From IMG/VR virus record IMGVR_UViG_2671181118_000005: a stretch of 10,154 nucleotides of DNA. One strand, 5' to 3'. Made by a program: the position numbers and the translations under genes. This document shows, one piece after another, positions 1 to 10,154 of this stretch (positions are counted from its first letter, which is position 1; each line of letters starts with the position of its first letter). The notes below the pieces were generated by a model, which saw only the letters and a program-made list of their open reading frames with translations, ran no database searches and had not been told where the DNA came from. This stretch comes from a virus. Lineage: Duplodnaviria > Heunggongvirae > Uroviricota > Caudoviricetes.

Positions 1-2454
1 GTAATCAAACGACGATGTGGTTTTCGTCCCCAAATCCGTACTGGATGCGCTGGCGCTGTGGGTGTGCGATTTAATGCCGTCCTGTTCCTGAGACAATACG
101 GCCCGACCACTGGCAGGTTTGCCCTTAATCGTCCAGCCACGCATATCAGGGATCACGCCTGACGGATAAGCGGCTGCAAGTTTCGGGTAAGCAGATTTGT
201 CAAAAGTCTGCCCCTGCATCAGGGCATAACCAGACGGAACGGTATCTGATGGCCACGGGATTGGTGCGCCGACTGGGTAGCTTTCTGGTGGAAGATTTTT
301 CGAGGTATAAACTTCTGCCCAGCCTTCCTCAAAACCATAACCGTCTCTTGAAGAACGGTAGAACAGACCACCATTTCTGTAATGCGCCTTCATCTGCAGG
401 GTCCGGCAACTTCCGACTCCGGTATAGAAGTTAACCAGAATATAGCTGTCGCCAGAGCGGGTGACATTGTAAGCGCCTGATTCGGCATTCCAGGGAACGC
501 CACCATCCGCATCGGCATATGTATCCGTTGCCCTTCTGGCAAAAGCAGCCACATGCGCGGCGGTTAAAGTAATATCTTTGGAACCATCAAATGGAACACC
601 GGATATTTTTCTTGCAGTCTGGAGTTTTGTAGCAGTTGCAGCATTACCAGTGGTGTTCTGATTACCCGTAGTGTTTACACCTGGAAGGTTAATATTTGCA
701 GAACCGTCGAAAACAACTCCACCGATAGATCTTGCCGTCTGCAATTTCGTGGCTGTACTTGCATTACCATTCAATGAACCAGTTAATCCACCTGTAACAG
801 ACAACGGACCTGAAACTGTTCCTCCGGTTGTTGGCAGTGCTCCAATATCTGATGGTGTAGGTTTCTGATGTGAGCTATACATCGTATAAACAACACCATA
901 GGTAACGCTGGAAGGCTTACTCGCTGAATATGTTGGCGAGGTATAAACAGAAACTGACGCATTTGCAGTACAATCCCAATGGATATTTACACTCGTCGCA
1001 TAATTGCCAATCTCAACGTAAATATCATATGTATCGCCGGATGTGTTGATCCAGGCGAAATTCGTTAATCCGACGGCTGTACGCTTCCACAAAGCCCCGG
1101 TAATTCCTTTGGGGTTTCCATTGCCTGCTCGTAGAACCAGTTCTGAAATGCCTGCCTGATGTGGGGAACCGACGTTGTAACCAGCGCCACCAATCAATGC
1201 GATGTAAACGATGGAACTCGCTTGTGGCATGGTAACCGTAGCCAGTTTGAACCACCCAGCCCCGCCAGAGAAAGACATCGTTACTGAATTTAAAGTACCA
1301 ATATCTTTCGGCGTTAATGTTATATCCGCAGTCAGTGCTTTTCCGTTAACTTTTCGGTTAGATGGCACCCTGCTATTCGCATTGTCATTGGCTGCTTTAA
1401 CTGCTTTTGGCGTTGCGGCCAGCGATTCACTGGTGCTATCAACAGCACTGCTAAGTTTCACAACACCTTTAGTTGTAAGGCTTGCGTCTTCCATCGCAAC
1501 TGCACCGGCAATCTCTTCAGCACGATCAGCAGCAGCTTCCGCACGGGTCGCAGCGGATTCAGCAGTAGTTTTGCTCTGAGATGCCGCCGTCGCACTGCCA
1601 GCTGCCTCTGTCGCCTTCGTGGATGCTGTCGTGGCGCTGCCTTTCGCTGCTGATGCCTGTCTGCTCGCCTCATCTTTTGAAGCAGACGCAGATGATGCCG
1701 ATGACGCCGCCGAACTGGCGGACGATGCAGCTGCCATTTTTGAGGATTCTGCACTGGTTTCCGAGGCTTTCGCGTTCGTTTCGGATGTCTTCGCTGCGGA
1801 TGCAGACCTCGCTGCTGCGCTGGCCTGTTCAGCGGCTTCGCCAGCCTTCGTTGTGGCTGTTGAAGCAGACGATGCGGCGCTTTCTGCCGATTTTCCGGCG
1901 GCGGTGGCACTGGCTGAGGCCTGCCCGGCACTTGTTGACGCGGCACTGGCAGACGACGCAGCCGCTGTTTTTGAGCCTGCCGCAGCCGAGGCGCTCTGTC
2001 CCGCTGCCGTTTCAGAAGACCTGGCGTTTGTCTCAGACGTCTTTGCCGCCTTCGCGGAATTGCCTGCCGCCGTTGCCGAGGAAGCGGCACTACTGGCGCT
2101 TGATGATGCGTTCGTTTCTGATGATTTCGCTGCCTCTTTTGAGGCCGCCGCATCCCGGGCTGAGGTGGCTGCTTCTGACGCCTTCGTGGTCGCGGCGGAT
2201 GCAGAAGTGGCTGCTGATTGTTGTGACGCTGCCGCATTCGTTTCTGACGTTTTCGCCGCACCGGCACTGGTAGCTGCCGCGCTTTTTGAGGACTCTGCAG
2301 CAGCACTTTTTGCTGCTTCACGGGCCTTTGTCGATGCCGTTCCTGCGCTGGAAGACGCTGACTGAGCCGACGACGCGGCCTGTCCGGCTGACGTGCTGGC
2401 GGCACGTGCTGAGCCTGCAGCATCGGTTATTACCACTTCCCGGATCGCTATACG
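1..2454 (-). pseudogene. stf: Side tail fibre protein (lambda Stf family), 5'-truncated, C-terminus beyond window start. Frame is open from an in-frame TAG at 2455-2457 to position 1 and has no start codon of its own.
   Basis: Hand translation of the minus strand (codons with lowest coordinate = 1 mod 3). Positions 60-1 give [20 protein letters not shown], matching the recalled lambda Stf C-terminal region; 1740-1380 give Ala/Ser/Thr-rich sequence ([26 protein letters not shown]) matching mid-Stf; 2440-2380 give [16 protein letters not shown], matching Stf around residue 140. Spot checks at 541-600, 901-960 and 1201-1260 show no stops. Confidence 0.8.
1460..2430 (-). repeat. Low-complexity Ala/Ser/Thr-rich coding repeat inside the tail fibre gene; it leaves several frames open on both strands.
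   Basis: Reiterated GCN/TCN/ACN codons in the true frame. The six-frame track shows long stop-free ORFs in other frames (Arg/Pro/Gln-rich on minus, Ala/Asp-rich on plus) typical of such repeats. Confidence 0.6.
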
Positions 2455-3292
2455 CTATTCCGTTAAAGATAATGGGCGGAATAATGATTTGACGGTCAAA
2501 GTTATGATCATCGCTGATGGTGACTGTAACCGTCCCGTTTGGTGTTTCCGTATTACCCCACGTACCAGCCTGTTTCGGGAATGATTTGGATACAGCTTTA
2601 ACGAAGTCACCTCTGACCTGAGTCGCCTCCAGCATGCCCTTAATCGTACAGTTTTCATTTACCGTGACATTGTTGAGCGTCCCGGCGTTCGCATTCACAC
2701 TGCCACTGATATCCGCATTTTTAGCGGTCAGCTTTCCGTCCGGTGTCAGGGAAAATGCCGGTGGATTTCCACCGCTGGTAATGGTGGGGGCCGTCAGGCG
2801 TTTCAGGAACACGTCGTTCATGAATATCTGATCGCCCTGACCAACAAACATCGGTTTTGTGTTGCCATTCGCAGGATTAACCATCGCAATCCTGTCCGCC
2901 GCCAGCAGCACCTGACTCTGCATGCCGTCAGGGGTGTTCTCAATATCCACGATGGCCTCTTTTTCCGGTACATGCTGCACGGCGGTGATGGCATACGTGC
3001 CGTCGTCGTTCTCACGGATACTCACGCAGCGGAACAGGCGCTGGCGCAACGTCGGCAGCTTCAGCCCCCATACGCTGTATTCAGCAACGCCGTCAGGAAC
3101 ACGGCTCACTTTCACCTTCACGCCGTCGGTGACGGACTGAACCTCCACGCTGACCGGACTCCCCTGCCCGTCAACCAGGCTTATCAGCGTGGTGCCGGAA
3201 GATGGCAGCGTGATTTCACGGTCGAGCGTCAGCGTCCGGGTCTGGCTGTTTACCGCCAGCACGCGCCCGCCGGTGCGGATACCCAAGCTGGA
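2318..3292 (-). pseudogene. J: Host specificity / central tail fibre protein J, internal fragment. N-terminal part is missing, the C-terminal receptor-binding end is missing, and the frame runs about 40 codons out of frame into stf before stopping at 2318.
   Basis: ORF translation [29 protein letters not shown]...[14 protein letters not shown]...[30 protein letters not shown] and ...[56 protein letters not shown]... matches the recalled C-terminal third of lambda J. The J frame opens right after a TAA about 3293-3301. Confidence 0.8.
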
Positions 3293-3504
3293 GTGGCGAA
3301 CGTTTTACCCTTGCTGATGAGGTATTCACTGATTTCGCTGTACCACATGTGGCTGAGTGCATTCTGGGAAAGACTGCGTCTCTCGCGCCACGGTTTAAGC
3401 ACCATGCGAAAGCATTTGCCGTCCTCCAGATAAGGCTGGATCTGCCGACCGATAGCGGTGAAGTTACCGCGATGCAATTTGATACCATCTTGTGGGAGGT
3501 TCAC
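3250..3504 (-). pseudogene. NinB/Orf-family recombination protein, N-terminal fragment of about 65 residues joined to J-derived sequence.
   Basis: GTG start at 3502-3504 preceded by GGAGGTG. The motif ERRSLSQN...W resembles the RSLDQNRKLW region of lambda NinB as recalled. The ORF then reads through J-derived DNA to a stop at 3250. Position after ren and the cargo island fits the lambda nin region. Confidence 0.5.
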
Positions 3505-3698
3505 GCTTCACCTCCGCAGAGATCAAACGCTGGATGCAAAATATCGCAGGTGCATTTCTGCATCTGTGAATGGAGAAGAGAGGTTGGATTGTATGTGCGC
3601 ATAAACGTCCCCGTTTAGCGCAGAAGTCACCGGAGTTGTTCAGGCCCCAATGGCATGATTATGGCTGGTTGATTATTGGAAATCAAATGTGCTGAAAA

Positions 3699-4208
3699 TT
3701 AGTCTGCCAAGTCTTCCTCAGTCGCAACTGGGTAATTCCAAATATCAAAAAAAGCTATAGCCTCCTGCCATTTGCTCCATAAGTTATCAAGTACTTGTGT
3801 AGGTTCCGTACTTTTAAAAACAGAATCAGCCGCATCACCGTTATGAACTTCCTCGTACAGTTCCATTATTAGCAGATTAACAAAGTACTGTTTCAACATT
3901 AATGCCTGATTACCTTCTTTCTGCTGGCTATCCTGCTTGATGATCTCCATCGCCCGTACTAGGCACCTGATGATATCCGCTGCATCATTAACGCTCCATT
4001 CAGATCCGCGCTTATCTTTAGCTGATGAATTGGCTCTCTCAGCGCAAGCCTTTAAAGACTCATAAAGGTAAACTCTATTTTGTAGCTGCAGCGCTTTTTT
4101 TGACGTGTACCAACTTGCAAGCGCCGACCCCGCTGCGGCTAATGTGCCAAACGCAGAAATACCTGCTGCTATTGCACTTAAGTCGGCACTGTCAAAGTTC
4201 CACATCAT
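3699..4208 (-). CDS. Hypothetical 169-aa protein with a single N-terminal hydrophobic segment (likely membrane anchor) and a helical, acidic C-terminal domain. Orphan; function unknown.
   Basis: ATGATG start with AAGGTG Shine-Dalgarno about 6 nt upstream. Residues about 10-32 (LSAIAAGISAFGTLAAAGSALASWY) are hydrophobic. AT-rich upstream region, and an upstream terminator separates it from the preceding gene. Confidence 0.55.
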   Translation of the reverse strand: MMWNFDSADLSAIAAGISAFGTLAAAGSALASWYTSKKALQLQNRVYLYESLKACAERANSSAKDKRGSEWSVNDAADIIRCLVRAMEIIKQDSQQKEGNQALMLKQYFVNLLIMELYEEVHNGDAADSVFKSTEPTQVLDNLWSKWQEAIAFFDIWNYPVATEEDLAD

Positions 4209-4383
4209 CGTTACACCTTATATAAATACCCCTCAGTAATATCCAATAAGGTATGTGCACAATCAATATAATTTTATCCGTATCGGCACATAGCGATTTG
4301 AACGCTACTGGTAATGGTATATTTTAGATTATATCGTCCAGTTTACAGCACCCGTATTTTATGAAATGGACTCGCATATTACC
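4209..4383 (-). promoter_or_regulatory. AT-rich putative promoter/operator region for the 169-aa gene, including an inverted repeat ATGTGC-N27-GCACAT at 4253-4291.
   Basis: Non-coding AT-rich DNA between an upstream terminator and the start codon. The inverted repeat was seen by eye; no promoter consensus was scored. Confidence 0.3.
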
Positions 4384-4422
4384 CAAAAAATGCCAGCACT
4401 TCCGTCATCGTAGAATGCTGGC
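4384..4422 (-). terminator. Rho-independent terminator candidate downstream of the 99-aa ORF (minus-strand sense).
   Basis: Perfect 7-bp inverted repeat GCCAGCA ... TGCTGGC at 4392-4398 / 4416-4422, followed on the minus strand by ATTTTTTGGG (plus 4384-4391). Confidence 0.4.
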
Positions 4423-4466
4423 AGTATTTCTAACTAGTGACTTTATTGGAACAGATTCTGACGGAA

Positions 4467-4766
4467 TTATGGTAACACTCGACTCCACTTATCATCCAGC
4501 CACGGCTGGAATTTTACATGTGCCGTTTCTCTGGCGAGGATTGCTCGCGCTCTGTTGAGTATCTGGGGATATTCTTGCTCGATAGAAGTAAAGCGGCCGG
4601 CTTCGCGGTGCTCCGCAACCTGAAGTAGTGGAGTAACGTTCTGGCAGGCAGTTAACATCACATCACCTGCTCGCCATAACCAAGCACGTGCACAAAGTTT
4701 GTTATCAGTGAATTGTTTTGTGATTGGGTATTGTTGAACTGCTAGAACGAGAACGCCAGCATCCAT
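4467..4766 (-). CDS. Hypothetical 99-aa protein, no recognisable motif.
   Basis: ORF with ATG start bounded by an in-frame TAG three codons upstream; weak ribosome-binding site; followed by the terminator-like hairpin at 4384-4422. Confidence 0.4.
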   Translation of the reverse strand: MDAGVLVLAVQQYPITKQFTDNKLCARAWLWRAGDVMLTACQNVTPLLQVAEHREAGRFTSIEQEYPQILNRARAILARETAHVKFQPWLDDKWSRVLP

Positions 4767-4877
4767 TGGCAGTCCCTATAGTAAAACCATAGCTCAGGAC
4801 GCTTCGTTCAGGATAGATAATTTTATTGTGCTTACCTAACTTTCTTACTATAGCACGGTTGAAAAAGTGATTATTAC

Positions 4878-6404
4878 TCAAAAATAAACCTCACCATCAA
4901 CCATATATTTGAGAGTACTTATCGCCTGCTGGGCGGATATTGTTTTCATTAAAGGATAGTGTTTAAAAACAATGCCATTCATAAAATAGATATCACAGGT
5001 TTTATTATCTGTATTGATTATGATTTTTTCGAATGTTTTATAGGCAAGTGTACGACATAGCTCTCGCCCATTTTTACTGGTTAAGTCAATAGCATGAAAA
5101 TCACCAAGTGAACTCACCGCTTTACTCTTCAAAGTTTTTAATGATACAGAAGCCCTTCGTAATTCCTTATCTAATACTCTGATTTTTTCTGCTATAGCGG
5201 TAACTTCAGGCGCAACAGATAATGCAGCAATTAAATTATTAATTTTCATCTGGAGCTCAATAATTTTCAACTCTAAAGTTTCATTAGCATCTTTCTTGTT
5301 TTCAACTGGTTGGATTTTACTACAATTAAAAAGCAACTCATTAATGATATTATAATCAACCAAATCTCTCTTTATTGATGGCCTGTCACATCGATGCAGT
5401 CTTCTCATCGGACAAACATAATAGCCATGCAAACTTCCAGATACCGCATGAACAATCATGGTATTACCACAAGCCTCGCACTTCATAACTGTTCGAAGTA
5501 GATTTATCAACATAGGATTTTTGCTACTATTGCTAATACCAAAAGGTGCCAACCGAATTTCCTGCACAGCGTAAAACAAATCATCTGATATGACTCTGGG
5601 ATAATAGCCAGCGATTTCACTTATTCCTTTACCTCTTGCACGATATGAAGGTACGCATATACCTATCAGAGCTTTATTCGCTAATAATTTTTCAATTACA
5701 GAAGGTCCCCATGCACTTTCTTTTCCTGAGAAATTCTTTACAGCATGATCATTTAAATACTTGGCTATTGCATTCAATGAGCGCCTTTCCATCCTGAGTT
5801 TAAAAATTAGCTCAATAGTTTTCACCCTGTCGGGGTCTGGAACAAAAGCCGTTCTTTTGTCATCCAATGAGAGCCATCTCGGACAAGACGCCGTCATAAT
5901 CGTGCCTGACTCCAGTGCATCCTGCCGTTTTTTCTTCCATGATAATTTAACCCGACTTGACTTTATCTCGCTTTCTTCATTTGCCCTTTGTGCTATAAGT
6001 ATGGCTTTTATTAATGAATATGGCTCATTCAATGAGTCAATATTATAGACTGTATTATCGCAAAGAGTTATAACATCAATACCGTGATTCAAAATCAATT
6101 TCAGACGCTCAATCGCCTCACCGACTTTTTCTCTTGAAAGTCTGTCCAGACTTTCAACTAACAATGTAGTCCCTGGCAATATATAACCATGTTCTATAGC
6201 ATCTAAAAATTCCGAAAAAGCTCCTGATTGTGCATGCTTTCCATTGAATGCGCTTAACCCCAAATCTTCATACGTTACGGTATCAAGGTAATAATCACTA
6301 TTTACCTTTAGCCATTCAGTAATAAGCCTTCTCTGGCGGTTTAATGAATCACCAGACATCTGACTTGGTGATGAAAATCGCATATATGCTATGGCTTTTT
6401 TCAT
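4878..6404 (-). CDS. ybcK: Large serine recombinase, 508 aa (resolvase-type catalytic N-terminal domain, recombinase domain, Cys-rich zinc-ribbon, coiled-coil region). Resembles the DLP12 putative recombinase YbcK.
   Basis: N-terminal AYMRFSSPSQ...R motif typical of serine recombinases; C-x2-C ... C ... C cluster (CEACGNT...YYVCPMRRLHRCDRP). Length and position next to emrE match K-12 ybcK as recalled. AT-rich codon usage. Confidence 0.85.
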   Translation of the reverse strand: MKKAIAYMRFSSPSQMSGDSLNRQRRLITEWLKVNSDYYLDTVTYEDLGLSAFNGKHAQSGAFSEFLDAIEHGYILPGTTLLVESLDRLSREKVGEAIERLKLILNHGIDVITLCDNTVYNIDSLNEPYSLIKAILIAQRANEESEIKSSRVKLSWKKKRQDALESGTIMTASCPRWLSLDDKRTAFVPDPDRVKTIELIFKLRMERRSLNAIAKYLNDHAVKNFSGKESAWGPSVIEKLLANKALIGICVPSYRARGKGISEIAGYYPRVISDDLFYAVQEIRLAPFGISNSSKNPMLINLLRTVMKCEACGNTMIVHAVSGSLHGYYVCPMRRLHRCDRPSIKRDLVDYNIINELLFNCSKIQPVENKKDANETLELKIIELQMKINNLIAALSVAPEVTAIAEKIRVLDKELRRASVSLKTLKSKAVSSLGDFHAIDLTSKNGRELCRTLAYKTFEKIIINTDNKTCDIYFMNGIVFKHYPLMKTISAQQAISTLKYMVDGEVYF

Positions 6405-6659
6405 GGTGACACCTGCTAAAGTATGCTTTTATAAACCTTAGTGGTGAGATATGATTTTTGTTTAATTTTTATTTAAAAAGACAATTAAGGTCACATTATC
6501 TTGAATATACAACAATAATCGTATTGCAATTTTCTTACACCATAATCTTGAAAGCACAAAAGAATGAATAAAAACTAAAGACATTAACAAAAAGCATAAA
6601 ACGAGGCCCATATAAATATACGAGCCTCCATATTTTAGTCGTTTAAAAACAAATTATTT
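6405..6659 (-). promoter_or_regulatory. AT-rich intergenic region; probable promoter region for the recombinase gene.
   Basis: About 255 bp of very AT-rich non-coding DNA between the emrE stop and the recombinase start. Confidence 0.3.
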
Positions 6660-6992
6660 TTAATGTGGTGTGCTTCGTGACAATAAATTAATAACCAACA
6701 CACCGGCACAAATCAACATCATGCCTATAATGGCTGGCAGGTCCAACCGTTGGCCGAAAAATCCCCATGATAGTAAGCTAATCAGGACAATACCGACTCC
6801 TGACCAGATAGCATAAGCAATCCCTGTAGGAATATAAGCCAGCGTCTGAGCTAATAACCAGAATGATGCACAATAACAAATAATTGTACCAACAGATGGC
6901 CATAACCGTGTAAAACCTTCTGAAAACTTCATTAAGGTTGTACCAATGACCTCTGCAAGTATTGCACCACCAAGATAAATATAAGGGTTCAT
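6660..6992 (-). CDS. emrE: Small multidrug resistance (SMR) efflux transporter EmrE, 110 aa.
   Basis: From the internal Met (MNPYIYLGGAILAEVIGTTLMKFSEGFTRLWPSVG...LSRSTPH) the translation is near-identical to E. coli EmrE as recalled. AGGAAAG ribosome-binding site upstream of ATG at 6990-6992. The upstream 18 codons in the track ORF are probably not translated. Confidence 0.93.
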   Translation of the reverse strand: MNPYIYLGGAILAEVIGTTLMKFSEGFTRLWPSVGTIICYCASFWLLAQTLAYIPTGIAYAIWSGVGIVLISLLSWGFFGQRLDLPAIIGMMLICAGVLVINLLSRSTPH

Positions 6993-7059
6993 AGCATATT
7001 CTTTCCTGTTCAAACTGGAGAGAATTGTACTACAGTTTGAACTCAACTCACCTGTTTCA

Positions 7060-7362
7060 TCATTGTGTACCCATTGATGTTCTTTTATATACCCTCAATA
7101 CCCGTTTCATCGCGGCACTCTGGCGACACTCCTTAAAAATCAAATTCGTGCTCACCTTTCCTTCCCATTCTTCTCTGGTAGCGAACCGATAATACACCGT
7201 TCGCCAGACCTTACCATCAACGACTAGGATTCCTGCCCGCGCCATTTTAGCCGCAGCCTGATTTATGCTGGTTACCGTTGCGCCTGTTACCGCGGCAACG
7301 TCCTGCGCACAGAATTTCTTATGAGTCCCCAGGTAATGAATAATTGACTCTTTGCCCGTCAT
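7060..7362 (-). CDS. ren: Ren protein (lambdoid Ren exclusion-related protein), 100 aa.
   Basis: MTGKE.IIHYLGTH...TGATVTSINQAAAKMARAG...VWRTVYYRFATREE matches lambda Ren as recalled. 4-bp ATGA overlap with the P stop, as in lambda. Confidence 0.85.
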   Translation of the reverse strand: MTGKESIIHYLGTHKKFCAQDVAAVTGATVTSINQAAAKMARAGILVVDGKVWRTVYYRFATREEWEGKVSTNLIFKECRQSAAMKRVLRVYKRTSMGTQ

Positions 7363-8060
7363 ACCCTTGCTCCTTTCAGCCCAAACTTAGCTTTGATTTC
7401 TGCGATCTTCGCCAGAGCCTGTGCACGATTTAGAGGTCTACCGCCCATGACAGGAAGTTGTTTTACTGGTTCAGGTATAGCCTCACCACGGTTAATTCGT
7501 GCGGTCATACAGGACAGTTCATCGGCAGCCTTGCGCCGTAATTCCGCGTCAGTCAACGCATTGGCCCGCATGTTCTGATACAGGTTGGTAACCAGCCAGT
7601 AGTGCGCGTTTGATTTCCACGGATAAGACTCTGCATCCGGATACAGCCCGCGCTTCCGGCAATACTCGTAAACCATATCAACCAGCTCGCTGGCGTTTGG
7701 CAGCCCGGCGGTAACGGATGCTTCTTCCCGGCACCAGGCGACAAACTGCCCGGGTGATGGCAGGAATGGTCGATTCTGCCGACGGGCTACGCGCATTCCA
7801 GCGTTAACCTGTTCCATTGTGGTGATCCCGTTTTCCCGAAAAGCCAGCACCCACTGGCGGCGGATTTCGTTCAGTTCATTCTGGTCACGGTTAGCCAGGC
7901 TCGCCGGGAAAGTTGCCAGTAACTGGCTGAACACACCGTTGATGATCTGCGCTACCTGCTGTACCTGTGGCTTTTCGTCGTACTGTTCCGGCATGTTGTT
8001 GGCGATCCGACGCATCTGCTCACGGTCAAAGTTAACCATCTGTGCGGCGATGTTTTTCAT
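7359..8060 (-). CDS. P: Replication protein P (DnaB helicase loader), 233 aa, apparently full length.
   Basis: MKNIAAQMVNFDREQMRRIANNMPEQYDEKPQVQQVAQIINGVF... matches lambda P almost residue for residue as recalled. Start overlaps the O stop (ATGA), as in lambda. Confidence 0.92.
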   Translation of the reverse strand: MKNIAAQMVNFDREQMRRIANNMPEQYDEKPQVQQVAQIINGVFSQLLATFPASLANRDQNELNEIRRQWVLAFRENGITTMEQVNAGMRVARRQNRPFLPSPGQFVAWCREEASVTAGLPNASELVDMVYEYCRKRGLYPDAESYPWKSNAHYWLVTNLYQNMRANALTDAELRRKAADELSCMTARINRGEAIPEPVKQLPVMGGRPLNRAQALAKIAEIKAKFGLKGARV

Positions 8061-8296
8061 AGATCCACCCCGTAAATCCAGTCAGTGTTTGTCAGGTCGA
8101 GTTTTGGTTTGCCGACTGTCACGCCAGCCTGTTGCTTGTTCCGGTTGATTTCGAGCTGGGTCCACTTGTCGCGGAGTTTGGCCGGACTCAGCACGTTACC
8201 GGACCAGAAGTTGTCCTGGCAGGCCCAGCGGAACAGTACACACATGTCGCGGTGGTTACGTCCATCACGTTCACGCATCAGACGGATATCGTTACC
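8057..8296 (-). pseudogene. O: Replication initiator O, C-terminal fragment of about 78 residues; N-terminal domain and the origin iterons are deleted.
   Basis: Minus-strand translation [76 protein letters not shown] matches the lambda O C-terminus. Upstream of about 8296 the same strand is antisense exo sequence. Confidence 0.85.
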
Positions 8297-8947
8297 GGGA
8301 TCGACGTGAGAGCTGTCGAACAGGGGGATGATGCGTGGCACAAATTACGGCTCGGCGTCATCACCGCTTCAGAAGTTCACAACGTGATAGCAAAGCCCCG
8401 CTCAGGAAAGAAGTGGCCTGACATGAAAATGTCCTACTTCCACACCCTGCTTGCCGAGGTTTGCACCGGTGTGGCTCCGGAAGTTAACGCTAAAGCACTG
8501 GCCTGGGGAAAACAGTACGAGAACGACGCCAGAACCCTGTTTGAGTTCACTTCCGGCGTAAATGTTATTGAATCCCCGATCATCTATCGCGACGAAAGTA
8601 TGCGCACCGCCTGCTCTCCCGATGGTTTATGCAGTGACGGCAATGGCCTTGAACTGAAATGCCCGTTTACCTCCCGGGATTTCATGAAGTTCCGGCTCGG
8701 TGGTTTCGAGGCCATAAAGTCGGCTTACATGGCCCAGGTGCAGTACAGCATGTGGGTGACGCGAAAAGATGCCTGGTACTTTGCCAACTATGACCCGCGT
8801 ATGAAGCGTGAAGGCCTGCATTATGTCGTGGTTGAGCGGGATGAAAAGTACATGGCGAATTTTGACGAGATGGTGCCGGAGTTCATCGAAAAAATGGACG
8901 AGGCACTGGCTGAAATTGGTTTTGTATTTGGGGAGCAATGGCGATGA
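8293..8947 (+). pseudogene. exo: Lambda-type exonuclease (Red-alpha / Exo), missing roughly its first 10 codons; fused upstream to antisense O/P DNA, with a fortuitous in-frame ATG at 8132.
   Basis: Translation from [31 protein letters not shown]... to ...[14 protein letters not shown] matches lambda Exo as recalled. bet and gam are not upstream where expected. Confidence 0.9.
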
Positions 8948-9009
8948 CGCATCCTCACGATAATATCCGGGTAGGCGCGATCACTTTCGTCTACTCCATT
9001 ACAAAGCGA

Positions 9010-9038
9010 GGCTGGGTATTTCCCGGCCTTTCTGTTAT
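9010..9038 (+). terminator. Candidate intrinsic terminator downstream of exo (lambda tL3-like position).
   Basis: GGCTGGG-TATTT-CCCGGCC hairpin (7-bp stem with one G-U pair) followed by TTTCTGTTAT. Confidence 0.3.
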
Positions 9039-9098
9039 CAGAAATCCACTGAAAGCACAGCGGCTGGCTGAGAAGATAAATAACAAACAGGAGGATAT

Positions 9099-9718
9099 AT
9101 GAGTCAGGTTGGTAATCATTCATTCGAATTTCCGGCATCGCAAGGTGTACAGGGTGGTACTGTTACACTCTTCCTTACCATACCAGGAAGATCGCTGGCT
9201 CGTTTCCTCGCTTCAGATAATTACGGCCATACACTGGAACGCTCTCAGCGAGAAATTAATCCAAATCGAGTACGAAAATTTTTAAATTATCTCACTAACG
9301 CAGACTCAAGAAATGAGCCTTTTATCATTCCCCCTCTCGTAGGTAACTGTGATTCGAATATAGAATTTGTACCGTTTGGCAACACAAATGTTGGTATAGC
9401 CAGAATTCCCCTCGACGCCGAAATAAAACTTTTTGATGGTCAACATCGTGCAGCTGGCATTGAGATATTTTGCCGAAGTTCCCCATCAACGCTCATGGTT
9501 CCCATGATGCTTACAATGAATCTGCCGCTAAAAACCCGGCAGCAGTTCTTTTCGGACATAAATAACAACGTTTCTAAGCCATCAGCGACCATCAATATGG
9601 CGTATAACGGCCGGGATGATATTGCTCAGGGAATGATATCCTTCCTGACCCAACATACTGTATTTGCCGATATAACCGATTTTGAACACAACGTAGTGCC
9701 ATTAAAAAGTAATATGTG
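9099..9718 (+). pseudogene. DGQHR-motif protein (DndB-like, ParB/Srx-fold family), 3'-truncated after about 206 codons by the IS insertion.
   Basis: ATG at 9099 with AGGAGG ribosome-binding site. Translation contains the family-defining FDGQHR motif (…AEIKLFDGQHRAAGIEIF…). The last 16 codons of the track ORF ([16 protein letters not shown]) are encoded by the IS left end, not by the gene. Confidence 0.7.
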
Positions 9719-9772
9719 TGAACCGCCCCGGGAATCCTGGAGACTAAACTTCCTGAGAAAGAGGTAAACAGG

Positions 9773-10099
9773 ATGACTAAAAATACTCGTTTTTCCCCCG
9801 AAGTCCGTCAACGGGCAGTCCGTATGGTTCTGGAAAGTCAGGATGAATATGACTCACAGTGGGCGGCAATTTGTTCCATTGCCCCAAAGATTGGCTGTAC
9901 GCCGGAGACTCTGCGTGTCTGGGTTCGCCAGCATGAGCGGGATACCGGGGGCGGTGATGGTGGGCTCACCAGCGCTGAACGTCAGCGTCTGAAAGAGCTG
10001 GAACGTGAAAATCGTGAACTGCGCCGCAGTAACGATATCCTTCGCCAGGCTTCCGCTTATTTTGCGAAGGCGGAGTTCGACCGCCTCTGGAAAAAATGA
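9773..10099 (+). CDS. IS629-group transposase OrfA (helix-turn-helix plus leucine-zipper subunit), 108 aa.
   Basis: [60 protein letters not shown]... matches IS629 OrfA as recalled. Confidence 0.9.
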
Positions 10100-10154
10100 T
10101 GCCACTGCTGGATAAGCTGCGTGAGCAGTACGGGGTCGGACCGGTATGCAGCGA
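10096..10154 (+). CDS. IS629-group transposase OrfB (catalytic subunit), N-terminal 19 codons only; made as an OrfAB fusion by -1 frameshifting at the A-rich slippery run.
   Basis: The -1 frame reads [19 protein letters not shown], matching the recalled OrfB N-terminus; slippery sequence GGAAAAAATGATG at 10089-10101 overlaps the orfA stop. Confidence 0.7.

Follow-up and report, generated by a model that had tools for sequence, protein, structure and literature searches.

A J/stf deletion scar in a decaying lambdoid prophage of Escherichia coli

The window, i.e., the whole stretch of 10,154 nucleotides that was analysed (IMG/VR record IMGVR_UViG_2671181118_000005), contains a place where a fragment of the tail tip gene J passes directly into a fragment of the side-tail-fibre gene stf in another reading frame. 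A sequence-only reading had interpreted it as an out-of-frame fusion, and had seen in the long open stf frame either a recent deletion or a fibre expressed in some other way. The question is what produced this joint and whether the fibre remnant can still be a working gene.

The window is a lambdoid cryptic prophage of E. coli integrated at the icd/e14 site, with all features on the minus strand. Its order is O′-P-ren-emrE-serine recombinase-...-ninB′, J codons 488–610, J codons 912–1084 and stf from codon 146 to the end, followed by tfa. The layout in strain E2 is int-xis-...-exo-O′-P-ren-emrE-recombinase-...-ninB′-J′-′stf-tfa-McrBC-like-icd′, and the annotation of the E2 prophage includes no head, tail or lysis genes.

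Comparison with the intact J-lom-stf regions of phi458, PhiR34_1, lambda imm21, MDR_56 and PSS-10 gave clean breakpoints. Window positions 2945 to 2425 match J and positions 2427 to 1 match stf collinearly, the DNA between them being missing. The joint itself (2425–2428, minus strand) is a 4-nt microhomology, AACC, common to J, which reads …GGTAATAACC and continues with CGGG…, and to stf of the PSS-10 type, which reads …CATGCAACC and continues with GATGCT…. The deletion is equivalent to 1416–1417 bp in the intact relatives PhiR34_1, MDR_56, PSS-10 and phi458. It removed the last 81 codons of J, the whole of lom and stf codons 1–145, and shifted the frame by +1, J codons starting at 3n+1 coordinates and stf codons at multiples of 3. 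No long direct or inverted repeats were found flanking the joint, which thus combines the two marks of a deletion scar, microhomology and a lack of recombinase target repeats. The same joint sequence recurs unchanged in 17 complete E. coli genomes and two IMG/VR contigs and is therefore not an assembly artefact. Genuine though it is, this is an ordinary deletion scar of 1.4 kb in a degraded λ-like prophage of E. coli.

The alignment to intact J-lom-stf bears out the proposed loss of lom, the 3′ end of J and the 5′ end of stf, as well as the out-of-frame fusion, in which a 322-aa J ORF enters stf DNA. The proposed end of J homology at ‘...PPIIFNG’ (about 2466) was incorrect; relative to phi458 J, the homology continues for 13 codons, to 2425–2428. 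The end had been placed about 40 nt early because λ J was used instead of the true parental J type, and the C-terminus of λ J is a different allele. Similarly, the estimate that J falls about 95 residues short is right only in relation to λ J (1132 aa), while 81 residues are missing in relation to the parental 1165-aa type.

The J-homologous ORF (3286–2318, minus strand) has no start of its own; its upstream end is an out-of-frame joint with ninB′, and two further deletion joints flank it. The ninB′/′J joint (3280–3283, minus strand) shows GGTA microhomology, and the entire late region from ninB through J codon 487 is gone there. The truncated ninB/ybcN (3284–3504, minus strand) belongs to an ORF at 3504–3250, the last 11 codons of which are out-of-frame J; PGAP labels this fragment in E2 ‘NinB/YbcN family protein, missing C-terminus’. 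Sequence comparison with phi458-type J assigned codons 488–610 to the first J piece (2944–3284, minus strand). It is followed at 2944–2945 (minus strand) by an in-frame J-internal deletion of 933 bp (311 codons, about codons 611–911) with TA microhomology. This joint was found in 18 E. coli genomes, and its two J parts are contiguous in none of 386 matching phage records. The second piece (2425–2945, minus strand) comprises codons 912–1084 of the 1165-aa phi458-type J and is 99.2% identical to phi458 J at the nucleotide level (blastn) and 100% identical at the amino acid level (blastp). It contains the Pfam domain Phage_Tail_Tip and a partial Ig_GpJ_C, the latter matching profile positions 1–71 of 135 and lying partly within the out-of-frame tail. 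In this tail (2318–2424, minus strand) the J frame runs through 35 codons of stf DNA up to the TGA at 2320–2318. As J codons 1–487, 611–911 and 1085–1165 are absent from the element, neither the full length of a functional tip attachment protein J (~1130–1165 aa) nor its complete C-terminal receptor-binding domain is present. The three scars in series (ninB′/′J, the in-frame J-internal deletion and J′/′stf) together took every virion-building gene.

The fibre gene lacking codons 1–145 (1–2424, minus strand) is open in translation up to the window edge. Its frame was correctly recognised as different from that of J, but it starts at codon 146 of the intact 1092-aa Stf (codon 148 of the 1134-aa PhiR34_1 Stf) and not at about residue 140. 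The TAG at 2455–2457 (minus strand) is indeed in the stf frame and limits the open frame upstream; it lies within J-derived DNA and is the first upstream stop rather than a part of stf. The predicted opening of more than 800 codons agrees with the 818 codons found in the window after this TAG, and 414 additional nt in E2 extend the frame to 946 codons before the stop, after which tfa follows. Chance does not account for the open frame, because the remnant is 99.4–99.8% identical to intact 1092-aa fibre genes; together with tfa it shares 99.2–98.7% identity with stf-tfa in PSS-10 and MDR_56, where this pair is intact. The Pfam domains Collar and Phage_fiber were detected, and the rod and the C-terminal collar/repeat region of a functional stf are retained in 946 codons collinear with intact Stf. 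The tfa gene (Pfam domain Caudo_TAP) is intact and directly downstream. The start, the ribosome-binding site and the N-terminal tail-attachment domain are missing, the lost 145 N-terminal residues being annotated as ‘prophage tail fiber N-terminal domain’.

The statement that no start codon remains was inexact, since an in-frame GTG (2434–2436, minus strand), the first after the TAG, is present in the J-derived sequence, but its Shine-Dalgarno match is too weak to be usable (−1.1 kcal/mol, compared with −4.4 to −7.9 at real starts of this and related phages). For E2, ML35 and TUM3755, PGAP annotates a ‘phage tail protein’ of 716 aa from an internal ATG (1735–1737, minus strand) that has no Shine-Dalgarno match, while in other genomes it places the start at ATA 2451 or ATG 1494, giving three different starts for one joint sequence. 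At GTG 2436, ATG 1737 and ATG 1494 no Shine-Dalgarno match reaches the strength seen at real starts. On the coding strand near the joint, no promoter-like site was found in 2300–3600, and no sigma-70-like promoter or terminator in 2300–3545. PGAP also annotates a ‘hypothetical protein’ on the plus strand (1619–2365), antisense to the Ala/Ser-rich fibre rod; it is a composition artefact, because every frame is open in this Ala/Ser-rich stretch. Judged by its candidate starts, the ′stf-tfa remnant appears to be a start-less pseudogene with no credible start, though weak translation from GTG 2436 or an internal start might still occur.

The joint is a polymorphism within E. coli. It is carried by 17 of 5426 E. 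coli genomes; only about 0.3% of complete E. coli genomes have the element with these scars, and an exact-match search for the joint in GTDB, with one genome per species, gave no match. The suggestion of a recent deletion is supported by the substitution counts. Relative to the intact Stf of PSS-10 and MDR_56, the remnant has one private change in 2838 nt, which is E2-specific and synonymous, and seven of the eight joint-bearing alleles examined have no substitutions within ′stf (the set includes E2, TUM3755, CEC0010, ML35, NCTC9100 and Z217-2). Only 3.6% of possible substitutions create a stop, and an intact frame is therefore expected. From these counts we infer that recency, and no unusual expression, explains the open frame: there has probably been almost no time for decay since the sequence belonged to a working fibre gene or was last converted by one. 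The full-length frame is kept in 14 of the 17 joint-bearing genomes, which is also compatible with weak selection, but the absence of substitutions makes this point uninformative.

The prophage is otherwise defective and continues to decay. Beyond the two extra joints upstream of the J/stf joint, related elements carry later lesions: an IS2 insertion in stf (RM10410), a 173-codon deletion (Z217-2), a 677-bp deletion in the exo region (L013) and, in HEC0011, loss of the J/stf joint together with 2.7 kb of stf and 254 bp of the first J piece, so that nearly the whole fibre gene is gone. The CEC0014 allele differs from E2 at 145 sites, only three of which are outside the tfa-stf-J′ segment, the flanks being nearly identical; its stf variants have a pN/pS of 0.15, and about half of them match the stf allele of 52F4. 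This is patchy gene conversion, in which the remnant recombined with homologous DNA.

Taken together, the data favour, with a probability of roughly 90%, a microhomology-mediated illegitimate deletion scar in a grounded lambdoid prophage at icd, leaving a remnant that is start-less and young. About 1417 bp, from J codon 1084 to stf codon 146, would have been lost across the 4-nt AACC. J would thereby have lost its receptor-binding end and stf its start with the tail-attachment N-terminus, lom would be gone, and the remainder would be fused out of frame; this is the third such scar beside ninB′/′J and the in-frame J-internal deletion. The ′stf-tfa frame would be intact through youth or recent conversion by a working fibre gene. 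The remnant probably pairs and recombines with J/stf/tfa of other lambdoid prophages, being refreshed thereby, and might supply incoming phages with fibre sequence; donation is extrapolated from the published Rac and Qin stf/tfa experiments, and conversion itself was observed in one strain.

Other readings of the locus are much less probable. The remnant might be kept as a cassette, a store of fibre-tip sequence useful to lineages or phages and held by second-order selection. The conversion confined to the tail-derived segment points to a locus in homologous exchange, λ experimentally takes up DNA from the Rac and Qin stf/tfa regions (PMC3945230), and the unrelated remnants of 52F4, PSS-10 and HEC0011 likewise keep ′J-(lom)-stf-tfa ends beside defence genes. 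However, any homologous DNA exchanges and selection is not needed, and the remnant is broken or lost in relatives, which makes such a role improbable. It is somewhat more doubtful still that the locus is a domesticated gene, encoding an N-terminally truncated fibre and Tfa from GTG 2436, ATG 1737 or ATG 1494 under purifying selection for a host function. The 946-codon frame with tfa directly downstream, its annotation as a protein by PGAP and the upstream genes lying all on the same strand, so that read-through transcription is conceivable, fit this idea. Yet Shine-Dalgarno matches as strong as those of real starts are lacking at all three candidates (at GTG 2436 and ATG 1737 there is essentially no match), a fibre deprived of its 145 N-terminal residues would find no tail to attach to, and the remnant is disrupted or deleted in related strains. 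The comparison with intact Stf homologues, proposed as a check for purifying selection, gave no signal whatever, there being a single private substitution.

Expression as a J′-Stf fusion protein, by programmed +1 ribosomal frameshifting or transcriptional slippage at the joint, is very improbable. The stf frame is indeed J +1, with a 45-codon overlap between the two (2454–2320), but the search for frameshift signals at the joint revealed no slippery heptamer X XXY YYZ, no +1 motif of the CUU UGA / CCC UGA type and no homopolymer run of at least 5 in 2470–2310. A programmed frameshift site would call for an upstream ORF with its own start, a slippery sequence in the overlap and a stimulatory element; the J fragment begins start-less at the out-of-frame ninB′ joint and carries the 311-codon internal deletion. 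The suggestion that the fibre is expressed in some other way is consequently unsupported, no credible start, ribosome-binding site or frameshift signal having been found. Least probable of all is a natural arrangement in which a short Stf follows a short J variant, with no deletion; this has nothing in its favour beyond the existence of the ORFs. It is refuted by the comparisons with intact relatives: J extends 81 codons past the joint in phi458, 52F4, PhiR34_1 and at least 120 IMG/VR loci, the J parts are contiguous in none of the matching phage records, and intact Stf, 99.4–99.8% identical, has 145 extra N-terminal codons.

Although the scar is of an ordinary kind, its J side recurs. Deletion endpoints in J return to a small set of shared sites in independent prophage remnants, often at CCGGTA, and the J side of the present joint is among them. 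In the numbering of a 3498-nt J, breakpoints at about nt 1458 and at nt 2440 each have two different partners, the one at nt 2715–2734 has five, and the one at nt 3250–3254 has four, including the joint described. CCGGTA or CCGGT is found at three recurrent sites, and GGTA/TA is a recurrent microhomology. It is possible, as a tentative suggestion, that the endpoints are non-random, remnants at different chromosomal sites breaking J at the same positions, and that sequence- or structure-directed breakage or template switching shapes prophage decay. The J/stf joint may accordingly be other than a purely random slip, because its J endpoint is a site where other independent deletions also end. Several causes were considered and rejected. 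Hairpins do not explain the sites convincingly: three of the four carry small stems, but of the 80-nt windows a single one folded better than its shuffles (z = −3.2; the others −0.1, +0.6 and −0.9). Selection for frame does not fit, the joints being partly in-frame and partly out-of-frame, nor does shared descent, as the left partners differ (ninB and essD; λ A, yfdR, gpL, an IS end and J codon 610). Within nt 2715–2734, moreover, the joints are at different nucleotides and hence not all derived from one another. A literature search on CCGGTA or prophage deletion hot spots found nothing relevant, and we know of no restriction, Chi or topoisomerase recognition sequence that matches the hot spots.

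The J/stf joint is textbook prophage decay, and the finding itself is of small significance. It is a reminder that an extended open frame may reflect nothing more than the youth of a pseudogene, and that automatic annotation is unreliable at this locus, with three starts (ATA and two internal ATGs) and an antisense ‘hypothetical protein’. Remnants as active recombination partners of fibre genes are relevant to the evolution of phage host range and to safety arguments in phage therapy. Should a larger sample confirm the recurrent J breakpoints, they would offer a practical way into how illegitimate deletion works in bacterial chromosomes.

Among known systems, the element resembles the K-12 cryptic prophage e14 in occupying the same icd site (icd′ fragment, flanking iraM and ycgX), while its early region is DLP12-like (exo, P, ren, emrE, ybcK-type recombinase, ybcN). 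As in e14, DLP12, Rac and Qin, late genes are deleted and stf/tfa fragments are kept at the prophage end; the set of scars, ninB′/′J, J lacking codons 611–911 and J′/′stf at AACC, is the element's own. Unlike the K-12 cryptic prophages, it has a McrBC-like module beside tfa and no Pin-type invertase. An invertible tail-fibre segment of the Pin/Gin/Cin type was rejected, since McrBC-like genes and no invertase follow tfa; no inverted repeats were found in 5600–10400 of locus L001, whereas PhiR34_1 has a PinQ/PinR-type gene next to tfa. In what is retained, gene order and sequence agree with the λ J-lom-stf-tfa module (Ur-λ, phi458, PhiR34_1, the MDR_56 prophage), with ~99% identity to phi458 J codons 912–1084 and to the stf-tfa of MDR_56 and PSS-10, but all of lom, stf codons 1–145 and most of J are missing and the frames are disrupted. 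The classic inactivated side tail fibre is reportedly the stf frameshift of λ PaPa (orf-401/orf-314) described by Hendrix and Duda in 1992, and the split orf-401/orf-314 annotation of λ stf was seen in this analysis. In both cases stf is non-functional with most of the coding sequence still open, but λ PaPa has a 1-nt frameshift in an otherwise complete gene of a viable phage, while here a 1.4-kb deletion took the start and N-terminus in a dead prophage. De Paepe et al. (2014, PMC3945230) showed that infecting λ recombines with the stf/tfa regions of two defective prophages, Rac and Qin. The element is similar to these partners in offering homologous stf/tfa DNA within a defective prophage, with exchange with other alleles evident; transfer to phage is experimental for Rac and Qin, and for the present element exchange is read from allele sequences.

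Alignment by blastn with intact J-lom-stf modules (phi458, PhiR34_1 and lambda imm21), supplemented by the PSS-10 remnant and the prophage of MDR_56, revealed three clean joints. Joint A (3280-3283) leads out of frame from ninB to J codon 488 through a GGTA microhomology, and joint B (2944-2945) connects J codons 610 and 912 in frame through a TA microhomology, with 933 bp lost. Joint C (2425-2428), the subject of the sequence-only reading, connects J codon 1084 out of frame to stf codon 146 through an AACC microhomology; the J parent reads ...GGTAATAACC|CGGGAGG... and the PSS-10-type stf parent ...CATGCAACC|GATGCTGC.... The three deletions, ending on 2-4 nt of microhomology, are therefore products of illegitimate recombination of a type such as slipped mispairing or template switching. 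The stretch missing at joint C measures 1416-1417 bp in intact relatives and comprises lom together with 81 codons from the end of the 1165-aa J and 145 from the beginning of the 1092-aa Stf, so that the stf start and N-terminus are lost. The description of an out-of-frame J/stf fusion lacking lom and both gene ends is thus correct in its essentials: relative to J, the stf frame is offset by +1, and translation of the minus strand from 2457 gives a TAG and then 818 sense codons up to the window edge. After its J part, the J-homologous ORF (3286..2318) runs through 35 out-of-frame codons of stf DNA to a TGA.

The proposed end of J homology at ...IIFNG proved to be an artefact of comparison with lambda J, because the C-terminal domain of the latter is a different allele (54% identity). 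The second J piece (codons 912-1084) matches phi458 J up to joint C itself, with 99.2% nucleotide and 100% amino acid identity. A naturally short J is excluded, since the J pieces are not contiguous in any phage of the collection, and in more than 120 IMG/VR loci J runs on normally beyond this position.

A stretch identical to the window is present in E. coli strain E2 (NZ_CP104509). The relevant genes lie on the minus strand, and their order in E2 is integrase, excisionase, ..., lambda exonuclease, an O' fragment, P, Ren, EmrE, a 508-aa large serine recombinase, a P22AR C-terminal domain protein, a 169-aa hypothetical protein, truncated NinB/YbcN, a "phage tail tip" pseudogene, a "phage tail protein", tail fibre assembly protein and a McrBC-like pair, followed by an icd fragment adjoining iraM and ycgX. 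This order and the icd fragment identify the window as part of a lambdoid cryptic prophage occupying the e14 attachment site at icd. Its early region is DLP12-like, and genes for the head, tail shaft or lysis are absent from the E2 gene order. The emrE multidrug exporter gene (6660-7046, minus strand) and the ybcK-like recombinase gene (4878-6404, minus strand) lie here in an icd-integrated prophage; in the K-12 map they belong to DLP12, at another site. The 169-aa ORF (3699-4208, minus strand; WP_000990013) has no Pfam match and is kept in all carriers of the prophage. The McrC and McrB-like AAA-ATPase pair is situated directly beside tfa at the prophage end, past the window's left edge (2570-5643 of compared locus L001); other remnants have different defence-like genes there, namely HNH and AAA ATPase (52F4) or a GIY-YIG protein (PSS-10).

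The long stf frame could mean that the fibre is still made in some other way, or that the deletion is recent. As to the first possibility, the claim that the frame has no start codon needs modification: GTG 2436 (in J-derived sequence) and ATG 1737 are the sole in-frame candidates near the joint, and neither pairs like a genuine start. Their best anti-Shine-Dalgarno pairing is -1.1 and +0.2 kcal/mol, respectively, compared with -4.4 to -7.9 kcal/mol for 13 genuine starts from this window and related phages. The suggested search for ribosomal frameshift signals found no slippery heptamer, known +1 motif or homopolymer run of five or more in 2470-2310, and the J fragment from which ribosomes would have to shift lacks its own start. 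On the minus strand, the interval between 3658 and 467 contains no promoter-like site. Nothing supporting expression of the truncated stf was found, and the remnant is probably untranslated. The PGAP start for the same joint sequence varies by genome (minus strand: ATA 2449-2451, ATG 1735-1737 or ATG 1492-1494), with RefSeq "phage tail proteins" of 955, 716 or 635 aa; a 782-aa product starts from the ATA in the internally deleted Z217-2 allele. In the Ala/Ser-rich fibre rod every frame is open on both strands (1619-2365 and 1581-2273, plus; 1458-2423, minus), and the antisense ORF over it, annotated by PGAP as a 244-245-aa "hypothetical protein" (WP_021570482 / WP_033801682), is almost certainly a composition artefact.

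Recent deletion is better supported. Counted from the joint, the frame has 946 codons in E2, and its end, ...NIAFNYIVRLA*, is that of intact Stf proteins. Over window positions 1-2424 the remnant is 99.8% identical to the intact stf of PSS-10 and 99.4% identical to that of MDR_56, which sits in a complete prophage at the attB-lambda site with a 1165-aa J, Lom, a 1092-aa Stf and Tfa. The codon alignment of these three over 946 codons contains one lineage-specific change in E2, synonymous, three in PSS-10 and 12 in MDR_56, and seven of the eight joint-bearing alleles examined have no substitutions in the truncated stf relative to one another. Since only 3.6% of possible single substitutions in stf create a stop, the intact frame is exactly what neutrality predicts at this age, and it probably reflects youth and occasional conversion.

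The pattern of Z1323CEC0014 (locus L006) points to such conversion. This strain keeps all three joints and differs from E2 at 145 positions, 142 of them within the tfa-stf-J' segment (equivalent to window -1000..3300), with almost identical flanks. The variants first appear 24-27 nt from the joint; in stf, about half of them match the 52F4 allele and pN/pS is 0.15. This patchy divergence looks like gene conversion with other lambdoid fibre genes, whether resident or visiting, as donors, and it agrees with published recombination experiments between lambda and stf/tfa DNA of two defective prophages, Rac and Qin (PMC3945230). The remnant could likewise donate fibre-tip sequence to phages.

Of 5426 complete E. 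coli genomes, 17 have joint C and 18 have joint B. The lesions separating the carriers are structural, not point mutations: an IS2 in stf of RM10410 (~992-999 of the window), an in-frame 519-bp deletion in Z217-2 (~146-664), a one-codon slip in the Ala/Ser rod of E2-type alleles, a 677-bp deletion in the exo region of IMG/VR contig L013, and two further deletions in Z1323HEC0011 (HEC0011). In the window itself (9099-9767 and 9773-10099, plus strand), an IS3-family element, whose orfA starts at 9773, cuts the DGQHR-domain (DndB-like) gene at ~9768; in E2 this gene is intact, with a length of 1065 bp. One HEC0011 deletion starts 1-3 nt upstream of joint C and extends to a point 126 bp short of the stf stop codon; a second one removed 254 bp of the first J piece (codons 488-610), beginning on a 7-nt homology across joint A. 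Both begin 0-5 nt from the older joints. The carrier pattern is one of ongoing decay, not maintenance; structural decay continues together with homologous exchange with other alleles.

Breakpoints in J were pooled from the window, fetched genomes and two conditional surveys of IMG/VR loci, a small sample partly conditional on the search patterns. In it, deletion endpoints appear clustered rather than scattered, independent remnants with different partners breaking at the same few positions, which is a lead and not a result. In the 3498-nt J, single joints lie at nt 1035, 1218 and 1626 (the last with gpL), two at ~1458 (ninB in the window and essD in L109, both via GGTA), two at 2440 (different partner sequences, L072 and L117), five at 2715-2734 (yfdR, gpL, an IS end, lambda A and J codon 610) and, on the 3' side, four at 3250-3254 (joint C, the HEC0011 joint, L196 and L119, the last a doubtful assembly containing an N); in the final 260 nt of J, just two more 3' breaks were observed. 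Three pairs among the twelve 5' joints lie no more than 1 nt apart, against ~0.07 expected under a uniform model by our own arithmetic on these positions. The 1458 and 2715-2734 breakpoints each coincide with one of the five CCGGTA sites of J, a third such site (nt 3341) forms the right end of the L196 deletion, the 2440 breakpoint lies on a CCGGT, and in stf the HEC0011 deletion ends on the right at TCGGTA|TTGG. Small hairpins occur at three of the sites, with folding energies not convincingly better than those of shuffles. Neither frame selection nor shared descent explains the pattern, and no literature on recurrent J breakpoints was found. The loci concerned are the window (2944-2945, 3280-3283, 2425-2431), L002 (~7856), L017 (~11375), L016 (6529 and 7116), L044, L072, L092, L104, L109, L117, L119 and L196. 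L092 leaves J exactly at ...AATAACC|; predicted in-frame fusions join the EssD holin N-terminus to J codon 488 in L109 (~4700-4830) and the gpL N-terminus to J codon ~907 in L104 (1-100).

These recurrent breakpoints are the sole element possibly of interest to a specialist. The remnant has every feature of a deletion scar and lacks the defining features of a working stf or J gene, of a programmed frameshift site and of an invertible fibre cassette. It is one more case of an already well-known process: grounded lambdoid prophages, such as e14, DLP12, Rac and Qin, decay by deletion.

Follow-up and report, generated by a model that had tools for sequence, protein, structure and literature searches.

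A deletion joint between ybcN and the interior of J in a cryptic lambdoid prophage at icd of Escherichia coli

A stretch of 10,154 nucleotides of viral DNA (IMG/VR record IMGVR_UViG_2671181118_000005), which we call the window, contains a joint at which the 5' part of ybcN passes directly into the interior of the tail-tip gene J. We conclude with high confidence that this joint was left behind when one lambdoid prophage, resident at icd, lost ~23 kb of its DNA in a single intrachromosomal deletion. The anatomy of the joint, its collinearity with intact relatives, its 4-bp microhomology and its distribution among E. coli genomes were all observed directly. The scar is real but ordinary, as both of its halves are already annotated as partial pseudogenes in RefSeq, and if there is wider interest it possibly lies only in the short sequence, GGTA with a TA core, which recurs at the deletion joints of related prophages.

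Structure of the joint

The ybcN' open reading frame (3504-3250, minus strand) encodes 84 aa from a GTG start at 3504 to a stop codon at 3252-3250. From residue 1 to residue 75 the product agrees at every position (100% identity) with the intact, 151-aa YbcN of 88-3493, and the identity to YbcN, the match to NCBIfam NF007281 and the end of the DNA homology together delimit a 5' fragment comprising codons 1-75 of 151 (3280-3504, minus strand). Against NF007281 the window ORF matched positions 1-76 of 151 with 134 bits, which is below the cutoff of 164, and the intact protein of 88-3493 scored 279 bits over positions 1-151. YbcN itself matches Pfam NinB (PF05772) weakly (21 bits vs a gathering score of 23.8), and a Pfam scan of the 84-aa ORF gave no hit, the link to the family being made through NCBIfam and the intact homologue. 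Judged from its sequence, the window ORF is best described as a truncated pseudogene of the YbcN / NinB family and not as a member protein.

The homology to intact ybcN DNA terminates at 3280 and the homology to J begins at 3283 (3284 in some alignments), at J codon 488 of 1165, therefore the two partners have 4 bp, GGTA (3283-3280), in common. In three-way displays of the product and both parents, which locate the joint at 3280-3283 on the minus strand, the ybcN parent reads CCAGCTTGGGTA^AAAG (TTGGGTA^AAAG at the break), the J parent reads ATGCCGGTA^TCCGCACC (GCCGGTA^TCCG at the break) and the window product reads CCAGCTTGGGTATCCGCACC. Beyond GGTA the partners have nothing in common and are otherwise unrelated. 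Since J and ybcN are read in different frames (3504-3286 = 218, i.e., 2 mod 3), ybcN' terminates after nine foreign codons, read directly from the sequence as out-of-frame J DNA followed by a TAA stop (3250-3279, minus strand). The original prediction had a NinB-like frame running from 3504 for about 65 codons before continuing into J DNA in another frame; the frame and the switch were confirmed, but 75 codons are kept. It had placed the joint within 3250-3300, an interval that does contain the breakpoint at 3283-3280, now defined by alignment to intact lambdoid prophages. It had also named a naturally short NinB-family gene as the finding that would overturn it, and the length of intact YbcN, 151 aa with homology ending at codon 75, rules this out.

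No IS element, target-site duplication, extended repeat or recombinase-site symmetry was found at the ybcN/J joint, which leaves the 4-bp GGTA as a short microhomology of the kind seen at illegitimate deletion joints, and the joint lacked the features of site-specific recombination by a Pin-type invertase or by YbcK. A scan for promoters and terminators near the joint gave no signal above chance. In relatives, RefSeq describes ybcN' as 'NinB/YbcN family protein, incomplete, missing C-terminus', and marks both ybcN' and J' as 'incomplete; partial in the middle of a contig'. Both are, in all likelihood, dead gene fragments.

The element that carries the joint

The window stops short of int and the att sites, and the bounds of the element were taken from the complete genomes of E2 and NCTC9100. 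In E2 and 15 other complete genomes, window positions 1-9718 lie within an element of ~17 kb that extends from icd to a duplicated icd 3' end. It carries, in this order, int, xis, DUF4222, TraR, a DGQHR-domain gene, DUF1317, exo'/'O, P, ren, emrE, ybcK, three small ORFs, ybcN'/'J'/'J'/'stf, tfa, a McrB-like ATPase gene, mcrC and icd'. As the element of E2 and NCTC9100 lies between icd and the 3' icd duplicate, the two flanks of the joint are parts of a single element delimited by att sites. Q and the lysis, terminase and head genes are absent from E2 and NCTC9100, and the element is a cryptic icd-integrated lambdoid prophage of E. coli.

The retained early-right block, from 'O to the ylcH-like ORF (3501-8293, minus strand), shares 99.8% identity with the argU prophage of 88-3493 across 5015 bp. 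It encodes, all on the minus strand, P (8060-7359), ren (7362-7060), emrE (6992-6660), the serine recombinase gene ybcK (6404-4878), a P22AR-C fragment (4766-4467), a 169-aa ORF (4208-3699) and the ylcH-like ORF (3602-3501). A comparison with DLP12-type prophages had been suggested in the original prediction, and the P-ren-emrE-ybcK-ybcN module is DLP12-like, but the element sits at icd, not argU, in all relatives found. The emrE-ybcK-ybcN module is native in icd phages (C7, CV261), so a DLP12 origin is not required. Identity per segment to any one reference ranges from 89 to 99.8%, as expected of mosaic lambdoid phages, which leaves room for separate histories of the two sides of the joint before the deletion.

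Several features of the element were noted in passing. The emrE-ybcK module (window 4878-6992) occurs between ren and ybcN in prophages at argU, attLambda and icd, while in RM9513 emrE-ybcL-ybcM stand alone beside fliE, adjoining IS1 and an IS200/IS605-TnpB element. The module may itself be a mobile unit. At the end of the window (9719-10154) an IS3-family element (IS629/IS1203-like), with orfA from 9773, interrupts the DGQHR-domain (DndB-like) gene, leaving an ORF of 222 aa compared with the full 1065 bp (~354 aa) in E2. Its ALIL frameshift pseudoknot (RF01497, 10054-10154) is the sole Rfam match. An IS at the position of window 9719 is absent from all of the complete genomes, so that the strain from which the window derives is not one of them. 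The DGQHR-domain gene (14556-15620 of locus L003) is kept in E2, NCTC9100, 98-3133, EC24 and NCTC9087, i.e., in all examined icd decay variants with this lambdoid left arm. The pair of genes for the McrB-like ATPase and McrC (L003 26077-29150) is kept in every variant examined, including ML35, where it is IS3-interrupted, and FJ_Ec_21, and the McrBC-type right arm was found in 289 of 5,426 genomes. This points to selection for cargo of the defence type during erosion of the phage core. The icd prophages of Nissle, APEC O1 and 25a are of a different NinB-bearing type and held no usable joints.

The interval lost at the joint

The missing DNA was identified from two intact, full-length and collinear lambdoid prophages, that of 55989 at attLambda and that of C7 at icd. 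The ybcN and J breakpoints lie 23,591 bp apart in 55989 and ~22.6 kb apart in C7, which occupies the same icd site as the window element. The C7 prophage is complete, its Xis, DUF4222 and TraR accessions are those of the E2 remnant and it is intact from ybcN through J; CV261 (O157-type) holds a second full-length icd prophage. The lost interval comprises the rest of ybcN, ninE, ybcO, rusA, ylcG, quuD, a porin gene, the lysis genes, nohD/terminase, the head genes, the tail genes and J codons 1-487, which bears out the proposal that Q and the lysis, terminase, head and most tail genes had been deleted. Aligned to the 55989 prophage, five segments of the window keep its order and orientation, and their alignments abut at each joint; at ybcN/J the flanks are collinear, co-oriented and abutting in comparison with both 55989 and C7, as a deletion scar left by illegitimate recombination should be. 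The prophages of C7, CV261 and 55989 have the same gene order and orientation as the window in every retained segment. They differ in being complete (45-50 kb), with the 22.6-23.6 kb that are absent here, and in their right-end cargo (e.g., sitABCD in C7).

The J remnant and the other scars

Counting this joint, the window holds four collinear scars (exo/O, ybcN/J, J/J and J/stf), two of which fall within or at the end of the J remnant. J fragment 1 (2944-3283, minus strand; about codons 488-601 of 1165) is 97.4% identical to J of 55989 and 95% to J of phage phi458. It ends at the J/J scar (2944-2945, minus strand), an in-frame 933-bp deletion with the microhomology TA (GTGGATA^ / GCCGGTA^) that removed J codons ~602-911. 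J fragment 2 (2425-2945, minus strand; about codons 912-1084) is 99.2% identical to J of phi458 and 91.2% to that of 55989, and the final ~81 J codons, including the C-terminal receptor-binding end, are absent. The survivors are therefore two internal pieces, and not the C-terminal third of J that had been supposed. At the out-of-frame J/stf scar (2424-2427, minus strand; joint at 2425/2424) ~1.4 kb is gone, including the J C-terminus, lom and the first ~145 stf codons; a clean microhomology was not found at this joint.

The J frame (3286-2318) matches Pfam Phage_Tail_Tip and the first half of Ig_GpJ_C as well as NCBIfam lambda_TipJ, which, together with homology from 3283, supports the earlier claim that the DNA downstream of the joint is J-derived. 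The ORF of 322 aa has only a TTG start assigned by the ORF finder and ends out of frame inside stf DNA. Against NF049904 (lambda_TipJ), a profile of ~1163 positions with a cutoff of 1950 bits, the remnant scored 491 bits in two stretches, the better one at profile positions 910-1100, and it is accordingly a fragment and not a member of the family.

The stf-derived tail-fibre fragment (1-2424, minus strand) is rich in Ala/Ser repeats, continues past the left end of the window and is 89-95% identical to stf of 55989 and phi458; in relatives it is annotated 'phage tail protein'. Two long open frames within it, 1458-2423 (minus strand) and 1619-2365 (plus strand), are wrong-frame or antisense readings of the Ala/Ser-rich repeats, and their translations are of low complexity (Arg/Gln/Pro-rich and Ala/Asp-rich, respectively). 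RefSeq lists the antisense stf frame in relatives as a hypothetical protein. At the far side of the retained block, the exo'/'O scar (8293-8294, minus strand) has the microhomology TA and marks the loss of 4.4 kb, including bet, gam, kil, the repressor/immunity region and the 5' part of O. The ybcN/J joint had been described as a second large deletion; exo/O at 8294-8293 is indeed another scar, but the window holds at least four.

Distribution and sister states of the prophage

The original prediction raised the question of whether related strains have the same joint, and they do. The identical joint was found in 17 of 5,426 complete E. coli genomes at 98.6-100% identity, among them ML35, NCTC9100, E2, TUM3755, RM10410, Z217 strains and several chicken isolates, and the total is 18 when Z1323HEC0011 is counted. 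In the latter (locus 4413-4425) a secondary 261-bp deletion between two copies of GTATCCG removes most of J fragment 1. One of these copies was created by the ybcN/J joint itself, which shows that a scar can seed further erosion. Every genome with ybcN/J also has J/J and all but one have J/stf, the exception having lost that scar to a later deletion. Among the 5,426 complete genomes none was an intermediate with only some of the four scars, whether exo/O with an intact ybcN or ybcN/J without J/J, and the parent is consequently inferred from relatives and not observed.

Close relatives have lost different parts of the same prophage. The core flanks of E2, NCTC9100 and the O157:H16 strain 98-3133 are 99.93-99.97% identical. 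In 98-3133 and six others (seven genomes) the exo/O scar is kept and a P'/'stf deletion removes the ybcN/J region. NCTC9087 has the same arms, intact exo/bet/gam and a single deletion from the kil side to tfa, and EC24 has a bet'/'cro scar and an IS1-associated loss. The exo/O scar is common to the remnants of the 98-3133 type and absent from NCTC9087 and EC24, both of which keep bet. In ML35 (locus 3691-3781) the remnant has been joined, inside P at CTGCGTA^CAGCAGG, to an e14-like element (ymfL ... baseplate genes, ymfQ'), and this bond in P is also the left breakpoint of the P'/'stf deletion in 98-3133. These sister states are alternative, independent decay products of one ancestral icd prophage, and as such they provide the strongest support for reading ybcN/J as an internal deletion.

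GGTA and TA at prophage deletion joints

Our survey took in 30 deletion joints of remnant lambdoid prophages, located at icd, argU (DLP12 of K-12, PSS-10), attLambda (YZ_2_2, PSJ-12), Rac and Qin, with intact relatives supplying the parents of each joint; the sample was opportunistic and from one phage group, and 28 joints were tabulated with two added later. Among the tabulated 28, an exact microhomology of at least 2 nt was present at 19, and TA lay inside 18 of these 19, compared with a chance level of 4.6% for random breakpoint pairs in a reference (binomial probability ~1e-23). The two later joints had AG and a single T, so that over all 30 joints, 18 of the 20 microhomologies that reach 2 nt include TA. 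In 18 of the 28 joints the break of one or both partners fell exactly at GGTA^ (18 partner sites) or TA^CC (5 sites), against a background for GGTA and TACC of ~0.4% of positions each. The strand bias was 18:5 (p = 0.011), with GGTA usually on the late-gene sense strand, and about one third of the joints were without the GGTA/TA pattern. The ybcN/J joint fits it fully, with GGTA on both partners.

Four GGTA sites recurred, each serving in two strains and with a different partner in each. These are the P site CACAGGTA^CAGCAG (ML35 and 98-3133), the stf site TGTCGGTA^TTGG (98-3133 and Z1323HEC0011), the portal site GACGGGTA^TCCTGG (PSS-10 and YZ_2_2) and the stf site GTCGGGTA^ACCG (K-12 Qin and PSJ-12). 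Two joints of PSJ-12 have GGTA on one side and only A in common, therefore GGTA looks primary and the pairing at TA secondary. The used GGTA sites did not differ from 156 unused GGTA sites in hairpins or in any extended motif.

Candidate causes of the TA joints were considered in turn. The Pin invertase does not account for them, as the e14 pix sites have an AA/TT core and the conserved 12-bp half-site is absent here. A segment of 1045 bp at the terminase/portal boundary of PSS-10 (locus 16694-17739) is inverted in place with 2-nt overlaps of TT and AA, as expected of a Pin-type invertase acting on pseudo-sites, and because of these overlaps it represents a different process from the TA joints. 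YbcK was rejected as a general cause, since Qin and Rac are without ybcK and yet have TA-type joints. Pseudo-ends of IS1 (GGTAATG..., the tip of the IS1 end as seen in sequence) do not fit by cut position, given that IS1 transposase would cleave 5' of GG and not after TA. The BREX motif, which we take to be GGTAAG, would fit one site only, and the preference that we assume for type IA topoisomerases, 'C at -4', would be matched at roughly the chance rate. We know of no enzyme with GGTA/TA specificity, and a literature search for a TA/GGTA deletion signature returned nothing relevant. Rpn nucleases were set aside because no sequence specificity has been reported for them (PMC5350276).

Origin of the joint

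The deletion would have arisen by break-and-rejoin, or by a template switch of a replicating strand, between the GGTA in ybcN codon 74-75 and the GGTA in J codon 487-488, one copy of which is left. With it went whatever else the nin region contained, as well as Q, the lysis genes, cos/terminase, every head gene and the majority of the tail genes, so that the prophage was permanently grounded; what stayed behind is a truncated ybcN with nine out-of-frame codons and a stop, and a J' without its own start. The scar was subsequently passed on in one E. coli sublineage together with the window's other three. The process was probably a RecA-independent illegitimate recombination, by template switching or end joining, and the four deletion events, too, can be placed in order only by inference. 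The retention of emrE, ybcK, stf-tfa and the DGQHR and McrBC-like genes may reflect either neutrality or selection for cargo.

A rival account concerns the number of events and not the identity of the joint, on which it agrees. The ybcN/J, J/J and J/stf joints could have come from one complex event, with multiple breaks or serial template switching, as might be imagined from three joints within 860 bp that leave J islands of only 340 bp and 521 bp, and from the presence of J/J in every ybcN/J genome and of J/stf in all but one. We regard this as rather unlikely, as co-occurrence is equally expected under shared descent, the sister lineages show free single deletions in the element, and the joints are without inserted or inverted filler. 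Recombination between a DLP12-type element and another lambdoid phage, in place of a deletion within one prophage, is far less probable again. The 99.8% identity of the O'-to-ybcN' block to the argU prophage of 88-3493 between icd-typical arms would suit such an exchange, as would the fusion in ML35 of a second icd-integrating element (e14-like) at P, but the emrE-ybcK-ybcN module is native, in the same order and orientation, in C7, CV261 and 55989, the remnant has only one int/attL, the icd' attR at its other end and no chromosomal DNA in between, and an exchange with an argU element ~0.6 Mb away would rearrange the chromosome. Finally, the 84-aa and 322-aa ORFs are both open, which is what a naturally short NinB-like gene next to a functional tail-tip-derived gene, or an assembly chimera, would offer in its favour. 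This account, to which we give next to no credence, is already refuted: the YbcN homology ends at codon 75 of 151 and the other nine codons are wrong-frame J DNA, the J ORF has only the TTG start of the ORF finder and an out-of-frame end in stf, and the identical sequence is present in 17 independently assembled complete genomes.

An internal deletion is also compatible with the idea that the position of its ends was not left to chance. The recurrent GGTA/TA pattern suggests non-random break sites, which simple microhomology-mediated slippage does not predict. Breakpoints may have been set by a nuclease, topoisomerase or recombinase-like activity that prefers GGTA with its TA core, or by a strand-specific replication event, in which case the ybcN/J deletion would be one instance of a general GGTA/TA-directed decay of prophages. 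Both partners of ybcN/J being GGTA, the excess of TA in microhomologies (18 of 19 vs 4.6% expected), GGTA or TACC at 18 of 28 breaks, the 18:5 strand bias and the independent reuse of four GGTA sites speak for this idea, which we nevertheless consider a tentative one that is more probably wrong than right, as no matching enzyme was found in the literature, the used sites have no extra motif or hairpin compared with the 156 unused ones, and about a third of the joints, in an opportunistic sample of one phage group, lack the pattern. For the same reasons of sampling we treat the pattern as an unexplained lead. Its strongest form, that lambdoid prophage erosion in E. coli is mostly non-random, starting at GGTA, sealing at TA and preferring one strand through an undescribed activity or replication event, with ybcN/J as a typical product, is possible but doubtful. 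Were the signature to hold, the domestication of prophages in E. coli would proceed through a specific, sequence-directed breakage and rejoining that could be identified genetically.

Taken alone, the joint is of minor importance and records the loss of lytic and structural genes from a cryptic prophage in which emrE, a serine recombinase gene, tail-fibre genes and defence-type flanks persist. It is useful as a lineage marker, being found in 18 of 5,426 complete genomes, many from poultry, and it belongs to a well-resolved set of alternative states into which the ancestral icd prophage has decayed.

Comparison with known systems

The e14 element of K-12 occupies the same icd att site and has the same duplicated icd 3' end, but it has another integrase, baseplate-type tail genes and the pin inversion system, and is without the ybcN/J joint. 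DLP12 of K-12, at argU, carries the same P-ren-emrE-ybcK-...-ybcN module at ~95-97% identity and is also a lambdoid remnant with internal deletions, exoD'/peaD and aaaD'/tfaD, TA being common to both joints. It differs from the window element in its argU site, in its integrase, in its intact ybcN, in having retained nin-Q-lysis-nohD, in its other breakpoints and in having no J fragment.

In mechanism, the closest parallel is with illegitimate, RecA-independent deletion at short homologies, which, like ybcN/J, gives a clean joint with few common bases and no mobile element or filler. Deletions in lacI reportedly formed in this way (Albertini et al. in 1982), and the formation of lambda Spi- phages by the same short-homology route is said to have been described by the Ikeda laboratory; to our knowledge, the common bases in both cases have no fixed sequence. 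On deletion formation at short homologies see also PMC11372144 and PMC3375238. The ybcN/J joint differs from the lacI and lambda Spi- deletions in that its common bases are GGTA, part of a recurrent TA/GGTA pattern.

Follow-up and report, generated by a model that had tools for sequence, protein, structure and literature searches.

A probable accessory-gene slot flanked by ren and the nin genes in a DLP12-type prophage carries an intact large serine recombinase and alternative distal cargo

Introduction

In phage lambda the interval between ren and ninB measures 73 nt and is occupied by the tR2 terminator alone (ren-tR2-ninB). The DLP12 prophage of Escherichia coli K-12 has the order renD-emrE-ylcJ-ybcK-ybcL-ybcM-ylcH-ybcN, and experiments have demonstrated that flanking homology drives recombination of lambdoid phages with DLP12 (PMC3945230). 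The product of ybcK is the only large serine recombinase of E. coli K-12; no paper assigns a function to the gene, which is mentioned only in gene lists and in one sabinene-tolerance study. The locus analysed here, in a window of 10,154 nt (IMGVR_UViG_2671181118_000005), is a variant form of this already well-known emrE-ybcK region.

Results

Layout of the slot

The region from ren to the remnant at the NinB position contains the following features.

7060..7362, minus strand: ren (Ren annotation in identical genomes)
about 7087-7091: left mosaic joint, within the last ~30 nt of ren
6660..6992, minus strand: emrE, SMR multidrug efflux transporter of 110 aa (PF00893, E 3e-35)
6603..6628, minus strand: terminator-like hairpin 3' of emrE, overlapping the ylcJ start (consensus scan, 11-bp stem)
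6462..6611, minus strand: ylcJ, 49-codon ORF (PF23688 YlcJ; annotated in K-12)
4878..6404, minus strand: ybcK, intact large serine recombinase of 508 aa (PF00239, PF07508, PF13408; phrog_95 integrase)
4767..4877, minus strand: spacer of 111 nt 3' of ybcK, closing the emrE-ylcJ-ybcK module at its right end
4467..4766, minus strand: 99-aa ORF ('P22AR-C' ORF), 5'-truncated remnant of an Ant anti-repressor gene (PF10548)
3699..4208, minus strand: gene for a 169-aa phage protein, the distal cargo of this variant (phrog_1779, E 1e-102)
3501..3602, minus strand: ylcH, ORF of 33 codons that opens the conserved nin block
3250..3504, minus strand: 5' remnant of ybcN, the NinB-position gene, 84 aa

Every gene named in a preliminary description of this DNA was found, each on the minus strand; ylcJ and ylcH were missing from its gene list. 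The block is indeed an AT-rich cargo island; it looks foreign and contains an intact large serine recombinase, with a GC content of 0.39 over 3505-6992 compared with 0.54 in the left and 0.51 in the right flank. Its placement between ren and the NinB-position remnant also stands, but the limits drawn by the mosaic joints are 3688-7090 rather than 3505-6992, and positions 3505-3687, which hold a leader and ylcH, are conserved backbone outside the variable slot. At the left end, homology to the island-free prophages L017 and L019 and to L145 stops at reverse-complement coordinates 3064-3068. The mosaic slot itself has 38% GC against 51-54% in the flanks, the emrE-ylcJ-ybcK module 0.36, and the spacer holding ylcJ 27%.

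Like lambdoid moron (accessory) slots, the block lies between conserved modules, differs among relatives and deviates in composition. We therefore consider it likely to be the accessory-gene slot of a decayed E. coli prophage of the DLP12 type, stretching from ren to the nin genes, and probably the same 'moron' slot that DLP12/Bievrevirus-type lambdoid prophages carry between ren and the first nin gene. EmrE conforms in size, profile and annotation to an SMR transporter (WP_001070442.1 in the matching ML35 record and identical loci), and its gene has a dN/dS of 0.11. At ~1.25 over 25 pairs, dN/dS reveals no detectable constraint on ylcJ. The 169-aa protein has no match in Pfam or PADLOC. Promoter-like matches are no commoner than in shuffled sequences, a terminator-like hairpin is present 3' of emrE, and Rfam yields no match at E <= 1 across 3200-7400.

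Comparison with K-12 extends this picture. The slot content given for K-12 in the preliminary description (emrE, ybcK, ybcL and ybcM) is correct, the full order being emrE, ylcJ, ybcK, ybcL, ybcM, ylcH, ybcN, and gene order and position are the same here apart from the distal part. Window positions 4839-7273 (the 3' part of ren through emrE, ylcJ and ybcK) are 95.9% identical to K-12 and positions 3280-3687 (ylcH and the 5' part of ybcN) 92.6%, whereas between these blocks 1151 nt stand here in place of 1813 nt in K-12. The distal part has indeed been exchanged: K-12 has ybcL (PEBP-like) and ybcM (AraC-like), where this prophage has the 99-aa Ant C-terminal remnant and the 169-aa phrog_1779 gene. 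All non-K-12 classes have the 111-nt spacer after ybcK in common; K-12 clearly shares just the first ~39 nt of it, the similarity weakening further along. Further deletions set this prophage apart from K-12 DLP12, namely the fusion of O to exo and that of the ybcN remnant, at 3279/3280, to a remnant of the tail-tip gene J through a large deletion.

Cargo variants and their joints

The survey covered 80 ybcK-positive IMG/VR phage contigs, a separate 79 contigs and a handful of genomes; it is smaller than the set of 1424 ybcK-positive genomes, and rare rearrangement products may have escaped it. Among ybcK-bearing prophages variation is limited to the recombinase-distal part, as had been proposed, with at least eight cargo sets in the 80 contigs and two additional variants that are IS-disrupted copies of classes H and G. 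The class-I cargo, a protein of 314 aa, matches the BstA defence gene in PADLOC (E 4e-121); this is the sole cargo match, most other cargo proteins giving none.

The two ends of the variable segment behave differently. The left joints are staggered: counted from the ybcK stop, they fall at +39, ~+280, ~+330, +407 to +428 and +486 nt, all inside or just past the ant remnant. The right joint is exact; it lies at 3687|3688 and shifts by no more than 1 nt across all variants examined. In the 79-contig sample, 47 unrelated upstream sequence clusters stop at this joint, and these contigs largely lack the recombinase, with ~70 having no ybcK within 6 kb and ~8 carrying it. The cargo-side sequences at the right joint are mutually unrelated and share no conserved arms. 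The joint also serves ybcK-less phages, in which the H-type cargo gene (118 aa) and, at the same position, a 45% identical homolog of the 169-aa protein are found.

Island-free prophages display the same two joints, with other small genes between them. A concatenated query of ren and ylcH-ybcN recovered 110 genomes in which both lie ~0.7 kb apart, and none of three inspected loci is a true empty site: two have the gap filled by other genes, and in the third, L018, a simple deletion reaching from ybcK codon 52 to ylcH has removed the distal cargo as well. Neither inverted, excised nor relocated versions occur among the 80 loci, and there are no minus-strand matches between cargo classes.

A search of 3200-7400 for repeats returned just short AT-rich matches. 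The best of them, a 16-nt inverted repeat (15/16) whose arms lie just past the ybcK stop and within ybcK codons 34-39, was rejected as a site because it is degraded in the K-12 allele class and because at least ~0.1 such matches are expected by chance. Comparison of the left with the right flank by blastn and tblastx detected no target duplication around the island. Separately, a 38-nt similarity (84%) links the emrE 3' flank to the first bases of Perceval-type cargo and may be an AT-rich chance match.

The preliminary description had read the distal variation as a recombinase-associated exchange site, at which YbcK would act as a cassette-exchange enzyme swapping the distal cargo at a dedicated site beside its own gene. 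Such an enzyme would fit the restriction of variation in ybcK-positive prophages to the recombinase-distal side and its abrupt end at one exact nucleotide. Phages without ybcK, however, show this exact joint, are just as variable there and have cargo genes in common with ybcK-positive ones, and the 47 contexts stem from a sample with ~8 ybcK-bearing contigs. The left joints are moreover ragged, and no direct or inverted repeats, repeat families or conserved cargo-side arms flank the cargo. Since neither repeats nor rearrangement products are present at the borders, the proposal fails on the terms that the preliminary description itself had set. We regard it as largely refuted here and give it a very low probability. 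Because the junction is equally variable in recombinase-free related phages, it points to ordinary phage mosaicism rather than to a recombinase-driven cassette site.

Ant remnant and origin of the emrE-ylcJ-ybcK module

The 99-aa ORF covers positions 225-314 of the 319-position phrog_245 Ant profile and is, for this reason, assigned as a truncated Ant remnant; the pairing of an N-terminal Bro/Ant DNA-binding domain with a C-terminal P22AR-C domain that characterizes Ant anti-repressors is not found in it. Full-length Ant genes of 249 aa and 202 aa with the same C-terminus are present in the ybcK-less L145 and L130, and homology to ybcK-less relatives begins +113 to +125 nt past the ybcK stop. 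At the same joint, these relatives hold full-length ant with H-type cargo, or the homolog of the 169-aa gene. From these alignments the emrE-ylcJ-ybcK module appears to have taken the place of the 5' half of a resident ant, and we infer that the module originated as the recombinase-bearing end of another element.

It is possible that this module derives from a small element that landed in the prophage. More specifically, emrE-ylcJ-ybcK, with or without distal cargo, could be a (former) small integrative element that YbcK, as its integrase, inserted site-specifically into the slot's ant, which we think unlikely; equally doubtful is its corollary, that the recombinase occupies the right end of the element and reads outward to the junction. 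The cut in ant ~110 nt downstream of ybcK and the foreign composition of the block are consistent with such an insertion, as is the encounter of the same module with a different upstream gene in Atlantibacter RC6. In addition, homologs of 50-59% identity are the last or nearly last prophage gene and read toward the host junction (10-kb flanks viewed), adjoining ssrA in Atlantibacter, lepA in Erwinia and host genes in Ewingella. In L012, a 60% homolog with KGG and DinI cargo lies between 229-nt direct repeats (82.5% nt identity; 58/60 residues) that take in the leader together with codons 1-60 of the nin gene downstream.

Against insertion by YbcK, neither a 5' piece of ant nor a target duplication or att-like repeat is seen on the opposite side of the block, its left joint is the common mosaic joint in ren, and relative to ybcK-less prophages the block is a replacement rather than an insertion. 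A single position was found and no pair of empty and occupied sites sharing a core or duplication was seen; the one duplication is that around the 60% homolog in L012, whereas L100 has a sister-lineage module without flanking duplication. Furthermore, the host prophages own a tyrosine integrase.

The YbcK recombinase

YbcK has the Resolvase, Recombinase and Zn_ribbon_recom domains (PF00239, E 1e-18; PF07508, E 2e-14; PF13408, E 8e-8) and the motifs Y7-x-R9-x-S11-S12-x-x-Q15 and D87-R88-L-S-R91. In an alignment of 18 family members, the catalytic-domain residues R9, S11, Q15, D87, R88 and R91 as well as the zinc-ribbon cysteines C309, C312, C331 and C339 of the C-terminal part are invariant. 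Of 5426 complete E. coli genomes 1424 have the gene, as do 12 deposited phage genomes; it is intact in 38 of 39 alleles and located downstream of ren-emrE in 76 of the 80 IMG/VR loci, that is, in all that extend far enough upstream. Its dN/dS of 0.064 compares with 0.083 for the replication gene P, and selection as strong as that on P implies that the recombinase does something. YbcK very probably remains active as a site-specific recombinase.

YbcK might have been recruited for another phage function within the early-right operon, which we hold to be quite unlikely; in candidate roles, each similarly improbable, it would integrate the whole phage at a secondary site, serve as an inversion switch or act on the DNA of competing phages. 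The strong purifying selection, the intact catalytic and zinc-ribbon residues and the occurrence in deposited phage genomes would all suit a recruited enzyme. So would its position, since ybcK in E. coli and its homologs in the L012/L100/L229 type (60% identity) and in Pantoea L308 (42%) all have the replication genes on one side and Q on the other within lambdoid prophages, with a tyrosine integrase at the prophage end demonstrable in two of these three lineages. No candidate substrate or att site emerged from the repeat, flank and joint comparisons, however, so that the function stays inferred. The sole inverted repeat near ybcK is the degraded one described above, inverted variants were not seen, and YbcK has neither a PADLOC match nor a published function. 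Whole-phage integration by YbcK was rejected, as the ybcK 3' flank is joined to phage DNA in all loci examined and never meets non-phage host DNA; ybcK is situated inside prophages that have a tyrosine integrase at their ends.

The right joint and the leader before ylcH

Immediately beyond the right joint, the backbone contains predicted regulatory elements.

3658..3687, minus strand: sigma-70-like promoter TTGATT-N17-CATAAT with a TTGATT-N6-AATCAA dyad, right after the joint
3596..3652, minus strand: two-hairpin leader (MFE -22.9 kcal/mol, z = -2.1)
3628-3652, minus strand: leader hairpin 1, loop CCUGAACAA
3596-3622, minus strand: leader hairpin 2, enclosing the ylcH Shine-Dalgarno sequence and AUG

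Four different inner stems of hairpin 2 retain full pairing in relatives, and the two-hairpin leader has no Rfam match. The right joint coincides with an undescribed structured leader in which the ribosome-binding site for the first nin ORF is predicted to be hidden. With 47 unrelated upstream sequences ending at one exact joint, this boundary is sharper than random illegitimate recombination and selection would easily yield, and a site-directed process may operate at the leader, with an agent other than YbcK.

Discussion

Our preferred explanation for the distal swap is ordinary lambdoid mosaicism, which probably accounts for it and, if so, reveals no new mechanism of mobile DNA. We suggest that the slot consists of two layers. 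The proximal layer would be the low-GC emrE-ylcJ-ybcK module of ~2.3 kb, whose position does not vary within this phage lineage; the module may have joined the slot by an event that deleted the 5' half of the resident ant and of which the 99-aa remnant of the Ant C-terminus, ~110 nt downstream of ybcK, is the trace. The distal layer would be one of many alternative cargo genes, here phrog_1779, placed against the conserved joint before the nin leader. New joints may arise by rare illegitimate recombination, as in other lambdoid mosaics, and then be disseminated by Red/Rad52-type or RecA recombination, homologous or homeologous, in conserved flanks, with ybcK and the ant remnant on one side and the leader, ylcH and ybcN on the other. 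A swap of this kind would need no YbcK.

Two bolder ideas appear improbable. YbcK-family recombinases may serve a conserved, selected early-right (nin) function rather than being leftovers and, separately, the exact joint may reflect site-directed insertion of accessory genes. A conserved function of this type, distinct from prophage integration and spanning several lambdoid lineages that integrate by tyrosine integrase, is likewise a long shot. If it were true, YbcK might, for example, move a recombinase-plus-cargo module between co-resident lambdoid genomes, integrate at secondary sites or recombine competing phage DNA. YbcK is constrained like an essential replication gene and keeps an internal position in diverged phages, and the question of its substrate can be addressed in existing inducible lysogens. 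The ren/nin junction is among the richest hot spots for accessory genes in E. coli lambdoid phages and, given that one cargo gene matches the anti-phage BstA family, is worth mining for more defence genes.

Several known systems frame these observations. In the immI module of P22, arc and ant stand together, and the ybcK-less relatives likewise hold an Arc-like 90-aa gene with full-length Ant, whereas the present locus has lost both the arc-like gene and the N-terminal domain of Ant and keeps only the C-terminal third of Ant. YbcK shares its domain architecture and its catalytic and zinc-ribbon residues with the large serine recombinases phiC31 Int, Bxb1 Int, A118 Int and TnpX/TndX, which serve as phage integrases or transposases, and some of its 50-59% homologs adjoin prophage ends as phage integrases do; unlike these enzymes, it is internal to a prophage with its own tyrosine integrase, and no att sites, repeats or alternative locations were found. 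Integrons, shufflons and invertible tail-fibre segments resemble the locus in that a recombinase gene adjoins a variable segment, but here there are no repeated sites, no fixed left boundary and no inversions, and variability is independent of the recombinase. Lambdoid moron slots are likewise inserted between conserved modules, deviate in GC and are polymorphic in presence and content, and they carry host-benefit or defence genes, as represented here by emrE and, in one variant, BstA. Compared with other such slots, the present one has an unusually large number of variants, with 47 upstream contexts among 79 contigs, and a nucleotide-exact joint before a structured leader.

Organization of the prophage and its variable slot

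The window represents an E. coli lambdoid prophage of the DLP12 type (Bievrevirus-like) that has undergone extensive deletion, with positions 1–7964 sharing 99.9% identity with strain ML35 and 3200–7400 being present as 100% identical copies in several genomes. The preliminary description placed an AT-rich cargo island at 3505–6992, comprising emrE, a large serine recombinase and two orphan genes between ren and a NinB remnant. Each of these elements was found, and every gene of the region lies on the minus strand:

7359–8060, minus, replication gene P
7060–7362, minus, ren
6660–6992, minus, emrE
6462–6611, minus, ylcJ
4878–6404, minus, ybcK (508 aa; Resolvase, Recombinase and zinc-ribbon domains)
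4467–4766, minus, 99-aa ORF (PF10548)
3699–4208, minus, 169-aa ORF (phrog_1779)
3501–3602, minus, ylcH
3250–3504, minus, ybcN remnant (first 84 codons; the NinB-position gene)

The large serine recombinase is thus the product of ybcK. The compositional difference is also real, with a GC content of 0.39 in 3505–6992, and 0.36 within the emrE-ylcJ-ybcK module, compared with 0.54 in the DNA to the left and 0.51 to the right. The cargo block itself stands, but not its limits: judged by the joints, that is, the points where homology between mosaic relatives stops, the variable slot spans 3688–7090 rather than 3505–6992.

Signs of deletion extend beyond the slot. At 3279/3280 the truncated ybcN runs into what is left of the tail-tip protein J, and within 8057–8947 a C-terminal fragment of replication protein O (94 aa, minus strand) is joined at ~8293/8294 to a plus-strand exo (YqaJ/lambda exonuclease). 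Relative to the E. coli 55989 prophage, the entire immunity region (O 5' part, cII, cro, cI, kil, gam, bet) is deleted. The ORF of the DndB family (DNA-sulfur-modification-associated) at 9099–10099 encodes 222 aa, aligns to no more than positions 1–197 of the 338-position profile and appears to be truncated by an IS3-family element, the first ORF of which begins at 9773. The GC-rich (0.60–0.65) segment 1458–2423, with strong negative AT skew and long overlapping ORFs on both strands, falls, in the ML35 annotation, within a phage tail protein and a hypothetical gene on the other strand; it probably codes for repetitive tail-fibre sequence, the antisense ORF being spurious.

Cargo variation downstream of ybcK

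The K-12 DLP12 slot holds emrE-ylcJ-ybcK-ybcL-ybcM-ylcH-ybcN, including the four genes named for it in the preliminary description. Between K-12 and the window, the segment from the 3' end of ren through emrE-ylcJ-ybcK is 95.9% identical and ylcH-ybcN 92.6% identical, and alignment maps the distal swap exactly, namely to 1151 nt here and 1813 nt (ybcL, ybcM) in K-12. In 12 deposited Escherichia phage genomes ybcK occupies the same place with 97–98% protein identity. Among 80 IMG/VR contigs bearing ybcK at 97–100%, ren and emrE are present in all 76 that reach far enough upstream, and at least eight unrelated cargo classes lie between the ybcK stop codon and the conserved right flank, which bears out for ybcK-bearing phages that variation is limited to the recombinase-distal part:

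ybcL and ybcM
169-aa gene, as in the window
alpha/beta-hydrolase lipoprotein, on the opposite strand
260-aa protein with an HNH-like motif (class G)
118-aa protein (class H)
314-aa BstA abortive-infection protein (class I; PADLOC E 4e-121)
paired 90-aa and 105-aa proteins
83-aa protein

Two more variants are insertion-disrupted copies of classes H and G, carrying a 1334-nt IS with IS3-family-type transposase ORFs and a 2436-nt insertion with transposase-like ORFs, respectively. Full-length BstA is the cargo in three contigs (L040, L044 and L046), ~620–1560 nt past the ybcK stop; the position usually described for BstA is downstream of the prophage repressor. The class G protein, which has a CxxC...CxxC HNH-like motif and belongs to phrog_6544, is possibly an uncharacterised defence gene.

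On sequence grounds, the first of the two orphans, the 99-aa ORF, encodes the C-terminal domain of an Ant anti-repressor, as it matches PF10548 and aligns to 225–314 of the 319 positions of phrog_245. Indeed, in the ybcK-less loci L145 and L130 the same sequence ends full-length Ant genes of 249 and 202 aa, respectively, the order in L145 being an Arc-like 90-aa gene, ant, the 118-aa cargo and the joint. Homology between such relatives and ybcK-bearing phages starts 113–125 nt past the ybcK stop and, on the other side, stops within the last 30 nt of ren. These limits indicate that emrE-ylcJ-ybcK (~4766–7090) replaced the upstream genes together with the 5' half of ant. The second orphan, the 169-aa ORF, has a hydrophobic N-terminal segment and falls in phrog_1779 (function unassigned), with no match in Pfam or PADLOC. 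Although ylcJ is an annotated small protein in K-12 with its own Pfam family, it is doubtful that ylcJ is a coding gene under selection, because dN/dS is ~1.25 (12 alleles, few pairs; no constraint shown) and its start overlaps a terminator-like hairpin 3' of emrE.

Joints of the slot with and without ybcK

The left joints are scattered, with similarity to the window stopping ~39 nt past the ybcK stop in the K-12 class, and at ~280, ~330, 407–428 and 486 nt in other classes. The right joint, 3687/3688, is the same within 1 nt in every cargo class. Variability at this point is also seen independently of ybcK. In 110 genomes, prophages have ren and ylcH-ybcN just ~0.7 kb apart, and two of three such loci inspected carry different small genes with breaks at the identical two points, ~7087–7091 (end of ren) and 3687/3688. 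When IMG/VR was scanned for the hairpin sequence 3' of the joint regardless of ybcK, the last 300 nt before the joint in the 79 contigs with enough upstream sequence formed 47 unrelated clusters with one common end nucleotide, and only ~8 of the 79 had ybcK within 6 kb. Cargo is shared as well, since the 118-aa gene also occurs in L130 and L145, and a further ybcK-less locus (L125) has, immediately before the joint, a homolog that shares 45% identity with the 169-aa gene and has the same final residues, EDLAD.

The preliminary description proposed a recombinase-associated exchange site and itself named a lack of repeats or rearrangement products at the island borders as a result that would refute it. 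This was the result obtained: no direct or inverted repeats bracketing the cargo were found, and the ybcK-bearing loci surveyed showed no inversion, excision or relocation. A serine-recombinase site would require a conserved element-side arm; no conserved sequence was found on the cargo side of the right joint. The ragged left joints, the ybcK-independent right joint, the shared cargo and the lack of repeats and rearrangements thus argue against such a site. The region shows none of the features of a cassette-exchange system for which it was tested, and we regard it as highly improbable that YbcK mediates cassette exchange of the cargo.

A conserved leader (~90 nt; 3596–3687, minus strand) opens the nin gene block 5' of ylcH, and at least 47 unrelated upstream sequences stop exactly at its first base. 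It recurs in the loci L107–L186, L012 (9623–9700 and 12609–12690) and L100 (~2740–2810), and has no match in Rfam. The leader contains a putative promoter, sigma-70-like TTGATT-N17-CATAAT, with a TTGATT-N6-AATCAA dyad, followed by two hairpins. The first has the invariant loop CCUGAACAA, and the second contains the Shine-Dalgarno sequence of the first ORF (ylcH-like; DUF1367 in L012) along with its start codon, with full pairing retained across four different inner stems. At 15190–15225 of the L012 prophage, ~300 nt downstream of its Q antiterminator gene, a GC-rich hairpin with the identical 9-nt loop CCUGAACAA precedes a T-run, resembling an intrinsic terminator; this second occurrence hints at a recognised motif, as opposed to a loop that arose by chance.

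Conservation of YbcK and possible origin of the module

By sequence, YbcK qualifies as a large serine recombinase: across 18 aligned family members, with identities as low as 41%, neither the catalytic motif (R9, S11, Q15, D87, R88, R91) nor the zinc-ribbon cysteines vary. The gene is found in 1424 of 5426 complete E. coli genomes (at least 80% of its length in 1398). Its median dN/dS of 0.064 (P, 0.083; emrE, 0.106; ren, 0.152) and its intact alleles (38 of 39) indicate a maintained protein, not a decaying remnant; that it is selected for another role in the phage is a reading to which we give little credence.

Homologs at 50–59% identity are the last or nearly last prophage gene, after the tail-fibre genes and pointing to the host junction, in Atlantibacter (540 nt from the ssrA 3' end), Erwinia (adjoining lepA), Ewingella and Yersinia, which could be a plausible place for an integrase. 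Others occupy the E. coli-type position in lambdoid prophages, with the replication genes on one side and the Q antiterminator on the other (L012, L100, L229 at 60% and Pantoea L308 at 42%). The Pantoea and E. coli prophages each have their own tyrosine integrase at the prophage end, and YbcK at this locus has neither the position nor the junctions of a prophage integrase. In Citrobacter koseri (L013, 8145–11530), an island that has TraD and MobA/MobL genes also carries a 49%-identical homolog, divergent from an adjoining 555-aa protein that faintly matches Shufflon_N (PilV-like). Here a serine recombinase would lie next to a pilin of the shufflon type, shufflons normally being driven by a tyrosine recombinase (Rci).

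The module might have arisen as the recombinase end of an integrative element. In L012, a direct repeat of 229 nt, made up of the leader plus codons 1–60 of the DUF1367 gene that follows, flanks the recombinase, KGG and DinI genes on both sides (82.5% nucleotide identity, 58 of 60 residues identical), which is the expected look of a discrete insertion. However, the duplication is absent from the related L100, nothing comparable was found at the E. coli module flanks, and the module shows no sign of present mobility, such that we consider this origin unlikely.

Probable mosaic exchange and relation to known systems

Rather, the variability of the slot probably reflects ordinary lambdoid mosaicism. 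The nin region is non-essential and mosaic among lambdoid phages, and the counterpart of the slot in lambda is the 73-nt ren-tR2-ninB interval. New joints would be rare products of illegitimate recombination and would then spread via homologous or homeologous exchange within the conserved flanks. Such flanking-homology exchange between lambdoid phages and DLP12 has been demonstrated experimentally (PMC3945230). Two observations fit this mechanism: the first ~40 nt of the leader exist in a slightly different version in each cargo class, suggesting that the crossovers spreading a class sit further inside the conserved flank, and divergence between classes is greater for the ant remnant (dS 0.1–0.5) than for ybcK (dS ~0.1).

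The locus is a variant form of the DLP12 region as annotated and belongs to the accessory-gene slots already known from lambdoid phages. It does not represent a new type of system; it goes beyond the textbook picture quantitatively, in the number of variants, the nucleotide-exact joint and the unexplained conserved internal recombinase.

Follow-up and report, generated by a model that had tools for sequence, protein, structure and literature searches.

A conserved small accessory gene of enteric temperate phages encodes a predicted membrane-anchored helical protein, a candidate for superinfection exclusion

The 169-aa ORF found on the minus strand of the analyzed window (the whole stretch of 10,154 nucleotides of the Caudoviricetes record IMGVR_UViG_2671181118_000005) is a real gene, and it is a conserved small accessory gene found in temperate phages that infect enteric bacteria (Enterobacteriaceae). 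Judging from its sequence, the product is a non-enzymatic bitopic protein, probably tethered to the inner membrane. By analogy with known systems, the best guess for its function is superinfection exclusion or defense at the inner membrane, to which we assign a probability of about 0.3; a role early in the lytic cycle is about as likely.

Gene, family, and distribution

The coordinates of the gene and of the features around it are given in Table 1. An earlier sequence-only reading, which did not state the strand, had described a strong Shine-Dalgarno sequence, a tandem ATG, and an AT-rich upstream region. All three are present: AAGGTG lies 5 nt ahead of the first ATG and 8 nt ahead of the second, and the GC content is 0.38 over positions 4150–4449. 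Since the first codon is ATA in alleles that are 97%–98% identical, the second ATG is the conserved and likely true start, which gives a protein of 168 aa. The gene was a late addition to the RefSeq annotation (locus tag RS29495 in 55989).

Table 1. Features of the gene and its surroundings (window positions).
Feature	Position	Strand	Remarks
CDS, 169 aa	3699..4208	minus	WP_000990013.1; ATG start
Stop codon TAA	3701-3699	minus	
Shine-Dalgarno AAGGTG	4214..4219 (4219-4214)	minus	read from sequence
Tandem ATGATG	4208-4203	minus	second ATG at 4205
Predicted membrane anchor, codons 10-34	4107..4181	minus	hydropathy and flank charges
Acidic C-terminal tail ATEEDLAD, codons 162-169	3702..3725	minus	family alignments
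Conserved leader	4226..4266	minus	block shared upstream of divergent homologues
Leader -35-like TTGATT	4266-4261	minus	followed by 17-nt spacer
Leader -10-like GATATT	4243-4238	minus	inside conserved TGGATATTAC at 4245-4236
Leader inverted-repeat arms ATACC and GGTAT	4254-4250 and 4230-4226	minus	flank the -10-like hexamer
Terminator-like hairpin and U6	4385..4422	minus	follows the truncated Rha/P22AR ORF; ~170 nt ahead of the gene
99-aa Rha/P22AR remnant (P22AR C-terminal domain)	4467..4766	minus	from a Bro-N/P22AR "Rha/Roi-like" gene
Promoter-like TTGATT-17-CATAAT	3658..3686	minus	just past the stop codon; upstream of the 33-aa ORF and ybcN

In comparisons between lineages, synonymous sites were saturated (pS of 0.66–0.90 versus pN of 0.14–0.50), and dN/dS was about 0.09 where measurable, which indicates that the ORF is more than a product of chance and is under purifying selection. 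Polymorphism within Escherichia coli was near neutral, with 14 nonsynonymous versus 4 synonymous variable codons.

The term "orphan," applied to the protein from the sequence alone, proved inexact because it belongs to a small family: it matched PHROG 1779 ("unknown function") over the full length (residues 1–169 versus profile positions 1–169 of 169, E = 1.2e-102). The only other PHROG match, likewise of unknown function, had an E value of 0.29. The family is very small, with 42 clusters among 5.8 billion proteins, and is limited to Enterobacteriaceae. To PHROG 1779 we add here the architecture, the genomic positions, and the conserved leader. The observation that no motif could be recognized was upheld, since Pfam, NCBIfam, and the defense-protein profiles of PADLOC-DB produced no match even at E ≤ 10. 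Only noise was obtained when 29 family members were scanned one by one against Pfam, and the best hit of a remote-homology search against PDB sequence profiles had an E value of 1.3, i.e., no match. Sequence or profile similarity to the known exclusion families SieA, SieB, gp15, Imm, Ltp/Sie2009, and Cor was not found in Pfam, NCBIfam, PADLOC, or PHROGs, nor was fold similarity to exclusion or defense families. Searches of the literature by accession, PHROG number, and phage name retrieved no publication on the protein, and it is absent from the lists in the DefensePredictor supplements.

Intact copies were present in about 180 (176–180) of 5,426 complete E. coli genomes (~3%–4%), including the 55989 and O104:H4 lineages, as well as in two inducible phages, PhiR26_1 and PhiR5_1. 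Brenes and Laub (2025) are probably the source of the PhiR phages. Searches for related loci, retrieved with the narrower of two family alignments, revealed no copies on the chromosome outside prophages. Family genes also occur in P1-like phage-plasmids, and all of them lie in early regions of phages.

Predicted protein architecture

Statements on architecture are based on the alignment of 29 full-length family members. All of them have an N-terminal helix with an uncharged run of 18–27 residues (residues 10–36 in the protein from the window), in which Gly, Ala, Ser, and Thr account for 55%–70%. The best 19-residue Kyte-Doolittle window scored 1.59 in this protein and 1.55–2.27 across the 29 members, the hydrophobic moment of the helix was low (0.12–0.26), and flanking aromatic residues were kept in every member. 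The N-flank contained one to four Asp/Glu and, in 25 of the 29 members, no Lys/Arg, while the C-flank was basic, with two to five Lys/Arg. An acidic N-flank combined with a basic C-flank predicts an N-out/C-in anchor, and about nine acidic N-terminal residues are predicted from the sequence to face the periplasm. A classical signal peptide was rejected because the N-terminal region is acidic and lacks Lys/Arg.

Structure prediction yielded an all-helical model with a bundle of about 120 aa (pLDDT of 70–73), in which residues 10–63 form one continuous helix; a bundle of this size is common to the 29 members. The pLDDT was below 50 at residues 1–21, and low values were also found around residues 159–166 in both models. 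The protein has a pI of 4.6, and its C-terminal part contains 22 Asp/Glu versus 15 Lys/Arg. The acidic tail at the C-terminus, [TS]-[DE]-x-D-L-x-D, is near-invariant in most family members. Hydropathy, flank charges, and the low moment predict one transmembrane helix. In line with the N-terminal hydrophobic helix and helical acidic domain proposed earlier, the most likely architecture combines a single N-terminal anchor with an acidic domain of helices in the cytoplasm. By appearance the protein is not an enzyme: the residues invariant in the family (S18, S32, Q43, A56, W71, I79, F109, W147, and F153) look structural, and none seems catalytic. A HEPN-type helical toxin was rejected as well, since Foldseek matches to HepT/MntA had E values of 0.5–2.8 with probabilities of at most 0.44, the Rx4-6H motif is absent, and the family alignment contains no conserved Arg or His.

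The N-terminal helix could also be a buried, Ala-rich oligomerization element of a soluble cytoplasmic helical protein. Such a reading agrees with the marginal hydrophobicity of the segment (the Kyte-Doolittle value given above and an approximate Hessa-scale sum of +2.7), with the continuity of the helix over residues 10–63 in the AlphaFold model, and with one subfamily in which Arg-Ser-Ser-Glu comes directly after an uncharged run of just 18 aa. It is nevertheless unlikely, because every member has the uncharged run with its flanking aromatics, acidic residues on the N side, and basic ones on the C side, and the moment is low throughout, while the low pLDDT of residues 1–21 suggests that the helix is not packed on the bundle.

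The dominance of Gly, Ala, Ser, and Thr is a feature shared with the helices of SAR endolysins and pinholins, in which such a composition enables exit of the helix from the membrane. The charge bias of the family is, however, the opposite, with a predicted N-out/C-in orientation instead of the N-in/C-out orientation of SAR helices, and the gene has neither similarity to lysozymes or holins nor their genomic context. Many defense effectors are small membrane proteins, and the helix composition, the conserved small residues S18, A24, and S32, and the occurrence as a single-gene unit in a cargo slot would suit an abortive-infection effector. In that case, sensing of a phage product by the cytoplasmic domain would cause the helix to oligomerize into a pore or otherwise disrupt the membrane, and the infected cell would die. 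We consider this quite unlikely, since a single helix of such marginal hydrophobicity is a poor pore former, and the protein has no sensor-like domain and no match in PADLOC.

Genomic slot and neighborhood

The gene order in the window is ybcK, P22AR', the gene under study, the 33-aa ORF, and ybcN', versus ybcK, ybcL, ybcM, the 33-aa ORF, and ybcN in the DLP12 prophage of MG1655. Thus, the gene does occupy the position of ybcL/ybcM of K-12, as had been noted from the sequence. That this is a variable slot was borne out by comparison across strains: the ybcN-proximal boundary is common to 2,957 E. coli genomes, and only 176–180 of them carry the gene. This boundary is marked by the promoter-like site located just past the stop codon, which is kept in three other loci (L055, L058, and L064).

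A Rha/Roi-like gene, represented in the window by the P22AR remnant, precedes the gene in 43 of 43 E. coli-type loci. Functional pairing of the two was rejected since divergent lineages have a DUF551, HNH, MazG-like, or unknown gene upstream instead. The ren-to-Rha interval beside the gene holds alternative cargo, including PD-λ-1/SNIPE, which adjoins the gene in 13 of 54 loci (neighbor gene C16 matched the PD-Lambda-1 profile). A functional link to SNIPE was likewise rejected, as the two genes are adjacent in only these 13 loci and lie on opposite strands.

In every locus, the gene is co-directional with the early operon. Its usual place is just before ninB, after O/P/ren; other positions are in the ea/recombination regions of the pL side (L062 and L063) and beside phd-doc in the early accessory region of P1-like phage-plasmids. 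Early accessory genes, namely Ead/Ea22-like and DUF551, are recurrent neighbors. This arrangement speaks for an accessory factor that serves the phage itself early in the lytic cycle, for example as an inhibitor of a membrane-associated host defense or protease, or as a host-takeover or regulatory protein. The protein would then be made mainly by N-antiterminated read-through from pR/pL after infection or induction rather than in the lysogen. Coupling of the gene to the upstream gene in locus L061 fits such a role, and the non-enzymatic binding architecture with a conserved acidic tail would suit an inhibitor. On the other hand, only 2 carriers of the gene were found among 50,697 deposited phage genomes, it is intact in remnants incapable of lytic growth, and its upstream terminator and co-travelling leader, described below, suggest autonomous expression. 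In sum, we hold this role to be a tentative possibility.

The prophage of the window is itself such a remnant, having lost the repressor, pR, pL, Q, lysis, and head genes. The sequence-only reading had stressed that the gene is kept intact in a degraded prophage; the intactness was confirmed, but the argument for selection drawn from it is weak, because the 16 copies of the remnant (in 16 genomes) are at least 99.8% identical, and thus recent, and because polymorphism is near neutral (14:4). Retention in remnants, a moron-like organization, and the presence of emrE, a host-beneficial cargo gene, beside the gene in the window would be in line with a lysogenic-conversion factor unrelated to phages, a membrane-tethered protein altering the envelope physiology or stress tolerance of the host. 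Bor and Lom are phage-carried proteins of this kind that serve the host. Confinement of the family to phage early regions, with no non-prophage chromosomal copies found, and the predicted cytoplasmic location of the working domain make this explanation distinctly improbable.

Expression signals

The terminator reported ahead of the gene was confirmed: the hairpin at 4422–4392, followed by U6 at 4390–4385, has a folding energy of -17.6 kcal/mol (z = -2.9), none of 200 shuffled sequences folded as well, and it is kept in all E. coli copies. A simple terminator scan missed this hairpin, probably because its loop exceeds the 8-nt limit of the scan. Downstream of the stop codon, strong terminators were found in four loci (L059 and L061–L063), while no clear terminator directly follows the stop codon in E. 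coli-type loci. The flanking terminator and the presence/absence polymorphism make a cassette-like (moron-like) unit well supported.

The promoter of its own that was claimed for the gene is a putative one, and what argues for it is conservation. The leader block also occurs upstream of homologues that are only 50%–75% identical and have different upstream genes. In the four nin-type lineages in which TTGATT-17-GATATT scores highest, it keeps a distance of 27–32 nt to the ATG, and the block was found in two more. The sequence TGGATATTAY occurs once in the window versus 0.02 expected. On the contrary, TTGATT-17-GATATT (4266–4238) was not flagged by the consensus promoter scan; it agrees with the consensus at 8 of 12 positions and scores no better than shuffled sequence. 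Moreover, an own promoter is not universal, since the homologue in L061 overlaps with the stop codon of the preceding gene, which leaves no intergenic region. Any expression of the copy in the window must be local, because the remnant lacks the repressor, pR, and pL.

Exact matches to the leader motif numbered 12 in 2.9 million viral contigs, five of them upstream of family genes. A shared phage operator was rejected as an explanation of the motif, since the other seven have no downstream family gene and no promoter-like or inverted-repeat flanks. An Rfam search identified no known RNA element near the gene, and fold z-scores of the leader hairpin were only about -2 and +0.6, so a structured RNA is not claimed.

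Possible mechanism and comparison with known systems

SNIPE/PD-λ-1 is a validated defense gene encoding a membrane-bound nuclease with a predicted N-out, single-pass, C-in topology, which acts at injection (PMC13190303). The protein described here shares with it the ren-ninB cargo region and the predicted topology, with a periplasmic N-terminus and a cytoplasmic body, but it has no nuclease or catalytic signature or similarity, and the two genes are not consistently linked. That small prophage proteins of the inner membrane can block DNA entry is known from HK97 gp15 and P22 SieA (PMC3594210, PMC10883804). The former, proposed to insert into the inner membrane and block genome injection, comes from an autonomous cassette nested in an operon with a different function (PMC3594210). 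It differs from our protein in its location in the tail operon and its resemblance to YebO, and no sequence similarity between them was detected with PHROGs and Pfam; exclusion is a candidate role here. SieA is similar in size (162–164 aa), but has three predicted transmembrane helices versus one, no homology, and another genomic location.

The exclusion reading draws on the SNIPE-like predicted topology, the precedents of gp15 and SieA for an entry block at the inner membrane, and the presence/absence polymorphism in a cargo slot that also holds PD-λ-1/SNIPE (13 loci). The gene would be transcribed in the prophage from its own leader and, after induction, also by read-through from the early operon. 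The cytoplasmic bundle and tail may bind a component of phage genome entry, which could be a permease of the host inner membrane or the tape-measure/ejection proteins arriving with the phage, and superinfecting phages would be excluded by this binding alone, without a nuclease. Several considerations argue against exclusion. No similarity to an exclusion or defense family was found, and a lytic-cycle function would explain the constant co-direction with early operons just as well. In addition, the working part of entry blockers often faces the periplasm, while the domain considered here is predicted to be cytoplasmic.

In a more specific version, the family would constitute a new single-gene exclusion system shared by lambdoid phages and P1-like phage-plasmids and acting as a membrane-potential switch. 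As long as the inner membrane is energized, a SAR-like, weakly hydrophobic anchor of inverted (N-out) orientation would keep the acidic cytoplasmic domain attached to it; upon depolarization by an injecting phage, the domain would be set free from the anchor or could re-oligomerize, and the liberated C-terminal DEDLAD tail could then bind to a component of entry or early replication and block it. We regard this version as highly improbable.

Significance

A gene of this kind is a reasonable and unsurprising candidate for a blocker of rival phages, and nothing about it contradicts current understanding. If exclusion is its true role, it would be one more single-gene barrier to phage entry that is small and non-enzymatic, present in ~3%–4% of sequenced E. 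coli, and would help to chart the ren-ninB region of lambdoid prophages, the cargo region of SNIPE, as a defense hotspot. It would also offer a compact tool for studying genome injection from its cytoplasmic face. If the protein instead serves the phage early in the lytic cycle, the conserved acidic tail would be a lead to a host target of interest.

Gene reality, conservation, and family

The open reading frame (ORF) at 3699-4208 exists and lies on the minus strand, and its Shine-Dalgarno sequence and tandem ATG can be read directly from the sequence (see the table), as the sequence-only reading had it. Since the first codon is ATA in alleles of 97%–98% identity, the second ATG (4205) is taken as the conserved start, giving a product of 168 aa.

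Among 5,426 complete genomes of E. coli, 207 gave a blastn match to the gene; 180 have it at full length, and in 168 the identity reaches 99% or more, 55989 and O104:H4 strains among them. The ORF is intact, with 168 or 169 codons, in all 43 near-identical copies taken as loci (E. coli-type loci); one divergent copy, L045, was broken. Two complete, inducible phages, PhiR26_1 and PhiR5_1, also carry the gene. Between lineages, synonymous sites were saturated (pS 0.66–0.90; pN 0.14–0.50), and dN/dS was about 0.09 where dS was still estimable. Polymorphism within E. coli (12 alleles) comprised 14 nonsynonymous versus 4 synonymous codons, a ratio that is about neutral and comes from numbers too small for interpretation. 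The target is a real, constrained, mobile gene of temperate-phage early accessory regions.

No match was found in Pfam, NCBIfam, or PADLOC even at E ≤ 10, in agreement with the proposed absence of a recognizable motif. The label "orphan" is inexact, because phrog_1779 ("unknown function") matched the protein over its full length. This small family comprised 15 clusters among 5.8 billion sequences and 22 representatives among 1.84 billion sequences (exhaustive phmmer); a profile search returned 42 clusters. Its members are 154–184 aa long or fragments, with no extra domains or fusions, and are labeled "hypothetical" in every source. Source-named organisms are all Enterobacteriaceae (Escherichia, Scandinavium, Enterobacter, Phytobacter, Citrobacter, and Dryocola). 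Of the checks suggested earlier, remote-homology searches found no sequence relative in PDB and were negative in all sequence tests against known exclusion or defence families, while structure prediction yielded a helical model. We rate the target as an uncharacterised phage accessory protein, probably of the membrane, that belongs to PHROG 1779. A second family allele, WP_000017329.1, only 46% identical, occupies the same slot in about 26 E. coli genomes (L064/L065/L068).

Features of the target gene and its surroundings
Feature	Position	Strand	Remarks
Target CDS	3699..4208	minus	169 aa
Shine-Dalgarno AAGGTG	4219-4214	minus	read directly from sequence
Tandem ATGATG	4208-4203	minus	read directly from sequence
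Stop codon TAA	3701-3699	minus	read directly from sequence
Leader block	4266-4226	minus	nin-type consensus
Hairpin, then U6	4422-4392; 4390-4385	minus	just after shortened upstream ORF; -17.6 kcal/mol, z = -2.9
Promoter-like TTGATT-17-CATAAT	3658-3686	minus	directly after target stop, upstream of 33-aa ORF and ybcN
33-aa ORF	3502-3603	minus	K-12 ylcH position
ybcK serine recombinase	4878-6404	minus	AT-rich insertion with emrE, GC 0.28–0.41
emrE	6660-6992	minus	AT-rich insertion with ybcK, GC 0.28–0.41

Predicted protein architecture

The protein is acidic (pI 4.6), with an uncharged stretch at residues 10–36 and 22 Asp/Glu versus 15 Lys/Arg in the C-terminal part. All 29 aligned full-length family members have an uncharged N-terminal run of 18–27 residues and an N-terminal helix consisting of 55%–70% Gly/Ala/Ser/Thr, with a low hydrophobic moment (0.12–0.26). 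The N-flank is acidic and lacks Lys/Arg in 25 of the 29, and the C-flank contains 2–5 Lys/Arg within the next 15 residues. By the well-established positive-inside rule, these N-terminal features predict a single membrane-spanning helix, with the N-terminus in the periplasm and the body in the cytoplasm. Of the earlier description as a membrane-anchored helical acidic protein, the acidity, the helical fold, and the N-terminal hydrophobic helix held, and the anchor in the inner membrane, with the body in the cytoplasm, is predicted and probable. The best 19-residue Kyte-Doolittle window ranged from 1.55 to 2.27, and the target helix is at the weak end of the family (1.59; approximate Hessa-scale sum +2.7). 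A soluble protein using the Ala-rich helix as an oligomerisation element is the structural alternative, which we consider rather unlikely. In composition the anchor is similar to SAR helices, but its charge bias is reversed, and identity as a SAR protein was therefore rejected. A potential-gated, inverted SAR-like switch founding a new exclusion family is highly improbable.

Two AlphaFold models, built from 14 and 29 sequences (pLDDT 70 and 72.8; pTM 0.63), agreed in showing a single long helix at residues 10–63 and, after it, a bundle packed from five shorter ones; confidence was low at residues 1–21/26 and at the tail. The invariant positions S18, S32, Q43, A56, W71, I79, F109, W147, and F153 look structural, and the most conserved block is a loop-helix, ERAN..AKGK.G.[DE]W.[FV].DAANI. 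No catalytic- or nucleotide-binding-looking motif was found in the family alignment. In most members the C-terminus reads [TS]-[DE]-x-D-L-x-D (ATEEDLAD in the target), and this disordered acidic tail looks like a docking peptide. Considering the tail and the lack of a catalytic-like motif, the protein is most likely a binder rather than an enzyme.

Genomic context and cargo slot

In PhiR26_1 and PhiR5_1 the gene belongs to the early-right operon, with the order cro-cII-O-P-ren-(cargo)-Rha-target-ybcN/ninB-...-Q on one strand. A Bro-N/P22AR-C ("Rha/Roi-like") gene directly precedes the target in all 43 E. coli-type loci; its full length is 202 or 249 aa, and it is shortened to 79–107 aa in the 15 loci with ybcK, usually together with emrE, between ren and the Rha gene. 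In 55989 the Rha/P22AR remnant contains an internal stop and is annotated as a pseudogene. The same ren-to-Rha interval carries PD-λ-1 in 13 loci and an HEC-07-like candidate in three; other cargo includes Arc-like regulators, lipoproteins, and membrane proteins.

Comparison of gene orders in MG1655 DLP12, ybcK-ybcL-ybcM-(33 aa)-ybcN, and in the window, ybcK-P22AR'-target-(33 aa)-ybcN', bears out the suggestion that the gene sits in the variable slot of K-12 ybcL/ybcM. The approximately 180-bp ybcN-proximal boundary is common to 2,957 E. coli genomes, only 176–180 of which contain the target, so its presence varies among strains. The promoter-like TTGATT-17-CATAAT element marks this boundary and is kept in other genera (L055, L058, and L064).

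In lineages with 44%–75% identity, the upstream gene varies (DUF551, HNH, MazG-like, or unknowns), and downstream the usual neighbour is NinB, a YbcN-type relative, or DUF1367. Members with 27%–35% identity are placed elsewhere, yet co-directionally with neighbouring early genes. Some of these distant members lie on the pL side, either following Ead/Ea22 or with RecT on one side and Dam/xis/int on the other. Others directly precede phd-doc in P1-like phage-plasmids of 93–98 kb (L081, pS51_2, 6920-7384), and another is located in a small integrative element of Dryocola (L061, 7001-7519; Ogr, pol III theta-like, AlpA, and integrase) adjoining a retron RT with a SLATT gene. Ead/Ea22-like and DUF551 genes were repeatedly found just upstream of family members in phages that otherwise differ (L055, L056, L051/52, L062, L065, L068, L081, and L082), which could stem from a common accessory-region neighbourhood or from a functional relationship. 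No partner gene was conserved across these family contexts, so the target would act alone or with a component of the host or of the incoming phage.

Leader and expression

The upstream region is AT-rich (GC 0.38 in 4150-4449) and contains a terminator hairpin, both as proposed. None of 200 shuffles folded as well as this hairpin, which was absent from a simple terminator scan probably because its loop exceeds the 8-nt limit of the scan.

Nin-type lineages, with homologues near ninB, share the leader block ATTG(A/C)T-N7-ATACC(C)-N3-4-TGGATATTA(C/T)-N5-6-(G)GGTAT, while their upstream genes differ. It includes a -35-like TTGNNN, a 17-nt spacer, and a -10-like GATATT that ends 27–32 nt before the ATG, between inverted-repeat arms. 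Since synonymous sites are saturated, this conservation is not neutral. TGGATATTAY occurred once in the window versus 0.02 expected, and 5 of 12 exact core matches in 2.9 million viral contigs were upstream of family genes; the other seven had neither a family gene downstream nor the flanking context. Several observations speak against a promoter: the site matches only 8 of 12 consensus positions, was not flagged by the consensus promoter scan, and scored per locus no better than shuffles, and L061 lacks any intergenic region upstream of the gene. In a second leader type (L005, L006, and L064/65), which also belongs to the 46%-identical E. coli allele, a perfect TATAAT precedes a CCCCTC-N8-GAGGGG hairpin, the 3' arm of which is also the ribosome-binding site. 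Downstream of the stop codon, L059 and L061–63 have strong intrinsic terminators. Two of four moron hallmarks, presence/absence polymorphism and flanking terminators, were observed. The organisation appears moron-like with a plausible promoter of its own, and autonomous expression seems possible.

State of the prophage

Alignment with the fuller 55989 prophage mapped two deletion junctions, one at about 3280, joining the 5' part of ybcN to a C-terminal fragment of tail-tip J, and one at about 8293, joining the 3' part of O to an exo/YqaJ gene. The repressor, cro, pR, pL, bet, gam, and kil are all gone from the remnant, so the target can be expressed here only from a local start. Also missing is the stretch from ybcN to J, where standard lambdoid gene order would place Q together with the lysis and head genes. 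The remnant (1-9718) is present in 16 complete genomes at ≥99.8% identity and is therefore young. The ORF was indeed kept intact in a degraded prophage, but owing to this youth its intactness says little about selection.

A DndB/DGQHR-like ORF (9099-9767, plus strand) matches only profile positions 1–197 of 338 and seems to be interrupted by an IS3-family element (9773-10154, plus strand) with an ALIL frameshift pseudoknot at 10054-10154. The 16 genomes that match otherwise do not have this insertion, and their matches stop at 9718. Repetitive, GC-rich tail-fibre DNA occupies 1458-2423, where several frames on both strands contain long ORFs and weak, sub-threshold isrG-like Rfam matches occur; an antisense Ala/Asp-rich "hypothetical protein" annotated there in RefSeq (ML35) is probably spurious.

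Possible function

Our best guess, with a probability of about 0.3, is that the target would act at the inner membrane to exclude superinfecting phages, through binding to a genome-entry component of the host or of the incoming phage. Precedents for exclusion at the inner membrane are HK97 gp15 and P22 SieA (PMC3594210, PMC10883804); the target may work alike, yet is not a member of their families. A further precedent is PD-λ-1, now SNIPE, a nuclease cutting phage DNA during injection (PMC13190303). It is predicted to cross the membrane once, with its N-terminus in the periplasm and its body in the cytoplasm, the same topology as that proposed for the target, and its authors describe a PhoA-LacZα fusion test of the topology model (PMC13190303).

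About equally likely is an early lytic-cycle factor serving the phage itself, e.g., an anti-defence or host-takeover binder, which would account both for the gene always running in the direction of the early operons and for its proximity to Ead/Ea22 and DUF551 genes. An abortive-infection membrane effector, the other role suggested earlier, is unlikely, and a host-fitness factor slightly more so. Nothing about the target is surprising yet; it is a clean, cheap candidate for defence screens from a productive hotspot.

Follow-up and report, generated by a model that had tools for sequence, protein, structure and literature searches.

The window, which is the entire 10,154-nt stretch of DNA that was analyzed (IMG/VR record IMGVR_UViG_2671181118_000005), is part of a degraded DLP12-like lambdoid prophage of Escherichia coli. 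Strain E2 is 100% identical to the window across 9.7 kb, and 15 further complete genomes are near-identical. The gene order on the minus strand is an O fragment, P, ren, emrE, ylcJ, ybcK, a 99-aa open reading frame (ORF), a hairpin followed by a T6 tract, a 169-aa gene, and a ybcN fragment. The coordinates of the features around the ORF are presented in Table 1. Decay of the prophage is apparent from two fusions of truncated genes: O is joined to an inverted exo gene, and ybcN to a tail-gene fragment. The window has lost the upstream promoter region (pR, cro, and the 5' part of O), and only 67 nt separate ren from emrE. The ybcK gene is the last gene of the emrE-ylcJ-ybcK block, which abuts the truncation point described below. 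In a scan for hairpins followed by T tracts, emrE appears to have a terminator of its own at approximately 6601–6626.

The product of the 169-aa gene gave no match in Pfam, and the same result was obtained for a 65-aa ORF on the plus strand at 4361–4558. PADLOC returned no match for the 99-aa ORF, the 169-aa ORF, YbcK, or the intact 202-aa protein that is described below. The search of Rfam gave no match in the region, and the sole match is an IS3-family ALIL pseudoknot at the end of the window. Literature searches on ybcK/emrE/prophage, Bro-N/antirepressor, and P22AR found nothing bearing on this locus.

Table 1. Features of the window in the region of the 99-aa ORF
Feature	Positions	Strand	Basis
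P	7359-8060	minus	
ren	7060-7362	minus	
ybcK, large serine recombinase	4878-6404	minus	Pfam Resolvase, Recombinase, and Zn_ribbon_recom; annotation
Junction zone, where similarity to the intact gene stops	4755-4780	minus	DNA alignment and megablast
99-aa ORF, ATG start	4467-4766	minus	P22_AR_C domain only (residues 15-85)
TAT>TAA change (4467-4469) and 8 ancestral codons now untranslated	4443-4469	minus	Alignments; translation past the stop
Ancestral stop codon	4443-4445	minus	
Intrinsic-terminator-like hairpin (10-bp stem, 13-nt loop) and T6 tract	4385-4423	minus	Folding; conservation
169-aa conserved hypothetical gene	3699-4208	minus	phrog_1779, E 1e-102

Domain content of the 99-aa ORF and its intact counterparts

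The 99-aa ORF and its ATG start are present as an earlier, sequence-only reading had described them. The same reading had called the ORF an orphan with no recognizable motif, and this description is contradicted by the database matches. The translated product matches Pfam family PF10548 (P22_AR_C) with an E-value of 9e-13 and a score of 48.6 bits, over profile positions 3–73 of 73; the curated gathering cutoff for this family is 22.4 bits. A match to phrog_7640 was obtained with an E-value of 4e-62. It is one of four PHROG matches in all, and those to PHROGs named "anti-repressor Ant" are weaker. The name assigned to the ORF by PGAP/RefSeq is "P22AR C-terminal domain-containing protein" (WP_029785662.1), and the ORF is already known in both RefSeq and PHROGs. 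A 671-bp query containing it matches 1104 of 5426 complete E. coli genomes. The ORF has homologues and a domain and is not an orphan. It is also not a two-domain protein of the Ant/Rha type, since an N-terminal Bro-N, KilA-N, or P22_AR_N domain is missing.

A phmmer search of 1.84 billion cluster representatives returned 163 representative clusters at E <= 1e-3, many of which are spurious matches to PKD repeats. The giant PKD-repeat proteins were dismissed as homologues, the similarity being that of a motif look-alike. In most of the full-length cluster matches P22_AR_C forms the C-terminus of proteins of 186–307 aa, and an N-terminal Bro-N or KilA-N domain was confirmed in the two cluster proteins that were checked (P0026 and P0029). 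Stand-alone P22_AR_C proteins of 91–112 aa are found in unrelated lineages (P0082, P0100, and P0107). Judged from these matches, the stand-alone domain is a minority state, though one with precedents.

An AGGGA Shine-Dalgarno-like motif is located 7 nt upstream of the ATG of the 99-aa ORF. The pairing energy with the anti-Shine-Dalgarno sequence is -5.6 kcal/mol, which lies at about the best 10% among all ATGs in the window; the values for ybcK and the 169-aa gene are -4.6 and -4.4 kcal/mol, respectively. The ribosome-binding site had been taken as only weak, and it is at least as good as those of these two genes. An AlphaFold2 model of the 99-aa product, calculated from a shallow alignment of 14 sequences, is all-helical with a mean pLDDT of 51.7 and a pTM of 0.30. 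A PDB sequence search with the intact 202-aa protein gave no meaningful match.

Related genomes and phages carry a gene of 202–250 aa in the slot from ren to ylcH/ybcN of DLP12-like lambdoid prophages (loci L002, L003, L006, L010, L011, L012, and L021–L024). This intact gene is found in E. coli SCU-313 (L002), 10153 (L003), STEC17-190, LR-50, 2022CK-00450, PSS-04, and 6883, and in phages PhiR26_1, IdasGreatGrand, and PhiR5_1. The presence of Bro-N followed by P22_AR_C is shown by Pfam for the products from SCU-313 and 10153. The 99-aa ORF corresponds to residues ~100–194 of the 202-aa protein, with amino-acid identities of 84 and 80% for SCU-313 and 10153, respectively, so that its start coincides with the domain boundary. 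Proteins of this architecture (WP_000211451.1, XSB42083.1 of PhiR26_1, and phrog_245) occupy the same slot, and the range of 80–84% identity applies to their C-terminal 95 residues. Unlike them, the window ORF is without residues 1–100, which hold Bro-N, begins at a new out-of-frame ATG, and is without the last 8 residues. As indicated by these alignments, the 99-aa ORF is the C-terminal half of an antirepressor-type gene encoding Bro-N and P22_AR_C. The sequence-only reading had offered a small regulator, an anti-defense protein, or a gene fragment; the last of these fits, as the 3' half of a two-domain gene, and the other two are not supported.

The intact counterparts are annotated as "Rha protein", "anti-repressor Ant", or "P22AR C-terminal domain-containing protein". 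These database names are annotation only, and the antirepressor activity of the Bro-N and P22_AR_C subfamily is putative. The domain carried by the window ORF, PF10548, is defined in Pfam on the basis of the C-terminal domain of P22 Ant; unlike P22 Ant, the intact relatives of the ORF have Bro-N as the N-terminal domain. In PSS-04, Arc-family genes precede a 250-aa allele, and in PhiR5_1 small genes that are annotated as hypothetical only precede a 250-aa allele in matching positions. These layouts, that of PSS-04 in particular, recall the mnt-arc-ant arrangement of P22 immI, and this analogy supports the intact family as antirepressor-like. The window copy differs from P22 immI in that it is without the N-terminal domain, arc, or mnt.

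The truncation junction and the decay series

Similarity to the intact genes starts, by megablast, at nt 298–299 of the 609-nt gene, which is a few bases from the ATG of the 99-aa ORF. This ATG aligns to an out-of-frame CTG in the intact gene. Codons 1–4 (MDAG) lie outside the ancestral frame, which is restored by a 1-nt deletion after codon 4; several mismatches accompany this deletion around the junction. An in-frame stop is located 4 codons upstream of the ATG. The 111-nt spacer between ybcK and the ORF showed no Bro-N coding similarity above chance in local alignments with shuffles. A faint upstream similarity in the MAFFT alignment was rejected as not real, the local alignment of the spacer being at the chance level.

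The truncated form was fetched from 12 loci (the window, ML35, GE3, phage Turner, IR53017, MS 145-7, ET358, WP4-S18, STEC1588, ST866, RM9387, and STEC384). The start MDAGVLVLAV is identical in all 12. The gap from ybcK to the ORF is 111 nt in ten truncated loci, and the same length was measured in the window; in IR53017 an IS2 sits between ybcK and the truncated ORF. In the four loci checked (the window, ML35, GE3, and Turner), neither the ATG nor the Shine-Dalgarno-like motif varies. The common start and the common 111-nt spacing argue that the truncation was a single event. When the window is compared with SCU-313, the emrE-ylcJ-ybcK block takes the place of a DUF4041/T5orf172 gene and of the 5' half of the antirepressor-like gene. 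As read from this alignment, the block is a replacement of the upstream DNA and not a simple insertion.

The ancestral truncated ORF has 107 codons for amino acids, and a TAT>TAA change in the sublineage of the window cut off the last 8. The 107-aa form (P0001) is 99% identical to the 99-aa ORF, and the annotated CDS in the close relatives 55989 and O104:H4, and in others, still runs to the ancestral stop. The 107-aa proteins of phrog_7640 (WP_000338662.1, WP_001351655.1, and XNS39523.1 of Turner) have the same truncated form, with the MDAGVLVLAV start after ybcK; relative to these the window allele is 8 residues shorter.

Further disrupted forms were obtained from the databases, some of which may be assembly errors. 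Three are frameshifted (P0016, P0022, and P0024), and the forms P0014–P0018 start only at the internal Met37. SCU-301 retains ~56 codons of the gene, and no remnant was found in DLP12 of K-12. A census was made with a sample of 839 genomes, evenly spaced among the matching genomes. Intact genes are present in roughly 340 of these (~150 + 190), the truncated ORF in ~335, and only a stub of ~110 nt, which is unannotated, in ~170.

The hairpin and T tract

The perfect 7-bp stem (GCCAGCA/TGCTGGC) and the T tract that were described just downstream of the 99-aa ORF, on the same strand, are confirmed. The stem is lengthened by RNAfold to 10 bp, UGCCAGCAUU/AGUGCUGGCA (4391–4423), with 6 G–C pairs, and the T6 tract (4385–4390) follows directly after it. 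The hairpin begins 43 nt past the stop of the 99-aa ORF and ends 176 nt before the 169-aa ORF. Measured from the ancestral stop the distance is 52 nt, and it is likewise 52 nt from the stops of the intact genes in L002, L006, and L011. The folding energy, which had been proposed as a check, supports a stable structure: the hairpin alone has an energy of -15.8 kcal/mol with z = -4.5, and none of 200 shuffled sequences folds as well. The loop is 13 nt (17 nt with the 7-bp stem), with at most 2 weak internal pairs, and is longer than the 3–8 nt that are typical of intrinsic terminators. The consensus terminator scan missed the hairpin because its loop limit is 3–8 nt.

The form of the hairpin is that of an intrinsic terminator, with a G+C-rich stem, an immediate U tract, and a position on the coding strand downstream of a gene; on the opposite strand the same stem is present without a U tract. 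When the entire window was shuffled 40 times with dinucleotides preserved, our scan found a hairpin and T tract at least as good, on one strand or the other, in 13 of the shuffles, and for this reason the weight of the hairpin comes from its position and conservation and not from its energy. A 70-nt segment spanning the hairpin is found in 177 E. coli genomes, and in every one it lies at the 3' end of a P22_AR_C gene. Of the loci fetched, those that carry the hairpin (the window, ML35, SCU-313, PhiR26_1, PhiR5_1, and ET358) all have the 169-aa gene downstream of it, and the intact genes of L002, L006, and L011 share both the hairpin and the 169-aa gene with the window. In L002 a T8 tract is found in place of T6. 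The hairpin is absent from loci with other downstream cargo (10153, GE3, Turner, IR53017, MS 145-7, IdasGreatGrand, STEC17-190, and WP4). The stem is invariant among the loci that carry it and hence gives no covariation signal.

From its position and form, the hairpin is most likely a genuine Rho-independent terminator. It could instead be an inverted repeat that arose by chance, or an element of the 169-aa gene with a role in recombination or regulation, such as part of its 5' leader, and several of the results above are in keeping with this: the loop is larger than typical and gave no call in the consensus scan, comparable sites occur in about a third of the shuffled windows, the stem provides no covariation evidence, and the hairpin travels with the 169-aa gene and not with the P22_AR_C gene. 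Moreover, MS 145-7 carries another hairpin, which makes use of part of the same sequence and has no T tract. This reading is nevertheless unlikely, given the stable G+C-rich 10-bp stem with T6–T8 directly after it, its placement on the coding strand in an intergenic gap at a constant 52 nt past the ancestral stop, the absence of a U tract on the complementary strand, and the lack of a match to an Rfam leader element.

The hairpin had been regarded as a sign that the 99-aa ORF is a real transcription unit, separate from the 169-aa gene. The same hairpin stands behind the intact genes, and only where the 169-aa gene follows, so it provides no evidence for the remnant as a gene or as a transcription unit of its own. 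The distribution among the loci indicates that the hairpin is inherited from the arrangement of the intact gene with the 169-aa gene. The terminators tR2–tR4 of the nin region of phage lambda are read through by N-modified RNA polymerase. The hairpin resembles these in being intrinsic-terminator-like and in lying in the delayed-early rightward region between the replication genes and Q; it differs in having no sequence relationship to them, an unusually large loop, and no remaining upstream promoter region, and its activity is putative. By analogy with lambda, N-modified RNA polymerase would pass through the hairpin in an intact phage. Since the upstream promoter region is gone, the hairpin of the window could stop only transcription coming from ybcK. 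In the degraded prophage it would block this read-through and insulate the 169-aa gene.

Selection on the truncated alleles and probable origin of the ORF

The 12 truncated loci reduce to 8 distinct alleles across a shared region of 264 nt, and 8 distinct alleles were used for each class in the comparison of nonsynonymous and synonymous changes. The neutral expectation is 2.5–3.4 : 1. The states private to truncated alleles are 16 nonsynonymous and 6 synonymous, which does not depart from neutrality (binomial p 0.6–1.0). The states private to full-length alleles are 14 nonsynonymous and 32 synonymous (p <= 1e-8 versus neutrality). The two ratios differ with p = 0.0016 by the Fisher test, in a small sample of 22 and 46 events from few alleles and with recombination as a caveat. 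The changes private to truncated alleles include the radical replacements C>Y, P>H, V>D, R>G, and L>R at positions where the intact genes are invariant.

Pairwise pN/pS values (Nei-Gojobori) over the 88 shared codons are 0.24 for the truncated copies and 0.10 for the intact copies. The remnants in Turner, IR53017, and WP4 have 100% identity to the intact PSS-04 allele in their 3' half but only 91% in their 5' half. This difference between the halves indicates that remnants recombine with intact genes and import constrained sequence. Because the truncated alleles carry segments of intact alleles, pairwise pN/pS was set aside as a measure of constraint and the private states were used instead; imported intact-allele sequence would explain at least part of the value of 0.24. 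In the private states, no purifying selection on the protein of the truncated ORF is detectable, and in this respect the window ORF is unlike the intact Bro-N and P22_AR_C proteins.

The frame is open in 12 of 12 truncated loci fetched, which include the isolated Escherichia phage Turner. Conservation of the frame in related sequences had been put forward as a test for the ORF, and the outcome is divided: the open frames are in favor of a gene, and the neutral ratio of 16 : 6, the nonsense change, the frameshifts, and the deletions are against it. Approximately 5–6% of random substitutions would make a stop, and an open frame of 300 nt after ~22 private changes is unremarkable for that reason. 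Adaptive change could likewise give a dN/dS near 1, and the creation of the ATG followed by a frame-restoring deletion could alternatively be read as selection for re-expression.

The 99-aa ORF is most probably what remains of an antirepressor-like gene after 5' truncation, evolving neutrally and followed by a terminator inherited from that gene's arrangement. An ancestral DLP12-like lambdoid prophage would have carried a gene of ~202 aa for Bro-N and P22_AR_C between ren and ybcN. A single recombination event would then have brought the emrE-ylcJ-ybcK block and removed everything upstream of about codon 100, the whole of Bro-N included. The leftover would begin, by chance, with an out-of-frame ATG, and the 1-nt deletion 11 nt further on would restore the frame. 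Gene callers report a 107-aa CDS because this ATG, returned to the frame by the deletion, is preceded by a usable Shine-Dalgarno-like motif. The later TAT>TAA change shortened this CDS from 107 to 99 aa in the lineage of the window. The persistence of the remnant is probably explained by its short length, its young age, and continued recombination with intact alleles as the downstream cargo modules are swapped. We infer that the remnant is without function.

A working small gene, in which a stand-alone P22_AR_C protein of 99–107 aa is made from the new ATG, is an unlikely interpretation of these data. Such a protein might, for example, be an anti-defense factor, or a decoy or dominant-negative partner that modulates the repressors or antirepressors of lambdoid prophages resident in the same cell. 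The frame is open, the start and Shine-Dalgarno-like motif are shared by truncated alleles that have diverged, that of an isolated phage included, and a complete Pfam domain is retained; short stand-alone P22_AR_C proteins also occur elsewhere, and the pairing of P22_AR_C with N-terminal domains as varied as Bro-N and KilA-N is that of a separable module. Against these points, the private changes are neutral when those of the intact genes are not, and radical replacements have been accepted at otherwise invariant positions. A nonsense change has cost the window allele 8 codons, and other lineages are frameshifted, reduced to a stub, or empty. The absence of a PADLOC match and the low pLDDT of the AlphaFold2 model, which lends no support to an autonomous fold, point in the same direction. 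The more specific proposal that the P22_AR_C-only fragment is expressed from its new start and acts in trans on the intact, antirepressor-like Bro-N/P22_AR_C proteins of other lambdoid prophages, through a decoy or dominant-negative effect, is very unlikely; if it were true, a decayed prophage would affect the induction or superinfection of its relatives in the same cell.

It is very unlikely that emrE-ylcJ-ybcK is a mobile element which YbcK inserted site-specifically into the antirepressor gene, leaving the ORF as a distal half that excision could restore. In favor of this reading, the large serine recombinase encoded by ybcK is complete (Resolvase, Recombinase, and Zn ribbon), the gene sits at the very edge of the block, 111 nt from the junction and thus in the usual position relative to an attachment site, and all carriers share an identical junction. 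Against it, the 5' half of the antirepressor gene is missing from the other side of the block, where ren and emrE are nearly adjacent, the block replaces the upstream DNA of L002 instead of interrupting the gene, and the junction itself contains a 1-nt deletion and several mismatches.

Truncation with subsequent neutral change is an ordinary outcome of mosaic recombination and decay in lambdoid prophages, and the ORF is already annotated. What is new is that the entries of ~99–107 aa would be 5'-truncated remnants of a two-domain gene that evolve neutrally, and these should not be counted as small regulators, orphans, or anti-defense candidates. The significance of this result extends little beyond correct annotation. 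Two cautions follow for similar loci: a clean terminator behind a small ORF may be inherited from an intact ancestor, and a frame of only 300 nt gives little evidence of a gene even when it is open and preceded by a decent Shine-Dalgarno motif. The cargo hotspot between ren and ybcN, together with the uncharacterized 169-aa gene, is of more interest than the 99-aa ORF itself.

The 169-aa gene and variable cargo

The interval from ren to ylcH/ybcN is a cargo hotspot whose gene content differs among genomes (Table). The cargo in the fetched comparison loci includes a gene encoding DUF4041 and T5orf172 domains (annotated as PD-lambda-1 in PhiR26_1), a NACHT protein, a HEPN protein, an alpha/beta hydrolase, and unrelated hypothetical proteins of 118, 260, and 309 aa. 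Exchange breakpoints lie within or directly 3' of the P22_AR_C coding sequence. The terminator-like hairpin is a constant companion of the 169-aa gene, and in other phages the slot of this gene is occupied by defence genes. The N-terminal stretch of its product is hydrophobic, and searches of Pfam and PADLOC with this product returned no match. The 169-aa gene is likelier to be a genuine accessory gene than the 99-aa ORF is.

Coordinates of features in the window and in the comparison loci
Feature	Source	Coordinates	Strand	Remark
169-aa conserved hypothetical gene	window	3699-4208	-	phrog_1779, E 1e-102
Counterparts of the 169-aa gene	SCU-313 (L002); PhiR26_1 (L006); PhiR5_1 (L011)	4047-4556; 4845-5354; 2393-2899
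Hotspot cargo	SCU-313 (L002); PhiR26_1 (L006); L012; 10153 (L003)	886-2286; 1686-3188; 1-591; 4121-4537
Hotspot cargo, further loci	L009; L004; MS 145-7 (L008)	3353-4396; 4137-5066; 3613-4395
Terminator-like hairpin	window	4391-4423	-
Alternative 12-bp hairpin	MS 145-7 (L008)	~3455-3485
Hairpin past emrE	window	~6601-6626	-
PKD look-alike	window	~4632-4730		residues 13-45 of the 99-aa ORF
Divergent small genes	PSS-04 (L023)	1-345		Arc family, DNA-binding
Small genes at matching positions	PhiR5_1 (L011)	442-1415		annotated only as hypothetical
IS2	E. coli IR53017 (L007)	1761-2989
ALIL pseudoknot	window	10054-10154	+	Rfam, 89 bits
Remainder past identity to strain E2	window	9718-10154
Rearranged prophage regions	window	~2400-3504; 8060-9100

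Alternative hairpins

In the allele of E. coli MS 145-7, the 5' arm differs at three bases from that of the terminator-like hairpin of the window. As a result, this arm pairs with ATGACGGAAG rather than TGCTGGCA and makes another hairpin, with a perfect 12-bp stem and no T tract; the 56-nt segment folds at -21.5 kcal/mol. Two alternative hairpins, differing by allele, thus draw on partly shared sequence. The hairpin GAGGCTCGTATATTTATATGGGCCTC (-14.7 kcal/mol) is found directly past the emrE stop codon and is followed by TTTTAT. This hairpin, probably the terminator of emrE, overlaps the beginning of the small ylcJ ORF.

Antirepressor-type alleles and a motif look-alike

A divergent pair of small genes lies upstream of the 250-aa Bro-N/P22_AR_C allele in PSS-04, and small genes are similarly positioned in PhiR5_1. 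The layout resembles immI (mnt-arc-ant) of phage P22 but is located in the nin region. Using phmmer, the 99-aa ORF gave repeated, apparently significant matches to giant PKD-repeat proteins (E down to 1e-21). The stretch FTD..W.W..GD...QNVTP resembles the PKD motif. Homology was rejected in favor of a motif look-alike amplified by the repeats; these matches inflate the count of apparent homologues.

Insertion elements and rearrangement

The ALIL pseudoknot, a frameshift signal of the IS3 family, was detected at the end of the window, and identity to strain E2 ends at 9718. An IS3-family element thus replaces the next gene of E2, which encodes a DGQHR domain. In E. coli IR53017, IS2 occupies the spacer separating ybcK from the truncated ORF, which is still annotated as a CDS despite this insertion. 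The prophage of the window is heavily rearranged: an N-terminal fragment of ybcN is joined to part of a tail-tip gene, an inverted lambda-exonuclease gene adjoins the C-terminal O fragment, and the pR/cro/cI region is missing.

Follow-up and report, generated by a model that had tools for sequence, protein, structure and literature searches.

The window considered here is a stretch of 10,154 nucleotides of viral DNA (IMG/VR record IMGVR_UViG_2671181118_000005), in which the minus strand ceases to encode a lambda-like O protein at the point where the plus strand begins to encode a lambda-like Exo. The locus raises the question of what this junction is, how it arose and what it did to the element that carries it. 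The original prediction was that one deletion had fused the end of O to a 5'-truncated exo, had taken immunity, antitermination and replication initiation with it, and had thereby left the element immobile.

The O-exo joint

Two BLASTN matches to lambda account for the DNA on either side of the junction. Window 7087-8294 corresponds to lambda 40555-39348 with 93.9% identity and is collinear with ren-P-O, of which O contributes residues 222-299. Window 8293-9101 corresponds to lambda 32002-31194 with 97.0% identity and is collinear with exo (residues 10-226) and orf60a. In a base-by-base three-line alignment, the O-side identity stops at 8294 and the exo-side identity begins at 8293. The two homologies overlap by 2 bp, TA, with no filler sequence, and the same alignment revealed no longer microhomology or gapped repeat beyond the TA. 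The parental sites are cgtTAgcc on the O side and gcgTAccggg on the exo side; the O-side site reads TAGC, not TACC. The result is the same when phage Turner replaces lambda in the alignment. The joint is described as follows.

8293-8294, no strand: deletion joint with a shared 2-bp TA (three-line alignment, repeated against Turner)

The minus-strand reading from 8293 is lambda O 222-299 (NDIRLMRER..., 76 of 78 residues identical, BLASTP E = 1e-56), and the plus-strand reading from 8294 is lambda Exo 10-226 (212/217 identical, 98%, E = 4e-168). Both proteins are cut inside conserved sequence, exactly at the joint. Pfam independently assigns YqaJ to the exo part and Phage_lambda_P to the neighbouring gene. 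BLASTN, BLASTP and the base-level alignment bear out the position originally predicted, 8292-8296, and the peptide quoted from each side; the alignment to lambda for which the prediction had called fixes the breakpoints to the base, with the 2-bp TA as the microhomology. Two findings had been named that would speak against a deletion, unique DNA between the two homologies and a gene order native to another phage family. No such DNA intervenes, and the two halves are contiguous in none of 283 phage records. The flanks are non-adjacent in intact phages and agree with them in order and orientation. The O-exo junction is thus confirmed as a genuine deletion scar in a dead lambda-like E. coli prophage.

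DNA missing at the joint

The window lacks 7,347 bp of the lambda sequence (32003-39349 or 32001-39347, according to the side to which the TA is assigned). This interval comprises, on the exo side, the first 9 codons of exo, bet, gam, kil, cIII, ea10, ral, sieB and N; in the middle, pL/oL, rexAB, cI, pR/oR, cro and cII; and, on the O side, the first 221 codons of O including all four ori iterons (lambda 39034-39118). It was correctly predicted that exo had been left without bet and P without a functional O: bet, the DNA-binding half of O and the iterons all lie in the lost interval.

The closest intact phage found is Escherichia phage Turner (PP925837), which also carries the ren-emrE-ybcK module. 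Its identity to the window is 96.2% along the O-P-ren-emrE-ybcK arm and 97.4% along the exo arm, and both breakpoints are the same as with lambda. Both flanks of the window joint are collinear with Turner and lambda, whereas these phages contain 4.4 kb and 7.3 kb, respectively, that are absent from the window, and all of the late genes. The DNA missing relative to Turner amounts to 4,400 bp, provided that the Turner record is a complete circular permutation, and includes the O N-terminus, cII-like, cro-like and cI-like genes, two small open reading frames, gam and bet. Because lambda is not the closest relative and the Turner interval is this short, the list of lost genes given in the prediction holds as the content of lambda and is an analogy, not a fact, with regard to the ancestor. 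That exo is truncated at its 5' end is right as well, on a small scale, only its first 9 codons being gone.

Genes around the joint

The window is part of a lambdoid prophage remnant whose map runs here in the reverse of the customary lambda orientation. The genes on both sides of the joint are listed below.

4878-6404, minus strand: ybcK (open reading frame list)
6660-7046, minus strand: emrE (open reading frame list; the native ATG is probably further in)
7060-7362, minus strand: intact ren homologue, 100 aa (open reading frame list; collinear with lambda ren)
7359-8060, minus strand: intact homologue of replication protein P, 233 aa (Pfam Phage_lambda_P, E = 8e-62; collinear with lambda)
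8057-8294, minus strand: O remnant, lambda O 222-299 and stop (BLASTP); the N-terminal 221 residues and the iterons are absent
8294-8947, plus strand: exo remnant, lambda Exo 10-226 and stop (BLASTP; Pfam YqaJ, E = 4e-29)
8944-9102, plus strand: orf60a-like DUF1317 gene (lambda match to 9101; PGAP annotation in NCTC9100)
9099-9718, plus strand: 5' part of a DGQHR/DndB-family gene, cut by an IS (Pfam DndB, E = 4e-36)
9719-10154, plus strand: left end of an IS3-family element, beginning TGAACCGCCCCGGGAATCCTGGAGACTAAAC (boundary sequence; orfA-like open reading frame at 9773-10099)

In the identical DNA of NCTC9100, PGAP labels ren 'phage exclusion protein Ren' and flags the O remnant as 'incomplete; missing N-terminus'. 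The O remnant does not qualify as an initiator, its origin-binding N-terminal half and the iterons being gone. In the exo remnant, the counterparts of the catalytic residues D119, E129 and K131 of lambda Exo are present, including SPDG...LELK. The remnant has no start codon of its own, no coupling to bet and no pL, and a consensus promoter scan detected no promoter-like sigma-70 site upstream of it on the plus strand. The promoters of both operons are lost, and P and ren lack a promoter, an origin and an O partner. Judged by the consensus promoter scan, P, ren and the exo remnant are presumably silent, inert DNA. The O-exo joint carries no function of its own.

The truncated exo is called by PGAP as an intact 'lambda exonuclease family protein' of 660 nt (219 aa) at window 8288-8947 (15989-16648 in locus L002). 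This CDS begins at 8288 with an ATC codon that belongs to the O remnant, and its listing as intact by RefSeq/PGAP is probably an annotation artefact. For annotation, O is to be treated here as a pseudogene and the 'intact' exo CDS as lacking a real start. Mechanical open reading frames span the joint on both strands (8132-8947, plus; 8057-8341, minus), the exo frame remaining open across 54 codons of antisense O and the O frame across 16 of antisense exo.

The right end of the window is occupied by the IS3-family element (9719-10154, end TGAACCGCCCCGGGAATCC...), which interrupts the DGQHR/DndB-family gene; its reading frame at 9773-10099 is orfA-like and of the IS3 type. NCTC9100 has the DGQHR/DndB gene uninterrupted (1065 bp), and the identity of the window to NCTC9100 ends at 9718. 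This insertion is absent from all complete E. coli genomes in the collection and present in the IMG/VR contig L010. The 31-mer that opens the window IS also opens many IS copies in IMG/VR.

Distribution, locus and order of events

Of 5,426 complete E. coli genomes, 23 contain the full length of a 141-bp probe spanning the joint, 22 of them at 100% identity; the joint also occurs in 4 IMG/VR contigs and 1 metagenome contig. The joint is not an assembly artefact, because the same 141 bp occur in all these independent genomes and contigs. A scan of species-representative genomes found neither this joint nor the other exo-site joints described below. L010, one of the IMG/VR contigs, is 99.99% identical to the window and likewise runs into the IS, and therefore probably represents the same or a sister strain.

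The element that hosts the joint is a remnant of about 17 kb at icd. In all three copies inspected (NCTC9100, Z1323CEC0014 and O157:H16 98-3133), it lies between icd and an icd' fragment with the same neighbours. The order in NCTC9100 is int, xis, DUF4222, TraR, DGQHR, orf60a and exo', then, across the joint, O', P, ren, emrE, a ylcJ-like open reading frame and ybcK, and, further on, ybcN', which is fused in turn to J' and followed by tail fibre, tfa and a McrBC-like gene. The copy in Z1323CEC0014 (L006) carries a frameshifted DGQHR gene. The O157:H16 copy (L007) lacks a further block that begins inside P and runs to where the tail-fibre gene ends; the O-exo joint next to it is unchanged.

The fusion of ybcN' to J' is a second deletion joint of the window.

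3280-3283, no strand: second deletion joint, J fragment fused to the N-terminal part of a ybcN/ninB-like gene, shared TACC

Window 2944-3283 corresponds to Turner 18746-19085 and window 3280-3690 to Turner 41823-42233; Pfam assigns Phage_Tail_Tip and Ig_GpJ_C to window 2321-3286. About 22.7 kb are gone relative to Turner, from within J to within ybcN, a region of Q, lysis, terminase, head and tail genes. The O-exo joint is the older of the two, since L009 has it together with an intact ybcN-ninE-rusA-Q stretch. The claim that the O-exo deletion explains why the element is immobile was overstated, given this second deletion and given that related copies of the element keep intact int and xis; for the latter reason, the icd remnant may still excise.

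In L006 the joint lies inside a 2-kb patch (window 7225-9190) with 55 differences from the window and nearly identical flanks. The differences are mostly synonymous (9:2 synonymous to non-synonymous in O', 14:4 in P), and the patch carries the alleles of intact phages as close as 12 bp to the joint. The O' haplotype of the window occurs in 100% identical copies beside P in joint-free genomes, and O genes with either haplotype appear, from the annotation in the hit table, to be full-length and are not flagged by PGAP as partial. These observations suggest a gene conversion that had working phage genes as donor and extended across the joint or as far as it. Dating the joint by neutral divergence was abandoned, because the L006 differences were evidently imported from working phage genes. 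The copies compared show an O-exo joint of single origin within the icd lineage; a single simple origin does not suffice for L006, whose 55-site patch with phage-like alleles requires later recombination.

A re-used exo site and the TA/TACC pattern

Taken alone, the O-exo scar is ordinary. It is a new allele of a well-known type of prophage scar, its O is already flagged as partial by RefSeq, and it records how one cryptic icd prophage lost immunity, antitermination and replication. Its interest lies in the recurrence of the exo-side breakpoint and in the TA/TACC signature seen at related joints.

Six different joints end at the exo-side site, gcgTACCggg; in these, exo codon 9/10 is joined to O, ybcN, bet, int, ea22 or an MT-A70 gene. 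In XJ34, a DLP12 element at argU, ybcN' is fused to exo' at the same exo nucleotide (tttTACCggg, against cgtTAccggg in the window), and the ybcN breakpoint is the TACC at which the second joint of the window starts. Four further joints emerged when IMG/VR was scanned for exo sites that follow a base other than the native one, and for the reciprocal half: to an MT-A70 methyltransferase gene (L016), bet (L014), int (L022) and ea22 (L021). L019 carries a ren'-bet' joint with the exo start intact, and L014 is the same element after one further deletion step, from a TACC in bet' to the exo site; the loss in this step is estimated at roughly 450-500 bp.

All fetched loci were also searched automatically, and blind to motif, for abutting homologies to Turner and lambda. 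Together with the targeted scans this gave 18 distinct joints in related remnants, at the following positions among others of the set.

Window: 8293 and 3280
L013: 6002
L003: 3073, 3377 and 18660
L004: 9663
L007: 11738
L014: 9539
L016: 808
L019: 4743 and 5921
L021 and L022: the ea22 and int joints, respectively

A shared TA is present at 14 of the 18, and in two more (L005 and XJ34b) TA abuts the joint or lies inside a longer repeat, giving 14-16/18. TACC is found at 11 of 24 parental sites. Five sites were used at least twice: the exo site in six joints, and ybcN, P at window 7961, bet TAACG and orf60a GGGTAAG in two each. The P site, TACC at window 7961-7964, served two unrelated deletions running in opposite directions, the P'-bet' joint of L004 and the tail fibre'-P' joint of L007. 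In Turner, 4.6% of dinucleotides are TA, and TACC, with 177 copies, is of average frequency for a tetranucleotide. The excess of TA/TACC is far beyond chance, even when the six exo-site joints are collapsed. Joints of other kinds are detectable by the same method, as illustrated by a 467-bp deletion in L004 that shares a 9-bp repeat. By our own calculation, a 2-bp overlap is expected in about 16% of random joints, and for that reason the O-exo joint by itself is no proof of a sequence preference.

We tentatively propose, with a confidence just short of even, that deletions of lambda-like prophages in E. coli proceed by a sequence-preferring break-and-join at TA, mostly TACC, with strong hot spots of which exo codon 9/10 is the hottest, the agent being perhaps a prophage- or host-encoded recombinase or nuclease. 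Candidates could be the serine recombinase YbcK, a Pin-type invertase, a topoisomerase or a TA-targeting transposase. If prophage inactivation runs through a few TA/TACC sites, domestication has a mechanistic, genetically testable component, and the products of lambdoid prophage decay are partly predictable. The literature yielded nothing relevant on a TACC or TA deletion hot spot, or on the function of ybcK.

Candidate agents

A shared 2-bp crossover, loose flanks and re-used pseudo-sites form the pattern that a serine recombinase would give. YbcK, an uncharacterised serine recombinase of 508 aa, is intact in the window. No symmetric or extended site consensus was seen among the 18 joints. 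The elements with these joints use at least three integrases (icd, argU/att-lambda and thrW), which disfavours the action of an integrase at secondary att sites.

Insertion sequences were considered as the source of the motif in a target-preference test that covered IS3, IS629 and IS30. Two hints pointed to IS3, namely the TTACCCA within its inverted repeat and the K-12 IS3 in renD, which lies 3 nt from a TACC; 74 IS3 insertion sites had no TACC preference. IS629 was rejected on 123 left flanks with a weak -AC bias at most and on 11 target duplications, all different. IS30 was rejected as well: the target of K-12 IS30A happens to be GGCTACCGCG, but the actual palindromic hot spot is AAAAAGGC..GCCTTTTT, with no preference for TACC. 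The ybcK-emrE cassette is not a TACC-bounded unit, its borders being ordinary mosaic borders.

Several other systems were considered and set aside. RusA (which cuts 5' of CC), gyrase and the TTAC targeting of IS200/IS605 do not appear to fit all joints, and neither, presumably, do integron GTT sites, BREX GGTAAG or Din-invertase sites. An IS608-type cut after TTAC would predict the wrong product for the O-exo and K-12 joints.

Two observations on the IS elements of these prophages were made in passing. Among complete IS629-like copies in IMG/VR prophage contigs (loci L118-L235), 16 of 30 lack a matching duplication of the target, a hint that IS-linked rearrangement is frequent in prophages. 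At L009 46-76, about 10 nt separate an IS with the 31-nt end of the window IS from the GGGTAAG site of orf60a, at which deletions in K-12 and XJ34 end.

Comparison with other prophage deletions

The DLP12 prophage of K-12 bears the most similar scar. There exoD (264 bp) and peaD (312 bp) meet at a point equivalent to window 7670 and 8668, and the gap between, window 7671-8667 (997 bp), contains the joint of the window. As in the window, a segment with the immunity region and the replication origin is lost, a fragment of exo stands back-to-back with a fragment of a replication gene, the scar lies beside ren-emrE-ylcJ-ybcK, and the two parental sites share a TA, that of exo reading TACC. In contrast to the window, K-12 retains only 312 bp of P and 264 bp of exo, with no O, and its element is at argU, with a different integrase module and haplotype, whereas that of the window is at icd.

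Decaying and domesticated prophages in general resemble the remnants examined here in having lost lytic, replication and immunity functions while keeping cargo (emrE, McrBC-like, DGQHR) and int/xis; the deletions in the present remnants differ in that they re-use few sites and share TA/TACC instead of being scattered. The nin5 deletion of lambda is likewise internal to a lambdoid genome and free of IS. Its endpoints, lambda 40502 and 43307, both fall inside a 10-bp direct repeat, CACGAACCTG, whereas the O-exo joint shares TA alone.

Origin of the joint

The joint is very probably the scar of a deletion inside a lambdoid prophage, now a remnant at icd, with joining at a shared TA. Such a deletion would have connected O, just behind codon 221, with exo at a point nine codons from its start; the two sites have the TA in common and no further homology. 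This event, or a few successive ones that finished at this exo site, would have removed the early promoters, the repressor/cro switch and cII, together with the DNA-binding half of O with the origin, and gam/bet. The local TA/TACC may have favoured breakage or joining, in which case the deletion was no mere chance event. The scar may stem from a single deletion, as originally predicted, or from several nested ones, which would leave the same end product; a stepwise series is seen in the sister lineage, from L019 to L014. It is conceivable, if on the unlikely side, that the O-exo joint is the last of successive deletions all ending at the exo site. The step in the sister lineage and the use of that site in six joints favour such a series, but the icd lineage offers no intermediate and all 23 genomes carry the final joint. 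A descent from the same ancestral deletion as exoD/peaD, with later losses on both sides in K-12, is much less probable. Nesting is formally possible, since the K-12 gap contains the window joint, and both elements have ren-emrE-ylcJ-ybcK. The breakpoints, however, differ on both sides (7670 and 8668 in K-12, 8294 and 8293 in the window), as do the loci and the integrases. The exoD of K-12 is 100% identical to Turner and to the argU remnant L004 and only 97.7% identical to the window, and L004 shows that the argU lineage has its own joint, P'-bet', which is not nested with that of the window because L004 keeps bet' and the start of exo and has no O'. The comparison with exoD/peaD that had been proposed thus indicates, by breakpoints, locus and exo haplotype, that the deletion is not the same one. 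Independent deletions in different lineages are the simplest reading, although a shared first step is conceivable, as the K-12 gap swallows the site.

An IS may in principle have entered the exo site, caused an adjacent deletion and then left with the help of the IS-excision enhancer (IEE). Insertion, deletion and almost traceless excision are documented for IS3/IS629 with IEE (PMC8860574, PMC9943667), IS3-family copies are present in these remnants (at window 9719, in renD of K-12 and next to exo in L009), and over half of the complete IS629 copies in prophage contigs have no target duplication. Native O abuts native exo, however, with no IS, IS end or IS fragment at the joint, and the IS3, IS629 and IS30 sites surveyed have no preference for TACC or for these positions, which makes this route distinctly unlikely. 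Illegitimate recombination between two co-resident prophages, rather than deletion within one, would accord with the mosaic nature of lambdoid remnants and with the different closest relatives of the element's segments. It is improbable nonetheless, since both flanks match one intact phage, Turner, in the order and orientation of a single map. Hardly any weight can be given to the idea that the arrangement is the native gene order of another phage family or that the fused reading frames are functional new genes. The open reading frames that cross the joint and the intact exo CDS of PGAP speak for it. Against it are the phage records, none with the halves contiguous, the interruption of both O and Exo inside conserved sequence, and an exo CDS that starts at ATC with no promoter-like site found.

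Other features of the window

The emrE-ylcJ-ybcK cassette known from DLP12 of K-12 at argU is found here in the icd remnant, at window 4878-7046. It also follows ren in Turner (L008 43488-45603), which was deposited as a complete genome, and its presence in that phage record identifies emrE as phage cargo. The serine recombinase YbcK is conserved intact in the cassette.

Window 1458-2423 contains long overlapping open reading frames in several frames with repetitive, low-complexity translations, rich in Ala and Asp on the plus strand and in Pro, Gln and Arg on the minus strand. PGAP places a hypothetical protein on the plus strand there, and the relative L006 has one continuous tail-fibre gene; the segment is probably a disrupted, repetitive part of a tail-fibre gene.

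What the first reader, a model, noticed from the sequence alone, without database searches (positions are those of the whole stretch)
9099..9718. DGQHR (DndB-like) gene in the accessory slot downstream of exo, cut by an IS629-type element
The sequence after the exo stop (8948-9098) is still lambda-like, but the gene at the lambda orf60a position is replaced by an ORF carrying the FDGQHR motif that defines the DndB / DGQHR ParB-fold family. That family is linked to DNA phosphorothioation and 7-deazaguanine DNA-modification systems, yet no partner gene is visible here. A stand-alone DGQHR gene in this leftward-operon slot could be an uncharacterised phage defence, anti-defence or DNA-modification sensing factor. 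The IS cuts it at codon about 206, so this copy is probably inactive and its 3' part and neighbours lie beyond the IS.
Basis: partly seen in the sequence, partly recalled or inferred. Interest (0 to 1): 0.65.

Follow-up and report, generated by a model that had tools for sequence, protein, structure and literature searches.

The report
IS-cut stand-alone DndB-like phage gene
The window holds the first 206 codons of a phage-borne DndB-like (DGQHR, ParB-fold) gene cut by an insertion sequence; this copy is dead, but intact copies form an uncharacterised family of early genes in temperate phages and plasmids, often just upstream of DNA methyltransferase genes.

Summary
Window 9099-9718 encodes residues 1-206 of a 354-aa DGQHR-domain protein (Pfam DndB E=3.8e-36; TIGR03187 152 bits, cut-off 58.85). 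An IS3-family element of the IS629/IS1203 type begins at exactly 9719.

The gene follows exo and an orf60a homologue (DUF1317, 8938-9102). So orf60a is retained, not replaced. The setting is a defective lambdoid prophage that has lost pL, so this copy is doubly dead.

The intact allele is in 284 of 5426 complete E. coli genomes. Relatives of 30-73% identity occur in Salmonella, Klebsiella and Vibrio temperate phages, and in plasmid- or ICE-like regions next to KlcA and PsiA.

It is not DndB (107 bits against a cut-off of 328) and not DpdB. No dnd or dpd genes were found in 102 distinct contexts.

DNA methyltransferases of six families sit at +1 to +3 in 37 of 98 contexts and almost nowhere else. 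However, 78 of 80 close copies of one such methyltransferase lack the DGQHR gene, and the E. coli allele never has one. The link is therefore optional.

Most likely (about 0.4) it is an NTP-gated DNA-binding early protein that supports DNA modification or anti-restriction. It is a new variant of a known kind, of moderate interest.

The parts
8057..8290 (-). 3' remnant of lambda replication gene O, ending at a deletion junction (about 8283-8295) that fuses it head-to-head to exo'
   Evidence: The translation matches the lambda O C-terminus. It is annotated 'Replication protein O, missing N-terminus' in the identical E. coli remnant.
8288..8947 (+). exo' : lambda exonuclease (YqaJ family) lacking about 9 N-terminal codons; bet, gam, N and pL upstream are deleted
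   Evidence: ORF translation. Annotated 'lambda exonuclease family protein'. PF09588 on the called gene. No + strand sigma-70-like promoter in 7900-9100.
8938..9102 (+). orf60a homologue (DUF1317), overlapping the exo stop and the DGQHR start
   Evidence: Pfam PF07026 E=4.4e-31; PHROG 1998. The ATGA start/stop overlap at 9099-9102 is read.
9099..9718 (+). N-terminal 206 codons of the 354-aa DGQHR/DndB-family protein. It holds the whole ParB/Srx-like domain: QR pair 9240-9251, DGQHR 9435-9449, FxxxN 9549-9563
9719..9767 (+). Read-through of the broken frame into the IS: codon 207 changes W to C, 15 IS-encoded codons follow, and the stop codon is at 9765-9767
9719..10154 (+). Left part of an IS3-family insertion sequence (IS629/IS1203 group): inverted repeat TGAACCGCCCCGGG, orfA 9773-10099, ALIL frameshift pseudoknot 10054-10154. 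The contig ends inside it
   Evidence: The window is a whole 10154-bp draft contig that stops in the IS.

Best explanation
Shown: the feature is the 5' 58% of a gene for a stand-alone DGQHR-domain protein. The intact protein has an N-terminal ParB/sulfiredoxin-fold nucleotide-binding domain and a C-terminal helical domain of about 150 residues. The gene lies in the exo-xis accessory region of a lambdoid prophage. It is chained to exo and orf60a by overlapping start and stop codons, so it belongs to the early leftward (pL) operon.

Shown: this copy was split at codon 207 by an IS3-family element. It sits in a prophage remnant whose O-to-exo deletion removed pL. It is therefore a non-functional relic.

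Inferred for the intact family (about 0.4): an NTP-gated DNA-binding protein made immediately after the element's DNA enters or is induced. It would act on DNA as an optional helper of DNA modification and anti-restriction. It might load, target or regulate orphan methyltransferases, or otherwise shield the incoming DNA. This would parallel the way its relatives DndB and DpdB serve phosphorothioation and 7-deazaguanine insertion. It is not part of a Dnd or Dpd system.

For: NTP binding is plausible. Box I and Box II (GQHRxxA) align with a DndB-like protein shown to bind ATP and GTP (PMC12704722). DpdB is an ATPase required by DpdA (PMC10164549).

Early-operon setting: exo-orf60a-DGQHR-TraR/DksA-DUF4222-xis-int in E. 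coli. The same position, between recombination genes and int, is used in Salmonella SPN1S, Klebsiella and Vibrio temperate phages. In many loci the stop overlaps the next gene's start by 4 bp.

A clade at 39-43% identity lies next to RadC, PsiA, KlcA/ArdB antirestriction, DUF4942, DUF932 and ParM, an arrangement like a plasmid leading region.

Methyltransferases of six families (MT-A70, Dam PF05869, N6_N4, two C5 types, D12) occupy +1 (15 contexts), +2 (22) and +3 (5). Only 1 is found across -8..-1 and only 3 across +4..+8, in 102 distinct contexts. In the 55-98% identity clade, 32 of 54 contexts have one at +1..+3.

Purifying selection: 100 invariant columns among 23 sequences of 52-73% identity to the E. 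coli allele. Within the E. coli allele there are 17 synonymous and 9 nonsynonymous variable sites.

Death of this copy.
Against: No experiment on any member of this clade was found in the searchable literature.

The methyltransferase link is optional and may be only positional. Of 80 viral loci with an MT-A70 at least 89% identical to that of SPN1S, just 2 carry the DGQHR gene. The slot between DUF1317 and the methyltransferase is otherwise empty or holds unrelated cassettes.

The allele in this window has no methyltransferase within three genes in any of 18 contexts.

No DGQHR-methyltransferase fusion was found among the long variants.

Confidence: 0.4

Rival explanations
1. Prophage- or plasmid-encoded defence. 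The DGQHR domain would sense foreign or modified DNA and restrict it, or exclude superinfecting phages, as the related DUF262 NTPase domains do in GmrSD, SspE and BrxU.
Against: There is no nuclease domain. Pfam finds only DndB, and the C-terminal half is helical with no HNH or DUF1524 hit. PADLOC matches only its DndB model and no effector. The gene is chained by start/stop overlaps inside the early operon that the repressor keeps silent in a lysogen, and no promoter of its own was detected.
Confidence: 0.15
2. A DndB-like transcription regulator. An NTP-modulated DNA-binding repressor would tune the downstream accessory genes or the lysis-lysogeny decision, as other exo-xis genes do.
For: DndB is described as an ATP-modulated repressor of its own operon (PMC4507180; Xia 2019, as cited). 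Exo-xis genes including orf60a influence lysogenisation and induction (PMC6213356, PMC3824215). An HTH protein (PHROG 323) often lies between the DGQHR gene and the methyltransferase.
Against: Translational coupling inside a long N-antiterminated operon leaves little room for a dedicated promoter to regulate. The downstream neighbours are highly variable. No DNA-binding HTH is detectable in the protein itself.
Confidence: 0.15
3. A weapon in conflicts between mobile elements. A ParB/Srx-fold ATPase-DNase such as Osa of plasmid pSa would attack or block the DNA of competing plasmids or phages.
For: ParB/Srx proteins with ATPase and DNase activity mediate fertility inhibition (Maindola 2014, as cited in PMC12839542). 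A sister clade lies in plasmid- or ICE-like regions.
Against: There is no sequence relationship to Osa beyond the shared fold, and no evidence of nuclease activity. The same objection about early-operon expression applies as for the defence rival.
Confidence: 0.1

Closest known systems
DndB (TIGR03233; negative regulator of the dndBCDE phosphorothioation operon)
   Same: Same Pfam family (PF14072) and the same three motifs (QR, DGQHR, FxxxN). The proteins align over about 280 residues with hhalign probability 99.5%. Both are about 355 aa, with a ParB-fold N-domain followed by a helical C-domain.
   Different: Only 24% identical. It scores 107 bits against the equivalog cut-off of 328, whereas a genuine DndB scores 467. 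It is never next to dndC, dndD or dndE. It sits in phage early operons or plasmid regions.
DpdB (NF041060; ParB-like ATPase that DpdA needs to insert preQ0 into DNA)
   Same: A DGQHR-type ParB-fold protein that serves as an accessory to a DNA-modifying enzyme (PMC10164549). The frequent methyltransferase just downstream suggests an analogous helper role.
   Different: No hit to the DpdB model. No TGT-like DpdA was found among the neighbours. The candidate partners, where present, are methyltransferases, and they are optional.
ParB-CTPase-fold fusions to DNA methyltransferases in prophages (PMC12704722)
   Same: A ParB-fold nucleotide-binding module is combined with a DNA methyltransferase in prophage early regions. 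Here the combination is two adjacent, often overlapping genes.
   Different: Those fusions use the ParB_N domain (PF02195) within one polypeptide. Here the domain is DndB-type, the genes are separate, no fusion was found, and the pairing is facultative.
GmrSD / SspE / BrxU (DUF262 'DGQQR' NTPase fused to an HNH or DUF1524 nuclease)
   Different: It has no nuclease domain. It matches the DGQHR model, not DUF262. It is phage-early rather than part of a host defence island.
Lambda exo-xis region genes (orf60a, orf63, orf61, orf73, ea22, ea8.5)
   Same: The same genomic slot and operon, and orf60a is conserved immediately upstream.
   Different: Lambda and the studied Stx phages have no DGQHR gene there. 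The protein is unrelated to the known exo-xis products.

Membership tests
DGQHR domain family (TIGR03187 / Pfam PF14072) | Profile score above the curated cut-off | tested here: met
   Window fragment: TIGR03187 152.1 bits (cut-off 58.85) and PF14072 125.3 bits (cut-off 29.1). Intact protein: 188.9 and 158.2 bits.
DGQHR domain family (TIGR03187 / Pfam PF14072) | QR pair, DGQHR pentapeptide and FxxxN motif (PMC4619093) | tested here: met
   R48-S-Q-R51, D113-G-Q-H-R117 and F151-S-D-I-N155. All are invariant in 23 family members and all lie within the retained 206 codons.
DGQHR domain family (TIGR03187 / Pfam PF14072) | ParB/sulfiredoxin fold of the N-terminal domain | tested here: met
   [not shown]
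DGQHR domain family (TIGR03187 / Pfam PF14072) | NTP binding or hydrolysis | not testable with these tools
   Inferred only. Box I and Box II align with a DndB-like protein that binds ATP and GTP.
DndB proper (TIGR03233 equivalog) | Equivalog score of at least 328 bits | tested here: not met
   107 bits for the intact protein and 84.6 for the fragment. The Salmonella DndB control scores 466.7.
DndB proper (TIGR03233 equivalog) | Encoded at the head of a dndBCDE operon | tested here: not met
   No DndC, DndD or DndE in 102 distinct contexts. The Pfam census of 150 neighbour clusters shows no PAPS reductase among the 25 families displayed, out of 78 found. The canonical operon is seen in control locus L206.
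DpdB (NF041060) | Equivalog score of at least 300 bits and an adjacent TGT-like dpdA | tested here: not met
   No hit at E<=0.01. No TGT family in the displayed neighbour census.
GmrSD / SspE type IV enzymes | DUF262 N-domain plus a C-terminal HNH or DUF1524 nuclease | tested here: not met
   [not shown]
Canonical ParB (partition) | ParB_N plus HTH plus dimerisation domain, with a ParA partner | tested here: not met
   No PF02195 or HTH_ParB hit in the protein. There is no ParA next to the E. coli allele.
IS3 family, IS629/IS1203 group (the disrupting element) | Terminal inverted repeat TGAACCGCCCCGGG, an orfA of about 108 aa, a -1 frameshift signal, and high identity to named copies | tested here: met
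   Sequence at 9719. orfA at 9773-10099. ALIL pseudoknot RF01497, 89 bits. 97.8% identical to copies annotated IS1203 and 100% identical to plasmid copies. The right end and the target duplication lie beyond the contig end and were not seen.
Lambda exo-xis accessory region | Lies between exo/orf60a and xis-int in the early leftward operon | tested here: met
   exo' and DUF1317 lie upstream in the window. In the uninterrupted, 99.9%-identical remnant the gene is followed by TraR/DksA, DUF4222, xis, int and icd.

The most novel reading that the evidence does not exclude
Stand-alone DGQHR proteins of temperate phages and plasmid leading regions form a new class of early anti-restriction factor. 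They would be NTP-driven ParB-fold DNA clamps that either make orphan methyltransferases of many families fast or processive on incoming DNA, or shield that DNA directly from host nucleases. This would extend the DndB/DpdB logic of a ParB-fold helper for a DNA modifier to ordinary methylation.
Probability: 0.2. Interest if true: 0.7.

Novelty: new variant of a known kind. Interest (0 to 1): 0.4.

Why it matters
DGQHR/ParB-fold proteins are known only as parts of the Dnd and Dpd DNA-modification systems and, in the DUF262 form, of type IV restriction enzymes. This work delimits a clade that has left those systems and rides in the first-expressed operons of temperate phages and plasmid-like elements. 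It occurs in about 5% of complete E. coli genomes, across many Enterobacterales, and in Vibrio and its relatives. If it helps methyltransferases or blocks restriction, it would be a common, overlooked determinant of phage and plasmid establishment. It would also be a simple model for what the ParB fold does in DNA-modification systems. The copy in this window is a dead relic with no importance of its own.

Tried and rejected
- **Solved relative by sequence:** none found.
- **Fold searches:** Foldseek against the PDB gave only weak hits to the ParB/Srx N-domain. The AFDB library was unavailable. The viral structure library returned only other DndB-like and GmrSD-N-like proteins with no functional annotation.
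- **Obligate methyltransferase partner:** rejected. Only 2 of 80 close MT-A70 loci carry the gene, and 0 of 18 contexts of the E. coli allele have a methyltransferase.
- **DUF1317 (orf60a) as a specific partner:** rejected. It stays in place when the DGQHR gene is absent, and lambda has orf60a with no DGQHR gene in its exo-xis region.
- **Hidden dnd, dpd or ssp partners:** none found in the neighbour census.
- **Domain fusions:** long variants (409-539 aa) carry only the DndB domain. Variants with N-terminal extensions (about 520 aa) showed no motif I could recognise by eye; no profile search was run on them.
- **Recovering the 3' half:** no complete E. coli genome has this junction. The window is a whole draft contig, CYCN01000046.1. 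All 4 contigs inspected, out of 14 that carry the same broken product, stop in or just after the IS.
- **Literature:** searches for DGQHR, DndB-like, PF14072, DndB with prophage, lambdoid or leading region found no study of this clade.
- **PADLOC:** recognises only its DndB model, so it gives no independent evidence for defence.

Full report
**What is in the window**

An ORF begins at 9099. Its ATG overlaps the TGA of the preceding gene (ATGA), and a GGAGG lies 5 nt upstream. The first 206 codons (9099-9716) score Pfam PF14072 (DndB) at E=3.8e-36. They score NCBIfam TIGR03187 (DGQHR domain) at 152.1 bits against a cut-off of 58.85.

The three motifs that define the domain (PMC4619093) are all present:
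- the QR pair, R48-S-Q-R51, at 9240-9251;
- DGQHR, at 9435-9449;
- FxxxN, F151-S-D-I-N155, at 9549-9563.

Compared with the uninterrupted E. coli gene, the window is identical up to 9718 and diverges from 9719, where TGAACCGCCCCGGG begins. Codon 207 changes from W to C. The frame then runs 15 codons into the insertion, with its stop codon at 9765-9767.

The inserted element has a 108-aa orfA (9773-10099) and the IS3-family frameshift signal (ALIL pseudoknot RF01497, 89 bits, 10054-10154). It is 97.8% identical to chromosomal copies annotated IS1203 and 100% identical to copies on E. coli plasmids. 'IS629-type' is an adequate label.

**Surroundings**

The gene immediately upstream (8938-9102) is a DUF1317 protein, which is the lambda orf60a homologue (E=4.4e-31). 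The DGQHR gene follows it, in what the literature calls the exo-xis region (PMC6213356, PMC8614690).

Further upstream, exo lacks about nine N-terminal codons. At about 8283-8295 it is fused head-to-head to the 3' end of replication gene O, which lies on the other strand. That deletion removed bet, gam, N, pL, cI, cro, cII and the start of O. No plus-strand sigma-70-like promoter is detectable between 7900 and 9100.

The window is a whole 10,154-bp draft contig (CYCN01000046.1 of GCA_001283945.1) that ends inside the IS. The identical broken product is called on 14 contigs. All four that were inspected stop in or just after the IS, so the 3' half could not be recovered. No complete RefSeq E. 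coli genome has this junction.

This copy is therefore inactivated twice, by the IS and by the loss of its operon's promoter.

**The intact gene and its family**

The intact allele (WP_000084449.1) is present at 99% identity or more in 284 of 5426 complete E. coli genomes. It also occurs in IMG/VR prophage contigs that still have gam-bet-exo upstream.

It is PHROG 7901, 'unknown function'. PADLOC matches only its DndB model.

The large protein database returns 247 relatives at E<=1e-5. All 120 listed are about 350-400 aa, carry PF14072 only, and come from Escherichia, Salmonella, Klebsiella, Enterobacter, Citrobacter, Serratia, Cronobacter, Hafnia, Erwinia and others.

A profile search of 1.84 billion representatives finds 79 clusters at E<=1e-30 and 817 at E<=1e-3.

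Sequenced phages that carry a homologue:
- Salmonella SPN1S, SPN9TCW and SPC32H/N (65% identity);
- Klebsiella temperate phages (62%);
- Vibrio phages (about 33%).

Twenty-three members of 52-73% identity to the E. coli allele share 100 invariant columns. Within the E. coli allele, 17 variable sites are synonymous and 9 nonsynonymous. Nonsynonymous sites outnumber synonymous ones about threefold, so this points to purifying selection. That estimate is rough.

**Structure**

An AlphaFold2 model built from the 23-sequence alignment has mean pLDDT 82.6. It shows an alpha/beta N-terminal domain (about residues 8-200) and a helical C-terminal domain (about 205-350).

The truncated product keeps the whole ParB-like domain but loses the helical domain.

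The motifs align with Box I and Box II (GQHRxxA) of a DndB-like protein that was shown to bind ATP and GTP (PMC12704722). NTP binding is therefore a reasonable inference, but it is not shown.

**Membership**

The protein is a member of the DGQHR domain family.

It is not DndB. The equivalog model gives 107 bits against a cut-off of 328, while a genuine Salmonella DndB scores 466.7 in the same run. Identity to that DndB is 24%, with hhalign probability 99.5%.

It gives no hit to the DpdB model. It has no DUF262, HNH or ParB_N profile.

**Genomic context across relatives**

I collected 41 loci from one genome per species and 80 viral contigs, plus annotated phage and E. coli loci. That made 123 loci and 102 distinct contexts.

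No neighbour is universal. The gene always lies in a long co-directional operon downstream of recombination genes (Exo/Bet, RecT/RecE-like, RdgC, Gam) and upstream of xis and int. Its stop often overlaps the next gene's start by 4 bp.

A Pfam census of 150 neighbour clusters shows typical early-region families: Ea22, RecT, YqaJ, ParB/KorB, ParA, a MazG-like pyrophosphohydrolase, NinX, RdgC, Gam, DNA methylases, PsiA and an ArdC-like metallopeptidase. No TGT or PAPS-reductase family appears among the 25 families displayed, out of 78 found.

A clade at 39-43% identity (427-460 aa) lies next to RadC, PsiA, KlcA/ArdB antirestriction, DUF4942, DUF932, DUF1281 and ParM. This arrangement resembles plasmid or ICE leading regions.

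**The methyltransferase association and its control**

DNA methyltransferases of six families (MT-A70, Dam PF05869, N6_N4, two C5 types, D12) sit directly downstream of the DGQHR gene:

| Position relative to the DGQHR gene | Contexts with a methyltransferase |
|---|---|
| +1 | 15 |
| +2 | 22 |
| +3 | 5 |
| all of -8 to -1 | 1 |
| all of +4 to +8 | 3 |

In the 55-98% identity clade, 32 of 54 contexts have one at +1 to +3. A PHROG-323 HTH protein often lies in between.

Vibrio phage Va_PF430-3_p42 repeats the pattern: DGQHR, then a C5 methylase, then one small ORF, then int. A Pseudoalteromonas phage places its DGQHR gene among PAPS-reductase and C5-methylase genes.

This fits the known theme of ParB-fold helpers of DNA modifiers:
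- DndB for phosphorothioation;
- DpdB as the ATPase that DpdA needs (PMC10164549);
- ParB-methyltransferase fusions in prophages (PMC12704722).

The control weakens a strict partnership. Of 80 viral loci with an MT-A70 at least 89% identical to that of SPN1S, only 2 have the DGQHR gene. The slot between DUF1317 and the methyltransferase is otherwise empty or filled by unrelated cassettes.

In addition, the E. coli allele has no methyltransferase nearby in any of 18 contexts. No DGQHR-methyltransferase fusion was found.

The association is thus real as a positional pattern, but it is facultative. It could partly reflect conserved gene order at the int-proximal end of these operons.

**Interpretation**

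Shown:
- the gene's identity;
- the exact truncation point;
- the loss of pL;
- a stand-alone distribution on mobile elements;
- membership of an early operon;
- the absence of Dnd or Dpd partners.

Inferred, at about 0.4: the intact protein is an NTP-gated DNA-binding factor made immediately on entry or induction. It would serve DNA modification or anti-restriction as an optional helper or shield.

Rivals:
- **A defence function like GmrSD or SspE (0.15).** This is disfavoured by the lack of a nuclease domain and by placement in an operon that is silent in lysogens.
- **A DndB-like regulator of phage genes or of the lysis-lysogeny decision (0.15).**
- **An Osa-like weapon against other mobile elements (0.1).**

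None can be excluded without experiments.

**Novelty and interest**

The gene is already annotated generically, and the domain is known. What appears to be undescribed in the searchable literature is the stand-alone clade in phage early operons and plasmid leading-type regions, together with its recurrent position just upstream of orphan methyltransferases.

I rate it a new variant of a known kind with moderate interest (0.4). The family is a good, cheap experimental target. The copy in this window is a dead relic.

Noticed in passing
[not shown]
   Followed up: partly
window 4878-8060 (minus strand): The ybcK recombinase, YlcJ, emrE, ren and P module known from prophage DLP12 of K-12 is here part of a remnant integrated at icd, the e14 site. 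In strain FORC064 (L001 3920-6993) this module is replaced by a McrBC-like pair (mcrC plus an AAA ATPase).
   Followed up: no
intact allele, codon 47 (window 9237-9239); loci L056, L068-L070, L072-L075: Among 33 E. coli loci, codon 47 (E, just before the RSQRE motif) shows three different changes: E47A in 4 loci, E47D in 3 and E47* in 1. P74S (2 loci) and G171S (1 locus) hit residues that are invariant in the family. Other independent disruptions are an IS1 insertion (H23) and a truncation (H125). This may be a mutational or selective hot spot, or occasional selection against the active protein.
   Followed up: partly
L001 10342-10356 (78 nt after the DGQHR stop in the intact allele): A terminator-like hairpin (GGAGC-TAC-AGGCTCC followed by a T run) lies in a 153-bp gap before the TraR/DksA-like gene. 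In other clades the next gene overlaps the DGQHR stop. This suggests the E. coli allele arrived as a cassette with its own 3' end.
   Followed up: no
L094 1828-2289, L099 9046-9579 and similar: An uncharacterised 154-179-aa HTH protein (PHROG 323) is wedged between the DGQHR gene and the methyltransferase in about 25 contexts. The 178-aa form gives weak Sigma70_r4 and GcrA-like hits; the 154-aa form has no Pfam hit. It could be the real regulator of the module.
   Followed up: partly
L139-L168 (viral contigs related to SPN1S): The slot between DUF1317 and the MT-A70 methyltransferase is a variable cargo site. It can be empty or hold a 218-241-aa protein, a 168-aa protein, a 63-aa protein or the DGQHR gene. 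NCBIfam found nothing for the 220-aa and 168-aa cassettes.
   Followed up: partly
L036 3846-6323 (Rheinheimera pacifica): Two DGQHR genes lie in tandem (451 and 341 aa).
   Followed up: no
[not shown]
   Followed up: no
P0191-P0249 (protein representatives): A sizeable group of proteins of about 510-545 aa has the DGQHR domain starting near residue 150, after an N-terminal extension in which I recognised no motif by eye (no profile search was run). Their genomic context is unknown.
   Followed up: no
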